Shown piece after piece: positions 1 through 49,265 of a stretch of 49,265 bases of DNA. A model generated the notes under the pieces. The model was given only the letters and a program-made list of their open reading frames with translations, was not told the origin of the DNA and searched no databases. Within the stretch, counting starts at the first letter, position 1. Each line of letters starts with the position of its first letter. Position numbers and translations under genes: made by a program. The DNA is from a bacterium (GTDB lineage: Bacteria > Zhuqueibacterota > Zhuqueibacteria > Oceanimicrobiales > Oceanimicrobiaceae), in NCBI GenBank assembly GCA_046757165.1, contig JBHHXT010000015.1, forward strand, positions 1-49,265, in the 5' to 3' direction.

Positions 1-89
1 AACTGTCGCAATGCTGAAGCATTGCACTCCGGTGTCAAGCTGGTGGATCGTTGAGACAAAAAATCATGCGCGCACGGCCTGGCAATGGC

Positions 90-1046
90 TCATGCGACCA
101 GCGTCGTGGCACCGAGTATCGCCGGATGGCCCTTTTGCATCTTCGAGAGCAGAATCGGAATCTTACCCTTATAGACGGGCATCAGATAGCCCTCGAAGGA
201 TTTTCGAGTCGGCTTTAACATCAGATCGCCGGTATTGGCGACCCCTCCCATAAGAATGAACGCCTCCGGGTCCAGACACGCCGCCACATCGGCCAATTTG
301 CGTCCCAGCACTTTGCCGGTGAACGCCAACACTTCCAGGGCAAGGGCGTCTTGTTTGTGAGCAGCGTCCGAGATCATCTTGGCGGTTAAGCTGTCAAAGC
401 TGATGCCGCACAATTCGCTGTCATAAAGGCGTGAGCTCATCAGCTCGATGGCAGTGCGTCGGATGCCGTTGGCAGAAACATAGGTTTCCAGACAGCCAAA
501 GCGGCCACAAGCACATTGTCGGCCGCCCACGACCGCTGTCATATGACCGAGCTCGCCCGCCAACCCATTCGAGCCGTTGAGAATCTCACGGTTGATAACA
601 ATCCCGCCGCCAAGTCCCGTGCCCAGGGTAATCACAACAAACGATTTCATCTCTTTGGCCAGCCCAAAGCGCATCTCCCCGAGCGCGGCAGCATTGGCAT
701 CATTGATGATCCTTATGGGTAACTTATAGTGCTGCTGAAGAAGCGCAACAAGATTAATGGTGCCCCACTTCAAATTCGCAGGAGACTCGATGGTTCCTTG
801 CAAATAGTTGACATTTGGCGCGGCAATCCCTATCCCTTTGCAAACACGCTCCTTCGACAGTTTCGCACATTCCTGCTCCACGACCTCTTCGAGCTGTGCA
901 ACAAAACTGGAAGCCGTCTCATGCACATCCGTCGCAAACGACCTTTGCGCAAAAATATGACCCGTCGTGTCCACAAAGCCCAGCTCGGTATTCGTCCCCC
1001 CGATGTCGACACCGATAAAAAACGCCTCTTTAACCAGCTTATCCAC
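90..1046 (-). CDS. ROK family sugar kinase (glucokinase)
   Basis: N-terminal GVDIGGT, NDANAAALGE, TLGTGLGGG and GELGH...CACGRFGCLE ROK zinc motif; GTG start. Confidence 0.9.
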   Translation of the reverse strand: MDKLVKEAFFIGVDIGGTNTELGFVDTTGHIFAQRSFATDVHETASSFVAQLEEVVEQECAKLSKERVCKGIGIAAPNVNYLQGTIESPANLKWGTINLVALLQQHYKLPIRIINDANAAALGEMRFGLAKEMKSFVVITLGTGLGGGIVINREILNGSNGLAGELGHMTAVVGGRQCACGRFGCLETYVSANGIRRTAIELMSSRLYDSELCGISFDSLTAKMISDAAHKQDALALEVLAFTGKVLGRKLADVAACLDPEAFILMGGVANTGDLMLKPTRKSFEGYLMPVYKGKIPILLSKMQKGHPAILGATTLVA

Positions 1047-1054
1047 CTTACCTT

Positions 1055-3172
1055 CTACCTTTCACCTGCTCCCTGCTCCACCCACTTACCCTGTTTCTTG
1101 ATCAATTCGATCAACCTTTCGTCGGCGTGCTCTTGCGGAATGTTGCGCTCCACACACTCTTTACCCACAAACAAGTTGACCTTGCCGGGTCCTGCGCCCA
1201 CGTAGCCAAAGTCAGCATCCGCCATCTCGCCGGGACCATTGACGATGCACCCCATGATGGCAATCTTCACGCCTTTCAAATGGTCTGTTTTCGACTTGAT
1301 GCGCTCTGTCGTCGTTTGCAGGTCAAAAAGCGTGCGACCGCACGAAGGACAGGAAATATACTCGGTTTTGGAAATGCGCAACCGTGTGGCCTGCAAGATG
1401 TCATAGCCAAGCGGCAGGAGCCGCGTGGCGGGCAAGGTCGAGTCGAGATGAAGGGTGTCACCAATGCCGTCACAGAGCAGCGCGCCCAGTTGCGACGCCG
1501 TCTGCAGCAGGGCGGTTTCCATCCGTCCGTTGGCGGTGTACCGCAGCAGAATGGGCAGATGTGCGCCGAGCGCGTCGAGGCGGCCAGCCAAATAGCGATA
1601 CGCACTGACGATTGAAAACCTACCGTACTCGCCCGATAGCGAGAACAGGACATTCCAGTAATCCAATTTCCGACACAGGTTGAGAATCACGCGCACGCTT
1701 TCATCCATCTCCGAAAACTGCGCCACCCCTGCCAGCAGGAATGCGCGACCCGGTGTTAACTTCCACTCAACAGGTCGGTTGTGGCGGGCCGCCGCTTTGA
1801 CGGTTTCCGCCACACTCTCCATCTCCCCGTTCAATCGTGGCGAAAAAACCAACCGGTCGGCCGCGCCAGCCACTTCACAAGCCAGCTCAGGGCTATCTGA
1901 AAAATCCACGGCAAACGGCACCTCCAACCCAGAACGGGAAGCGGCCTCCCTCAAGCGCTGCAAATGCACTGCTTGTTGCGGTGAGGCCACCTTGACATGC
2001 ACCGTCTCGCAGACGAATGCCTGCTCCGAAAGAAGTGGCAACGTGCTCTGGTCCTGCTTCCCCAACATCCCGGCCAATTCTTCGATCACAGCCTGCACAT
2101 CCGAAAGTGGTGTTGTCAGGGACAGCTCAACACGTGGAACCTCTTCGGAGCCTAATTTGTGGTAAACCTGGTCACAGACAAGCGTGTTACGGCGCTGATA
2201 CTCGAAGGCGGATGGCGTCCGGATCGAATTTCTCCAGGTCTTGCTCCAGGCCTCTGCCAACACCCCATTGCCATTCTTTGCCAGGTTGTTGAACTTCTCA
2301 ACCAGCTTGAAGGCCACCGGGACTTCTGCCACCGCGTCTTCGGTAAGCGAAACGCGAATGGTGTCGCCGATGCCATCTTCCAGAAGCCCACCGATGCCAA
2401 CCGCGGACTTGATCCGGCCCTCCGCGCCATCACCCGCCTCTGTGACCCCGAGGTGAAAAGGATAGGTCATCCCCAGCTCGAGCATGCGGGCGGCCAGCAG
2501 CCGGTAGGCCTGGATCGCCACCAGGGGATTGGAGGACTTCATGGAAAGAATGATATCGTGAAATTCATATTTCTCGCAGATGCGCACAAATTCGAGCGCG
2601 GATTCCACCATGCCTTCTGCCGTGTCACCATACCGGTTCATGATGCGGTCCGAAAGCGAGCCGTGATTGGTGCCGATGCGCAGCGCGCGGCCCAGCGACT
2701 TGCATTTGAGCACGAGAGGCTTGAACTTCTCCTCGATGCGGCGCAACTCCTGCGCATATTCCGCCTCTGTGTACTCGCGCTGTTCAAACCTTTTCTTGTC
2801 CGCGTAATTGCCCGGGTTGATCCGCACTTTTTCGACGTATTCGGCCGCGACCAGGGCGGCGTTCGGCGTGTAATGGATATCCGCGACCAACGGAACGCGG
2901 ACGCCCCGCTTCGTCAGCTCAGCCTTGATATTCTTTAGATTCTCCGCCTCGCGCAGGGAGGGCGCGGTAATGCGCACAATTTCGCAGCCAGCCTCCACAA
3001 GCAGAATCACTTCTCTGACCGTCGCCTCCGTATCCAGGGTGTCGGCGATGGTCATCGATTGCACCCGGATGGGGTTGTCACCACCAACGCCGACCTCTCC
3101 GACTTTGACTTCGCGGGTTTTGCGCCGGCGGTAGAGGAGAATATCTTGACAATATCGAGATGCTTCTTGCAT
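1055..3172 (-). CDS. ispG: HMBPP synthase IspG (long, three-domain form)
   Basis: PIRVQSMT, PLVADIHY, RINPGN, RIGTNHGSLS, HLGVTEAG, CPSCGR and GCIVNGPGE motifs; start moved to ATG 3172 (MQEASRY) behind AGAGGG. Confidence 0.95.
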   Translation of the reverse strand: MQEASRYCQDILLYRRRKTREVKVGEVGVGGDNPIRVQSMTIADTLDTEATVREVILLVEAGCEIVRITAPSLREAENLKNIKAELTKRGVRVPLVADIHYTPNAALVAAEYVEKVRINPGNYADKKRFEQREYTEAEYAQELRRIEEKFKPLVLKCKSLGRALRIGTNHGSLSDRIMNRYGDTAEGMVESALEFVRICEKYEFHDIILSMKSSNPLVAIQAYRLLAARMLELGMTYPFHLGVTEAGDGAEGRIKSAVGIGGLLEDGIGDTIRVSLTEDAVAEVPVAFKLVEKFNNLAKNGNGVLAEAWSKTWRNSIRTPSAFEYQRRNTLVCDQVYHKLGSEEVPRVELSLTTPLSDVQAVIEELAGMLGKQDQSTLPLLSEQAFVCETVHVKVASPQQAVHLQRLREAASRSGLEVPFAVDFSDSPELACEVAGAADRLVFSPRLNGEMESVAETVKAAARHNRPVEWKLTPGRAFLLAGVAQFSEMDESVRVILNLCRKLDYWNVLFSLSGEYGRFSIVSAYRYLAGRLDALGAHLPILLRYTANGRMETALLQTASQLGALLCDGIGDTLHLDSTLPATRLLPLGYDILQATRLRISKTEYISCPSCGRTLFDLQTTTERIKSKTDHLKGVKIAIMGCIVNGPGEMADADFGYVGAGPGKVNLFVGKECVERNIPQEHADERLIELIKKQGKWVEQGAGER

Positions 3173-3354
3173 TATCCCTCTTTTTCGCTGTCCTAGATCT
3201 GGATTATTCTCATGCCAAAAACACAAACTTAGAGAAAAAAAATGTTCAAATCAAGAATAAACGTAAATCATTGCAAAAGTGTTGCCACAATTCAGTTGCT
3301 TTCTCGCCGCTTTTGCGTTATCTTTAGACTCCAACTAAGCGAAGGAACTGAATC

Positions 3355-3711
3355 GTGGACAGAAAGCTTTACTGCTATCGCGCGACCATCATTAGTGTTT
3401 ACGACGGAGACACCGTTCGCGCGGACATTGACCTGGGTCTCAAAACGTGGGTCAAGAATGAAAAGCTGCGGCTGGCCCGCATCAATGCTCCTGAACTCCG
3501 CGGGGACGAGAGAGAAGCAGGCCTGGCAGCACGGGACTTTCTGCGCGACAAGATTCTCGAGCACGATGTGATCATCGAAACACTGAAGGATAAGAAAGGG
3601 AAATACGGCAGGTATCTGGTCGAAATCTGGCTTGAACAGGAGGGGGAAGAATCTATCAACGTCAACGACCTGATGGTTGAGGCCGGACATGCGGACTACC
3701 ACGATTATTGA
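3355..3711 (+). CDS. Thermonuclease (SNase-like) family protein
   Basis: VYDGDT, RLARINAPE and GKYGRYL staphylococcal-nuclease motifs; AAGGA RBS; no signal peptide. Confidence 0.85.
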   Translation: MDRKLYCYRATIISVYDGDTVRADIDLGLKTWVKNEKLRLARINAPELRGDEREAGLAARDFLRDKILEHDVIIETLKDKKGKYGRYLVEIWLEQEGEESINVNDLMVEAGHADYHDY

Positions 3712-3726
3712 CCCTTCGGACAAAGA

Positions 3727-3927
3727 ATGAAAACCCTGAAAAACTTCTTAAAACCGAAATTTATCCTCGAATGGAGAGCGCTGTGGAAAGAGTACGGCTT
3801 CAAGGAATTCCTCAGGCGTAAAGGCTGGAAAGTCATCGTCGTGATCTTCGTGTTTTACCTGGTTCGAGATTCGTTCCTGTATCTTCTCTTGCCCTATCTC
3901 GCGGCGCGCGGGCTGCTTGGTTGTTGA
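3727..3927 (+). CDS. Small hypothetical membrane protein (66 aa)
   Basis: Fills the gap between co-oriented genes; basic N-terminus followed by a hydrophobic segment. Confidence 0.6.
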   Translation: MKTLKNFLKPKFILEWRALWKEYGFKEFLRRKGWKVIVVIFVFYLVRDSFLYLLLPYLAARGLLGC

Positions 3928-3969
3928 ATCCTGTTGCAGCGCTAATCTCAAAAATGAAAGGACGCAAGC

Positions 3970-5220
3970 ATGGCTGGAGATCGAGTCGCGATCATTGCCG
4001 GAACCAGAACGCCATTTGTGAAAGCTGGAACCGTGTTCAAGAGCCACTCGGCACTCGACCTGGGGGTCCATTCGGTTAAGGGACTCATCCAACAACACGA
4101 TGTGCCGGTGGCCGCCGTTGACGAGCTTGTCTTCGGCATCGTCATCCTGGATCCCCGAATTCCAAACATTGCCCGTGAAATCGTGTTCAACACGGAGCTG
4201 TCCGCTCAGGTGCGGGCCCATACGGTCTCCAACAATTGCATCACAGGCATTCATGCGATCACCGCTGCTTACGACTCCATCATGCGCGGCCGGACAGAAA
4301 TCGCCATCGCCGGTGGCGTCGAGTCCATGTCCAATCCGCCAATCCTGTTCAGCAAGGCGTTTTCGCGCCTTTTGATGGATGCCACGTCGGCGAAAACGCT
4401 CGGCGCGCGCATGGGCCAGTTTCTGAAAATCCGGCCCTGGCATTTCAAACCCAACGCCCCGGCGATTGCGGAACCCTCCACCGGCCTGAGTATGGGCGAG
4501 CACACCGAAATCATGGCAAAAGAATGGCAAATCACCCGTGAAGGGCAGGATGAAATTGCCTACCGGAGTCACATGAACGCTCACGCTGCAACGGAGGATG
4601 GCCGGCTAAAAGCAGAAATCCATCCGCTCGACGGCGTCGCGCACGATTTGACTATCCGCTCAGATACGACGCTGGAGAAATTGTCCCAATTGAAACCCGT
4701 CTTTGACCGCAGCTCGGCAGGCACCATCACCGCAGGCACCTCCAGTCCCCTGACCGATGGCGCTTCCGCTGTGCTTCTGATGTCCGAAGCGCGAGCCAAA
4801 CAAGAAAAGCGCGAGCCGCTGGCCTTCATCAAAGCCTTCGAATACGCTGCCATCGACCCGAAGGATGGGCTGCTCATGGCGCCGTGTGTTGCGGTGCCGC
4901 GGCTGTTAGAAAAAGCAGGCCTGACTCTGGCAGATATGGACCAGGTAGAAATACACGAGGCGTTTGCTGCGCAGGTGCTCTGCAATCTCAAAGCCTGGGA
5001 GCAGGGATGGAAGGAAAAGGCCATCGGCCAGGTCGACCAGGAGAAACTGAACCTGCTTGGCGGCTCGATTGCGACGGGCCACCCGTTTGCAGCAACCGGC
5101 GGCCGCATTGTGACAACCCTGGCGAATGAAATGAAACGGCGCAGAGCAAGATACGGCCTTGTGAGTATTTGTGCCGCCGGAGCGATGGCAGCAGCGATGA
5201 TTCTGGAGAGGGAGGCTTAG
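3970..5220 (+). CDS. Acetyl-CoA C-acyltransferase (thiolase, FadI-like)
   Basis: RTPF, catalytic Cys in SNNCITG, HEAFAAQ, GHPFAATG and SICAAG thiolase motifs. Confidence 0.9.
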   Translation: MAGDRVAIIAGTRTPFVKAGTVFKSHSALDLGVHSVKGLIQQHDVPVAAVDELVFGIVILDPRIPNIAREIVFNTELSAQVRAHTVSNNCITGIHAITAAYDSIMRGRTEIAIAGGVESMSNPPILFSKAFSRLLMDATSAKTLGARMGQFLKIRPWHFKPNAPAIAEPSTGLSMGEHTEIMAKEWQITREGQDEIAYRSHMNAHAATEDGRLKAEIHPLDGVAHDLTIRSDTTLEKLSQLKPVFDRSSAGTITAGTSSPLTDGASAVLLMSEARAKQEKREPLAFIKAFEYAAIDPKDGLLMAPCVAVPRLLEKAGLTLADMDQVEIHEAFAAQVLCNLKAWEQGWKEKAIGQVDQEKLNLLGGSIATGHPFAATGGRIVTTLANEMKRRRARYGLVSICAAGAMAAAMILEREA

Positions 5221-5222
5221 CT

Positions 5223-5978
5223 TCAAATAATATAAAGACTCTTCAACGCCTCGCGCGCCGCATACTGTTCCGCCCGCTTCTTGCTGTTGGCCGTTCCTTT
5301 GCCGAGCACGTCATCCTGAATCTTGACTTCGATGGTGAAAATTCGTTCATGGTCGGGCCCTGCTACGGCATGCACGTGGTAGCACGGCGTGCCGAGATTC
5401 TGGCTCTGCGAGTACTCCAGCAGCATGCTTTTGAAATTCGTGTGCAGCTCGTCCTTGATAATATCATCGAAGTTGCACAGGATTTTGTCCTCGACGAAAA
5501 GCCGCACACTTTCCAGCCCACCGTCGAGATAAATGGCGCCGATGATTGCCTCCAGAGCATCTGAGTTGATGGAAGCCCGGTTGCGCCCGCCGGATTTCTC
5601 CTCGGCGTCGCTCAGCAGAAAGAAATTCCCCAGCTTCAGGGCGCGCGAAATCTTGGCCAGAATCCGGCGGCTGACCACCAGTGATTTCATGTTCGTCAGT
5701 TCGCCTTCTTCTTTGTGGGGATAGCGATGGTACAGAAATTCGATGACCACCAGACCGAGAACCGCGTCTCCCAGCAATTCGAGTCGTTCGTTAGAATGAA
5801 TCCGATGTTCTTGCGTGATAGGAAGGAAGGATCGATGCTTGAGGGCTCGAATGAAGAGTTCCTGGTTTCTGAAATCGTAACCGAGCGTCTCCTTGAGTGC
5901 CGAAAAATCGATCTTGTGTATGCTTTCCTCAGGAGGGGGAAAGATACGCTTGAGTGGAAGCTTGATCCAGTTGAGCAT
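5223..5978 (-). CDS. rnc: Ribonuclease III
   Basis: NERLELLGDAVL signature and C-terminal dsRBD (GPDH...SKKRAEQ); ATG 5978 preferred over TTG 5993. Confidence 0.95.
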   Translation of the reverse strand: MLNWIKLPLKRIFPPPEESIHKIDFSALKETLGYDFRNQELFIRALKHRSFLPITQEHRIHSNERLELLGDAVLGLVVIEFLYHRYPHKEEGELTNMKSLVVSRRILAKISRALKLGNFFLLSDAEEKSGGRNRASINSDALEAIIGAIYLDGGLESVRLFVEDKILCNFDDIIKDELHTNFKSMLLEYSQSQNLGTPCYHVHAVAGPDHERIFTIEVKIQDDVLGKGTANSKKRAEQYAAREALKSLYII

Positions 5979-6011
5979 ACCCGAAGCAGCCAAAGTTAGC
6001 GGATGACGAAC

Positions 6012-7268
6012 TTACTCGGTAAAGTTCTTCACGATAATGGATACATTGTGTCCCCCAAAACCAAACGAGTTTGACAGCGCAGCTCTCACTTCTCTCTTTT
6101 TCGGCTCGTTTGCGGTGTAGTTTAGATCGCATTCAGGATCAGGCGTTTCCTGGTTGATGGTTGGGTGTACACAATCGTAGTAAAGCGACAACACCGATAC
6201 GATAATCTCAACGCCGCCGGAGGCACCAAGCAGATGGCCGATCATGGATTTCGTGGAGTTGATGTTGATCTTGTAGGCGTGGCCGCCAAAGACTTTCTTA
6301 ATGGCGTTGGTCTCTGCCACGTCGCCATGTGGCGTGGAGGTGCCATGGGTATTGATATAGTCGATATCCTGCGGCTGCAGACCGCCTCGTTTCAACGCCA
6401 GTCGCATCGCCTCCGTTGCGCCATCACCACCAGGGGCAGGAGCCGTAATATGGTAAGCATCTGCGGTATATCCGACACCGGCGATTTCTCCGTAGATGTT
6501 CGCGCCGCGGTCAAGGGCGTGCTCGAGACTTTCTAAGATAAGCATGCCCGCCCCCTCGCCCATAACAAACCCATCCCGGTCCTTGTCAAACGGACGGCTC
6601 GCTTTTTCAGGCGCATCATTGCGGGTGGAAAGCGCCTTCATGGCATTGAAACCACCAACGCCGAGCTGCGTAATGCAGGCTTCCGCCCCGCCCGTAATCA
6701 TGATATCGGCATCCCCGCGCGCAACGGTGTGGAACGCCTCGCCCAAGGCGTGTGAGCTCGAAGCACAGGCCGACACGGTGGTGAAATTGGGCCCGTTCAA
6801 CCCGTAGCGAATCGCAATATATCCTGGTGCAATGTCTGAGATCATCATCGGAATGAAAAACGGGCTAATTCGCCTTGGCCCGCGCTCGAAGAGCGTGCGA
6901 GATTGTGCTTCGAAGGTAGTCATGCCACCGATGCCCGAGCCGGTGATCACGCCAACCCGTCCTCTGGCTTCCTTTTCAAAGTCCAGGCCCGCATCCTCAA
7001 CCGCACTCACCGCCGCAGCAATCGCGAATTGGGTGAACAAATCCATCTTGCGGACTTCCTTGCGGTCAAGAAAATTGTCCGGCTCGAAATCTTGAATCTC
7101 GCCAGCAAACTTCGTCACAAATTCAGCCGTGTCAAATCGGGTGATCTGTGTGATGCCACTCTTGCCTGCCAGCAAATTCTGCCAAAACGTCTGGACGTCG
7201 TGGCCCACTGCCGACACGACCCCCATGCCGGTGACAACGACTCGTCTTGAATCCAACCTGGTAGTCAT
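6012..7268 (-). CDS. fabF: 3-oxoacyl-ACP synthase II
   Basis: RRVVVTGMG, SACASS, HGTST, KSMIGHLLGA and SNSFGFGGHN motifs. Confidence 0.97.
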   Translation of the reverse strand: MTTRLDSRRVVVTGMGVVSAVGHDVQTFWQNLLAGKSGITQITRFDTAEFVTKFAGEIQDFEPDNFLDRKEVRKMDLFTQFAIAAAVSAVEDAGLDFEKEARGRVGVITGSGIGGMTTFEAQSRTLFERGPRRISPFFIPMMISDIAPGYIAIRYGLNGPNFTTVSACASSSHALGEAFHTVARGDADIMITGGAEACITQLGVGGFNAMKALSTRNDAPEKASRPFDKDRDGFVMGEGAGMLILESLEHALDRGANIYGEIAGVGYTADAYHITAPAPGGDGATEAMRLALKRGGLQPQDIDYINTHGTSTPHGDVAETNAIKKVFGGHAYKININSTKSMIGHLLGASGGVEIIVSVLSLYYDCVHPTINQETPDPECDLNYTANEPKKREVRAALSNSFGFGGHNVSIIVKNFTE

Positions 7269-7344
7269 AAATAACTGTATTGATTAGATGAGTGCTTCGC
7301 TTTTCTCCCTTGGAGTGACTGTGACTGTGTCCGAGCCAGCTATT

Positions 7345-7590
7345 CTATTCCGCCTTCGCATCTATCTTGGTCCCGAGATACTTAATGGCTTCGCCCACCG
7401 TATTCATTTTTTCCGCGTCTTCATCAGGAATTTCAATATCAAACTCTTCTTCGAAGGCCATGACCAATTCTACAGTATCGAGAGAATCCGCCCCAAGATC
7501 ATCGATAAAGGACGCGGCTTCTATGACTTCCGCAGCATCGACGCCCAACTGCTCAACGATGATGTCTTTGACCCTATCTTTCAATGCCAT
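7345..7590 (-). CDS. acpP: Acyl carrier protein
   Basis: [14 protein letters not shown] phosphopantetheine site; GGAGGAG RBS. Confidence 0.97.
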
Positions 7591-7671
7591 CAAACTCTCC
7601 TCCTAGATTATATGAGTATGTTAAAGATTCCAATTAAGGGTAGAATAGTTGATTGAGCATAACACTGAGAT

Positions 7672-8415
7672 CTACATGACCATGCCGCCATCGACATTGA
7701 GCACCTGGCCCGTGATGTAATTCGACTCATCCGAGGCCAGAAAGGCCACTGCCGAGGCGACCTCTTCGGGGGCTCCGATGCGACCCAGTGGAATAGCCGT
7801 TGCCAGATTATCCTTGACTTCAGCCGGCAGACTGTCCGTCATGTCGGTTGCAATAAAGCCGGGTGCGATTGCATTCACTTGAACATTGCGCGCCGCCAAT
7901 TCCCGTGCAACCGATTTGGTCAGCCCGATAACCCCCGCTTTCGAAGCGCAGTAGTTCGCCTGGCCGGCATTGCCCATGACACCAACGATAGAGGTAATAT
8001 TGATAATCTTCCCCTGACGTTGTTTCATGAACGTCTTGGTTGCTGCACGGATGCAGTTATACGTTCCTTTCAGATTCACGGCCAGCACTTCGTCCCACTG
8101 CTCCTGGCTCATCCGAATCAACAAGTTGTCGCGGGTAATTCCGGCATTGTTGACCAGGATATCGATCTTTGAAAAGTGTTCAAGCGTGGCCTTTGTCAGC
8201 GCTTCGGCCTGCTCGAACTCGGCCACGTTCGCTGCCAGCGCCAAAGACTGACCTCCCGATTTCTCGATTTCAACAGCAACGTGCTGCGCGTTCTCCACGG
8301 TCGTCGCTGTCACGACCACGTGCGCGCCTTCCCGTGCCAGCCGCAACGCGATGGCCTTGCCAATCCCTCTCGACGCACCCGTGACCACGGCAACTTTGTT
8401 ATTTAGAGTGGACAT
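7672..8415 (-). CDS. fabG: 3-oxoacyl-ACP reductase
   Basis: TGASRGIG, NNAGITRD and YCASK motifs; position in the fab cluster. Confidence 0.96.
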   Translation of the reverse strand: MSTLNNKVAVVTGASRGIGKAIALRLAREGAHVVVTATTVENAQHVAVEIEKSGGQSLALAANVAEFEQAEALTKATLEHFSKIDILVNNAGITRDNLLIRMSQEQWDEVLAVNLKGTYNCIRAATKTFMKQRQGKIINITSIVGVMGNAGQANYCASKAGVIGLTKSVARELAARNVQVNAIAPGFIATDMTDSLPAEVKDNLATAIPLGRIGAPEEVASAVAFLASDESNYITGQVLNVDGGMVM

Positions 8416-8425
8416 ACTAGCTCAC

Positions 8426-9343
8426 CTAAAGAGATTCCAGAGATTCTACACTGTTGATGGTTTTGCCTGTCACCTCGCGACAGATCCTGCGCAAGAGCCC
8501 TGTCAAAACGGAACCGGGACCGATTTCGTAAAACTCGGTGGCACCATCGGCAATCATGTTCTCGATGATTTCCATCCACCGCACCGGGCGGGTCAGTTGT
8601 TTCAGCAACAGTCGTCTGATCTCCTTTGCATCGGTCACGGGCCTGGCGGTCACGTTTGAATAGACCGGAACCGCCCCATTCTCGATCTGAACACGATCTA
8701 GTCCTTCTCCGAGCCCAGCAGCCGCATACTCCATCAAAAGCGAATGGAATGCTCCGCCGACAACGAGCGGCACCACGCGTTTGGCCCCGCTCTCTTTCGC
8801 GATAGCCATCGCCCGCTCAACACCAGCCGTCGAACCGGAGATGACAATCTGTGAGGGCGAGTTGAAATTCGCCACCCCCACGATACCGGCGCCGGAGGCT
8901 TCATCGCACACACGCTCCAGGGTCGCCGCGTTCAGGCCGATGACCGCTGCCATCGTCCCCGCGTTCATCTCGCCAGCCGTCTGCATCAACTCGGCTCTGA
9001 GCTTCACCAGTCGCAAGCCATCCTCAAACGTCAGTGCCCCTGCCGAATGTAACGCTGAGTATTCACCCAGACTGTGACCCGCTGCCATATCAGCAGCAAG
9101 ATCTCGCTCTCTCACCAGGTGATTCAACGCGGCACTGTGCACAAAAATGGCAGGTTGGGTGAGGCGAGTTTGTTTCAACGCTTCCTCCGGGCCCTGGAAA
9201 CAAACCTGTGCCAAATCGAACTCCAGGATTTCATTCGCTGTCCGGTATAGATCTCTGACCTGGTCAAAGTTGTCGTATAGATCGTTCGCCATCCCAACGA
9301 ATTGCGAACCCTGACCCGGAAAAATGAACGCTCTCTTGCTGAT
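8426..9343 (-). CDS. fabD: Malonyl-CoA:ACP transacylase, probable ATC start
   Basis: GHSLGEY and GAFHS motifs. The conserved AFIFPGQGSQ lies upstream of the tracked ATG (9292); the frame is open to ATC at 9343, which follows GAGGAGG by 7 nt, and an in-frame TAG lies at 9365-9367. Confidence 0.93.
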   Translation of the reverse strand: MSKRAFIFPGQGSQFVGMANDLYDNFDQVRDLYRTANEILEFDLAQVCFQGPEEALKQTRLTQPAIFVHSAALNHLVRERDLAADMAAGHSLGEYSALHSAGALTFEDGLRLVKLRAELMQTAGEMNAGTMAAVIGLNAATLERVCDEASGAGIVGVANFNSPSQIVISGSTAGVERAMAIAKESGAKRVVPLVVGGAFHSLLMEYAAAGLGEGLDRVQIENGAVPVYSNVTARPVTDAKEIRRLLLKQLTRPVRWMEIIENMIADGATEFYEIGPGSVLTGLLRRICREVTGKTINSVESLESL

Positions 9344-9367
9344 CTCCTGCCCTCCTCGGGGTGTCTA

Positions 9368-9533
9368 GCCTGCATAATTCATAAACTTATAAACTATGCT
9401 CAAATACCTGAATAGAAGTTTTGGATAAAGCTGCTTTTTAAAGTTTGTAGTGCACGCGTCAGCGTGCTGTTTTTTAAACCTTTGGCCGCCTGACGGCGGC
9501 ACTACGAACAGACAATTCATGAATAATGCAGGC
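9368..9533. mobile_element. MITE-like 166-bp element
   Basis: Imperfect terminal inverted repeats GCCTGCATAATTCATAAACT / GCCTGCATTATTCATGAATT, each flanked by TA; no ORF; internal GTAG hairpin pair. Confidence 0.7.
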
Positions 9534-10522
9534 TAAAGACGAACAGCCGCGGCGCCCCAGGTAAAGCCACCGCCGAAAGCGACCATGACAACCAAATCCC
9601 CCTGCTTTACGATACCCTTCTCCTTCGCCTCGTTCAAGGCAACCGGTATGGAGGCTGTCGAGGTGTTGCCATAATCCTGCAAATTGATGTAAACTTTCTC
9701 AGCCGGCAGCTTCATTCTTCTGGCGGTGGCGTCGATAATTCGCTTGTTTGCCTGGTGCGGGATGAGGAGGTCAACCTCGTCGGCACTCACCCCTGATTTT
9801 TCCAGGATGTGCATGGCGGCATCGCCCATGGCCGTGACAGCAGCTTTGAAGACCTCCGGACCCTGCATCTTGATGTTGTTCAGATTCTCCTTGAACGCGA
9901 CGTCGCGCGGATAGCGCGTCCCGCCGCCCGGCATGCAAAGCAGATGGGCCAGACGTCCATCGGTTTTGATATACGTTGCCAGCAGGCCACGGCCATCGTC
10001 GCTGGCCGGCGCGATGACAGCAGCGCCAGCAGCGTCGCCAAACAGCACGCACGTCGAGCGATCGTTCCAATCCACGATCCGCGTCAACAGTTCGCTGCCG
10101 ATGACCAGGATAGTCTCACCCTTGCCCGTACCAATAAACGCGTCTGCAACGCTCAAGCCGAACAGGAATCCGGAGCACGCGGCCTGAATATCAAATGCGG
10201 CTGCGTTTACAGCCCCGATCTTGTCCTGCACATAACAGGCGGTGGAAGGAAACGTCACATCCCCGGTAACAGTGGCCACAATGATAGTATCGATGTCCTG
10301 CGGCAGCACCCCCGCTTCATCGAGAGCCTTCCTTGCCGCCTCGGAGGACAGGTCTGAGTTTTGTGTCTTGTCATCGACGACGTGGCGCACCTTGATGCCA
10401 GTTCTTTCCTGAATCCATTGGTCACTGGTATCGACCAGTTTTTCCAGGTCAGAATTTGTCAACGTTTTTGGGGGAATAGCTACCCCGGTACCGAGCATAA
10501 CCGATCTAATCTTGTTCTGCAT
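9533..10522 (-). CDS. fabH: 3-oxoacyl-ACP synthase III
   Basis: WIQERTGI, AACSGF, PHQAN, YGNTS and FGGGFTWG motifs; ATG 10522 behind GGAGGAGG. Confidence 0.96.
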   Translation of the reverse strand: MQNKIRSVMLGTGVAIPPKTLTNSDLEKLVDTSDQWIQERTGIKVRHVVDDKTQNSDLSSEAARKALDEAGVLPQDIDTIIVATVTGDVTFPSTACYVQDKIGAVNAAAFDIQAACSGFLFGLSVADAFIGTGKGETILVIGSELLTRIVDWNDRSTCVLFGDAAGAAVIAPASDDGRGLLATYIKTDGRLAHLLCMPGGGTRYPRDVAFKENLNNIKMQGPEVFKAAVTAMGDAAMHILEKSGVSADEVDLLIPHQANKRIIDATARRMKLPAEKVYINLQDYGNTSTASIPVALNEAKEKGIVKQGDLVVMVAFGGGFTWGAAAVRL

Positions 10523-11531
10523 TCTTTTCCCTCCTCCTGGCAGTGAGTTTACGGCGAATTCTTCCATTCACATCTTGCTGGATCATCATGCTTGCTTCCG
10601 TTACGGCATTTCTTATCGCTTTCGGCGTGGAGCTGCCATGACAAATAATACACGTCCCGTTTATCCCAAGCAGGGGCGCGCCACCGTATTCTTCATAATC
10701 ATAGATTCTTCGCAATCGCTCAAATGTCGGTTTGAGGAGAAACGCGCCAATATTGGAGAAAACCTTCTTGCCGATCTTTCGCTTGAGTGTCTTGGAATAG
10801 ACGCCGTTGAAACTCTCGGCGAATTTCAAAACGACGTTGCCAACAAAGCCATCACAAACGATGACTTCCACCTCCCCCGCCATGACCCCACGGCCCTCGA
10901 TGTTGCCGATGAAATTCAAGTTGCTCTGCAGCAACAAGTCGTGCCCTTCTTGAATCGCATCGCTGCCCTTCGTTTTCTCCTCGCCGATATTCAGGAGCGC
11001 GACCCGGGGTTGTGCAAGGTTGTAGACGTATTTCATGTAAATACTGCCCATGACGCCAAACTGTAACAGGTCGGCTGGCCTGCAGTCCAAATTAGCCCCC
11101 ACATCTATCAAAAAGGTCACGCCCTGCCCATGTGGAACCAAGGAACCGATGGCCGGACGCCTCACCCCGGGAATTCTACCCAGGCTCAGCAAGGCAGAGG
11201 CCATGGCCGCTCCCGTATGGCCGGCGCTAACGACGGCATCGACCTCACCCCTTTTTTGAGCCTCCATAGCCACGACAATCGAAGCATCACGCTTCTGCTT
11301 GAGGGCGGCCATGGGGGACTCCCCCATCTCAATCTTTTGAGATGCGTTGATAATATTTATCGGGAGTTCGTGAATTCTAAAATGGCGGGAAAGATACGCT
11401 TCGATGACCGCCTCATCCCCCACAAACACAACCTCGTAGGCTCCTTTCCCAGCTCTGGCTGCCTCGACCCCGCCGTGGATGATCGCCTCGGGGGCATAAT
11501 CTCCGCCCATCGCATCGATAGCAATCCTCAT
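10506..11531 (-). CDS. plsX: Phosphate acyltransferase
   Basis: MRIAIDAMGGD, DVGAN, NIGEEKTKG, CDGFVGNV and HGSS motifs. Confidence 0.96.
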   Translation of the reverse strand: MRIAIDAMGGDYAPEAIIHGGVEAARAGKGAYEVVFVGDEAVIEAYLSRHFRIHELPINIINASQKIEMGESPMAALKQKRDASIVVAMEAQKRGEVDAVVSAGHTGAAMASALLSLGRIPGVRRPAIGSLVPHGQGVTFLIDVGANLDCRPADLLQFGVMGSIYMKYVYNLAQPRVALLNIGEEKTKGSDAIQEGHDLLLQSNLNFIGNIEGRGVMAGEVEVIVCDGFVGNVVLKFAESFNGVYSKTLKRKIGKKVFSNIGAFLLKPTFERLRRIYDYEEYGGAPLLGINGTCIICHGSSTPKAIRNAVTEASMMIQQDVNGRIRRKLTARRREKNAEQD

Positions 11532-11595
11532 GGGATCATTCCACTCCTTGACGCTCCCGCACTACCGAGCCTCTGCGCGAACGTGCTCAAGCGTA

Positions 11596-11778
11596 TCAGG
11601 CTTCCTTCGGAATAAAAATCGATCGACCATTGTAGTACCCGCAATTCGGGCAGGCTCGATGAGGCAGCATGGGCTGATGGCAATGAGAACATTCGACAAC
11701 GTTTGGAGCGCTAAGCTTCCAATGTGTACGTCTCTTTCTTCCTCGTGACTTCGATTGTCGTCTCTTAGGTAAAGCCAA
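11596..11778 (-). CDS. rpmF: 50S ribosomal protein L32
   Basis: ALPKRRQSKSR and CxxC...CxxC; AGGAG RBS with TTG start. Confidence 0.96.
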   Translation of the reverse strand: MALPKRRQSKSRGRKRRTHWKLSAPNVVECSHCHQPMLPHRACPNCGYYNGRSIFIPKEA

Positions 11779-11805
11779 AGTTCTGTCTCCTAGATTTGAA
11801 TCAGG

Positions 11806-12318
11806 TTACTCGCCGCCGGCGCGCTCGCTCAACAAGTGCTTCAATCCATGCCATCGGGGATCGACGGCCTCCTTCTGGCACCGGCAGGTCTTTTTGTTCA
11901 AATTTGTCCCGCACTGGTCACAGAGACCATTGCATTCATCTGAACACTTGAAGCGCATCGGCAACGCAAGCAGGATGGATTCACGCAACCCCTCGGTCAA
12001 GTCGATATTCTGTGTACCCTTGTTGAGGAAGCGAACCATCTCATCCTCGGCGTACCCTTCCTTTTCTGTCGTGTAGAGCAACGTATAGCTGTCCTCGAAC
12101 TCGTCGGTAAACTCATCAAGACAACTGTCGCAAATCAGGTCGATCTTGACCATGATATCCGACGTGATCACAAGGTTGTGCTCGCTCTTATCCACCTTGC
12201 TCTTGACGGCAATGGCCTTCACCTGAAAGTTGCCGGCGTCAAATGCGAGGTCTTCCACATCAGCATCAAACTCAAAAGACGTGACGCCATTTCTTAGACT
12301 TTGAAGGTTGACTTTCAT
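11806..12318 (-). CDS. yceD: YceD/DUF177 family protein
   Basis: CDSCL, CSDECNGLCDQCG and DPRW motifs; immediately upstream of rpmF. Confidence 0.9.
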   Translation of the reverse strand: MKVNLQSLRNGVTSFEFDADVEDLAFDAGNFQVKAIAVKSKVDKSEHNLVITSDIMVKIDLICDSCLDEFTDEFEDSYTLLYTTEKEGYAEDEMVRFLNKGTQNIDLTEGLRESILLALPMRFKCSDECNGLCDQCGTNLNKKTCRCQKEAVDPRWHGLKHLLSERAGGE

Positions 12319-12404
12319 TGGCGAGACAACCCTTATAAAGAAGAAAGCTGAATTTAATTAATAATTTGTCAAGAGTCAAGCATAAATTCCCGGAGCACGC
12401 GATC

Positions 12405-12827
12405 TTACAAATTTTCAATCAGCTCTCGCTCAGAGAAGAAAAACGCAACTTCCGTCCTGGCATTTTCTGGCGAGTCGGAACCATGCACGATGTTGTTCTG
12501 CTTGCTTTCAGCAAAGTCTTTCCGGATGGTGCCGTCCTCTGCCTGCGCGGGATCGGTGGCGCCAATGAGCTTTCTAAAATCTGCGACGGCGTTCTCTTTT
12601 TCCAGAACCATGGGGACCGTCCTTGCCGAGCTCATAAACGCCACCAAATCACCAAAAAAAGGCTGCTGTCGGTGAACCGAGTAAAAAACCGCCGCGGTTT
12701 CTTTCGTCAGGCGAACGCTTTTCATCGCCACGACTTTGAAGCCGGCGTTCTCAATTCTATCGATAACTTTGCCGGTCAACATTCTGCTGGTGCAATCCGG
12801 TTTGAGAATGGCCAACGTACGCTCCAC
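12405..12827 (-). CDS. ndk: Nucleoside diphosphate kinase
   Basis: [14 protein letters not shown] and NIVHGSDS (catalytic His). Confidence 0.97.
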
Positions 12828-12918
12828 TTAGTTTCTCCTTTCAGGTTTGTATTCAATCCGCCAAGGTCAACAGTATGAGTGGCTTTCATCACTCAGAACG
12901 ATGCATTCAATCATTTCT

Positions 12919-13791
12919 CTAAGCCCGGACCTTTTGCATCGTGCTTCCAATTTCAGCCGGACTTTCCGCCACGTGGACGCCAGCCTCTCGCAACGTGGTG
13001 ATCTTCTCCTCCGCGGTCCCTTCGCTGCCAGAAATAATTGCGCCTGCGTGTCCCATACGCCGGCCGGGCGGCGCAGTTCTCCCGGCGATAAAGGCCACGA
13101 CCGGTTTGCCAAAATTCTCTTTGATGTAAGCAGCCGCTTCCTGTTCTGCCGTGCCTCCGATCTCACCGATCAAAACAACGGCTTCTGTGCCTTGATCATC
13201 CTTGAACAATTTCAAGGCGTCCGTAAACGTGGTGCCAATGACCGGATCGCCGCCGATGCCGATGCAGGTGGACTGTCCGATCTCCAGGTCGCTGAGCTGC
13301 TTTACGGCCTCGTAGGTCAGCGTGCCACTTCTCGAGATCACACCAACGTTTCCGGGCTTGTGGATAAAGCCCGGCATGATGCCGATTTTGCACTTGCCGG
13401 GCGAAATCACCCCCGGGCAATTGGGGCCGACCAGCCGGGTGGCGCGCGACGACAGGTACTTGTGCACGTTAATCATGTCCAGAGCCGGAATCCCTTCGGT
13501 GATGCAGACGACCAATTGCACGCCAGCATCCGCAGCCTCCATGATCGCATCCGCGGCAAAGGGCGGCGGCACAAAAATTATCGAGGCATTCGCACGCTCC
13601 CTGGCGACAGCCTCGGCAACCGTATTGTATACGGGCACATCATCTTCAAATCTTTGTCCTCCCTTGCCCGGCGTGACCCCGGCAACGACCTTCGTGCCAT
13701 ATTCAATCATCTGCTTCGAATGGAAGCTTCCTTCCCCGCCGGTGATGCCCTGCACAACCAGCCGCGTATGTTCATCCGCTAAAATGCTCAA
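12919..13791 (-). CDS. sucD: Succinyl-CoA ligase alpha subunit
   Basis: [20 protein letters not shown] and MGHAGA motifs; TTG start behind GAGGAG. Confidence 0.97.
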
Positions 13792-13845
13792 TTTGGCTGT
13801 CTCCTCGCTTTTGGTTCAATCACACAAGCTAAGTTCCTTAAATAG

Positions 13846-15006
13846 CTAAGCGCTCGCTGCTGAGGCAACCTTCTGAGCTGCCTCGTTGAACGTCCTGCCG
13901 ACCTCAAAAGAAATGTCGGATTGCTCCAGAAGCCGTGCGGCTTCTTCAGCGTTTGTCCCTTCAAGCCGCACAACCACAGGCACTTTGATGTCGATCTTCG
14001 TTGCCGCCTCGATGATACCACGGGCCACCCGGTCACAACGCACAATGCCACCGAATATGTTTACCAGAACAGCTTTCACATTCGTATCTGATAGAATGAG
14101 ATGAAATCCATTCTCCACTGTCTCCGCGCTCGCGCCGCCGCCGACATCGAGAAAATTGGCCGGCTCGGAACCTGCCAGGTTGATCAAATCCATGGTGGCC
14201 ATGGCCAGACCGGCTCCGTTAACCATGCAGCCAACTTTTCCATCCAGTTTGATGTAGTTCAGATCATATTTGGAGGCTTCGACTTCCAGCGGCTCTTCTT
14301 CATGAAGGTCGCGCAGCTCCACAAAATCCGCGTGGCGGTACATGGCGTTGTCATCAAAATTGATTTTGGCGTCGAGAGCCAGAACCCTGCCCTCTTTGGT
14401 AACAACAAGTGGATTGATTTCGGCCAGCGAGCAATCGGATTCGACGTAGGCTTTGTACAAGGCAGAAAAAAACCTCAGCGCATTCTTGACCTGCGCACCG
14501 ACCAGCCCAAGCCCAAACGCCAGCTTGCGTGCCTGAAACGGCTGCAGCCCGACCGCCGGGTCGATGTACTCCTTCAAGATTCTTTCCGGTGTCTCAGCCG
14601 CCACTTTCTCGATTTCAACGCCCCCCTCGGTGCTGGCCATAAACACTAAGCGGCTCTTTGCCCGGTCCAGAACAATGCCGAGGTAGAGCTCGCGCGCGAT
14701 AGCAAGTCCTTCTTCGATCAGGACTTTTCGCACCTTCTTACCCTGCGGGCCTGTCTGGTGCGTCACCAGATTCATCCCGATCATCTCACGCGCAATTCTC
14801 TCGGCCTCTTCTGCGGTTTGTGCGAGTTTTACTCCCCCGCCTTTTCCGCGGCCGCCTGCGTGAATCTGCGCCTTGACCACAACCATGTCTGTAAGCTCGG
14901 TAGCGACCTTCTTCGCCTCTGCCGCCGACTCAACGAGACTGCCGCGTGGCACATCAACTCCAAATCTCTTCAACAGTTCCTTTGCCTGATATTCATGAAT
15001 CTTCAA
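13846..15006 (-). CDS. sucC: Succinyl-CoA ligase beta subunit
   Basis: [26 protein letters not shown] and NFLDVGGG motifs; TTG 15006 behind GGAGGA. Confidence 0.97.
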
Positions 15007-15070
15007 TGCACGTCCTCCAGGTATGAGTGTCCAGGAAATCGTATTCGGTTGACGAGCGACCTGAACAAGG

Positions 15071-16021
15071 TCAATTCTCCCTGATCCGGGTGCCTGTTCT
15101 ACCCGCGATCGCGTCCTGCATTTTCTCAATCGAGGAAATTGTCACAGCTTTCCCGCCCGCTTCGATAAAATCGATGGCTGCCTGGATTTTCGGCCCCATG
15201 CTGCCTGCGGGAAACTGCCCCTCTGCCAGGTACCGTTTGGCCTGCAAAAGCGTCAGCTGGTCGAGAGGAATTTCATCATCTTTCTTGAAATTCAAAACGA
15301 CCTGGTCAACACTGGTTAAAATGAACAGCTCCTCAGCCTCGATTTCGCAAGCCAGGATGGCAGAGGCCAGGTCTTTATCGATGACAGCGTCCGCGCCTTC
15401 CCACCTGCCGTCAGTTTCACGGTAGACCGGAATTCCCCCTCCGCCGGCACAAACGGTAATGGTTCCGTTGTCGATCAATCGCTTGATGGTCTTCTTTTCG
15501 ACGATCTGCAACGGGACGGGCGACGGCACCACCCTTCGATACCCTCGACCAAGGTCTTTTTTCACGGCCCAACCGCGTTCTCGGACGACCTTGTCGACCT
15601 CCTGCTCGCAAATTATCGGCCCAACGAATTTGGTCGGCTCCAGAACCGACGGATCGTCACGGTCAACGACCACCTGGGTCAACACTGTGGCGACATCGCG
15701 ATCGATGCCTGCTAAGTACAGCTTGTTCTGGAGCGATTGCTGAATCATGTACCCCATCCCTCCTTGCAAATCTGCCACGATGATTCCGAGTGGTAGGGGT
15801 GGAACAAAATGGCGGGTTTCCTCGACGCGAATAAGCGCGTTTCCAACTTGCGGACCGTTGCCGTGGGTGATTGCCAGGCGGTATCCCCGCTTGACCAGCT
15901 CAACAACACCATCCAGGCTGCGTCGCGTATTGGCGAATTGCTGCGTGATATTTCCTTCCTCGAACTCACGGGTTATGGCATTTCCCCCCAGCGCAACGAC
16001 AGCGATCGGTCCATCCTTCAT
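15071..16021 (-). CDS. arcC: Carbamate kinase
   Basis: [37 protein letters not shown] and GSMGPK motifs. Confidence 0.95.
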
Positions 16022-16048
16022 CTGTGGTCTCTATCCGTGGGAAACGGA

Positions 16049-17362
16049 CTACTGAAGTTTCCGCAAGACATCTTGTAAGTCGGGCTTGCCAATCTCCTGC
16101 AGCTCATACGTCACACGAACAGCGGGCTTGTTGATCTGAATCAGTTTTCTCAGGTCGATGGGCGTCCCGATGACCACCGCATCGCAATCCACGCTGTTGA
16201 TGGTGGCTTCAAGATCCTTCATCTGCTGTTTGCCATACCCCATCGCCGGCAGCAATGCCCCGATTTCTGGATAGATTTCGAATGTCTCCCGCAACGATCC
16301 TTTCAAAAAGGGCCGCGGATCCACGACTTCGGCAGCGCCGCATCTACGGGCCGCAACCACCGCGGCACCCAGTGTCATCTCACCATGAGTCAGCGTAGGC
16401 CCATCCTCGACAGCTAGCACACGCTTGCCGGAAAGAACGCTGGCATCTTCCACAAAAATCGGCGAAGCTGCATCGATAATCAAGACGCCCGGATTGGCCC
16501 TCTGAATATTATCCCGCACCGTCTGCACATCTTCCGGCGAAGCGGAGGTCTGCTTGTTGATGACCACCACATCAGCCATTCTCACGTTCGTTTCCCCCGG
16601 ATAATAGCTCACCTCGTGACCAGGTCTGAGTGGATCAGCGACGACGATATGAATATCTGGCTTGAAAAACGGCGTGTCATTGTTGCCCCCATCCCACACG
16701 ACAACATCTGCTTCTTGCTCCGCATTCCTCAAGATAGTCTCGTAGTCGATGCCGGCATAAACAATAGACCCCATCGCCAAATGGGGTTCATATTCTTCAC
16801 GCTCTTCGATTGTACAATTGTGCCTGCCCAGGTCCTCATACGTTTCAAATCGCTGACACCTCTGGGCCACCAAATCGCCGTACGGCATGGGATGGCGGAC
16901 GACCACGAGCTTTTTTCCCATGTCTCGCAAGACACGTGTCACCCTGCGGGTGGTCTGACTCTTACCGCAGCCAGTTCGAACTGCGCAAATTGCAACCACC
17001 GGCTTGGTACTCCTCAACATCGTGGCATGCGGATTCAGTACCACAAATGAAGCACCGGCAGCGTTGATCATCGCCGCTTTGTTCATGATGTATTGATATG
17101 AGACATCGCTGTACGAAAAAATGACTTCAGTAACCTCGTACTTTTCGATGAGAGACACCAGTTCACTCTCCTGGTGCACCGGTATGCCGTGTGGATAAGC
17201 TTCTCCTGCAAGTTCGGCGGGATAAACCCGGCCGTCTATGTCTGGAATCTGGCTGGCCGTAAAGGCGACCACCTGAACGCTTTCATTGCCCTTATACACC
17301 GTATTGAAATTGTGAAAATCGCGGCCGGCCGCACCCATAATGATGATTTTTCTTCGCTGCAT
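16049..17362 (-). CDS. Arginine synthetase ArcE-like protein (cyclic 2,3-diphosphoglycerate synthetase-like / 'predicted GTPase' family)
   Basis: GAAGRDFHNFN, RTGCGKSQ P-loop, RHPMPYG, EEREEYE, WDGGNND and EDGPTLTHG motifs; 27 nt upstream of arcC. Confidence 0.75.
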   Translation of the reverse strand: MQRRKIIIMGAAGRDFHNFNTVYKGNESVQVVAFTASQIPDIDGRVYPAELAGEAYPHGIPVHQESELVSLIEKYEVTEVIFSYSDVSYQYIMNKAAMINAAGASFVVLNPHATMLRSTKPVVAICAVRTGCGKSQTTRRVTRVLRDMGKKLVVVRHPMPYGDLVAQRCQRFETYEDLGRHNCTIEEREEYEPHLAMGSIVYAGIDYETILRNAEQEADVVVWDGGNNDTPFFKPDIHIVVADPLRPGHEVSYYPGETNVRMADVVVINKQTSASPEDVQTVRDNIQRANPGVLIIDAASPIFVEDASVLSGKRVLAVEDGPTLTHGEMTLGAAVVAARRCGAAEVVDPRPFLKGSLRETFEIYPEIGALLPAMGYGKQQMKDLEATINSVDCDAVVIGTPIDLRKLIQINKPAVRVTYELQEIGKPDLQDVLRKLQ

Positions 17363-17410
17363 CGCATCTTCGCCTTAGGTTTTGGATTTGCTGATCAAAA
17401 ACAGAGGGGG

Positions 17411-17439
17411 AATATAGCACAATTTGCATCAATTTGCAA
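17411..17439 (-). promoter_or_regulatory. sigma70-type promoter for the ArcE-like/arcC/sucCD/ndk genes
   Basis: TTGCAA-N17-TATATT with an extended TG, about 50 nt before the ATG. Confidence 0.6.
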
Positions 17440-17836
17440 GATTTTTTCAGGAATGCCACCGTCTCGGATCAGCATTTCAGATGTCTCCAGAGGTGCGCTT
17501 TCGACGCCAGTGTATGTAAAAATTACTCGCACATTAAGAATCGCGTCTATTCGCAACAAATCAACTCGATTCCTTAAAACCTGTTGAAAAACTGTTTTAT
17601 TTTGTAACAAGGTGTACTGTTTTCGATCAATTGAATGATTTCAAACCGTATAAAATATCAACAACTCAGAAATGAACACGGGTGATTTTTAGCCAAAGAA
17701 GTTTTCTTTCACACCTGGTCTCATCTCCTGGGCATTATTAACTATTTGAAACAACAAGAGATAGCTACGATATCGACTCGGGCTGAGGTCTCCGATACGC
17801 AGCCCGGGTTCCTAAGTCAACAAAAAAGTCAAATAT

Positions 17837-17852
17837 TGGCACAAATGTTGCA
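17837..17852 (+). promoter_or_regulatory. sigma54 (-24/-12) promoter
   Basis: TGGCACAAATGTTGCA matches TGGCAC-N5-TTGCA with exact GG-N10-GC spacing. Confidence 0.65.
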
Positions 17853-18082
17853 AAATGAAGCAGAGAAGGCTCAATCAAGTGTTTCAAAATGACATCATGA
17901 TGTAACCGCTGTGCCTGCACCGGGGTCACAGTCAAAGGTGGACGGGTTAGAGACGCAAGGGTAGGCGCCCAACCATGAATCCCGATGTGAGGTCAGAACA
18001 TTTCCGGAAAGTTGGCTTGATTCATTCCCCTTTTTTGAGTGTACAAGATGTAACACAACTAACAATCTTTGGAGGATCAACC

Positions 18083-18778
18083 ATGGAAAAGGTGGAAAAA
18101 AACAATGTCATTCTCTTTGATAGATCACTGTTGAACGGGGGCCGAGCCCTTGACGAGATCTTAGAGAAAGAAGGGTACACGCCCACCCACTACGACAGTC
18201 TGAGAAATGCATTGGAAATCACCATGACCGAAAAGCCCATTGTGGTGGTGATCGACATGGATGAATTTGGGGAAAAAGCATGGTCAGCATGTCTGGAACT
18301 GAAAGATGATATTGGTACCAGAAAAACAGGTATTATTTTGCTGTCATCCAACAACGATGATATGTTGAAAATTAAAGGTTTTGAGATGGGTGCCGATGAC
18401 TTTGTAACAAAGCCCTACAACAAAAGGGAATTGGCTGCAAGGATCAAAGCCATCAGCCGTAGACTTTCGGCCACGGAAGGCAAGAAGATTAAAGTCAAGG
18501 ATATTGAGATCAACCTGGACGAGCACAGAGTAAGTAAGGCAGGGAAGCCTATTGACTTAACTTACATTCAGTTTAAGCTCCTTTATTTGCTGGCCTCGCG
18601 CCGCATGAATGTTTTCTCAAGAAAGGAAATTCTCGAGAAGGTCTGGGGCAAAAAAGTCTACGTCACCAATCGAACAGTGGACGTTCATATCAAGAGGCTG
18701 CGTGAGAAGTTGGGAGAATACAAGTACCCATCTCAATATATTGAAACCATACATGGTACAGGATACCGTTTCCTCTGA
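18083..18778 (+). CDS. Orphan OmpR/PhoB-family response regulator
   Basis: Receiver domain (VVVID, GADDFVTKP) plus winged helix (RTVDVHIKRLREKL, IETIHGTGYRF); ATG 18083 behind GGAGG. Confidence 0.9.
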   Translation: MEKVEKNNVILFDRSLLNGGRALDEILEKEGYTPTHYDSLRNALEITMTEKPIVVVIDMDEFGEKAWSACLELKDDIGTRKTGIILLSSNNDDMLKIKGFEMGADDFVTKPYNKRELAARIKAISRRLSATEGKKIKVKDIEINLDEHRVSKAGKPIDLTYIQFKLLYLLASRRMNVFSRKEILEKVWGKKVYVTNRTVDVHIKRLREKLGEYKYPSQYIETIHGTGYRFL

Positions 18779-18802
18779 TACCTCATTTTTTCCTCCCTCC
18801 GG

Positions 18803-18834
18803 GCCCCTGGCTGTGATGGCTGGGGGCTTTTTTT
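18803..18834 (+). terminator. Intrinsic terminator
   Basis: GCCCCTGGCT/GGCTGGGGGC stem with G-U pairs, followed by T7. Confidence 0.75.
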
Positions 18835-18852
18835 ATCTTAGCCCTACTTGCG

Positions 18853-19590
18853 CTATGACACGGAGGCCTGACTTCCGTTGCCGCTAATCAGCCACCTGAA
18901 CCCTTGATAATACTTGTCCTCCCAAAAACCTAGATGATAGGGAGGGCTTTTCTTGAGTCGTAGCTTGATCACAAACTCTTTCGCATGGGCCAAGATGGTC
19001 GCCCCGCTCGCCTGCGTCTTCTTAAAATAAACCCTGACAGGGACACGAACGGCAAGACGCTTCGCGCTTTCGAAGTCAGTTGGCTTGTCGTGAAATCTTT
19101 CGATGACATTGAAAATCTGCCGTTGCGGAGTATAGGTGTACCCTGAACCATTCTCCAAAGTTATGACCAGGTTGCGTTTCAAAAAGTCAAGCTGTTCGCT
19201 CTGGGACCAGCCAGCATAAAATGGCAAGCGTAAGTCTAGCGAAAAAATCAGGAAATGCTCATGCAAGGTCCGCAGCCGGGTCAATCTCGCCTGGTATTCA
19301 TCTATGCTAAACGCCTCTTCTTTGGCGGTAAGCTCCAGATCATAGGCATCGACGGTGGGCGTGATGAGGTAAGCAGTGCTATTCTCTTTGAATATCAGAT
19401 CGCCAAACTGTTTCCCGCGCAACGCCGTGACCAACTCGGCAAAGTCCTGGTTCCCCTCTGCCCGGGTTTCGCGCAGGCCCGAAGGATTATCAACGCTAAA
19501 CTCCGAAATGTGGATCTTTGGTGGGCTCGCGCAGGCGGCTTGAAGGACCAGGGTCAGACACCCAATCGCGATTTTGTTCACTTTACTCAC
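18853..19590 (-). CDS. Hypothetical lipoprotein
   Basis: Basic N-terminus, hydrophobic stretch and lipobox-like LQAAC; GGAG RBS. Confidence 0.65.
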   Translation of the reverse strand: MSKVNKIAIGCLTLVLQAACASPPKIHISEFSVDNPSGLRETRAEGNQDFAELVTALRGKQFGDLIFKENSTAYLITPTVDAYDLELTAKEEAFSIDEYQARLTRLRTLHEHFLIFSLDLRLPFYAGWSQSEQLDFLKRNLVITLENGSGYTYTPQRQIFNVIERFHDKPTDFESAKRLAVRVPVRVYFKKTQASGATILAHAKEFVIKLRLKKSPPYHLGFWEDKYYQGFRWLISGNGSQASVS

Positions 19591-19650
19591 TCCGATTTGA
19601 AGAATGTATAGACGCCGGCAGGCATGAATTTTCGGTTAGCCACCCGGCGG

Positions 19651-21441
19651 TCAAGCCACGGACCTTTGCTCTTGACACGCGTACTGCAATTGGTAGAGTT
19701 TGTAGTAGATCCCTTGCTGCGCCAGAAGCTCCTGGTGTGTGCCGACTTCCCGAATTTGCCCTTTGTGCAAAACCATGATGCGGTCCGCATTCTGAATAGT
19801 TGACAGGCGGTGCGCAACTACCAGCGAAGTACGATTCAACATCAACCGCTCCATGGCGTCTTGAATAAGCAGCTCGGTCTCGGTGTCGACGCTGGACGTG
19901 GCTTCGTCCAGAATGAGCACGGGCGGGTCGTAGGCAAGGGCACGGGCGAAAGAGAGAAGCTGGCGCTGACCAACAGATAATCCTTTGCCGCGCTCGAGGA
20001 CCGAGTGCTCATACTGGCCCGGCAGTCTGAGGATGAATTGCTCCGCGTGCACGGTCCTGGCCGCCTGAACCAGTCTTTCGTCGGGAATGGCTCTGTTGTC
20101 CATACGAATGTTATGCGCCACAGTACCGTCAAAGATGAAGACGTCTTGCAGAACCATTCCAAAGCACTCGCGTAGCTCCATGGGATTGCATTCCTTGATG
20201 TCCATGCCATCGACCAGAATCTGACCCTGGTTGACTTCATAGAATCGCAGCAGGAGATTCATGATGGAGGTCTTGCCGGCACCCGTTGCGCCAACGAAGG
20301 CCACTTTCTCGCCAGGCTGAACATGGAACGAAATGTCCTTCAAGACGTACTCCTCATTCTTATAAGCAAACCAGACATGGCGGAACTCAATCTCTCCCCG
20401 GAACTTGCGCCCCGTCCGTAGAGGCAGTTCAAACCCGGGCTCCGGCTCTTTATCCAGCAGGCTGAAAATACGCTCAGACGAGGCCATGGCGGATTGCATA
20501 ATGTTGTACTTCTCTGATAAGTCCATGATGGGGCGGAAAAACATTTCAGCGTACTGAATGAAGGCGACCAGGGCGCCGAACGTCAGCGTACCCTGGATAA
20601 TTCGTCCGCCACCGTGCCAAATGATCAGGCCGATGGCCAGCGCACTGATGATCTTCACCACCGGATAGAATGTGGCGTAATAGAGAATCGTCTTCAGATA
20701 TGAATCCAGATGGTCGCGGTTGAGCGTGTCAAACCTGGCAAAGTTGCGCCTCTCGCGATTGAACAACTGCACGACCGACATCCCGGTGATGTTCTCCTGC
20801 AGAAAAGAATTGATTCTTGCTATGCGTACGCGGATGACGCGATAGATATCCCGCACCAGCTTCTTGAACAAGAAGGTCGCATAAAAAAGCAGCGGCAGCA
20901 CGGAAAATGTCACCAGTGCAAGCTTCAGGTTGAACGCCAGCAGCACAGCGACAATGCCGAGCAACTTAAAAATATCACCAAAGATGGCGACTGCGCCGGA
21001 AGAAAGCATCTGGTGCAGGCTACCGACATCCGTTGTCACCCGTGTCACAATTCTGCCCACAGGATTACGATCGAAATAGGAAACCGGTAGTGTCTGGATG
21101 TGCGCAAAAATCTGGCTGCGCATGTCGTACATCGCTTTTTGGCCAATCCAGTTGACCAGATAGGTTTGCAGAAACTGGAAGAGGAATTCCAGGATCAGCA
21201 CACCGCCGTAGATGATGCAGATGAAAGTCAACCCATGGTAATCGCTTTTCGAAATGTGGTCGTCTATGCCGATCTTTGTAAGAAAAGGTCCGGCCAGATG
21301 GGCCATCGAAGCGATCAGAAGCGTGAAAACAGACAGGACGATCTGGAATTTGTACGGTTTGAGAAAAGAGAGCAACCGCTTCATTAAGCGGCTGTCATAA
21401 GCCTTTCCCAGAACTTCTTCAGCGTGAATATCTTGACTCAA
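19651..21441 (-). CDS. Heterodimeric ABC exporter subunit (MdlB/YheH-like)
   Basis: Transmembrane domain plus GATGAGKT, LSVGQRQ, ILDEATSSVD and AHRLST. Confidence 0.93.
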   Translation of the reverse strand: MSQDIHAEEVLGKAYDSRLMKRLLSFLKPYKFQIVLSVFTLLIASMAHLAGPFLTKIGIDDHISKSDYHGLTFICIIYGGVLILEFLFQFLQTYLVNWIGQKAMYDMRSQIFAHIQTLPVSYFDRNPVGRIVTRVTTDVGSLHQMLSSGAVAIFGDIFKLLGIVAVLLAFNLKLALVTFSVLPLLFYATFLFKKLVRDIYRVIRVRIARINSFLQENITGMSVVQLFNRERRNFARFDTLNRDHLDSYLKTILYYATFYPVVKIISALAIGLIIWHGGGRIIQGTLTFGALVAFIQYAEMFFRPIMDLSEKYNIMQSAMASSERIFSLLDKEPEPGFELPLRTGRKFRGEIEFRHVWFAYKNEEYVLKDISFHVQPGEKVAFVGATGAGKTSIMNLLLRFYEVNQGQILVDGMDIKECNPMELRECFGMVLQDVFIFDGTVAHNIRMDNRAIPDERLVQAARTVHAEQFILRLPGQYEHSVLERGKGLSVGQRQLLSFARALAYDPPVLILDEATSSVDTETELLIQDAMERLMLNRTSLVVAHRLSTIQNADRIMVLHKGQIREVGTHQELLAQQGIYYKLYQLQYACQEQRSVA

Positions 21442-21485
21442 GATAACTCCTGATTCTCAAGGGATTGTGGCTCGTCTTCGTTTAG

Positions 21486-23222
21486 TTAGAAAGCTTGCAA
21501 AGCCTCTTCCAATAGTTGCTTTTCGTAGAGCTCCGCGTACATCCCACCGAGTGAGAGCAACTCGCCATGGGTTCCTTGCTCCCGGATTTTCCCCTCTGCC
21601 AGGACGATGATCAAGTCAGCATCCCTGACAGTGGAAATGCGGTGCGAAACGATAAGGCTTGTGCGCTGCTGCATCACCTGTCGCAGGTGCCCCAAAATCG
21701 CTTCTTCGGTGTAAGTGTCGACGGCGGAGAGCGAATCATCCAAGATCAGAATTTTGGGCCTCCGCATGACAGCTCGGGCGATGGCCGTGCGCTGCTTCTG
21801 GCCACCGGAGAGGTTGATACCGCGCTCACCTAATATGGTTTCGAAGCCTTTGGGCAGCTCCTGAATATCCTTGCGGATTTGGGCGATTTCAGCCGCCTGC
21901 TCGATCTCCTGCCGCGACTCGTCCTCCACGCCGAAAGCGATATTTGCACCCAACGTTTCCGAGAAGAGAAATGTTTCCTGCGGCACATAGCCGATATTCC
22001 GGCGCAGAATCTGGATGGGAATCTCACGAATATCAACCCCGTCGACCAGGACCTGCCCGGCTGAGGCTTCAATCAAACGGGGAATGTGATTGATCAACGT
22101 GGATTTGCCGCTGCCAGTCGGACCGACGATTGCGAGCGTCATGCCCTTTTCGATCTCGAGATCGATATCGTTGAGCACTGGCCGGCCGTTATAGGCGAAA
22201 CTGACTCCTCGAAACTCGATGTGACCTTCGAGGTCGCCAATGCTTGACAGGGTGCGGGCATTATCTTTTATCTCCGGCTCCATTTCAAGAATCCGGTTCA
22301 GCCGTGCCATGGAGGCAATGCCCTGCTGCACGAGATTGATGACCCAGCCCAGCGCGATCATCGGCCAGCTTAGCATGCTCAAGTAGGCAAAAAACGCCAC
22401 AAACTCGCCCAGGGAAATCTCGCCCGCAATCACCTTGCGACCGCCATACCAGAGCACAATCAAGGCCCCGATGCCGATCAGCAGCGTCATGGCTGCATAC
22501 ATCACCCCTCTGAACTTGACCATGCTCAGGTTCTTGTCGACAAAATCGCGGTTCAACAGCTTGAAACCGTCGCTCTCGCTGCCCTGGCGCCCGTAGGCTT
22601 TCACAATACGCATGCCGGAAAGGTTGTCCTGCACTTTCGAAGTGATGGCAGCATATTGTGCCTGGATTTCCCGGTGGGCCTGGTTCAGACGGCGAGCCAA
22701 CTGCTGCACCACAACGGCCATGACCGGGAACGGTAGCATGGCCAGCAGGGTCAGCTTGACATTGATGTAGAGCATCAAGCCGAAGGCCCCCATCGAAATC
22801 AAGGTGTTGAGCGAGTACATGATCGCCGGGCCAACCACCTGGCGCACGGCCTCCAGGTCGTTGGTGCCACGCGCCATCAAATCCCCGGTCTTGACACGAT
22901 GATAAAAAGACTGGGAAAGCTTTTGCAGGTGGGAAAAAAAGTCATTCCTCAAGTCATACTCTATCTTACGGGATACACTGACAATGGTCTTGCGCATCAA
23001 AAACCGGAAGATGCCCTCCACCAGAGCAATGCTGACGATGAGCCCGCCATATTTGAGCAGACTCCTTGTCGTGATTTCCAATTTCAGGGAATCGATCGCA
23101 TTCTTGAGCACCCACGGCGCGAGCAAAGCAAAGCAGTTCGTCAGGATGACGAAGAGGCACCCGACGAGCATCGGGCGCTTATAGCGCAACAGGTATGTTT
23201 TCAGACGTCCTAATTCTCGAAT
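21486..23222 (-). CDS. Heterodimeric ABC exporter subunit (MdlA/YheI-like), probable ATT start
   Basis: GPTGSGKS, LSGGQKQR and degenerate Walker B ILDDS; frame open to ATT 23222, 7 nt behind AAGGAG (tracked TTG 23189 is the alternative). Confidence 0.9.
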   Translation of the reverse strand: MRELGRLKTYLLRYKRPMLVGCLFVILTNCFALLAPWVLKNAIDSLKLEITTRSLLKYGGLIVSIALVEGIFRFLMRKTIVSVSRKIEYDLRNDFFSHLQKLSQSFYHRVKTGDLMARGTNDLEAVRQVVGPAIMYSLNTLISMGAFGLMLYINVKLTLLAMLPFPVMAVVVQQLARRLNQAHREIQAQYAAITSKVQDNLSGMRIVKAYGRQGSESDGFKLLNRDFVDKNLSMVKFRGVMYAAMTLLIGIGALIVLWYGGRKVIAGEISLGEFVAFFAYLSMLSWPMIALGWVINLVQQGIASMARLNRILEMEPEIKDNARTLSSIGDLEGHIEFRGVSFAYNGRPVLNDIDLEIEKGMTLAIVGPTGSGKSTLINHIPRLIEASAGQVLVDGVDIREIPIQILRRNIGYVPQETFLFSETLGANIAFGVEDESRQEIEQAAEIAQIRKDIQELPKGFETILGERGINLSGGQKQRTAIARAVMRRPKILILDDSLSAVDTYTEEAILGHLRQVMQQRTSLIVSHRISTVRDADLIIVLAEGKIREQGTHGELLSLGGMYAELYEKQLLEEALQAF

Positions 23223-23315
23223 GACCGGACTCCTTGCGTTGGTGGTGTGTGCACAGCAGCGCTGCTGCCATAGAAATTAGCATTTGAAATCCACGTAACT
23301 GGATGAACTAGAGGA

Positions 23316-23407
23316 GCTGTCCCAAAAGTCCTCAAGAGATGTCATTGCGAGTCCCGCGTCTTTTGCGGCACTCGCAATGACATGCTACTACCTTTTTTGG
23401 GGACAGC
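23316..23407. repeat. Nested palindromic element
   Basis: Outer GCTGTCCCAAAA / TTTTGGGGACAGC and inner TGTCATTGCGAGT / ACTCGCAATGACA inverted repeats. Confidence 0.6.
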
Positions 23408-23489
23408 GCCATATCCTGCAAAAAACACCCAATCATCGCCTCATCATATGAACCCTCGGTTGATTCCGCAGGAACAAAACCACAAGACA

Positions 23490-24323
23490 TCAGGCGCGGT
23501 GCGATGGTTTCGACGCTCCGGTACTCGTCCGCCGCGCCCGTTTGGAAGACTGTCGTTTGGACTTCTGTGAGCCACGGCCAGATGTGAGAGCGCTCGAATG
23601 TTGCCGGATGAAATCAAGGATTTCTTGTCGAACTTGCTCTTTTTCGACATCTACCGTAATAACATGATAGGAGCGCTCAAGGTCGACTTTGCGCTTCTCT
23701 GCTGAGATCACAGAGTTGAAAATGAGATCTGCGTTCTGAAATGCAACCGTATGGTCTTGTCTCGAATGGATGACCAGAAGTGGCTGCTCGATCTCCGGTA
23801 AGTCAGCGAGTACATGGTCGGTCAGTTGGAAGAGTTGCTCGACGGCGGCATAGGGGTAGCGACGATAACTCCCCAGCTTCGCTTTCGCGGCGACATCCCG
23901 GACATCCTCTCCATGTTTCTTCCGGCGGTATTTCCGAAGATGTTTGATGTACTTGACGGCGGGTTTCCGCCAGCCCGGAAAAACCACCGGCGCCGCGAGC
24001 GCGATCAAGCCCTCGACCGGTTTGTGCGCAGCCAGGTGGAGCGCTAACGTGCCCCCCATGGACAATCCGCACACGAAAACCTCCCGCGAGCTTGATGCCA
24101 GGTGATGATAAGCTGTTTTCACATGATCAAACCAGTCCCGCCAGCCAAAATTGAACATATCCCCTGAATGCGTCCCATGACCTGGGAGGGTCGGCGTCAG
24201 CACGGTGATGTCATGATCGCCGAGAAATGCGCCCAGGTCGACAAACTCGTTCGGGCTGCCTGTGAAGCCATGAATGAGCAAACACCCAACCGGGCCTTTT
24301 TTGTGAAGAATCTCCTCTGGCAT
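23490..24323 (-). CDS. Alpha/beta-hydrolase carboxylesterase (Est30/YvaK-like)
   Basis: HGFTGSP, LPGHG, GLSMGG nucleophile elbow, QDHTV and SYHV. Confidence 0.88.
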   Translation of the reverse strand: MPEEILHKKGPVGCLLIHGFTGSPNEFVDLGAFLGDHDITVLTPTLPGHGTHSGDMFNFGWRDWFDHVKTAYHHLASSSREVFVCGLSMGGTLALHLAAHKPVEGLIALAAPVVFPGWRKPAVKYIKHLRKYRRKKHGEDVRDVAAKAKLGSYRRYPYAAVEQLFQLTDHVLADLPEIEQPLLVIHSRQDHTVAFQNADLIFNSVISAEKRKVDLERSYHVITVDVEKEQVRQEILDFIRQHSSALTSGRGSQKSKRQSSKRARRTSTGASKPSHRA

Positions 24324-24346
24324 GCACGCTATCCCTATATTAAATT

Positions 24347-24467
24347 AAAAAATAGGCTGGCGGCCCGGGGTTGTCTCCCAGTGCAGTAAATCCCCGGCCA
24401 CACGGGCGGGTACCTGGCGGGCGCCAGAAAGGAAAATACCCATTAGCCCGGGGTTGCCACCAGCCTA
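24347..24467 (-). ncRNA. Candidate structured RNA or attenuator of unknown family
   Basis: 12-bp closing stem UAGGCUGGUGGC/GCCGCCAGCCUA, internal helices and a 3' U6 tract; wobble pairs favour the minus strand. Confidence 0.4.
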
Positions 24468-24577
24468 ATTCCCAATGCGGCGATGCCGCATCCGACGGCG
24501 TTACTTCTCATTCTCTTGCATTTTTTTGCCAATCCTGAGAAGTAGCGCATAGATTCCTGGTCTTCTCTATCGACATA

Positions 24578-24605
24578 AATATAGGGCTTTTCGGACAAAA
24601 ATCAA
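24578..24605 (-). promoter_or_regulatory. sigma70-type promoter facing the structured RNA and esterase
   Basis: TTGATT-N16-TATATT. Confidence 0.45.
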
Positions 24606-24682
24606 CCCTTTTAGATCAAAATGATGGGCATGACCACACAGTCGAATCCAGAACAAAATTCCACAAAAAGCTTAGAATTCTC

Positions 24683-24711
24683 TTGACTTTAGCACCGAAA
24701 TGGACTATATT
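24683..24711 (+). promoter_or_regulatory. dcw (mraZ) promoter
   Basis: TTGACT-N17-TATATT. Confidence 0.75.
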
Positions 24712-24745
24712 GGGGTATTGTGGGATGAAATGGGAAGAATTGGGT
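24711..24745 (+). promoter_or_regulatory. MraZ operator (four TGGGN repeats)
   Basis: TGGGG, TGGGA, TGGGA and TGGGT at exact 10-nt spacing, matching known MraZ boxes. Confidence 0.8.
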
Positions 24746-24774
24746 CTCACCCATCTAGGCGTTTCGGGCTTTTT

Positions 24775-25221
24775 ATGGAGTACTTCCTCGGCACATACGA
24801 TTATACGATCGACGACCACAATCGGTTGAATATTCCGGCAAAGTTTCGAAAGGTCATGAGCCGGCTAGAGGAAAGCAACTTCATTATTTCCAAGGAACAA
24901 GACGACCATTTGACCGTGTACCCCTACAAATTCTGGAAAACGCAAATCGGAGACAAGATCGTTGCTTTGCCACACAGCGATCCGAAAGCGAACCGGTTAA
25001 GACGACTTCTTGGCATCAAGACCACGGAGGTTGCCCTCGACAAACAAGGAAGGGTCAATATTCCTGCCGACTACTGCAATCACGCCGGAATCGAAAAAAA
25101 CGTTAGGATAATCGGCTCCGTTGATACGATACAACTGTGGAATCCTGATACCTACGACCAAATTTCCCGAGTTGCTGAAGAACAATCACTCATTGAGGAA
25201 TACCAGGCCTTTGGCATTTAA
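24775..25221 (+). CDS. mraZ: Division/cell wall cluster repressor MraZ
   Basis: FLGTYDYTIDDHNRLNIPAKFR and LDKQGRVNIP repeats; start set downstream of the promoter. Confidence 0.93.
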   Translation: MEYFLGTYDYTIDDHNRLNIPAKFRKVMSRLEESNFIISKEQDDHLTVYPYKFWKTQIGDKIVALPHSDPKANRLRRLLGIKTTEVALDKQGRVNIPADYCNHAGIEKNVRIIGSVDTIQLWNPDTYDQISRVAEEQSLIEEYQAFGI

Positions 25222-25235
25222 TCGCTGAGTAGGTT

Positions 25236-26159
25236 ATGTATCATGAACCTGTTCTGCTCCAAAAGGTTGCCGAATTCTTAATCCACGACCGAAACGGTAT
25301 TTATCTTGACGGCACGCTGGGAGGCGGCGGCCACGCGGAGAGCATACTCGAGCATCTGAGTCTGAAGGCTCAGCTCATCGGTCTCGACCTCGACACAGAA
25401 GCCACGCGCTTTGCCGGAGACCGACTGCTGCGATTTGGGAAACGGGTCCATATCGAGAATTGCAATTTCAAGGATTTCGAACAGGTGCTAAGGCAGTTGA
25501 ACATCAGTCGCTTAGATGGCATTCTTCTGGATCTCGGGCTTTCGTCGCACCAGATCGATACGGCAGACCGTGGCTTTAGCTACAGTCTGGCTGGCCGACT
25601 GGATATGCGAATGGACTCGAGCCAGGGGTTGACGGCTGAAGCGGTCGTCAATACCTATTCCGAGGGAACGCTCGCCAGCATTTTCAGAGATTATGGCGAG
25701 GAGCGGCGTGCAAGAGCCATTGCCAGAGCAATAAGAAGAGAACGGGAAAAATCTCGAATTGTTACGACCCTGCAGTTGCGGCAGATTGTCTCCAGGGTAC
25801 TCCCGCCGCAATTCAGGGTGAAATCGCTGGCACGCGTTTTTCAGGCACTGAGGATTGCGGTCAATGAAGAGCTGAGCAATCTCAACCACTTTTTGGAGAA
25901 GAGCTCGACTTATCTGAAACCAGGAGGCCGCATCGTGGTCATTGCCTATCACTCCCTGGAAGACCGGGCCGTGAAGACGTTTTTTAGACAGCAGGCGGCG
26001 GCTTGTGTTTGTCCACCCGAGCTCCCTGTTTGCATTTGTGGCCAAAAGAGCCGACTGAAGATCTTGACGCGGCGGCCTGTGCGGCCTCAAGAAGAGGAAA
26101 TCAATCGCAATCCACGCAGCCGGAGCGCCAGGTTGCGCGCTGCGGAAGTGATAAGATAA
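25236..26159 (+). CDS. rsmH: 16S rRNA m4C1402 methyltransferase
   Basis: HEPVLL, DGTLGGGGHA, LDMRMD, FQALRIAVNEEL, HSLEDR and NPRSRSA motifs. Confidence 0.97.
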   Translation: MYHEPVLLQKVAEFLIHDRNGIYLDGTLGGGGHAESILEHLSLKAQLIGLDLDTEATRFAGDRLLRFGKRVHIENCNFKDFEQVLRQLNISRLDGILLDLGLSSHQIDTADRGFSYSLAGRLDMRMDSSQGLTAEAVVNTYSEGTLASIFRDYGEERRARAIARAIRREREKSRIVTTLQLRQIVSRVLPPQFRVKSLARVFQALRIAVNEELSNLNHFLEKSSTYLKPGGRIVVIAYHSLEDRAVKTFFRQQAAACVCPPELPVCICGQKSRLKILTRRPVRPQEEEINRNPRSRSARLRAAEVIR

Positions 26160-26176
26160 CCGAGTGGCAGAATTTG

Positions 26177-26506
26177 ATGGCACGACACGCTCACATTCCC
26201 GTCATCAAGAACCGGGGGCTTGTATTAGAGAAAAAGAGAAAGCCTCTCCTGCCACGAAAACTGGGCTGGCTGGTGGTGGTTTTCGCTTTGATGCTGCTTT
26301 ACGTTTGGCTGAAGGTGGAAACGAATCTGCATCTGGCTGAAATCAGAAGCCTGGAAACCCGGTTAGATGAGAATCTGCAAGAAACTGAAAAGTTGCAGGC
26401 AGAGGTCGTGAGACTCTCGAGTTTTGACCGGATTCAAACAATCGCACAATCGATAGGATTGACATTTCTTCCCAATGAGCAAATCGTTGAGATATCCACG
26501 GAATAG
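26177..26506 (+). CDS. ftsL: Cell division protein FtsL-like
   Basis: Basic N-terminus, one TM segment and a coiled coil ending LSSFDRIQTIA; lies between rsmH and ftsI. Confidence 0.8.
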   Translation: MARHAHIPVIKNRGLVLEKKRKPLLPRKLGWLVVVFALMLLYVWLKVETNLHLAEIRSLETRLDENLQETEKLQAEVVRLSSFDRIQTIAQSIGLTFLPNEQIVEISTE

Positions 26507-26507
26507 G

Positions 26508-28649
26508 ATGCCGTCCATTCCAAAGAAGACTGTCTTGCGCTCCGGCTCGCTGGAAAGATATTGGCGCGTCTACGTGGTGCAGTTCGGGTTGTACTTCTCT
26601 TTTGCTGGCATCTGCGGGCGATTGCTTCAGATTCAAGTCATGAACCATGAAAAATACCAGCAAATGGCCGCGGAGCAGTACACCTATGAATCGACGCAAA
26701 AAGCGCCGCGCGGGCTCATTTATGACCGCACCGGTATCACAATTGCATTCAACAAGCTGAGATATGATTTGGGGGTCTACACGCGGGCGGTGGATGATCA
26801 CGAGCGGCTGGCTGAAAAATTGGCTGGCCTTCTATCGCTAAGCACCGACACGATCCTGGGCAAGTTGAAAAACGTTTCATCTTATACCCTTATCCAGCGC
26901 GGACTGGACGAAGAGCAGGCGAAAATCATCGATGTGCTCAAGCTGCCCGGCGTTACCATCAGCAGAGCGAACGACAGGATGTACCCCTTTGACGAAAAGC
27001 TGGCTCAGGTCATCGGATTCTCGGATATCGATGGCGTGGGCATCAGCGGTATCGAGCTCCAATTTGACGAGCTTCTCAAAGGCAACGATGGCTGGATGCT
27101 TTTGCAGAGAGATGCCAAAGGTAAAAAAATCATGCCGATCGCAGCGCAGACCAAAGCCAGTCAGAGCGGCGCCAACATCGTTCTGACGATTGACCAGGTC
27201 CTGCAAGCGATCGTCGAAAACGAGCTCACGCGGGCCGTTGAGAGATTCAACGCCAGGGGCGGTACCGCCATCATCACCAATCCAGGGACAGGAGAGATTC
27301 TGGCCATGGCGTCCGCGCCGGGATTCGATGCAAACGAGGCGAAGAGGCGACCGGAAGCCTGGCGCATTCGGGCCATTACTGACATTTTCGAGCCCGGGTC
27401 AACCTTCAAAATCGTCACCATGATGGTGGCGCTCTCAGACAGTATCATGAACACGGAAGATATCGTTTTTTGTGAGAATGGCACGCTCGAGTTGTTTGGC
27501 GAGACAATCAACGATCCGAAGAGCCACGGCTGGCTTTCCTTCAAGAATGTTTTTAAATACTCCAGCAACATTGGCACAGCCAAGATCGCACTAAAAATTG
27601 GCAGAGAAAGGCTGTTCGAGGCGGCCAGGGACTTTGGTTTCGGCACCCAGACCGGCATCGAACTCCCGGGCGAAGTGGCGGGGATCCTCAAAAAGCCATC
27701 GCAGTGGTCGAGGTTCAGCGTGGCGGCCATTTCCTACGGACATGAGATTGCGGTGACCGCGCTGCAAATGGCCATGGCATACGGCGCCGTCGCCAATGGC
27801 GGCATGCTCATGAGACCGACTATCGTCAAAGAAATTCATGATCGTGACGGCAAGATCCTCTTTGAATCCGGGCCGCAAGTTATCCGGCACGTGATGACGC
27901 CGAGAGTCGCGCAGCAAATGACCGACATCCTTGTGGAAGTCGTCGAGCAGGGCACCGGAAAAATGGCCAGGATCGAGGGGGTCAGTCTCGCCGGCAAGAC
28001 CGGCACGGCGCAAAAACCAAAGGTCGGCAAGATTGGCTACTCCAAATCCAAATATGTGGCCTCCTTTGTCGGCTTCACCCCTGCCGAGCAGGCGCAGCTT
28101 TTGATCTATGTTGCGATCGATGAACCGTATCCGGTGCACGGCGGCGGCAGCGTAGCCGCACCCGTGGTGCGAAACATCCTGCAACGCATCATCAAGATTC
28201 CCGGCAAAGCAGCACCGCACAAACGCACGCGACCAGACGACCAGCACATGGCCGAGAATCAGGTGATTCCTGACATCGCGGGGCATGACCTTGTCACCGC
28301 AGAGCGCATTCTGGACGAGCTCGATATTGCATATGAGATTCAAGGGGAGGGCGCCATCATCCAAAGCCAGCTTACCACCAATGCGCCCGGCAAGGGGGGC
28401 AGGCTAAAGGTCTTGCTGATACTCGGCCCCGACGAAACTCAATCAGAATATGCCGTGATGCCGAATCTCGTTGGCCTTTCGCTGCGCAAGGCGATTGTCG
28501 AGCTTTCGGGACGAGGGCTGCAAGCCAAGGTGCTCGGCAGCGGTCAGGTTGTCAAGCAACAGCCGGGAAAAGGGGCAAAAATCAGAGTTGGCGCACGCTG
28601 CTATCTGCAGTGCCGCCCACGTTTCTCCGTGAAACTCCTGGGCAACTGA
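26508..28649 (+). CDS. ftsI: Division transpeptidase FtsI/PBP3 with C-terminal PASTA domain(s)
   Basis: RGLIYDR, EPGSTFK (SxxK), SSN, KTGTAQ and MPNLVGLSLR PASTA motif. Confidence 0.92.
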   Translation: MPSIPKKTVLRSGSLERYWRVYVVQFGLYFSFAGICGRLLQIQVMNHEKYQQMAAEQYTYESTQKAPRGLIYDRTGITIAFNKLRYDLGVYTRAVDDHERLAEKLAGLLSLSTDTILGKLKNVSSYTLIQRGLDEEQAKIIDVLKLPGVTISRANDRMYPFDEKLAQVIGFSDIDGVGISGIELQFDELLKGNDGWMLLQRDAKGKKIMPIAAQTKASQSGANIVLTIDQVLQAIVENELTRAVERFNARGGTAIITNPGTGEILAMASAPGFDANEAKRRPEAWRIRAITDIFEPGSTFKIVTMMVALSDSIMNTEDIVFCENGTLELFGETINDPKSHGWLSFKNVFKYSSNIGTAKIALKIGRERLFEAARDFGFGTQTGIELPGEVAGILKKPSQWSRFSVAAISYGHEIAVTALQMAMAYGAVANGGMLMRPTIVKEIHDRDGKILFESGPQVIRHVMTPRVAQQMTDILVEVVEQGTGKMARIEGVSLAGKTGTAQKPKVGKIGYSKSKYVASFVGFTPAEQAQLLIYVAIDEPYPVHGGGSVAAPVVRNILQRIIKIPGKAAPHKRTRPDDQHMAENQVIPDIAGHDLVTAERILDELDIAYEIQGEGAIIQSQLTTNAPGKGGRLKVLLILGPDETQSEYAVMPNLVGLSLRKAIVELSGRGLQAKVLGSGQVVKQQPGKGAKIRVGARCYLQCRPRFSVKLLGN

Positions 28650-28652
28650 TGC

Positions 28653-30041
28653 ATGATGAAGCTCGAGCTCAAAAAATTTCTAAGCATCCCCGCATGCAAA
28701 TTCGAGTTTACCGGGCACCGGCCCCATCTGAAAACACAGATGGCCGGCGTCTCGATTGACAGCAGAACATTGCACCCCGGAGAACTCTATATCGCCCTGA
28801 AAGGTGAGAATCACGACGGCCACGATTTCGTGACTGCCGCTCTTGAAAAGCAGGCGAGCGCGGCCGTGGTCGAACGGAGCTTCTGGCAGGACAACAAAGC
28901 ACACCTGACCGGGTGCCCGCTCTTTGTGGTGGAAAACACCTTGACCGCCCTGCAAAAATTGGCCAACTTCACCCGCAAACAGTACAAGATTCCGGTGCTC
29001 GCCTTGACCGGCACGAATGGCAAAACCACGACCAAAGAGATGATCGCCGCCGTACTTTCGCAAGCCGGCAACGTGTGCAAAACACAAGGAAATCTCAACA
29101 ATCATATCGGGGTTCCCCTCACGTTGTTGACTCTGGACAAGGGTCATGATTTCCTGGTCGTGGAGATGGGGACAAACCATTTTGGTGAAATCGCCCGGCT
29201 TTGCGAGATTGCTGAGCCAGAATACGGATTGATTACCAATGTCGGCCACGGCCACACAGAATTCTTGCGGGATTTGCAGGGCGTGGCGCAAGCCAAACTG
29301 GAGCTGTTCGACTACCTTCGCTCTAAAGGCTGGCTGTTCGTCAACCTCGACGACCCCGTGCTTGCGCAGAAAGCTCCCCAGGTCAGGCGAAGCACTCGCT
29401 ATGGATTCACACCGGACTCGGACGTTGTGGCCGAGGAATTGGACCTGGACGAGGCCGGCCGGCCGGCCATGCGCATCGAAGGGATGACGATGAGATTGAA
29501 TCTTGTCGGCATGCACAATCTCACCAACGCGTTGGCCGCCGTCGCCGTGGGGAAAAAATTCGGGATTGCTCTGGAACAGATCAAACGTGCGCTCGAAACG
29601 GTTCACATCCCTTCCAAACGAATGGAAGTCACCCGGCAAAACGATATCACGATTCTCAATGATTGCTACAACGCGAATCCGGAATCGACTCTGGCGGCGC
29701 TCCGGACGCTGGCGGCATTCCCAGCCGCTGGCAAGAAACTGCTCGCGCTCGGCGACATGCTCGAGCTCGGTGAGCACGCAGAAGAAAAACACGCCCAGAT
29801 CGGCAAGTCCGTACGGGAGTACCGCGTCAACGCACTGTTCGCCTACGGCCCACTCTCCCGCCACGCGGTCGACGCTTGCCAAAAGCACAGCCCCAAAATG
29901 GCCGCCCACCATTTCAACAGCAAGCAAGAGCTGATCACGGCGCTCAGACATGACCTCGCCCCGGGCGATTTGCTGCTGGTGAAGGGGTCGCGCGGCATGA
30001 AAATGGAAGAAGTCATAGAAGCTCTCAAAAGGGAAGGCTGA
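28653..30041 (+). CDS. murF: UDP-MurNAc-tripeptide--D-Ala-D-Ala ligase
   Basis: IDSR, TGTNGKTTTKE, NNHIGVP, NDCYNANP, GDMLELG and VKGSRG motifs. Confidence 0.95.
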   Translation: MMKLELKKFLSIPACKFEFTGHRPHLKTQMAGVSIDSRTLHPGELYIALKGENHDGHDFVTAALEKQASAAVVERSFWQDNKAHLTGCPLFVVENTLTALQKLANFTRKQYKIPVLALTGTNGKTTTKEMIAAVLSQAGNVCKTQGNLNNHIGVPLTLLTLDKGHDFLVVEMGTNHFGEIARLCEIAEPEYGLITNVGHGHTEFLRDLQGVAQAKLELFDYLRSKGWLFVNLDDPVLAQKAPQVRRSTRYGFTPDSDVVAEELDLDEAGRPAMRIEGMTMRLNLVGMHNLTNALAAVAVGKKFGIALEQIKRALETVHIPSKRMEVTRQNDITILNDCYNANPESTLAALRTLAAFPAAGKKLLALGDMLELGEHAEEKHAQIGKSVREYRVNALFAYGPLSRHAVDACQKHSPKMAAHHFNSKQELITALRHDLAPGDLLLVKGSRGMKMEEVIEALKREG

Positions 30042-30045
30042 AATC

Positions 30046-31131
30046 ATGTTCTACTATTTACTCTACCCGTTGCGAGATGTCATTTCGGGCTTCAACCTGT
30101 TTCGGTATATCACGTTCAGATCAGCCTGGGCGGCCATCACAGCGTTGGGCATCAGCCTGTTCGTGGGACCGTTCATTATTCGCAAGCTGCGTGAGTACCA
30201 GATCGGTGAGGAGATCCGCACCGACGGCCCCAAGACGCATTTGAAAAAAGCAGGAACGCCGACCATGGGCGGACTCATCGTCCTGGCCTCCGTGGTCATC
30301 CCGACGCTGCTGTGGGCCCGGATCGGCAACATCTATGTTTTGCTCATCCTGTTCGCCACGCTCTGGATGGGCATCGTCGGCTTCATTGACGACTACCGGA
30401 AGGCAGTCAAAAAGATGCCGAAAGGCTTGATCGGGCGCTACAAGCTGGCGGGTCAGTTGACGCTGGGCTTGATCATAGGCTGCATTCTATATTTTTCCGA
30501 GCAATTCGAGGGCATCAACACGTTGAGTACGCTGCCATTCTTCAAGGACTACGAGATCGATTTCGGGTACCTGTACATTCCCATGGTGGTGTTTGTCCTC
30601 ACGGCGACCTCCAATTCGGTCAACCTGACGGACGGGTTGGATGGGCTGGCGATTGGCCTGGTGGGCATTTCGGCGCTCACCTGGGCCGGCATTGCCTACG
30701 TTAGCGGTCGCGTCGACTTCAGCGATTACCTCAATATCATCTATCTGCCCGGAGCCGCAGAGCTAACGGTTTTCTGCACGGCGCTGGTCGGGGCCTCTCT
30801 GGGATTTCTGTGGTACAATTCGTACCCGGCCAAGGTGTTCATGGGGGATACGGGCTCGCTTGCCCTGGGCAGTGCGATAGGAACGTTGGCGATTTTGCTG
30901 AAGAAGGAGCTGCTTTTGCTCATCATCGGAGGCGTCTTTGTCGCCGAGACCCTGTCCGTGATCATACAGGTGACGTACTACAAGTACGCTCGCAAGCGCA
31001 TTTTCAGAATGGCGCCGATTCACCACCATTTCGAGCTGAAAGGCTGGGAGGAACCACGGGTCGTGGTGCGCTTCTGGATCGTGGCGATTCTGTTGGCTTT
31101 GTTGAGTTTGAGCACATTCAAGATTCGCTAA
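30046..31131 (+). CDS. mraY: Phospho-MurNAc-pentapeptide transferase
   Basis: KAGTPTMGG, NLTDGLDGL, FMGDTGS and APIHHHFE motifs. Confidence 0.97.
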   Translation: MFYYLLYPLRDVISGFNLFRYITFRSAWAAITALGISLFVGPFIIRKLREYQIGEEIRTDGPKTHLKKAGTPTMGGLIVLASVVIPTLLWARIGNIYVLLILFATLWMGIVGFIDDYRKAVKKMPKGLIGRYKLAGQLTLGLIIGCILYFSEQFEGINTLSTLPFFKDYEIDFGYLYIPMVVFVLTATSNSVNLTDGLDGLAIGLVGISALTWAGIAYVSGRVDFSDYLNIIYLPGAAELTVFCTALVGASLGFLWYNSYPAKVFMGDTGSLALGSAIGTLAILLKKELLLLIIGGVFVAETLSVIIQVTYYKYARKRIFRMAPIHHHFELKGWEEPRVVVRFWIVAILLALLSLSTFKIR

Positions 31132-31132
31132 A

Positions 31133-32287
31133 ATGGAAAGCAAAACTCCCAAGTTTGATTCACCTCTGGTTGTGACCGTCACGATCCTGTTGGTCCTGGG
31201 TGTGGTCATGGTTTACAGCGCCAGCTCCTTTAAAGCTCAGGAGACTTACGGCGACAGTCATTATTTCTTGAAGCACCATCTTTACCGCGTGGGAGTTGGC
31301 TTTGTGCTCATGCTGATCGTTGCCCAGATCAACTATCGCACGTGGCTGAATTTCTCCCCCGTCTTCCTGCTGCTGTGTTTGCTTGCACTGAGTTTCACGT
31401 TGGTCTCTGACAGTGTTCCGGTCATCCGGGGGAGCCGTCGTTGGATCACCATCGGATTTCTGACCTTTCAGCCTTCTGATTTCGCCAGGCTGGCGCTGAT
31501 CCTGTTCCTGAGCCTGTCACTGGGTGCGGCGAACTTTGTGACGCGCAAGTCGGTTCAAAGCTTTCTTTTTCATCTTGCAGTTGTCGGCTGTGTGGTCGTG
31601 CCAGTCATCGCCCAGCCGGACATTGGCAGCGCGCTCTTGATCGGGTTCATATCGCTGACCATCATCTTCATCGCCGGCGAGCGCTTGCGCCATCTTCTGT
31701 GGCTCGGTCTGACCACCGCGCCTTTCTTCTTGCTGTTCATCCTGCGGGACGGGTATCAAAAAATCAGAATCATGAAATTCATCCGGTCTTTCAAAGGCGA
31801 GAGCCTCGACTGGCAACCTCTACAGGCGTTCATCGCGCTCGGCAACGGCAGCGTCTGGGGGCTGGGTCTCGGCGGCAGCCGCCAAAAGTACCACTTTTTG
31901 CCCGATCCCTTTACAGACTTCATCTTCGCCATTGTCGGTGAGGAGATGGGGTTTGTCGGCACCCTGCTGGTGCTGATTCTCTTCATCGTCCTGATCTATA
32001 GCGGATTCAAAATCGCCATGCAGGCGCCGGATTTCCAGGGCAAGATTCTCGGACTTGGCATGATCACCAATATCGCGCTTTATGCCTGTGCAAGCATGGC
32101 CGTTGTGGTCAATTTTCTTCCAACAACTGGCATACCGCTGCCGTTTTTGAGCTACGGCGGGTCAGCCCTGGTCGTCAATCTTTTCGGCGTCGGTGTGTTG
32201 TTGAACATCGCGGAACAAAGTCGCCAGGAGCACCTGCTGCGCCCGGGCGGCTATCAACAGCGCAGGGTGGCGCGACACCATGGCTAG
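31133..32287 (+). CDS. ftsW: SEDS peptidoglycan polymerase
   Basis: MVYSAS, RRWI, FQPSD, TDFIF, GEEMG and PFLSYGGS motifs. Confidence 0.93.
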   Translation: MESKTPKFDSPLVVTVTILLVLGVVMVYSASSFKAQETYGDSHYFLKHHLYRVGVGFVLMLIVAQINYRTWLNFSPVFLLLCLLALSFTLVSDSVPVIRGSRRWITIGFLTFQPSDFARLALILFLSLSLGAANFVTRKSVQSFLFHLAVVGCVVVPVIAQPDIGSALLIGFISLTIIFIAGERLRHLLWLGLTTAPFFLLFILRDGYQKIRIMKFIRSFKGESLDWQPLQAFIALGNGSVWGLGLGGSRQKYHFLPDPFTDFIFAIVGEEMGFVGTLLVLILFIVLIYSGFKIAMQAPDFQGKILGLGMITNIALYACASMAVVVNFLPTTGIPLPFLSYGGSALVVNLFGVGVLLNIAEQSRQEHLLRPGGYQQRRVARHHG

Positions 32288-33473
32288 GCATGCAGTCGAA
32301 AACTCTGCGCGTGTCCCGGGCAGAAGGGACTCCTGGCCCAAAAAGGGCACGGAAGGGCAGCCTGAGCAGGCGTCCAATATCGAACCGCTCAGGGTCGTCT
32401 TTGCCGGAGGAGGCACCGGCGGACACCTCTATCCGGCTGTCGCTCTGGCGCAAGAATTTACAAGAAAACGCCCGGCCGAGATTCTGTTCATCGGCACGAG
32501 TTATGGAATTGAAAACAAGGTCATGCCCAAATTGCCGTACAAATTCAAAACAATCTGGATGCGTGGGCTGCATCGCCGTGAAATTCTGTCCAACCTGCTC
32601 TTTCCCGTGCGGTTGCTCGTGAGCTTATTGCAGTGTAGCGCCATCTTCCGGGCCTTTCGTCCGCAGGTGGTCATCGGCACGGGCGGCTATGTCAGCGGCC
32701 CCGCTCTGATGATGGCTGTGCTGCTCGGCATTCCCACCGTCATTCAGGAGCAGAACAGTTATCCCGGTCTGGTCAATCGGCTCCTGGGGAAGCGCGTCCG
32801 TCAGGTCCACGTGACTTTCGAAGACTCGAAACGCTACTTCCAGGGTCAACCCAATATCTTTGTCAGCGGCAATCCCGTGCGCGCAGATCTGACCGGCAGG
32901 GAGAGCAAGATGGCACGAAGCAAGTTTCATCTCAGTGACGGCAAAACGACTCTCTTTATCTTTGGCGGCAGCCAGGGTGCGCACGCGATCAACCAGACGG
33001 TGCTCGAGAGTCTTGCCAGACTTTTAGAAATAAAAGAGCTGCAAATCTTGTGGGCGACTGGCCCGGGCGATTGGGATGAGGTGTCAACGCGATGCCGGGA
33101 GCTCGGTGAACGCATCTCCTGCCATGCTTATCTGGATGACATGGCCTCGGCCTACGCGGCCGCCGATTTCGTGCTCTGTCGTTCAGGCGCCTCTGCCCTG
33201 GCAGAGATTGCCCTTTGCGGGCTGCCAGCCATTCTTGTGCCTCTGCCAACGGCTGCCGCCGGCCATCAGGAGTTCAACGCCAGATCGGTGGAAAAAGCAG
33301 GAGCCGGCGTCGTGATTTTGCAGCAGCATCTTACGGCAGAGGTGCTGGTTCGGACGGTCACAGATTTTGTGCGCCATGCCAAGAAACGCAGAGTTCTGTC
33401 GCAAGCGGCCAGCAAACTGGCCCGGCCGCAAGCGGCCAGGGAAATCATCGAGAGAATACTCTCGATCGTATAG
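32280..33473 (+). CDS. murG: Lipid II GlcNAc transferase
   Basis: GGGTGGH, GGYVS, EQN, GNPVR, GGSQGA and HQEFNA motifs; exact start uncertain. Confidence 0.95.
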   Translation: MARHAVENSARVPGRRDSWPKKGTEGQPEQASNIEPLRVVFAGGGTGGHLYPAVALAQEFTRKRPAEILFIGTSYGIENKVMPKLPYKFKTIWMRGLHRREILSNLLFPVRLLVSLLQCSAIFRAFRPQVVIGTGGYVSGPALMMAVLLGIPTVIQEQNSYPGLVNRLLGKRVRQVHVTFEDSKRYFQGQPNIFVSGNPVRADLTGRESKMARSKFHLSDGKTTLFIFGGSQGAHAINQTVLESLARLLEIKELQILWATGPGDWDEVSTRCRELGERISCHAYLDDMASAYAAADFVLCRSGASALAEIALCGLPAILVPLPTAAAGHQEFNARSVEKAGAGVVILQQHLTAEVLVRTVTDFVRHAKKRRVLSQAASKLARPQAAREIIERILSIV

Positions 33474-33506
33474 TCGAGTTGCGAATCCCAAAAGGGGAGG
33501 TCGGGT

Positions 33507-34319
33507 ATGATTGTCTACTCCAAATATAGCACGGTTCACAGGGGGAAGAGGCTTGAATTCGCCACCACCAGGCGCATGGCACTGGTGCTGCTCATCATCA
33601 CCACCACACTGCTACTGATGCTGAAAGTGGCTGGCTGGCTCAACGCGCAGGCGATGTTCACGCTCAAAGATATTCGCGTTGAGGGCAACCGTTTTGTCAA
33701 AGAAAGCGACATTGTGGCGCTCTTGCAGCTCGATGGCAGCCGCAGCCTTTTTGAATACGACCTCAAAGCGATGGCCTTGCAGGTCAAACAGCATCCTCTG
33801 GTCCAGAACGCCTGGGTCAGCCGGAGACTGCCGGACAATCTTGTTATCAAAGTGCTCGAGAAGGAGCCGCTGGCAATCCTGAACCAGGACACCCTGGCCA
33901 TACTTGACGACCGTGGGGAGCGTTTGCCGAACCTCGCGACATTTGATCCGATGGATTTTCCGATCATCTCAAATATCGAAACATCCGAGAGACACCGGGA
34001 AAACGGGCAACTGTATCAAATCCTGAATTTTCTCAGATTGACCAGGCGCTCGACATTTTCACTTTACTGCCAGATTTCTGAGATTTCCTACTCAGAGACG
34101 CTCGGGCTTTACTTCTATCTCATCGACCGCCCCGTCCCGGTGATCGTTGGCAAGGGCAATTTTGCTGAGAAGAGTCTAAATTTACTACAGGTTCTCAAGA
34201 TCATAAGAAAGGAGAACTCACTTTCACAAATCCAATACTTTGATCTGAGGTATCAAAACCAGGTCATCGTGAAAAAACTAAAGCGTTCGTTGTCTTTGCA
34301 GAATCCCATCCACTCCTAA
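33507..34319 (+). CDS. ftsQ: Cell division protein FtsQ/DivIB
   Basis: TM segment, POTRA region (IRVEGN...VSRRLPD) and C-terminal DLRY. Confidence 0.88.
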   Translation: MIVYSKYSTVHRGKRLEFATTRRMALVLLIITTTLLLMLKVAGWLNAQAMFTLKDIRVEGNRFVKESDIVALLQLDGSRSLFEYDLKAMALQVKQHPLVQNAWVSRRLPDNLVIKVLEKEPLAILNQDTLAILDDRGERLPNLATFDPMDFPIISNIETSERHRENGQLYQILNFLRLTRRSTFSLYCQISEISYSETLGLYFYLIDRPVPVIVGKGNFAEKSLNLLQVLKIIRKENSLSQIQYFDLRYQNQVIVKKLKRSLSLQNPIHS

Positions 34320-34335
34320 CAAAGGTAGAGACATC

Positions 34336-35574
34336 ATGGCACATTATGTTACGGGACTGGATATTGGCACCACCAAGATCGGCGCCATTATTGCCGAGGT
34401 AGACGGAGAGACTCCAACCATCGTCGGCGTAGGCACCAGTCCGTCCGAAGGATTGAGGAGGGGGGTTGTTATCAATCTCGAAAAAACCGTACGCTCCATT
34501 CAAGCGGCGATAGAAAACGCAGAGCGCATGGCTGGCGTGCAGGTCGAGGAAGTCTATGCTGGCATCGCCGGCGACCACATTCGAAGTATCAACGGACGGG
34601 GCGTCGTGGCGGTTGCCGGTCCGAACAATGAAATTACACACGCAGACATCCGGCGCGTTATCGACGCCGCCAAAGCCGTGGCACTGCCCATCGATCGGGA
34701 AATCCTGCACATTCTCCCGCAGGAGTTCATTGTTGATGAGCAAAACGGCATCAAAGACCCCATCGGCATGTCCGGGGTGCGGCTGGAAGCGGAGGTGCAT
34801 ATCGTGACCGGTGCGGTCACGTCGGCGCAAAATATCTACCGCAGCATCGGCCGGGCGAACATGCGCGTCCTGGATTTGGTCCTGGAGCCCCTGGCTTCGA
34901 GCTACGCCGTTTTGGGAGAGGATGAAAAGGAACTCGGGGTGATCGTGATGGATCTTGGCGGCGGGACAACCGATATCGCCATGTTTTATGAAGGGTGTAT
35001 CCGGCACACGGCAGTCGTTGGCTTAGGCGGCAAGAACGTCACCAACGATATCGCCCTCGGCTTGCGCACGCCGGTCGAGAATGCAGAGGCGATCAAAATC
35101 CAGCACGGCTGCTGTGTGCACCGGGAAAACGACCGTGAGGAGACCATCGAGGTGCCGGGGGTCGGCGGCCGGCCGCCCCGCCGCATCTCGAAGGCCTATC
35201 TGGTCGAAATCGTTCAGCCACGCATGGAAGAGATTCTGAGTCTCGCCTATCGTGAAATCAAAAAGTCCAACTATGTGCACCTGATGACCGCCGGGGTCGT
35301 GCTGACCGGTGGCGGCTCCCTGCTCAAAGGCACGGTCGAGCTGGCAGAAGAGATCTTCGAGGTGCCGGTAAAACTGGGCATGCCAAACGGCTTCACCGGG
35401 ATGACAGACCTGGCCAGCAGCCCCATTCATGCGACAGGAGTCGGCCTGGTGCACTATGGCCTGGACCACAAATATGATCGTGACGGCCTGCTCGGAAACG
35501 GTGAACAGGGTCTGTTCAAATGGATCATGGAGCGGATGCGGCAATGGTTCGGGAGCTTACACCAACCGGCATGA
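34336..35574 (+). CDS. ftsA: Cell division protein FtsA
   Basis: GLDIGTTKI, DLGGGTTD, VLTGGG and C-terminal amphipathic helix. Confidence 0.97.
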   Translation: MAHYVTGLDIGTTKIGAIIAEVDGETPTIVGVGTSPSEGLRRGVVINLEKTVRSIQAAIENAERMAGVQVEEVYAGIAGDHIRSINGRGVVAVAGPNNEITHADIRRVIDAAKAVALPIDREILHILPQEFIVDEQNGIKDPIGMSGVRLEAEVHIVTGAVTSAQNIYRSIGRANMRVLDLVLEPLASSYAVLGEDEKELGVIVMDLGGGTTDIAMFYEGCIRHTAVVGLGGKNVTNDIALGLRTPVENAEAIKIQHGCCVHRENDREETIEVPGVGGRPPRRISKAYLVEIVQPRMEEILSLAYREIKKSNYVHLMTAGVVLTGGGSLLKGTVELAEEIFEVPVKLGMPNGFTGMTDLASSPIHATGVGLVHYGLDHKYDRDGLLGNGEQGLFKWIMERMRQWFGSLHQPA

Positions 35575-35630
35575 GAATCGGGTCGGCCGCATTGACAAAA
35601 GTTCGTTCACGCTAAACAAGGAGAGGTATC

Positions 35631-36803
35631 ATGAACCTGCGATTTGCATTCGACGAAACACACACGCCCACCGCCAAGATGAAAGTTGTTGGAGTTGGCG
35701 GCGCCGGCGGCAACGCGATCAACCGGATGATCGAAGGAAATCTCAACGGCGTTGAGTTTATCAGCGTCAACACGGACTTGCAAGCGCTCGAAAACTGCAA
35801 AGCCAATTCCCGTTTGCAAATTGGCCGCGCGCTCACCAAAGGCCTCGGCGCCGGCGCCAACCCGGAGGTTGGCAGAAAAGCGGTCGAAGAAGACCGGGAG
35901 ACCCTTTTTGAAACGCTGGAAGATTCGGACATGATTTTCGTAACCGCTGGCATGGGGGGCGGTACCGGCACGGGAGCGGCGCCGATTGTCGCGGAGATCG
36001 CAAAAGATCTGGGGGCCCTGACCGTCGGCATCGTCACCAAGCCATTCCTGTTCGAAGGCCCCAAAAGAATGCGACGCGCCATGGATGGGATTGCCGAGCT
36101 CAAGGAGCGCGTCGATACCCTGATTGTGATCCCAAACCAGAGACTGCTCTCGGTGGTGCCCAAAGACACGCCCCTGAATGCCGCCTTCAAGATCGCAGAC
36201 GAAGTCCTCCTCCAGGCAACCAAGGGCATTTCCGACCTCATCTCCGTTCCGGGCCTCATCAACCTCGACTTCGCAGACGTGCGCACGGTCATGTTGGAAA
36301 TGGGCGACGCCCTGATGGGCGCGGGTGTGGCCTGTGGCGAGCGCCGGGCCGTCGAGGCGGCCCAGCATGCCATCTCCTCTCCCCTGCTGGAAGATATTTC
36401 CATAGAAGGAGCACTCGGCGTTATCGTCAACGTCACCGGCAGCGACAGCATGACCTTACACGAAGTCAACGACGCCACGACTGTCATCACTGAAGCGGCG
36501 GGCACAGATGCCAACATCATCTTCGGAGCCGTAATCGATGAGGAGCTGGGCGACGAAATGCGGGTCACCGTCATCGCGACCGGGTTCAACCGCAACGGCC
36601 GGCTGAGCTCCCTCAACGGCCGGCCCAGGCGTCTTGAACTATCCGAGTTTCCGATCTCTGACCTCGAAATTCCAACTTACGTACGCATGGAGGAAAAAGC
36701 CAACGGCAACTCTCATCAGGAGACAGTACCAGAAGAAAGCTGCGAACAAGAGAAAAACGAGGATTATGATGTGCCCGCTTACCTGCGTCGCCGGATGGAT
36801 TAA
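35631..36803 (+). CDS. ftsZ: Cell division protein FtsZ
   Basis: [23 protein letters not shown] and C-terminal DVPAYLRR. Confidence 0.98.
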
Positions 36804-37015
36804 CGGTTCCATCTCAGACAGCGAGGACATTTGTCCCCTCGCTCGCCTTCAGTCACCGGGCACATGCGTTGACAAAACCTCCACAGGATTGTCAACAACC
36901 AAATCCCGGCACCGGAAACAACCGGGTATTAGTTAGTTTCCGGGATCGCAGGTCATTCGCTCATCCACTCAAATAAAATCGCCACGCCGTTCCACACACC
37001 CTGTAACGTCGTAAC

Positions 37016-37209
37016 GTAGGGGCAGGCCTTGTGCCTGCCCTTTGCCGCGCGGCGTAGGGTCTGTCCACCGCCCCGCCGCCTTTTCTTTGACGCTCAGCAC
37101 CAGGCGGATCAACGCCTGTTGTCCCTCGGCGCATCTCGCTTGCCCTGTTGCGGCTGTCACCAAAAACACAAGAGTGCGAAGCGGCTTCGCAACATGAATG
37201 TTGCGCTAC
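37016..37209. repeat. REP-like GTAG hairpins between convergent ftsZ and rpmB
   Basis: GTAGGGGCAGGCCTTGTGCCTGCCC (37016-37040, +) and GTAGCGCAACATTCATGTTGCG (37188-37209, -). Confidence 0.6.
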
Positions 37210-37273
37210 AAACGAAAAAAGCATCGCAGTCCGCGATGCTCTCTCTAAATTCAACCGGTGTACCCTTACCCAC

Positions 37274-37465
37274 TCACACAACCTTCACGACCTTCCCACT
37301 GCGAATGCAACGGGTACAGACCTTGACCTTCCGAATCTGGCCATTGATGTTCGCACGAATCTTTTTTAGATTCGGCAGCCAGCGTCGCTTGCTGAGGTTG
37401 TGGGCGTGGCTGACGTTGTTGCCAACCATCGGCCCTTTGCCACAGATTTCACATCGTTTTGCCAT
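37274..37465 (-). CDS. rpmB: 50S ribosomal protein L28
   Basis: [24 protein letters not shown] and CTRC. Confidence 0.96.
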
Positions 37466-37564
37466 GCAAGTTCTCCCTGTCGTCTCTTTCCCAGCGCGGC
37501 CAGGCCGCATCTGGCGATATTAGCCTAAAGCTCTTATTTCCATCGTCTTAGAAAAACAAAATAA

Positions 37565-37593
37565 ATTATACAAAAAATAATCCAAAAAAGCAA
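37565..37593 (-). promoter_or_regulatory. rpmB promoter
   Basis: TTGCTT-N17-TATAAT. Confidence 0.6.
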
Positions 37594-37652
37594 GAGATTT
37601 TGCCATCGAATCGAATGTCCCCATTTTGGGGGAAAAGTTAATTCAAGCCTGG

Positions 37653-37679
37653 TCCAACACGGTTTGCAACCGTGTTTTG
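37653..37679 (+). repeat. Dispersed palindromic repeat, copy 1
   Basis: TCCAACACGGTTTGCAACCGTGTTTTG; 25/27 identical to the reverse complement of 48654-48680. Confidence 0.7.
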
Positions 37680-37774
37680 GTTAGTTAGGTTCAAACCATA
37701 TCCGCTTGCTTTTGCTTCAGAAAACTTGTATCATGGGGGTGACAAGATAAGATTGAAATAAGGACCCATGATAA

Positions 37775-37993
37775 ATGCCCCGCAGCAGCATACAAACCAT
37801 CATCGGTCTTTACAAAAAAGATGTCGACCGAACGCTTATCCGAGAAAATCTCGAGTTAACGGTGGAAGAGCGCCTACTCAACTTGCACAACTTCGCAGAA
37901 TTCGCGCATGAGCTCCGAAAAGCAGGTGAGCGAATTGCTGAATTAGAAACCATTCTGGAAGAAAGAAAAAGCAGAACTCGCAGGAAATCATAG
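37775..37993 (+). CDS. Small hypothetical protein, possibly a fused remnant of a two-gene module
   Basis: YKKDVDRTLIRENLELTVEER motif; own TTGCTT-N17-TATCAT promoter (37706-37734) and AAGGA RBS. Confidence 0.6.
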   Translation: MPRSSIQTIIGLYKKDVDRTLIRENLELTVEERLLNLHNFAEFAHELRKAGERIAELETILEERKSRTRRKS

Positions 37994-38063
37994 GGGTGTT
38001 CCAGGAGAAGCGACCCACAAGGGGTCGGGGCTACATTTATTGTCACCCATAGGCTATCCCCGC

Positions 38064-38465
38064 TCACTCCTCTAACTTGGTTCCGATCACGAGCTTCTTC
38101 ACGCCGCTGCGCTTGGCTACATCCATCACCTTGACCACGATGCCGTGCGCCACATCCTGGTCGGCCTTCAAGACGAGGGCACCATCTTTCATTTCCGGTA
38201 GAACTTTTTCCAACTGCTCCTGCAGCTTTTCGATGTCCACCGCGTCGCGGTTCAAAAACATCTTACCCTCTTTGTCAACAAAGAGGGTGTAGTCCTTTTG
38301 CTCCACAACAACCGCACTCTGCGCGTGCGGTAGCTCCAACTTGATACCGGGCTGCTCGAGAAACGTCGAAGAAACCATGAAAAAAATGAGCAACAAAAAC
38401 AACACGTCGATCAGCGACGTGATGTTGATCATCACCTTTCTTTTTTGCTTAGCTTTGAACTGCAT
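38064..38465 (-). CDS. exbD: Biopolymer transport protein ExbD/TolR
   Basis: INITSLIDVLFLLLIFFMV and LKAD...HGIVVKVMD motifs. Confidence 0.92.
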   Translation of the reverse strand: MQFKAKQKRKVMINITSLIDVLFLLLIFFMVSSTFLEQPGIKLELPHAQSAVVVEQKDYTLFVDKEGKMFLNRDAVDIEKLQEQLEKVLPEMKDGALVLKADQDVAHGIVVKVMDVAKRSGVKKLVIGTKLEE

Positions 38466-39099
38466 CGGCCGTCACCTTGCTGTTGGTTTGAAATGAGGTC
38501 ACTTTTTTGAGCAGCACCGAGGAATATTTTTCGATTTCCAGCACCAGGCTCTCCGCCTTGTTGATAAAATAGTTGTACACCACGACCGCCGGGATACCGA
38601 TGGAAAGTCCAACGATGGTGGTGATGAGCGCCTCAGAAATCCCGCCGGAAAGTGCACTTGCCTGTCCCACACCCATTTCCGAGATCACGTTGAAAACTTT
38701 CAGAATACCGACCACGGTTCCTAGCAGACCGAGCAGCGGCGCGATGCCGGCGATGGTTTCCAGGATCACCAGGCCGCGTTCGAGTACGTACACCTCCTGT
38801 CTGCCCTGGTCATTGAGTGCCTCCTTGAGCTCGTCCTTCGGCCAGTCGCGATTTTCCAGGCCAACACGAATGATGCTGGCGAACGATCCCTCGTGCTTTT
38901 CACAGATGGATATGGCCAGGCCAATGTCATCCGCTCCTTTGATATTGTCCAGAACATTGACGATCTCAGGAACGATCACTTTTGTGCGGCGCAGGGCAAT
39001 GGTTTTCTCGATCACGATCGCCAGTCCTAGAACCGAGCAAAGAAGCAGCGGATACATGACAAACCCGCCCCTGCTGAAGAAATCCAATACATGCTCCAT
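38449..39099 (-). CDS. exbB: MotA/TolQ/ExbB proton channel
   Basis: GGFVMYPL, APLLGLLGTV and GISEALITT motifs; ATG 39099 behind AAGGA. Confidence 0.92.
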   Translation of the reverse strand: MEHVLDFFSRGGFVMYPLLLCSVLGLAIVIEKTIALRRTKVIVPEIVNVLDNIKGADDIGLAISICEKHEGSFASIIRVGLENRDWPKDELKEALNDQGRQEVYVLERGLVILETIAGIAPLLGLLGTVVGILKVFNVISEMGVGQASALSGGISEALITTIVGLSIGIPAVVVYNYFINKAESLVLEIEKYSSVLLKKVTSFQTNSKVTADAVQS

Positions 39100-39175
39100 G
39101 AGTTTATCCTTTCTAATGCTTAGCAAACATTTCCAGATAGCAAACGGGCTGAATTCAACCTAACAGGAACCGCGA

Positions 39176-40093
39176 CTACCGGCGGTTCCTGTCTACAAAA
39201 TAAGAGAACTTCGCAGTCACCTCTAAATATTCCTTCGGAAAGTGTCTTGGCAGCTTCGGGAACGGCGCTGAAACCCGGATGGCGTTGCGGCTGGTCTCCA
39301 TCAGCGTCTTGTGGCCGTCGTAGCGTATGACCTCAAAGTGGCTCATTTGCCCATCCGGATGAATCCTGAACCGCAGCAGGGTATTGCCATCAATGAGCCC
39401 CAGACGGGTAAACGCAGTGGGCGGAAAAATATTGCGTTCGACTTTTCTCTTCAGAGCCATCATGTACGGCGCGAAATCCCACGCATACGTATTGAAAGAC
39501 AACCCGCCAAAGTCTGGTGCAAAAGTGGCCTGGTTGTCGTATCTCACTCGGGGCGCACTGCGCTGCACACCAGGGGTTGTGGTCGCTTTCTTCTTGACCA
39601 GATAATCACGGCGGAACTGGCTTGCGTTGTTGAAAGCATAATAATCCCGTGGCTGCGGGTCCGCGAGGTTCTCGCTCGCAGACTGAGACGGGTCACGAGA
39701 ATCTGCTTCGGCCCGATCTCCGTTCTCGCCCTGGGGTCCCCGAAGGGTTGGCAGCTCCGGCACGTCGAGATCGCCGCGGGCGAATGGAGCGCCACTGTCG
39801 AGATTCCGGTCTGCATCCGGATTCCGCGCGCGCGCGTTTTTATCCGACAATAAATCGGCTGCCTCCTGCTTTTCCACCACCCTGGCATCATCGGGCGTCT
39901 CGATGACCTGCTGCGCGCGAGGGGGCGGCTCGAATTCGAACACAATAGGGTTATCTGCAAGCAATGGGTTTTCCTGACCGTCGCAGGAGTACAGATTGAG
40001 AATAATCGCAAGCACCGCGTAGAAGATGAGATGAGCATGCAGCAGGAAAGAAACCAGGACCGTATATTTTCTTATGCCGTTATTCACCATCAT
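39176..40093 (-). CDS. TonB/TolA family energy transducer
   Basis: N-terminal TM with SxxLH, low-complexity linker and TonB C-terminal-like domain (FRIHPDG...APFPKLP); upstream of exbBD. Confidence 0.75.
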   Translation of the reverse strand: MMVNNGIRKYTVLVSFLLHAHLIFYAVLAIILNLYSCDGQENPLLADNPIVFEFEPPPRAQQVIETPDDARVVEKQEAADLLSDKNARARNPDADRNLDSGAPFARGDLDVPELPTLRGPQGENGDRAEADSRDPSQSASENLADPQPRDYYAFNNASQFRRDYLVKKKATTTPGVQRSAPRVRYDNQATFAPDFGGLSFNTYAWDFAPYMMALKRKVERNIFPPTAFTRLGLIDGNTLLRFRIHPDGQMSHFEVIRYDGHKTLMETSRNAIRVSAPFPKLPRHFPKEYLEVTAKFSYFVDRNRR

Positions 40094-40098
40094 TGTTC

Positions 40099-40851
40099 CT
40101 AAATACGCACCTGCATCAAATCGCGTGCGATGCTGGCTTTGCCACCAAACTGCTTGCCCACTGCTGTCAGCACCTGCACCTCATCGAACGGCGGGTAGAG
40201 ATGGGTCAGGATCAGGTGCTTCACCCCGGCGGCAGACGCGATGCGACCGGCTTCTGTCGGCGTCAGGTGGCCTGCTGTTTTGTGATCATCATCGAACGAG
40301 CATTCCAGCACCAGCACATCTGCATCTCTTGCCAATTCGACAATATCATCACACATATCCGTATCGCCGGAATAGACCAGCACCTTGCCCGTTTGCTCAA
40401 AGCGATAACCTATCGCATGCTGGGAGTGACGCATGAGCCCCGATTGCAGGCCAAACGACCTGAGCGCGATGTTCGATTCTGCCAATTCCGTGATTTCAAT
40501 GTCGTAAGCAACCTCCACCATGCTGCGACCATAGACATCCAGCAGTTTGTCATAGAACGCGGCAAACCCGACCGGGCCGAAAATGTGCAGCATTTGGGTA
40601 CGCGCAAACCCGGGTGTGTTTTTGCTCGCGAACAAAAAGGGGATCAGGTCGATGGTGTGGTCGGGGTGCAAATGTGTGTAGAACAGCTTGTCTATCTCTT
40701 TGTATGAGATGCCGGCCCGCAGTGCATTGAGCAACGCACCGGTTCCGCCATCGATGAGACAAGTCTCACCGTCGACTCTGAGAAGGTAACCGGACGGGCC
40801 CCGTTCATGCTGCAACGCCGCTGTGCCACTGCCGAGTATGATCAACTCCAT
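40099..40851 (-). CDS. MBL-fold metallohydrolase (RNase Z/BN-like)
   Basis: LIILGSG, THLHPDH, YSGDT, ECSF, GHLT and LTHLY motifs. Confidence 0.88.
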   Translation of the reverse strand: MELIILGSGTAALQHERGPSGYLLRVDGETCLIDGGTGALLNALRAGISYKEIDKLFYTHLHPDHTIDLIPFLFASKNTPGFARTQMLHIFGPVGFAAFYDKLLDVYGRSMVEVAYDIEITELAESNIALRSFGLQSGLMRHSQHAIGYRFEQTGKVLVYSGDTDMCDDIVELARDADVLVLECSFDDDHKTAGHLTPTEAGRIASAAGVKHLILTHLYPPFDEVQVLTAVGKQFGGKASIARDLMQVRI

Positions 40852-41690
40852 AGTTGCTGCTTTTGCATCCAAAATTTGTTCGCTGCCCAGTAGCCGCGCC
40901 AATTGCCGCAGTCGAATAAATCACCGTGCAACCGTTTGCCAAGTAAGCGTTTGCCCTGTTCCAACGCTTGCAGTATCGGAACCTCGTCTTTTCTGCTCAG
41001 CTCGTCCTGGGAAAATCTCTGTGCCAGGTCAAAAAACTCGGCGGTCAGGATGGTCCGGCCACAGGAGCGCAGGACGGTTTGCTGCCCTGCCAGCTGGAAT
41101 GACTCCCGCGACTTGTCCTGGAGAGCAATGACATAGAACACATCTTCTCGTATCTCTTTCAGGGTGACGTGCCCGCTGTTGCTAAACAAGGGCGCGGTGG
41201 CGGGCGTCACTTCTACTAACCCCAAAACGCTCAGGCCATATTCCCTGAAAGCCACCTGCAACTGGCTGCAGGCTGATTGCTCGCCCCAGAGGATGTTGTC
41301 CGGCATCAGCAGAAAAAATGGCGCCTGTCCAATGTACTTCTTAGACTTCGCAACCGCATCAACGATTCCAAGTGCCCGGGGCTGGTGCAGAAATACCAGG
41401 TTGCTCTGCTGTAACATCGGCATCGTGATCCCGAAAGGCAGGGTTGTTCCGTCGCTTTCCTGCCCGATCCGCTGATAAAAGTGCTCGATGGCCGGCTTTC
41501 TTTCTTTGTTAATGATCACGAATACATCCGTCACGCCAGCAGAGAGGGCCTCACAGATTGCATAGTGCAGCATGGGTAGATTTCCAATGGGCAGCAACTC
41601 TTTGGGCACAGCACGGGTCAGCGGCAGCATGCGCGTTCCCATGCCTGCTGCCGGAATGACCGCCACCCTGACCGCCTGGCTATTATACAT
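40842..41690 (-). CDS. Sugar-phosphate nucleotidyltransferase (divergent GalU-like)
   Basis: IPAAGMGTRMLPLTRAVPKELLP, QPRALG and FDCGN motifs. Confidence 0.8.
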   Translation of the reverse strand: MYNSQAVRVAVIPAAGMGTRMLPLTRAVPKELLPIGNLPMLHYAICEALSAGVTDVFVIINKERKPAIEHFYQRIGQESDGTTLPFGITMPMLQQSNLVFLHQPRALGIVDAVAKSKKYIGQAPFFLLMPDNILWGEQSACSQLQVAFREYGLSVLGLVEVTPATAPLFSNSGHVTLKEIREDVFYVIALQDKSRESFQLAGQQTVLRSCGRTILTAEFFDLAQRFSQDELSRKDEVPILQALEQGKRLLGKRLHGDLFDCGNWRGYWAANKFWMQKQQLWS

Positions 41691-41719
41691 AATCTATTTC
41701 TGTAATATTCCTGCGGCGC

Positions 41720-42043
41720 TCAACCTGACCGGGTCTCCTGCTGAATCCAGTCGAGATAGTCTTGTGAACCGGCGATGATAGGGATGGCAATGATTTCTGG
41801 CACCTCATAGCTATGCAGCGCTTTGATCCTGGTGATCAGGTCCGTCAGGTGAGACCTCACGCTCTTAATCATCATCAACGTTTCATCTTCCTGACACACC
41901 TTGCCTTGCCAGTTGAATACCGAGTTTACGGCATCGACAATATTGACACAGGCAGCGAGCCGCCTTTCCACCAGCTCGTTGGCGATATTCTGCGCTTCCT
42001 CATGGGAGCCGGCAGTGACAAAGATGATAATCTCCTCTGCCAT
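41720..42043 (-). CDS. cutA: Divalent-cation tolerance protein CutA
   Basis: LVERRLAACVN, WQGK and HSYEVPEI motifs. Confidence 0.93.
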   Translation of the reverse strand: MAEEIIIFVTAGSHEEAQNIANELVERRLAACVNIVDAVNSVFNWQGKVCQEDETLMMIKSVRSHLTDLITRIKALHSYEVPEIIAIPIIAGSQDYLDWIQQETRSG

Positions 42044-42052
42044 CTCTTCTCC

Positions 42053-43450
42053 TTAGAATGAAAAAAACTCATGATACCGGGGGGCGAACCCTTCAGGCCA
42101 GTATTCGCCACTTTCCGGGTTCAAGATATAATTGCCTCGATAAGCCTCTCGGCTGATTTTCTCCATGGCCTGCAGCACGAAGTCCACCTCTCCCGCTTGA
42201 TTGTACATGCCGAAGCTGATGCGAACCATCCCGGGAAGCTCCACAGGAAGTCCTCGTAGAATCTGCTCATAGAACTCGTCAGACTCATCATCAGAAAAAT
42301 CGAGCAGGCTCTTCACGTAGGGATGGGCGCAGAAACAGCCGTGGCGCACGCCAACTCCAAACTCACATCCCAGGATGGCCGCTGTTTTGGGATGCGGCAT
42401 CCCGCTGACGTTGAACGGCACAACGCCCAGCCTGAAATCGGGATCTGTTCTACGGGTGCCATAGAGCTCAATCTGCCCGATCTTCTCCAGGCCGCTCAGC
42501 ATGCGCTCGGTCAGGCTGCACTCATGTTCGGCCACGGTCTCCATGCCAATTTCGCCCAGGGTCTTGACCGCGAATCCGAGCGCGACCACGCCCACGACAT
42601 TTGGCGAGCCCGCTTCCTCCCGGTCAGGCGGATCGCGCCAGATGATGTCCTCGTGATTCACGAACTTTACCGTGCCGCCACCAGAATAATCGGGCGGGCC
42701 TTGCAGAAAGACGTCCGGCCATCCGATGAGGGCGCCCGTGCCATACGGGGCGTACATCTTGTGCGCCGAGATAGCGAGATAGTCGATGGCCCTCTCCTCT
42801 CCCCTTTTCCCCATATTGATTCTGCGGTGCGGCGCCAGTTGGGCAGCGTCGACAAAAAGCTGTGCACCATACTTGTGTGCCAGGTCTGCCGCCTTGTAAA
42901 TCGGATTGATGATGCCGCTGACATTGGAAGCGCCGGTGATAGCCACCAACGGCACCTTGCCCTCATGCTGTTTCAGTTTTGCCTCGAGATGATTCAGATC
43001 GACACGGCCATCGCCGTCGAGACCGACCCATTCGACCTTGACATGCCGCCGCCAGGGAAGGTCGTTCGAGTGATGCTCCATCAAGCTGGTGAGCAGCACA
43101 TCTCCGCTCTTAAAGGGGTAACGGTTCGCCAGTTTGTTGACGGCTTCCGTGGTATTCTTGCCAAAAATAGCCACGCGCTCACAGGGATCGCCACCGAGGA
43201 AGGAAACAACCAGCTTCCTCGCCTCTTCGTACGCCCACGACGCCAACTGCGATTTGAATCCTGCGCCCCGGTGAATGCTGGAGTACCACTCGACAAAGCG
43301 ATTGAGTCCCTCCTGCACCGGTTTGAGAACCGGTGTGCTGGCCGCATTGTCGAGATTGATGTATCGTCTCAAACTGCCATCGAGCAGCGGTATGGACAAG
43401 TCACCGCCGATGATCTGACGCAATTCTGAAACCATCCCCATGGTGTGCAC
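42053..43450 (-). CDS. Class V PLP aminotransferase (cysteine desulfurase-like)
   Basis: LDNAAST, EHHSN, DAAQ, SAHKMYAP and RHGCFCAHP motifs. Confidence 0.88.
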   Translation of the reverse strand: MHTMGMVSELRQIIGGDLSIPLLDGSLRRYINLDNAASTPVLKPVQEGLNRFVEWYSSIHRGAGFKSQLASWAYEEARKLVVSFLGGDPCERVAIFGKNTTEAVNKLANRYPFKSGDVLLTSLMEHHSNDLPWRRHVKVEWVGLDGDGRVDLNHLEAKLKQHEGKVPLVAITGASNVSGIINPIYKAADLAHKYGAQLFVDAAQLAPHRRINMGKRGEERAIDYLAISAHKMYAPYGTGALIGWPDVFLQGPPDYSGGGTVKFVNHEDIIWRDPPDREEAGSPNVVGVVALGFAVKTLGEIGMETVAEHECSLTERMLSGLEKIGQIELYGTRRTDPDFRLGVVPFNVSGMPHPKTAAILGCEFGVGVRHGCFCAHPYVKSLLDFSDDESDEFYEQILRGLPVELPGMVRISFGMYNQAGEVDFVLQAMEKISREAYRGNYILNPESGEYWPEGFAPRYHEFFSF

Positions 43451-43617
43451 CTTCTGCTATGATTTATTGCAACGGTTTTTGTGAAACCTGAAAAATCGAA
43501 CGTGAGACGCGCCATCCCCACGATGCCAGCGAGGGGGTGTGGGCACGTTTCGCGTCTCACCTCTCACGTTTGCACCTCGGAATAATTTCCAATATAAAAC
43601 TTACATCGCACATAAGC

Positions 43618-43652
43618 AAAAAAAAATCAACACAGAGTGTGTTGATTTTTTT
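43618..43652. terminator. Bidirectional-type intrinsic terminator downstream of the PorV/PorQ-like gene
   Basis: A-tract, ATCAACAC/GTGTTGAT stem, T-tract. Confidence 0.7.
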
Positions 43653-43674
43653 GAGTGAGATGAGCAGACGCCCG

Positions 43675-44592
43675 TCAAAATCGTCCCACCAGGGAAAACC
43701 GGTTTAGCGAGCCCACCTCTCCAAAAGAAGAAAAGGAATAATCGACGTTAAACGTATTGATCTTGAAGCCAAGCCCGAATGAAACGCCGGCAAACCGGTC
43801 TTTGTCTGTGTCCACCTTCTGGTCCTGGCCAACCGAATTGTAGCCCAAACGCGCGAACAGTTGCTCTGTCAGGGCGATTTCGCCGCCAACGCGAAAATCG
43901 AGGCTCTCCTCTTCATACTTGACCACCGCTGCGCTCAACATCACGGGGAGGTGCTCCAGGGTTTTTGAAAAGCCGAATTGCACGTTGAGCGGCAGGTCAT
44001 CCTCGGTTTCGATGAACGCACTGGTCGTCGTTCCTAAATTGAAGACAGCAAAACCGAGGTTCAATTTCTTGTCAGGAATCGCGAAAATGACTCCCGCATC
44101 CAGCGCCACTGCCGTCTGTGTAAGATTGTCTATCTGAAACCGAATATATTTGACACTCGCCCCCGCCGACAAATTCTTGAGCAGAGGTTTTGCGTACGCA
44201 ACCGAAAGCACCAGCCCGCTGGCGCCAAATTCGCCGGTGTTTTGGTTGCTCTCGTCCCTGCCCTCGAACTGGCCAAAATCGATAAAACTCAGTGCGACTG
44301 AAGCGGTACTATTCGAAAACGGATGGGCATAGGCCAGGAATCCGGACTGGAAGTCGAGCAGATGGTTCAGGTACGACAGCGTCCCCTGTCTCTTGTGGAT
44401 GGCTGAGACACCCGCCGGATTGTAGGCAATATCGTGAATGTCGCCTGGAATCGCGACGAACGCGCCACCCATGGCAGAAGGCCTGGCGCCAACCAGGGTG
44501 CGCAAGAAATCATAGCCGACCGCAGTTTGGGATTGAAGCGTGAATGGGAAAAACAGGACAACGAAAACAGAGAGGCAAGAGTACTTCTTCAT
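43675..44592 (-). CDS. PorV/PorQ-family outer-membrane beta-barrel
   Basis: Signal peptide, FL...GARPSAMGGA...YNPAG motif, alternating beta-strands and C-terminal Phe. Confidence 0.8.
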   Translation of the reverse strand: MKKYSCLSVFVVLFFPFTLQSQTAVGYDFLRTLVGARPSAMGGAFVAIPGDIHDIAYNPAGVSAIHKRQGTLSYLNHLLDFQSGFLAYAHPFSNSTASVALSFIDFGQFEGRDESNQNTGEFGASGLVLSVAYAKPLLKNLSAGASVKYIRFQIDNLTQTAVALDAGVIFAIPDKKLNLGFAVFNLGTTTSAFIETEDDLPLNVQFGFSKTLEHLPVMLSAAVVKYEEESLDFRVGGEIALTEQLFARLGYNSVGQDQKVDTDKDRFAGVSFGLGFKINTFNVDYSFSSFGEVGSLNRFSLVGRF

Positions 44593-44681
44593 TCAGATGA
44601 CCACCAGTATATGAAAGTTGCACTAGAGTTATCGAAACTAACAAGCACGAACGAAAAATGCAAGCGAAAACGTAACTCAAC

Positions 44682-45002
44682 TATTCAGGCCGATAGGCTG
44701 TAAGCGTTTAGGCTGTAGGAAGCTGAGAACATCTGCGGTTTCGGTTCCATCGAATCCAGGTGCTTCAACGTCGGGATCGAAGGATGTGCAAGAGAACATG
44801 AAGGCCACTAACTCTAAGATCGAAAAAAAAACTGAACCCTAAAAAACGTCTTGCCAAAAAATGACAAAACTTGACTTGTCAGCGCCTAATAGCCTGGTTT
44901 TCCTGCAAGACTGTGCTTGCAAGAAATGGAGTTGTGGAGAAATGGAGTGTTGGATTTTCGGCCAGCCATTACTCCAGAGCCTACAGCCTATCGGCCTGAA
45001 TA
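44682..45002. repeat. Non-coding element bounded by perfect 21-bp inverted repeats
   Basis: TATTCAGGCCGATAGGCTGTA (44682-44702) and its reverse complement (44982-45002). Confidence 0.7.
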
Positions 45003-45023
45003 CCCTTGAGGCCTGGTGGTTCT

Positions 45024-45100
45024 TGGAGCCACCTGTCGGAGTCGAACCGACGACCTGCGCATTACGAATGCGCTGCTCTGGCCAGCTGAGCTAAGGTGGC
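45024..45100 (-). tRNA. tRNA-Thr(CGT)
   Basis: 77-nt cloverleaf: acceptor GCCACCT/AGGTGGC, anticodon arm GCGCA-TTCGTAA-TGCGC, GTTCGA T-loop and encoded CCA. Confidence 0.97.
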
Positions 45101-45143
45101 TGGTGTCAAATGAAGCAGCAGGGTCTTAAAAAAAACACGCATA

Positions 45144-45171
45144 AATATAACAAGAAATAGAGAAAATGCAA
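45144..45171 (-). promoter_or_regulatory. Putative tRNA promoter
   Basis: TTGCAT-N16-TATATT upstream of the tRNA. Confidence 0.45.
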
Positions 45172-45187
45172 GCTTTATTTGGTGGCA

Positions 45188-48100
45188 TTACAGGCTGCCT
45201 CTGCGCCGCAGCCAAACAAATCCGGTGCTCAGGACCACCAAAGCCAGGAGGAGCCAGACCAGCCAATTGGGTGAATGCTCACGTCCGGGGTCCCCATACA
45301 GGACAAACGAGGCCCAATAAAACGGATGCTGATGGTAAGCACCGCCCTGCTCGTTGACCTGGTTGAGGACATCCCGCTTCGCCTGCCAAAGCGCCTCCGC
45401 CTTGGACCTGCCCTGCCCGAGATAGTAGCCATAAAACGCCGGCATCAGCTCCGAGGCAAATCTATCATCGACTTTCCAGGTTGTCATCAAAACGGACCGG
45501 GCGCCGCCCTCGAGAAACTGTCTCGGTAAGCCCAGGAGTCCCTCACCCTTGACAACCTGGCCGCGTCCGGTTTCGCAGGCGCTGAGGGTCACAAGCTCAC
45601 AGTCCAGCTCATAATCCGGAATCTCGTAGCCCATCAAGATGCCGTCATCAGTCGAATCCTCGCTGGCCGTCAGAATCAGGCCGGAAAAATCCGAGAACAC
45701 GGTGTCTGAAAACGCATGGGTCGCAAAATGCAGAATCTGTGTCTCTGGTGCGTGGGCCCGCAGGTTGGCTTTGGTCGCCAGGTTGCGAGCCAGGATCGTG
45801 GTGTTGGGGTGCAGGGATCGGATCGCCACGGCCTCTCGCTTTGCATACTCCAGCGGCTCGAAACTCCACGGGACGCTGAACCGCAACGCCGCTTTGCGTG
45901 TGAAGCCTGTTATGGTCCCCTCAGGACTGGCCACCGCCAGCACACGCGGCCGGGAGGGTGTCCGGCCCGATTCAGTCTCGAGAAACGCACCCGGGCTATA
46001 GGCAATGGCGTGCTCTAACCCGAAAAACTTGTCTTTGTAGGATGGAACATCCAGGGGCGTGTATCTCGGTTTCTCCGGCGCCTCCTGCAGCAACATCTCG
46101 AAAGGCAGCTTCATCAACGCGAAATCCGGGACAACCAGGATCTTTTCAGGCAGGGTAAACTGAGCCACCACCGGCTCGACAAGCGATTGATACAGCTTAT
46201 GGGCCATGTCCGCCCGAAACACCACGCTGTCGAGCTGCCCTTCCTTCACATTGTGGAGCGGCCCCAACAAGGCGTCGATGTCCCTGGCAAGCTCGGAGAC
46301 CTCTAACTGCAGCAATACGAGTTCCGCCTGCCCGTCGTACGCGACCAAAGCAAAGGACCGCTCTTCCGAAATATGGTATTGTACGTAACCCAAATCGGCC
46401 TGCTCGAGATAGGCCAGCACACCTTCGAGAGTTGGAATTCTGATGGCCTGGCGTGCCCGGGCGCTGCTATCGGCGGCAAAGGCTCGGAGCTTTTGCGCTT
46501 CCAGGGTATATCGTGCTGCCTCCAGCTCTGTCAACAAATCGATCAGCTCACCATCCGGAACGTATCTTTCTTTTTGCTCCCGGACCCGGCGCTGAACGAT
46601 TCGCAGTTGCTCGCGTGCCTGCAGGTATGCGCGGGAATGGGACGGGAGGGCTGTTCTCTGCCGCGCCTCTTTCAAGACACGGCTTCTGCCCAACTGGTAG
46701 AAATAAAACAAGCTGTCAAGGGCGGTGCGCTGGTGATTTCTTTCGTAAGAATCAAGATAGCAGTTGACCAGGTTTTGGTAAACCATGAACCCGTCGACAA
46801 AGTAGCCTTGCCGCAACTGCGAAACTTGAATTTTGTCTCTCGTCTTTTCCATAATGCGAGCAGCCTTTTTGTAGGAGGCGATCGCCTTTTGGGACTGATT
46901 CTGCCGCCGGCAGGCATTGCCATATCCCAGGTAAATTTCCCAGAGCATTTCGGTATTTTGTAGTTCGAGGGCGGTCTGCAACGCGAGCTCGTAGTAGCTT
47001 AAGGCCGAGGACAAACTGTCCAGGGCAAGTTCAACATCTCCCAACCTCAGCAGGGTCCAGCCTTCGCTCGTGCGCGCTCGAGCATCTCTGGAAGCTTTCA
47101 GGGCTTTGAGATACTCAATCCGCGCCTTATGGTAATCCCGTTCGAGCAAATAACAAGCGCCCAACCATCTTTGCCAGGTATAGAGGCGTCTTTTAAGATG
47201 TCGTGCTTCCAGGAATGAAATGAGTTCTCCGTAAAGCTCACGCGCTTTGCCGAAACGCCCTTTAAGGCGAAAAATATGGCCCAGCCTTGCCTTCGCCTCT
47301 TTCTCGCGGTCGTGCAGTCCCCCCTCGTGTGCGATGTCCAGAGCACGCAGCAGGGCATTTTCTGCCAGATCGACTTGTTTGAGCGCAATCATAATCGTCG
47401 CTTTGTCAAAAAATGTCTTGATCGCGGCATCCCTGGACTTCGCTTGCGGCAAGACATTTTCGCTCTTGCGGATGAGCGCCAGGGCATCCTGGTACTTGCC
47501 CAAAAAGTAGCTCGTCATGGCCAGTCCTCGATAGCGGTCGGCGACTTCGCTCTTGGCCGTCAAGGGGGTGACGTTTGCAATCGCTTCTTGAAAATGAGAT
47601 TCCGCTTCGGAATAGTCCCCCATCGCCATTTCTGAAAAGGCCAATTGCCCCATAATGTACGCGACCTGCCTTTTGTCTGCGATGGTGCTTGCGATCTCAA
47701 CGGCCTGCGCATAGTATTCTCTCGCCTCTTTGTACGTCCCAACGGTCTCCTTCAAGTATCCCAGGTAGGATAAGAACTCTGCCTCGGCCCTGAAGTTCTT
47801 TTCACGACGCGCGAACCGGTACGCTTGCTGCCAGACCGAGTCAGCCGCCTCATGTTGTCCGGTTGTGACATAACAGTTGGCCAGGACATGCAAAACCGTT
47901 AAATCATGAGAAAGCGAAGACGGCAGGTCAGTAAGAATCGGCAAAGCCTGGCGATCCTGATAACGTGAATAATGGTAGAAGGCGGCTACCGCATTCAGGA
48001 GCGAGGCATCGGATACGAGCTGTTCAAGAACCTGTCGGCCATCTGAGATTTCTGCATGCGAGACATCAAATTCCACAAACTCCTTGAGAAGAGCCATTGG

Positions 48101-48592
48101 TGGCCTGCGCTGATCGACACTCCTGATGGCCTGAAGATAGGCGTCGTAGGCATCCGATAGGCTTCCTTCCATTCTGAAAAGCCTGGCGAGCATCCATTGA
48201 CTGTTTGGCTCGTAAAGCGCCTCCCGGGATAGACGCTGAAAATACGTTATGGCCGTATTTTTTTGATCGTGGATGATGTACTGCTCGAGGAGCGTAAGAT
48301 AGGCACGCTCAAAGGCAGGGTGGTCTGCAATGAAACGCCTCAAACCCGCGTAGAGGTCAGCCAAAGGTCTGGTTTTGCTGGAATCCAGGAGCGTATTGAG
48401 TTTCTCATGAAGCTGGCCAAGAGTCTGGCCGGAAACTCCTGGCATTCCGGCCAGACCCATCGCAGCGGCTCCCTGCCCGAAAGGCACGGCCAGCTCGAAG
48501 CATAACGTCAAATAACAACAAACAACTAAGACTCGTCTCCGCAAATGTGGACTTGCTCCAGGAATGGGCCGGTTATCACAGCCAAAACTCAT
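45188..48592 (-). CDS. TPR-CHAT domain caspase-like protease with predicted signal peptide and C-terminal membrane anchor
   Basis: Many TPR-like helices, LVVPD, LPFE, LHFATHA (His), LSACETG (Cys), HPFYWASF and a C-terminal hydrophobic helix followed by RRR; start uncertain (48637, 48592 or 48544). Confidence 0.9.
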   Translation of the reverse strand: MSFGCDNRPIPGASPHLRRRVLVVCCYLTLCFELAVPFGQGAAAMGLAGMPGVSGQTLGQLHEKLNTLLDSSKTRPLADLYAGLRRFIADHPAFERAYLTLLEQYIIHDQKNTAITYFQRLSREALYEPNSQWMLARLFRMEGSLSDAYDAYLQAIRSVDQRRPPMALLKEFVEFDVSHAEISDGRQVLEQLVSDASLLNAVAAFYHYSRYQDRQALPILTDLPSSLSHDLTVLHVLANCYVTTGQHEAADSVWQQAYRFARREKNFRAEAEFLSYLGYLKETVGTYKEAREYYAQAVEIASTIADKRQVAYIMGQLAFSEMAMGDYSEAESHFQEAIANVTPLTAKSEVADRYRGLAMTSYFLGKYQDALALIRKSENVLPQAKSRDAAIKTFFDKATIMIALKQVDLAENALLRALDIAHEGGLHDREKEAKARLGHIFRLKGRFGKARELYGELISFLEARHLKRRLYTWQRWLGACYLLERDYHKARIEYLKALKASRDARARTSEGWTLLRLGDVELALDSLSSALSYYELALQTALELQNTEMLWEIYLGYGNACRRQNQSQKAIASYKKAARIMEKTRDKIQVSQLRQGYFVDGFMVYQNLVNCYLDSYERNHQRTALDSLFYFYQLGRSRVLKEARQRTALPSHSRAYLQAREQLRIVQRRVREQKERYVPDGELIDLLTELEAARYTLEAQKLRAFAADSSARARQAIRIPTLEGVLAYLEQADLGYVQYHISEERSFALVAYDGQAELVLLQLEVSELARDIDALLGPLHNVKEGQLDSVVFRADMAHKLYQSLVEPVVAQFTLPEKILVVPDFALMKLPFEMLLQEAPEKPRYTPLDVPSYKDKFFGLEHAIAYSPGAFLETESGRTPSRPRVLAVASPEGTITGFTRKAALRFSVPWSFEPLEYAKREAVAIRSLHPNTTILARNLATKANLRAHAPETQILHFATHAFSDTVFSDFSGLILTASEDSTDDGILMGYEIPDYELDCELVTLSACETGRGQVVKGEGLLGLPRQFLEGGARSVLMTTWKVDDRFASELMPAFYGYYLGQGRSKAEALWQAKRDVLNQVNEQGGAYHQHPFYWASFVLYGDPGREHSPNWLVWLLLALVVLSTGFVWLRRRGSL

Positions 48593-48653
48593 CTGACGAT
48601 TGGCTTCCGGCGTTTCACAAAGTCTTTGATGAATCAAAGCAGAAGCGGCTCGT

Positions 48654-48680
48654 CAAAACACGGTCGCAGACCGTGTTGGA
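48654..48680 (-). repeat. Dispersed palindromic repeat, copy 2
   Basis: TCCAACACGGTCTGCGACCGTGTTTTG; differs from copy 1 by one compensatory base pair. Confidence 0.7.
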
Positions 48681-48832
48681 TCATTTCAGACCTTTTCGGC
48701 AGTTTACTCTATCATTTGCTTTTTCTGTCTCTGCGAGACTCTGTCCCGCACGGGCGGGACGTTTAGATAACAACCTCCCCAATCCGGAACCAAAAAGGTT
48801 CTCATAAATTGAGCGGTTCCTGACCGGGCGGC

Positions 48833-48889
48833 GGTGTTCAAGCTTCAGCTTGCTGGGGGGGAGGAGAAACACGCTAAAACGTGAACACC
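48833..48889. repeat. Inverted pair of REP-like hairpins
   Basis: GGTGTTCAAGCTTCAGCTTG (+) and GGTGTTCACGTTTTAGCGTG (-). Confidence 0.55.
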
Positions 48890-48960
48890 CTCATTCTGAA
48901 CACCTGAACCCGTTGAAAGTTTAGAAAAAAAGCTGTCCCTGTAACTTACATAATAGTAGC

Positions 48961-49010
48961 CCTGAGTTGTAAAGTCTTGCTAAAAAACGGCACAACTTTA
49001 CAACTCAAGG
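48961..49010. other. Long hairpin downstream of the repeat ORF
   Basis: Perfect 13-bp stem TGAGTTGTAAAGT/ACTTTACAACTCA. Confidence 0.65.
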
Positions 49011-49043
49011 ATTGAGGTTGACCCAGTTATTCCTGCACACACC

Positions 49044-49265
49044 TTAGCGTGGTGGACGGCTCGAACCCGCTGACTCATCTTGCTCACGCGGCTGGCTCGA
49101 ACCGGCCGACTCATCCTGCTCACGCGGTTGGCTCGAACCTGCAGATTCATCCTGCTCACGTGGTTGGCTCGAACCTGCCGATTCATCCTGCTCACGTGGT
49201 TGGCTCGAACCTGCCGATTCGTCCTGCTCGCGCGGTTGGCTCGAACCGGCAGATTCATCCTGCTC
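49044..49265 (-). CDS. Tandem-repeat protein (EQDESAGSSQPR)n, 5' end outside the window
   Basis: The frame starting at 49265 reads EQDESAGSSQPR x5 then EQDESAGSSRPPR-TAA; differences among the five exact 36-bp units are all synonymous third-position changes. Confidence 0.85.
   Translation of the reverse strand, partial: EQDESAGSSQPREQDESAGSSQPREQDESAGSSQPREQDESAGSSQPREQDESAGSSQPREQDESAGSSRPPR

Follow-up and report, generated by a model that had tools for sequence, protein, structure and literature searches.

Genes at the locus

We analysed a window of 49,265 nt (contig C15 of genome G000), the end of which is a contig break. Next to this end lie, both on the minus strand, a gene for a repeat peptide and a gene for a TPR-CHAT protease, with the following features.

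49044..49265 (-): repeat-peptide gene, 3' part; six 12-aa units, the last ending SSRPPR-stop
48650..49010 (no strand): dispersed repeat elements in the spacer that separates the peptide gene from the protease gene
45188..48592 (-): TPR-CHAT protease gene; 1134 aa from ATG 48592; predicted periplasmic, with a C-terminal anchor
48461..48592 (-): predicted signal peptide, identified by eye from RRR, a hydrophobic core and GQGAAA
46835..47950 (-): TPR superhelix, residues 230-601, Pfam TPR matches
45290..46207 (-): CHAT catalytic domain, residues 811-1116, Pfam CHAT E=1e-58
45716-45718 and 45575-45577 (-): catalytic codons of His974 and Cys1021
45191..45265 (-): C-terminal transmembrane helix and basic tail RRRGSL
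45024..45100 (-): tRNA-Thr(CGT), directly downstream; the cassette's end at this locus

An earlier note on this DNA had described an ORF of 12-aa repeats about 450 nt upstream of, and co-oriented with, a TPR-CHAT protein of about 1,130 aa that keeps its His and Cys. This observation was confirmed: the repeat is a 36-nt array, 452 nt separate the stop codon of its gene from the protease ATG at 48592, and the protease has 1134 aa from that ATG (1149 aa from the alternative start TTG 48637, ORF 45188-48637). The interpretation built on it is partly supported, as described below.

The motif LHFATHA starts at residue 969 of the protease and LSACETG at residue 1018. Both His974 and Cys1021 are unchanged in 64/64 aligned homologues, and they align with His862/Cys907 of PDB 8ROT, the sole CHAT match of our PDB search (E=0.0036). 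The family profile matches the TPR structures of LGN/Pins, NprR and Rap (RapF, RapJ), a generic match. An N-terminal hydrophobic, signal-like stretch was found in 62/64 homologues and the C-terminal anchor in 61/64. The protease is predicted to be periplasmic and membrane-anchored.

The repeat-peptide gene

The minus-strand frame 49044-49265 translates as five copies of EQDESAGSSQPR followed by EQDESAGSSRPPR and a stop codon. TRF placed the 36-nt array at 49058-49265 (5.8 copies, 91% matches). The N-terminus, which the earlier note had expected beyond position 49265, was found on contig C177 (positions 1-104, locus L001). There, the ribosome-binding site AAGGAGG and an ATG precede the EQDES frame, and the leader MQKKQVQPITRA is followed by one more unit. 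The whole product, both contigs joined, is MQKKQVQPITRA-(EQDESAGSSQPR)x~7-R, about 97 aa. The note had also considered that the repeat might be the tail of an unrelated large protein; the repeat ORF is a stand-alone small gene.

C177 and the window end share 32 exact bases, a sequence unique to these two contig ends. In three runs, a Logan contig that terminates in the repeat matches the CHAT contig in depth (22.8/26.7/29.1 vs 22.5/25.1/25.8), and identical gene order was seen on single contigs of relatives. We accepted the join for these three reasons, and C15 and C177 are very probably adjacent. No Logan contig crosses the whole repeat array; a rough depth estimate, with assumed piece lengths, gives 6.6-7.4 units.

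Six units are not terminal, five of them in the window and one on C177. Across these, 8/8 variable columns of the 36-nt unit fell at third codon positions and all were synonymous. The in-register antisense frame is likewise invariant, but it has no listed start codon. None of 6108 candidates of 40-128 aa was a homologue of the repeat peptide at E<=0.001, and the leader was not found again at any of 4207 RBS-ATG starts in the genome, apart from scattered chance-level matches. At L002, whose protease is sister to that of G000 (100% support), the corresponding gene encodes a 39-aa peptide that has 6 of the first 17 residues in common with the G000 peptide, and the RBS spacer is identical in the two genes. 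The array might be a recent neutral expansion in a decaying, functionless small ORF, as the lack of homologues, the low-complexity sequence and a genome rich in repeats would allow. The synonymous columns, the strong RBS, the position and leader homologous to L002, and the occupation of this position in relatives (45/45 pairs, below) make this most improbable.

The spacer repeat elements gave 138 BLAST hits on 101 contigs, with a peak near 48790-48910, and are not cassette-specific. The paralogous C20 protease contains a repeat-like stretch, QQDESAAS. This stretch lies in a variable loop and is missing from the sister L011, and we attribute it to chance.

Neighbouring genes

On the C177 side, upstream of the repeat gene, are genes for a divergent ECF sigma, an HxxxCxxC protein and a membrane anti-sigma/TPR-like protein. 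The ECF sigma/anti-sigma neighbours that the earlier note expected are thus present. Neither C177 nor the 3' end of the window showed the RiPP-modifying enzyme or the transporter that it also expected; the only C39 domain found is on C293, away from the locus. Beyond the cassette lie uxaC/uxuA/TRAP/GntR on one side and tRNA-Thr/PorV-like on the other. Consistent with the note's remark that no CRISPR component was visible, neither cas genes (Cas7-11 and Csx30/Csx31 included) nor CBASS genes were seen among the flanking genes examined.

The G000 sigma scores weakly (TIGR02989, E=0.0024, no Pfam match). Two relatives retrieved with the G000 protein as query, L050 and L053, exceed the TIGR02937 cutoff, and the family has an Atlas score of 0.97 to sigma clusters. 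Profile comparison with one ordinary ECF and a PDB sequence search gave no match; relatives give weak matches to NF041236, with E values from 5e-5 to 2e-3 that fall far short of the cutoff. Pfam returned nothing for the sigma, the zinc-finger-like protein, the anti-sigma or two slot proteins. We call the membrane protein anti-sigma-like on the grounds of its topology, its position and Atlas TPR matches. The genome also encodes RseP (TIGR00054 above cutoff, on C64).

A variable slot between anti-sigma and protease

The cassette is kept in KSB1/Calditrichota relatives. We took a census of 56 non-redundant full-length TPR-CHAT homologues. An anti-sigma-like gene lies within 4 kb of the protease in 46/56, and a sigma-family gene is also present within 7 kb in 31/56. 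All 45 distinct anti-sigma/protease pairs enclose an ORF of 39-282 aa. A five-gene cassette, made up of sigma, zinc-finger-like and membrane anti-sigma-like proteins, a short peptide and TPR-CHAT, is conserved in uncultured bacteria. The earlier note had asked whether short-repeat ORFs precede homologous TPR-CHAT genes; this stands for the position of the ORF and falls for the peptide sequence, for which no homologue was found at 40-128 aa.

The slot ORFs are hypervariable and often Pro-rich. PPP was found in 23/68 slot-region ORFs vs 13/563 background ORFs, and duplicated short motifs in 7/68 vs 2/563. On a FastTree tree of the protease, motif duplication changes its label at least five times on well-supported branches. 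Duplicated short motifs in several unrelated slot proteins fit the earlier idea of a multivalent ligand. The loci are mutually related and were picked by similarity, so p-values given here overstate the significance. At L014, L179 and L012, the duplicated motif belongs to a duplicated domain.

No constant downstream effector was found in 30 genes scanned, which were picked from 45. These included four vWA/CLCA-like, four alpha-2-macroglobulin, two oligopeptidase F and two ECF sigma genes, single caspase, CHAT and Schlafen matches, and nine without family.

A hydrophobic N-terminus is lacking in 22 of the 56 slot products; a further 17 are N-out/C-in-like, which would place their tails in the cytoplasm, and 17 are exported-like, with Sec or lipoprotein-like signals. 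Hence 39/56 lack an export signal though the protease is predicted to be periplasmic, a compartment mismatch. The peptide might never meet the protease and might instead be co-transcribed and act in the cytoplasm, as an output of the sigma regulon or as its modulator, for instance by partnering the sigma or the HxxxCxxC protein, while CHAT senses an outside signal, as has been proposed for DdvA. The seemingly cytoplasmic tails of 39/56 products suit this, as does the operon-like spacing, since most slot genes start no more than about 200 nt from the stop of the anti-sigma and many within 40 nt. However, the signals of the 17 exported-like products do not, nor does the company that the short ORF keeps. 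Among eight loci without anti-sigma, it accompanies the protease, there without sigma and anti-sigma, in six (L155, L149, L180, L020, L172, L090) and is absent in two (L006, L018). After the anti-sigma of the CHAT-less loci L025, L026, L050, L052 and L053, it was not seen. We consider this explanation unlikely.

Monitoring-substrate arrest peptides are encoded by uORFs of sec/yidC and combine an N-terminal targeting signal with a conserved motif at the C-terminus, as described in part of 10.1101/2023.09.02.556018. The slot ORF could likewise be a SecM/MifM-like translation-arrest or attenuator peptide governing expression of the exported protease downstream. Many slot products start with a hydrophobic segment and finish in a Pro-rich tail, 17/56 end in Pro, and the G000 product terminates in RPPR. 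Yet C-terminal Pro is barely above the Pro content of the tails (21%), which accounts for most of the enrichment, and the tails are not conserved. The slot ORF also departs from the description in that source: the gene that follows is not sec/yidC, and a targeting signal is missing from the G000 product. Slot motifs moreover occur N-terminally, mid-protein, in three tandem genes at L076 or, at L051, downstream of CHAT, and in G000 452 nt with repeat elements part the two genes. An arrest peptide is very doubtful.

A conserved arginine in the anti-sigma linker

One linker column of the anti-sigma-like proteins is R43/K2/S1 of 46 (Arg/Lys in 45/46). The residue after the Arg/Lys is G27/S10/A4/T2, and it is small in 43/46. 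The linker Leu-Arg/Gly (the slash marks the bond) is a candidate cut site of the protease. The Arg also occurs in 8/8 similar anti-sigma homologues that have no co-oriented CHAT next to them, and it is missing at this column in 6/6 from a second cassette type with its own TPR-CHAT. Because it is kept without CHAT and absent beside another TPR-CHAT, the linker Arg may be structural or a binding site.

The earlier note had offered the repeat protein itself as substrate, a polyprotein cut into identical peptides. In this model CHAT would cut at each QPR/EQ, or after the leader at ITR/A, and release identical signalling 12-mers. The product does have the layout of a multi-core RiPP precursor, a 12-aa leader followed by about seven identical units, under purifying selection. 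Arg ends every unit, and the linker motif would suit an enzyme specific for Arg; as a precedent, metacaspase 4 frees Pep1 from Propep1 by Arg cleavage (10.1101/2020.03.09.983940). On the other hand, P1' would be Glu in the repeat vs a small residue in 43/46 linker sites. The whole product has neither signal peptide nor dibasic sites, and the locus has no modifying enzyme or transporter. Furthermore, several duplicated motifs of relatives put Pro after Arg/Lys (GRPVSQKPD, WRPTPVRPD, ARPP), a modest enrichment (63 observed vs 47-52 expected). Most proteases are unable to cut Arg/Lys-Pro bonds. A polyprotein is possible but quite unlikely, and the anti-sigma linker is the better substrate candidate. 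An "uncleavable decoy" role of Arg/Lys-Pro was also considered; it is weak (p 0.057 with a whole shuffle to 0.003 with a local shuffle, 15 patterns) and serves as a lead only.

A proposed peptide-gated sigma switch

Gene order, peptide anatomy, the catalytic dyad, the conserved Arg and the presence of RseP in the genome are directly established. Our preferred, still tentative reading from sequence is that the cassette is a peptide-gated proteolytic sigma switch, a split, CRISPR-free relative of DdvS/DdvA with a lineage-specific peptide. The TPR-CHAT, predicted to be periplasmic, would cut the anti-sigma linker after the conserved Arg, RseP would complete the cleavage, and the ECF sigma set free would turn on a gene-expression programme. 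That CHAT cuts the anti-sigma is reasonably probable. The peptide would be a dedicated ligand of the TPR/active-site cleft of the protease, either trigger or brake, and repetition of the 12-mer would raise avidity or dose; we give an action of the peptide on CHAT slightly better than even chances. Because it has no export signal, the peptide would meet the protease only upon inner-membrane breach, neighbour lysis or by some other export route.

The switch could more specifically be a self-damage alarm, which we regard as a speculative and rather improbable reading. A lineage-specific motif would be stored away from its target, in the cytoplasm, on the cytoplasmic face of the membrane or in an exported lipoprotein. 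Upon breach or kin lysis, it would lead the periplasmic caspase-like TPR receptor-protease to cut the anti-sigma at Leu-Arg/Gly, with an ECF response. The seven-fold repeat would amplify the signal, and the hypervariable motif would give kin specificity.

The cassette pairs a candidate ligand, a synthesisable 12-mer, with a candidate cut site, Leu-Arg/Gly, for one enzyme. Dozens of natural cognate and non-cognate pairs are on offer, and the question can be tested directly in vitro. If the sigma switch is real, it would represent peptide-gated caspase-like signalling outside CRISPR and possibly a programmable peptide-to-protease sensor.

Comparison with known systems

Our literature search, which covered a minority of subscription papers, did not find a split sigma/anti-sigma/peptide/TPR-CHAT cassette; DdvA table S7 or the ECF-classification supplements may contain contexts of this kind. 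In the DegS-RseA-RseP-sigmaE pathway, the site-1 protease is peptide-gated. DegS is a PDZ serine protease, whereas the enzyme here is a clan CD cysteine protease with TPR. RRNPP sensors are cytoplasmic TPR receptors that read a short self peptide, whose propeptide is Sec-exported. The working of the cassette would be similar, with a TPR superhelix and a short self peptide (the NprR/RapF/RapJ profile match being generic), but the receptor here is predicted to be extracytoplasmic, in the periplasm, and the peptide has no signal. KEX2-processed repeat proteins carry a signal peptide, and dibasic KR/RR sites separate their repeats; the G000 peptide lacks both. With multi-core RiPP precursors it shares the leader and repeated cores, but no modifying enzyme or transporter is present at the locus.

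Under the self-damage reading, the cassette would resemble plant Propep1/metacaspase 4, in which an Arg-cutting caspase-related protease handles a peptide precursor upon damage, an analogy and not a homology (10.1101/2020.03.09.983940). Like ECF54 as described in part of PMC8999054, the cassette has an ECF sigma and a CHAT-domain protein in conserved context, with proteolytic control proposed. In that description, ECF54 has no anti-sigma and is accompanied by carboxypeptidase and subtilase genes, whereas here there are a membrane anti-sigma-like protein and a peptide.

The type III-E Craspase (PMC10028731) comprises Csx29 (TPR-CHAT), Csx30 and CASP-sigma, as described in 10.1101/2023.06.23.546230 and PMC11506125. 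As proposed here, a TPR-CHAT protease cuts an anti-sigma-like protein and frees a sigma. A further, weak resemblance lies in the NF041236 matches of the sigma's relatives. Craspase is cytoplasmic and activated by Cas7-11 and target RNA, whereas the protease here is predicted to be periplasmic and no adjacent cas gene was seen.

The closest comparison is DdvS/DdvA of Myxococcus xanthus, given here as in the relevant part of PMC11506125, which also outlines the RIP pathway. DdvA, the best-studied periplasmic TPR-CHAT, is proposed there to be its own site-1 protease and to cut a flexible linker; CHAT-mediated cleavage is described as not yet demonstrated and the activating signal, proposed to be phage-derived, as still unknown. 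The CHAT of this type is dimeric and has no three-helix motif. Both systems have an ECF sigma, RseP (site-2 protease for DdvA and the candidate one here), a single membrane span with a flexible linker, a zinc-type anti-sigma domain, and a TPR-CHAT with a His-Cys dyad that is periplasmic in DdvA and predicted to be so here. DdvA is one polypeptide, whereas here protease, membrane anti-sigma and HxxxCxxC protein are three genes, and the protease carries a predicted signal peptide and C-terminal anchor of its own. Also unlike DdvS/DdvA, no CBASS/CRISPR genes were seen in the examined flanks, a hypervariable peptide gene lies between anti-sigma and protease, and the candidate signal is this self-encoded peptide.

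The repeat-peptide gene

The ORF of 12-aa repeats that the earlier note had seen upstream of a TPR-CHAT gene is real. It runs off the end of the window (contig C15 of genome G000, a Zhuqueibacterota bacterium), and the 5' part and upstream genes very probably lie on a second contig, C177.

Window 49058-49265, minus strand coding: 36-nt tandem array
C177, upstream of the repeat gene, co-oriented: 215-aa protein, candidate sigma
C177, upstream of the repeat gene, co-oriented: 148-aa protein ending in HxxxCxxC
C177, upstream of the repeat gene, co-oriented: 396-aa single-span membrane protein, TPR-like towards its C-terminus

On the minus strand the window translates as five copies of EQDESAGSSQPR, then EQDESAGSSRPPR and a stop. 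Among six non-terminal units compared, all eight variable columns are synonymous third positions, so the reading frame is under selection. The in-register antisense frame is likewise invariant, and no start codon is listed for it in the ORF listing.

A six-frame scan of the genome found the tandem 12-mer only at the end of C15 and the start of C177, which share a 32-base exact overlap absent elsewhere in the genome. Public contigs were taken from four runs of one hydrothermal vent metagenome study; three of these runs may be where this DNA came from. A repeat-ended contig (1-3 kb) shows the four differences that the C177 end should have, and its depth equals that of the CHAT contig in three runs; none of these contigs spans the whole array. 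Roughly budgeting the read depth puts the array at about 7 units. From the overlap, the public contigs and the depths, the gene is reconstructed as RBS-MQKKQVQPITRA-(12-mer)x~7-R, about 97 aa, without a signal peptide. Extension past the window thus supplied the precursor N-terminus, and since the gene has its own RBS and start on C177, the repeat is not the tail of a large protein, a refuting condition named in the earlier note.

The intergenic DNA at 48650-49010 belongs to an abundant dispersed repeat family (138 matches on 101 contigs), which probably accounts for many contig breaks in the assembly. At 43675-44592 (minus) lies a PorV-like outer-membrane protein gene (Pfam E=9e-5, weak and under cutoff), upstream of aminotransferase class V, CutA-like and ExbB/ExbD-like genes labelled by eye. 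A second repeat-peptide gene of G000, on C268 (L219, ~3600-6023, + strand), encodes 99 aa with a Sec-like signal and IDPMPRPPK x4; a 388-aa membrane-like protein without Pfam match and a sigma54-type AAA+/Fis activator follow. It belongs to a different cassette, and no CHAT was seen near it.

Sigma and anti-sigma-like neighbours

The 215-aa protein has no Pfam match and its own sigma matches are weak. Relatives retrieved with it exceed the sigma70-ECF cutoff, and Atlas groups it with sigma clusters at 0.97; by sequence we call it a divergent ECF sigma. We infer an anti-sigma role for the 148-aa and 396-aa proteins from gene position, topology and the zinc motif (E=0.083 against the RsrA model). 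In this putative form the ECF sigma/anti-sigma neighbours anticipated earlier are present on C177. Farther upstream are unrelated uxaC, uxuA, TRAP and GntR genes.

Sigma and HxxxCxxC pairs also occur without anti-sigma or protease (G000:C201, L055; G004:C30, L029), and on their 3' side are genes labelled by eye as Rieske-like and nucleotidyltransferase-like.

The TPR-CHAT protease

The protease (1134 aa; Pfam CHAT E=1e-58) begins 452 nt past the stop of the repeat. The His and Cys noted before, His974 and Cys1021, do not vary among 64 aligned homologues and line up with the PDB 8ROT dyad. In length and in its His862/Cys907 numbering, 8ROT agrees with DdvA, the Myxococcus anti-sigma-TPR-CHAT protein (PMC11506125). 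The protease starts with a signal-like segment, as do 62/64 homologues, and ends in a membrane anchor and basic tail, as do 61/64, so it is predicted to be periplasmic. Its TPR part has a generic likeness to superhelices that bind peptides, NprR and Rap among them.

Conservation of the cassette in relatives

Loci were fetched with two anchors, the protease and the sigma. Among the closest matches, those bearing taxon labels are mostly KSB1 and Calditrichota. We retained 56 of 92 non-redundant matches (full-length, high-scoring, at least 1.4 kb upstream) and dropped 36. An anti-sigma-like gene lies within 4 kb of the protease in 46/56 (45 distinct pairs, one being a tandem duplicate), and a sigma-family gene is also present within 7 kb in 31/56; among loci lacking the latter, some have an ordinary ECF and some are truncated. 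In all 45 pairs the gap, or slot, holds one to three short ORFs of 39-282 aa, a raw count with no chance baseline and with two assignments hand-picked. A short ORF remains beside the protease in 6/8 loci lacking the anti-sigma.

The sister protease, L002 (~45% identity, 100% support), has a signal-less 39-aa slot peptide; it and the repeat peptide agree at 6 of their first 17 residues, and the two genes have the RBS spacer in common. A paralogous full cassette in the same genome (G000:C20:17791-28083, L056) has an identical layout with an unrelated 188-aa slot protein, which ends GSGDGEPPNGPGGGEDPFP; an exported vWA protein is encoded after it. The L056-type slot domain has a lipoprotein-like signal in L007, L008, L010 and L068 and none in L056, L011, L017 and L143; in the protease tree all eight fall on a single branch. 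L025 (3373-3471) and L026 carry a 32-aa ORF with a CFS-stop ending and a weak DUF1858 match, possibly the beginning of a longer, recoded protein.

What lies downstream differs between loci (vWA/CLCA-like, alpha-2-macroglobulin, caspase, oligopeptidase; a tRNA in the G000 locus), hinting at envelope or defence outputs with no fixed effector. Alpha-2-macroglobulin, a protease trap, is encoded directly 3' of the putative protease switch in L009, L076, L165 and L186.

A second cassette type (L022, L023, L048, L049, L051, L054) has the order sigma, zinc-finger-like, anti-sigma-like, ~450-aa and ~290-aa proteins, N-anchored TPR-CHAT. Where the DNA extends, a small membrane protein follows whose N-terminus is Pro-rich; that of L051 has three GNGDEGIQPPPPP units.

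Slot products

Taken together, the slot products share no common ancestry: some are short peptides with a membrane helix, others lipoproteins, peptides lacking a signal, or domains of 140-220 aa. Their common traits are a Pro/Gly/acid-rich segment and a tendency towards duplication of a short motif. PPP occurs in 23/68 slot-region ORFs versus 13/563 small ORFs of G000, and a duplicated short motif in 7/68 versus 2/563; p-values for these comparisons overstate because kin loci are not independent. The duplicated motifs are GRPVSQKPD, WRPTPVRPD, KRPKPVTP, ARPPSGADTS, KEPTPPPEGG and GGPKPEGR. In three cases an entire domain is duplicated, the motif being its best-kept part; L076 has three peptide genes in tandem. 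On a FastTree tree of the proteases, the duplication label requires at least 5 changes over well-supported branches, with groups assigned manually and 25 rows ungrouped.

That the protease cuts the repeat precursor into peptides is a distinctly unlikely reading. The leader-plus-cores layout fits it and Propep1/metacaspase gives a precedent (10.1101/2020.03.09.983940), but P1' in the repeat is Glu, and Pro follows Arg or Lys in several related slot motifs. Still less probable is an arrest peptide, for which the slot ORFs fall short of published criteria (10.1101/2023.09.02.556018).

A candidate cut site and proposed mechanism

The anti-sigma-like linker between membrane span and TPR is variable but for one near-fixed position (Arg in 43/46, Lys in 2/46). 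The residue before it is mostly Leu/Phe, and the one after it is Gly, Ser, Ala or Thr in 43/46. From sequence this looks like a candidate cut site with P1 Arg and small P1'. Separase cuts after Arg, and for DdvA the proposal is that its CHAT domain cleaves a linker of this kind ahead of RseP action (PMC11506125). The Arg is retained in 8/8 similar homologues that have no co-oriented CHAT beside them (a convergent CHAT adjoins two of these) and absent in 6/6 homologues of the second cassette type, so it may instead be structural, or cut in trans. At G000:C272:666-5162, an exported TPR-CHAT lacking the C-terminal anchor is convergent with a zinc-finger anti-sigma-like membrane TPR protein, whose linker has the same Arg-Gly.

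Given the linker Arg, the RseP encoded in the genome, the DdvA precedent and the TPR likeness to peptide binders, we adopt a tentative model, to which we give somewhat less than an even chance: the peptide would gate the protease, the protease would cut the anti-sigma, and RseP would then free the sigma. Compartment is the chief fact unexplained by the gating model: by simple hydropathy and charge rules, 17 of 56 slot products look exported, 22 have no hydrophobic N-terminus and 17 look N-out/C-in, and the enzyme is predicted to be periplasmic. Either the peptide works in the cytoplasm on a target other than the protease, or the signal consists in its reaching the periplasm; we consider each of these unlikely, to the same degree.

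Comparison with known systems

The cassette works like the Myxococcus sigma/anti-sigma pair DdvS/DdvA but falls outside that type because the defining fusion is missing. By the features tested it is not a member of Craspase (the type III-E CRISPR-linked TPR-CHAT protease), a RRNPP system or a RiPP cluster, and the repeat peptide is not a KEX2-type protein. ECF54 has CHAT neighbours and is described in PMC8999054 without an anti-sigma; the cassette has an anti-sigma-like gene. The caspase/ECF neighbourhoods described in PMC8195603 are different ones. Literature searches turned up no account of a split cassette that carries a variable peptide, although supplements and subscription papers may contain one. 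The locus adds a seven-fold core, a candidate cut site and a compartment puzzle, and the census adds repeated independent motif duplication in slot products.
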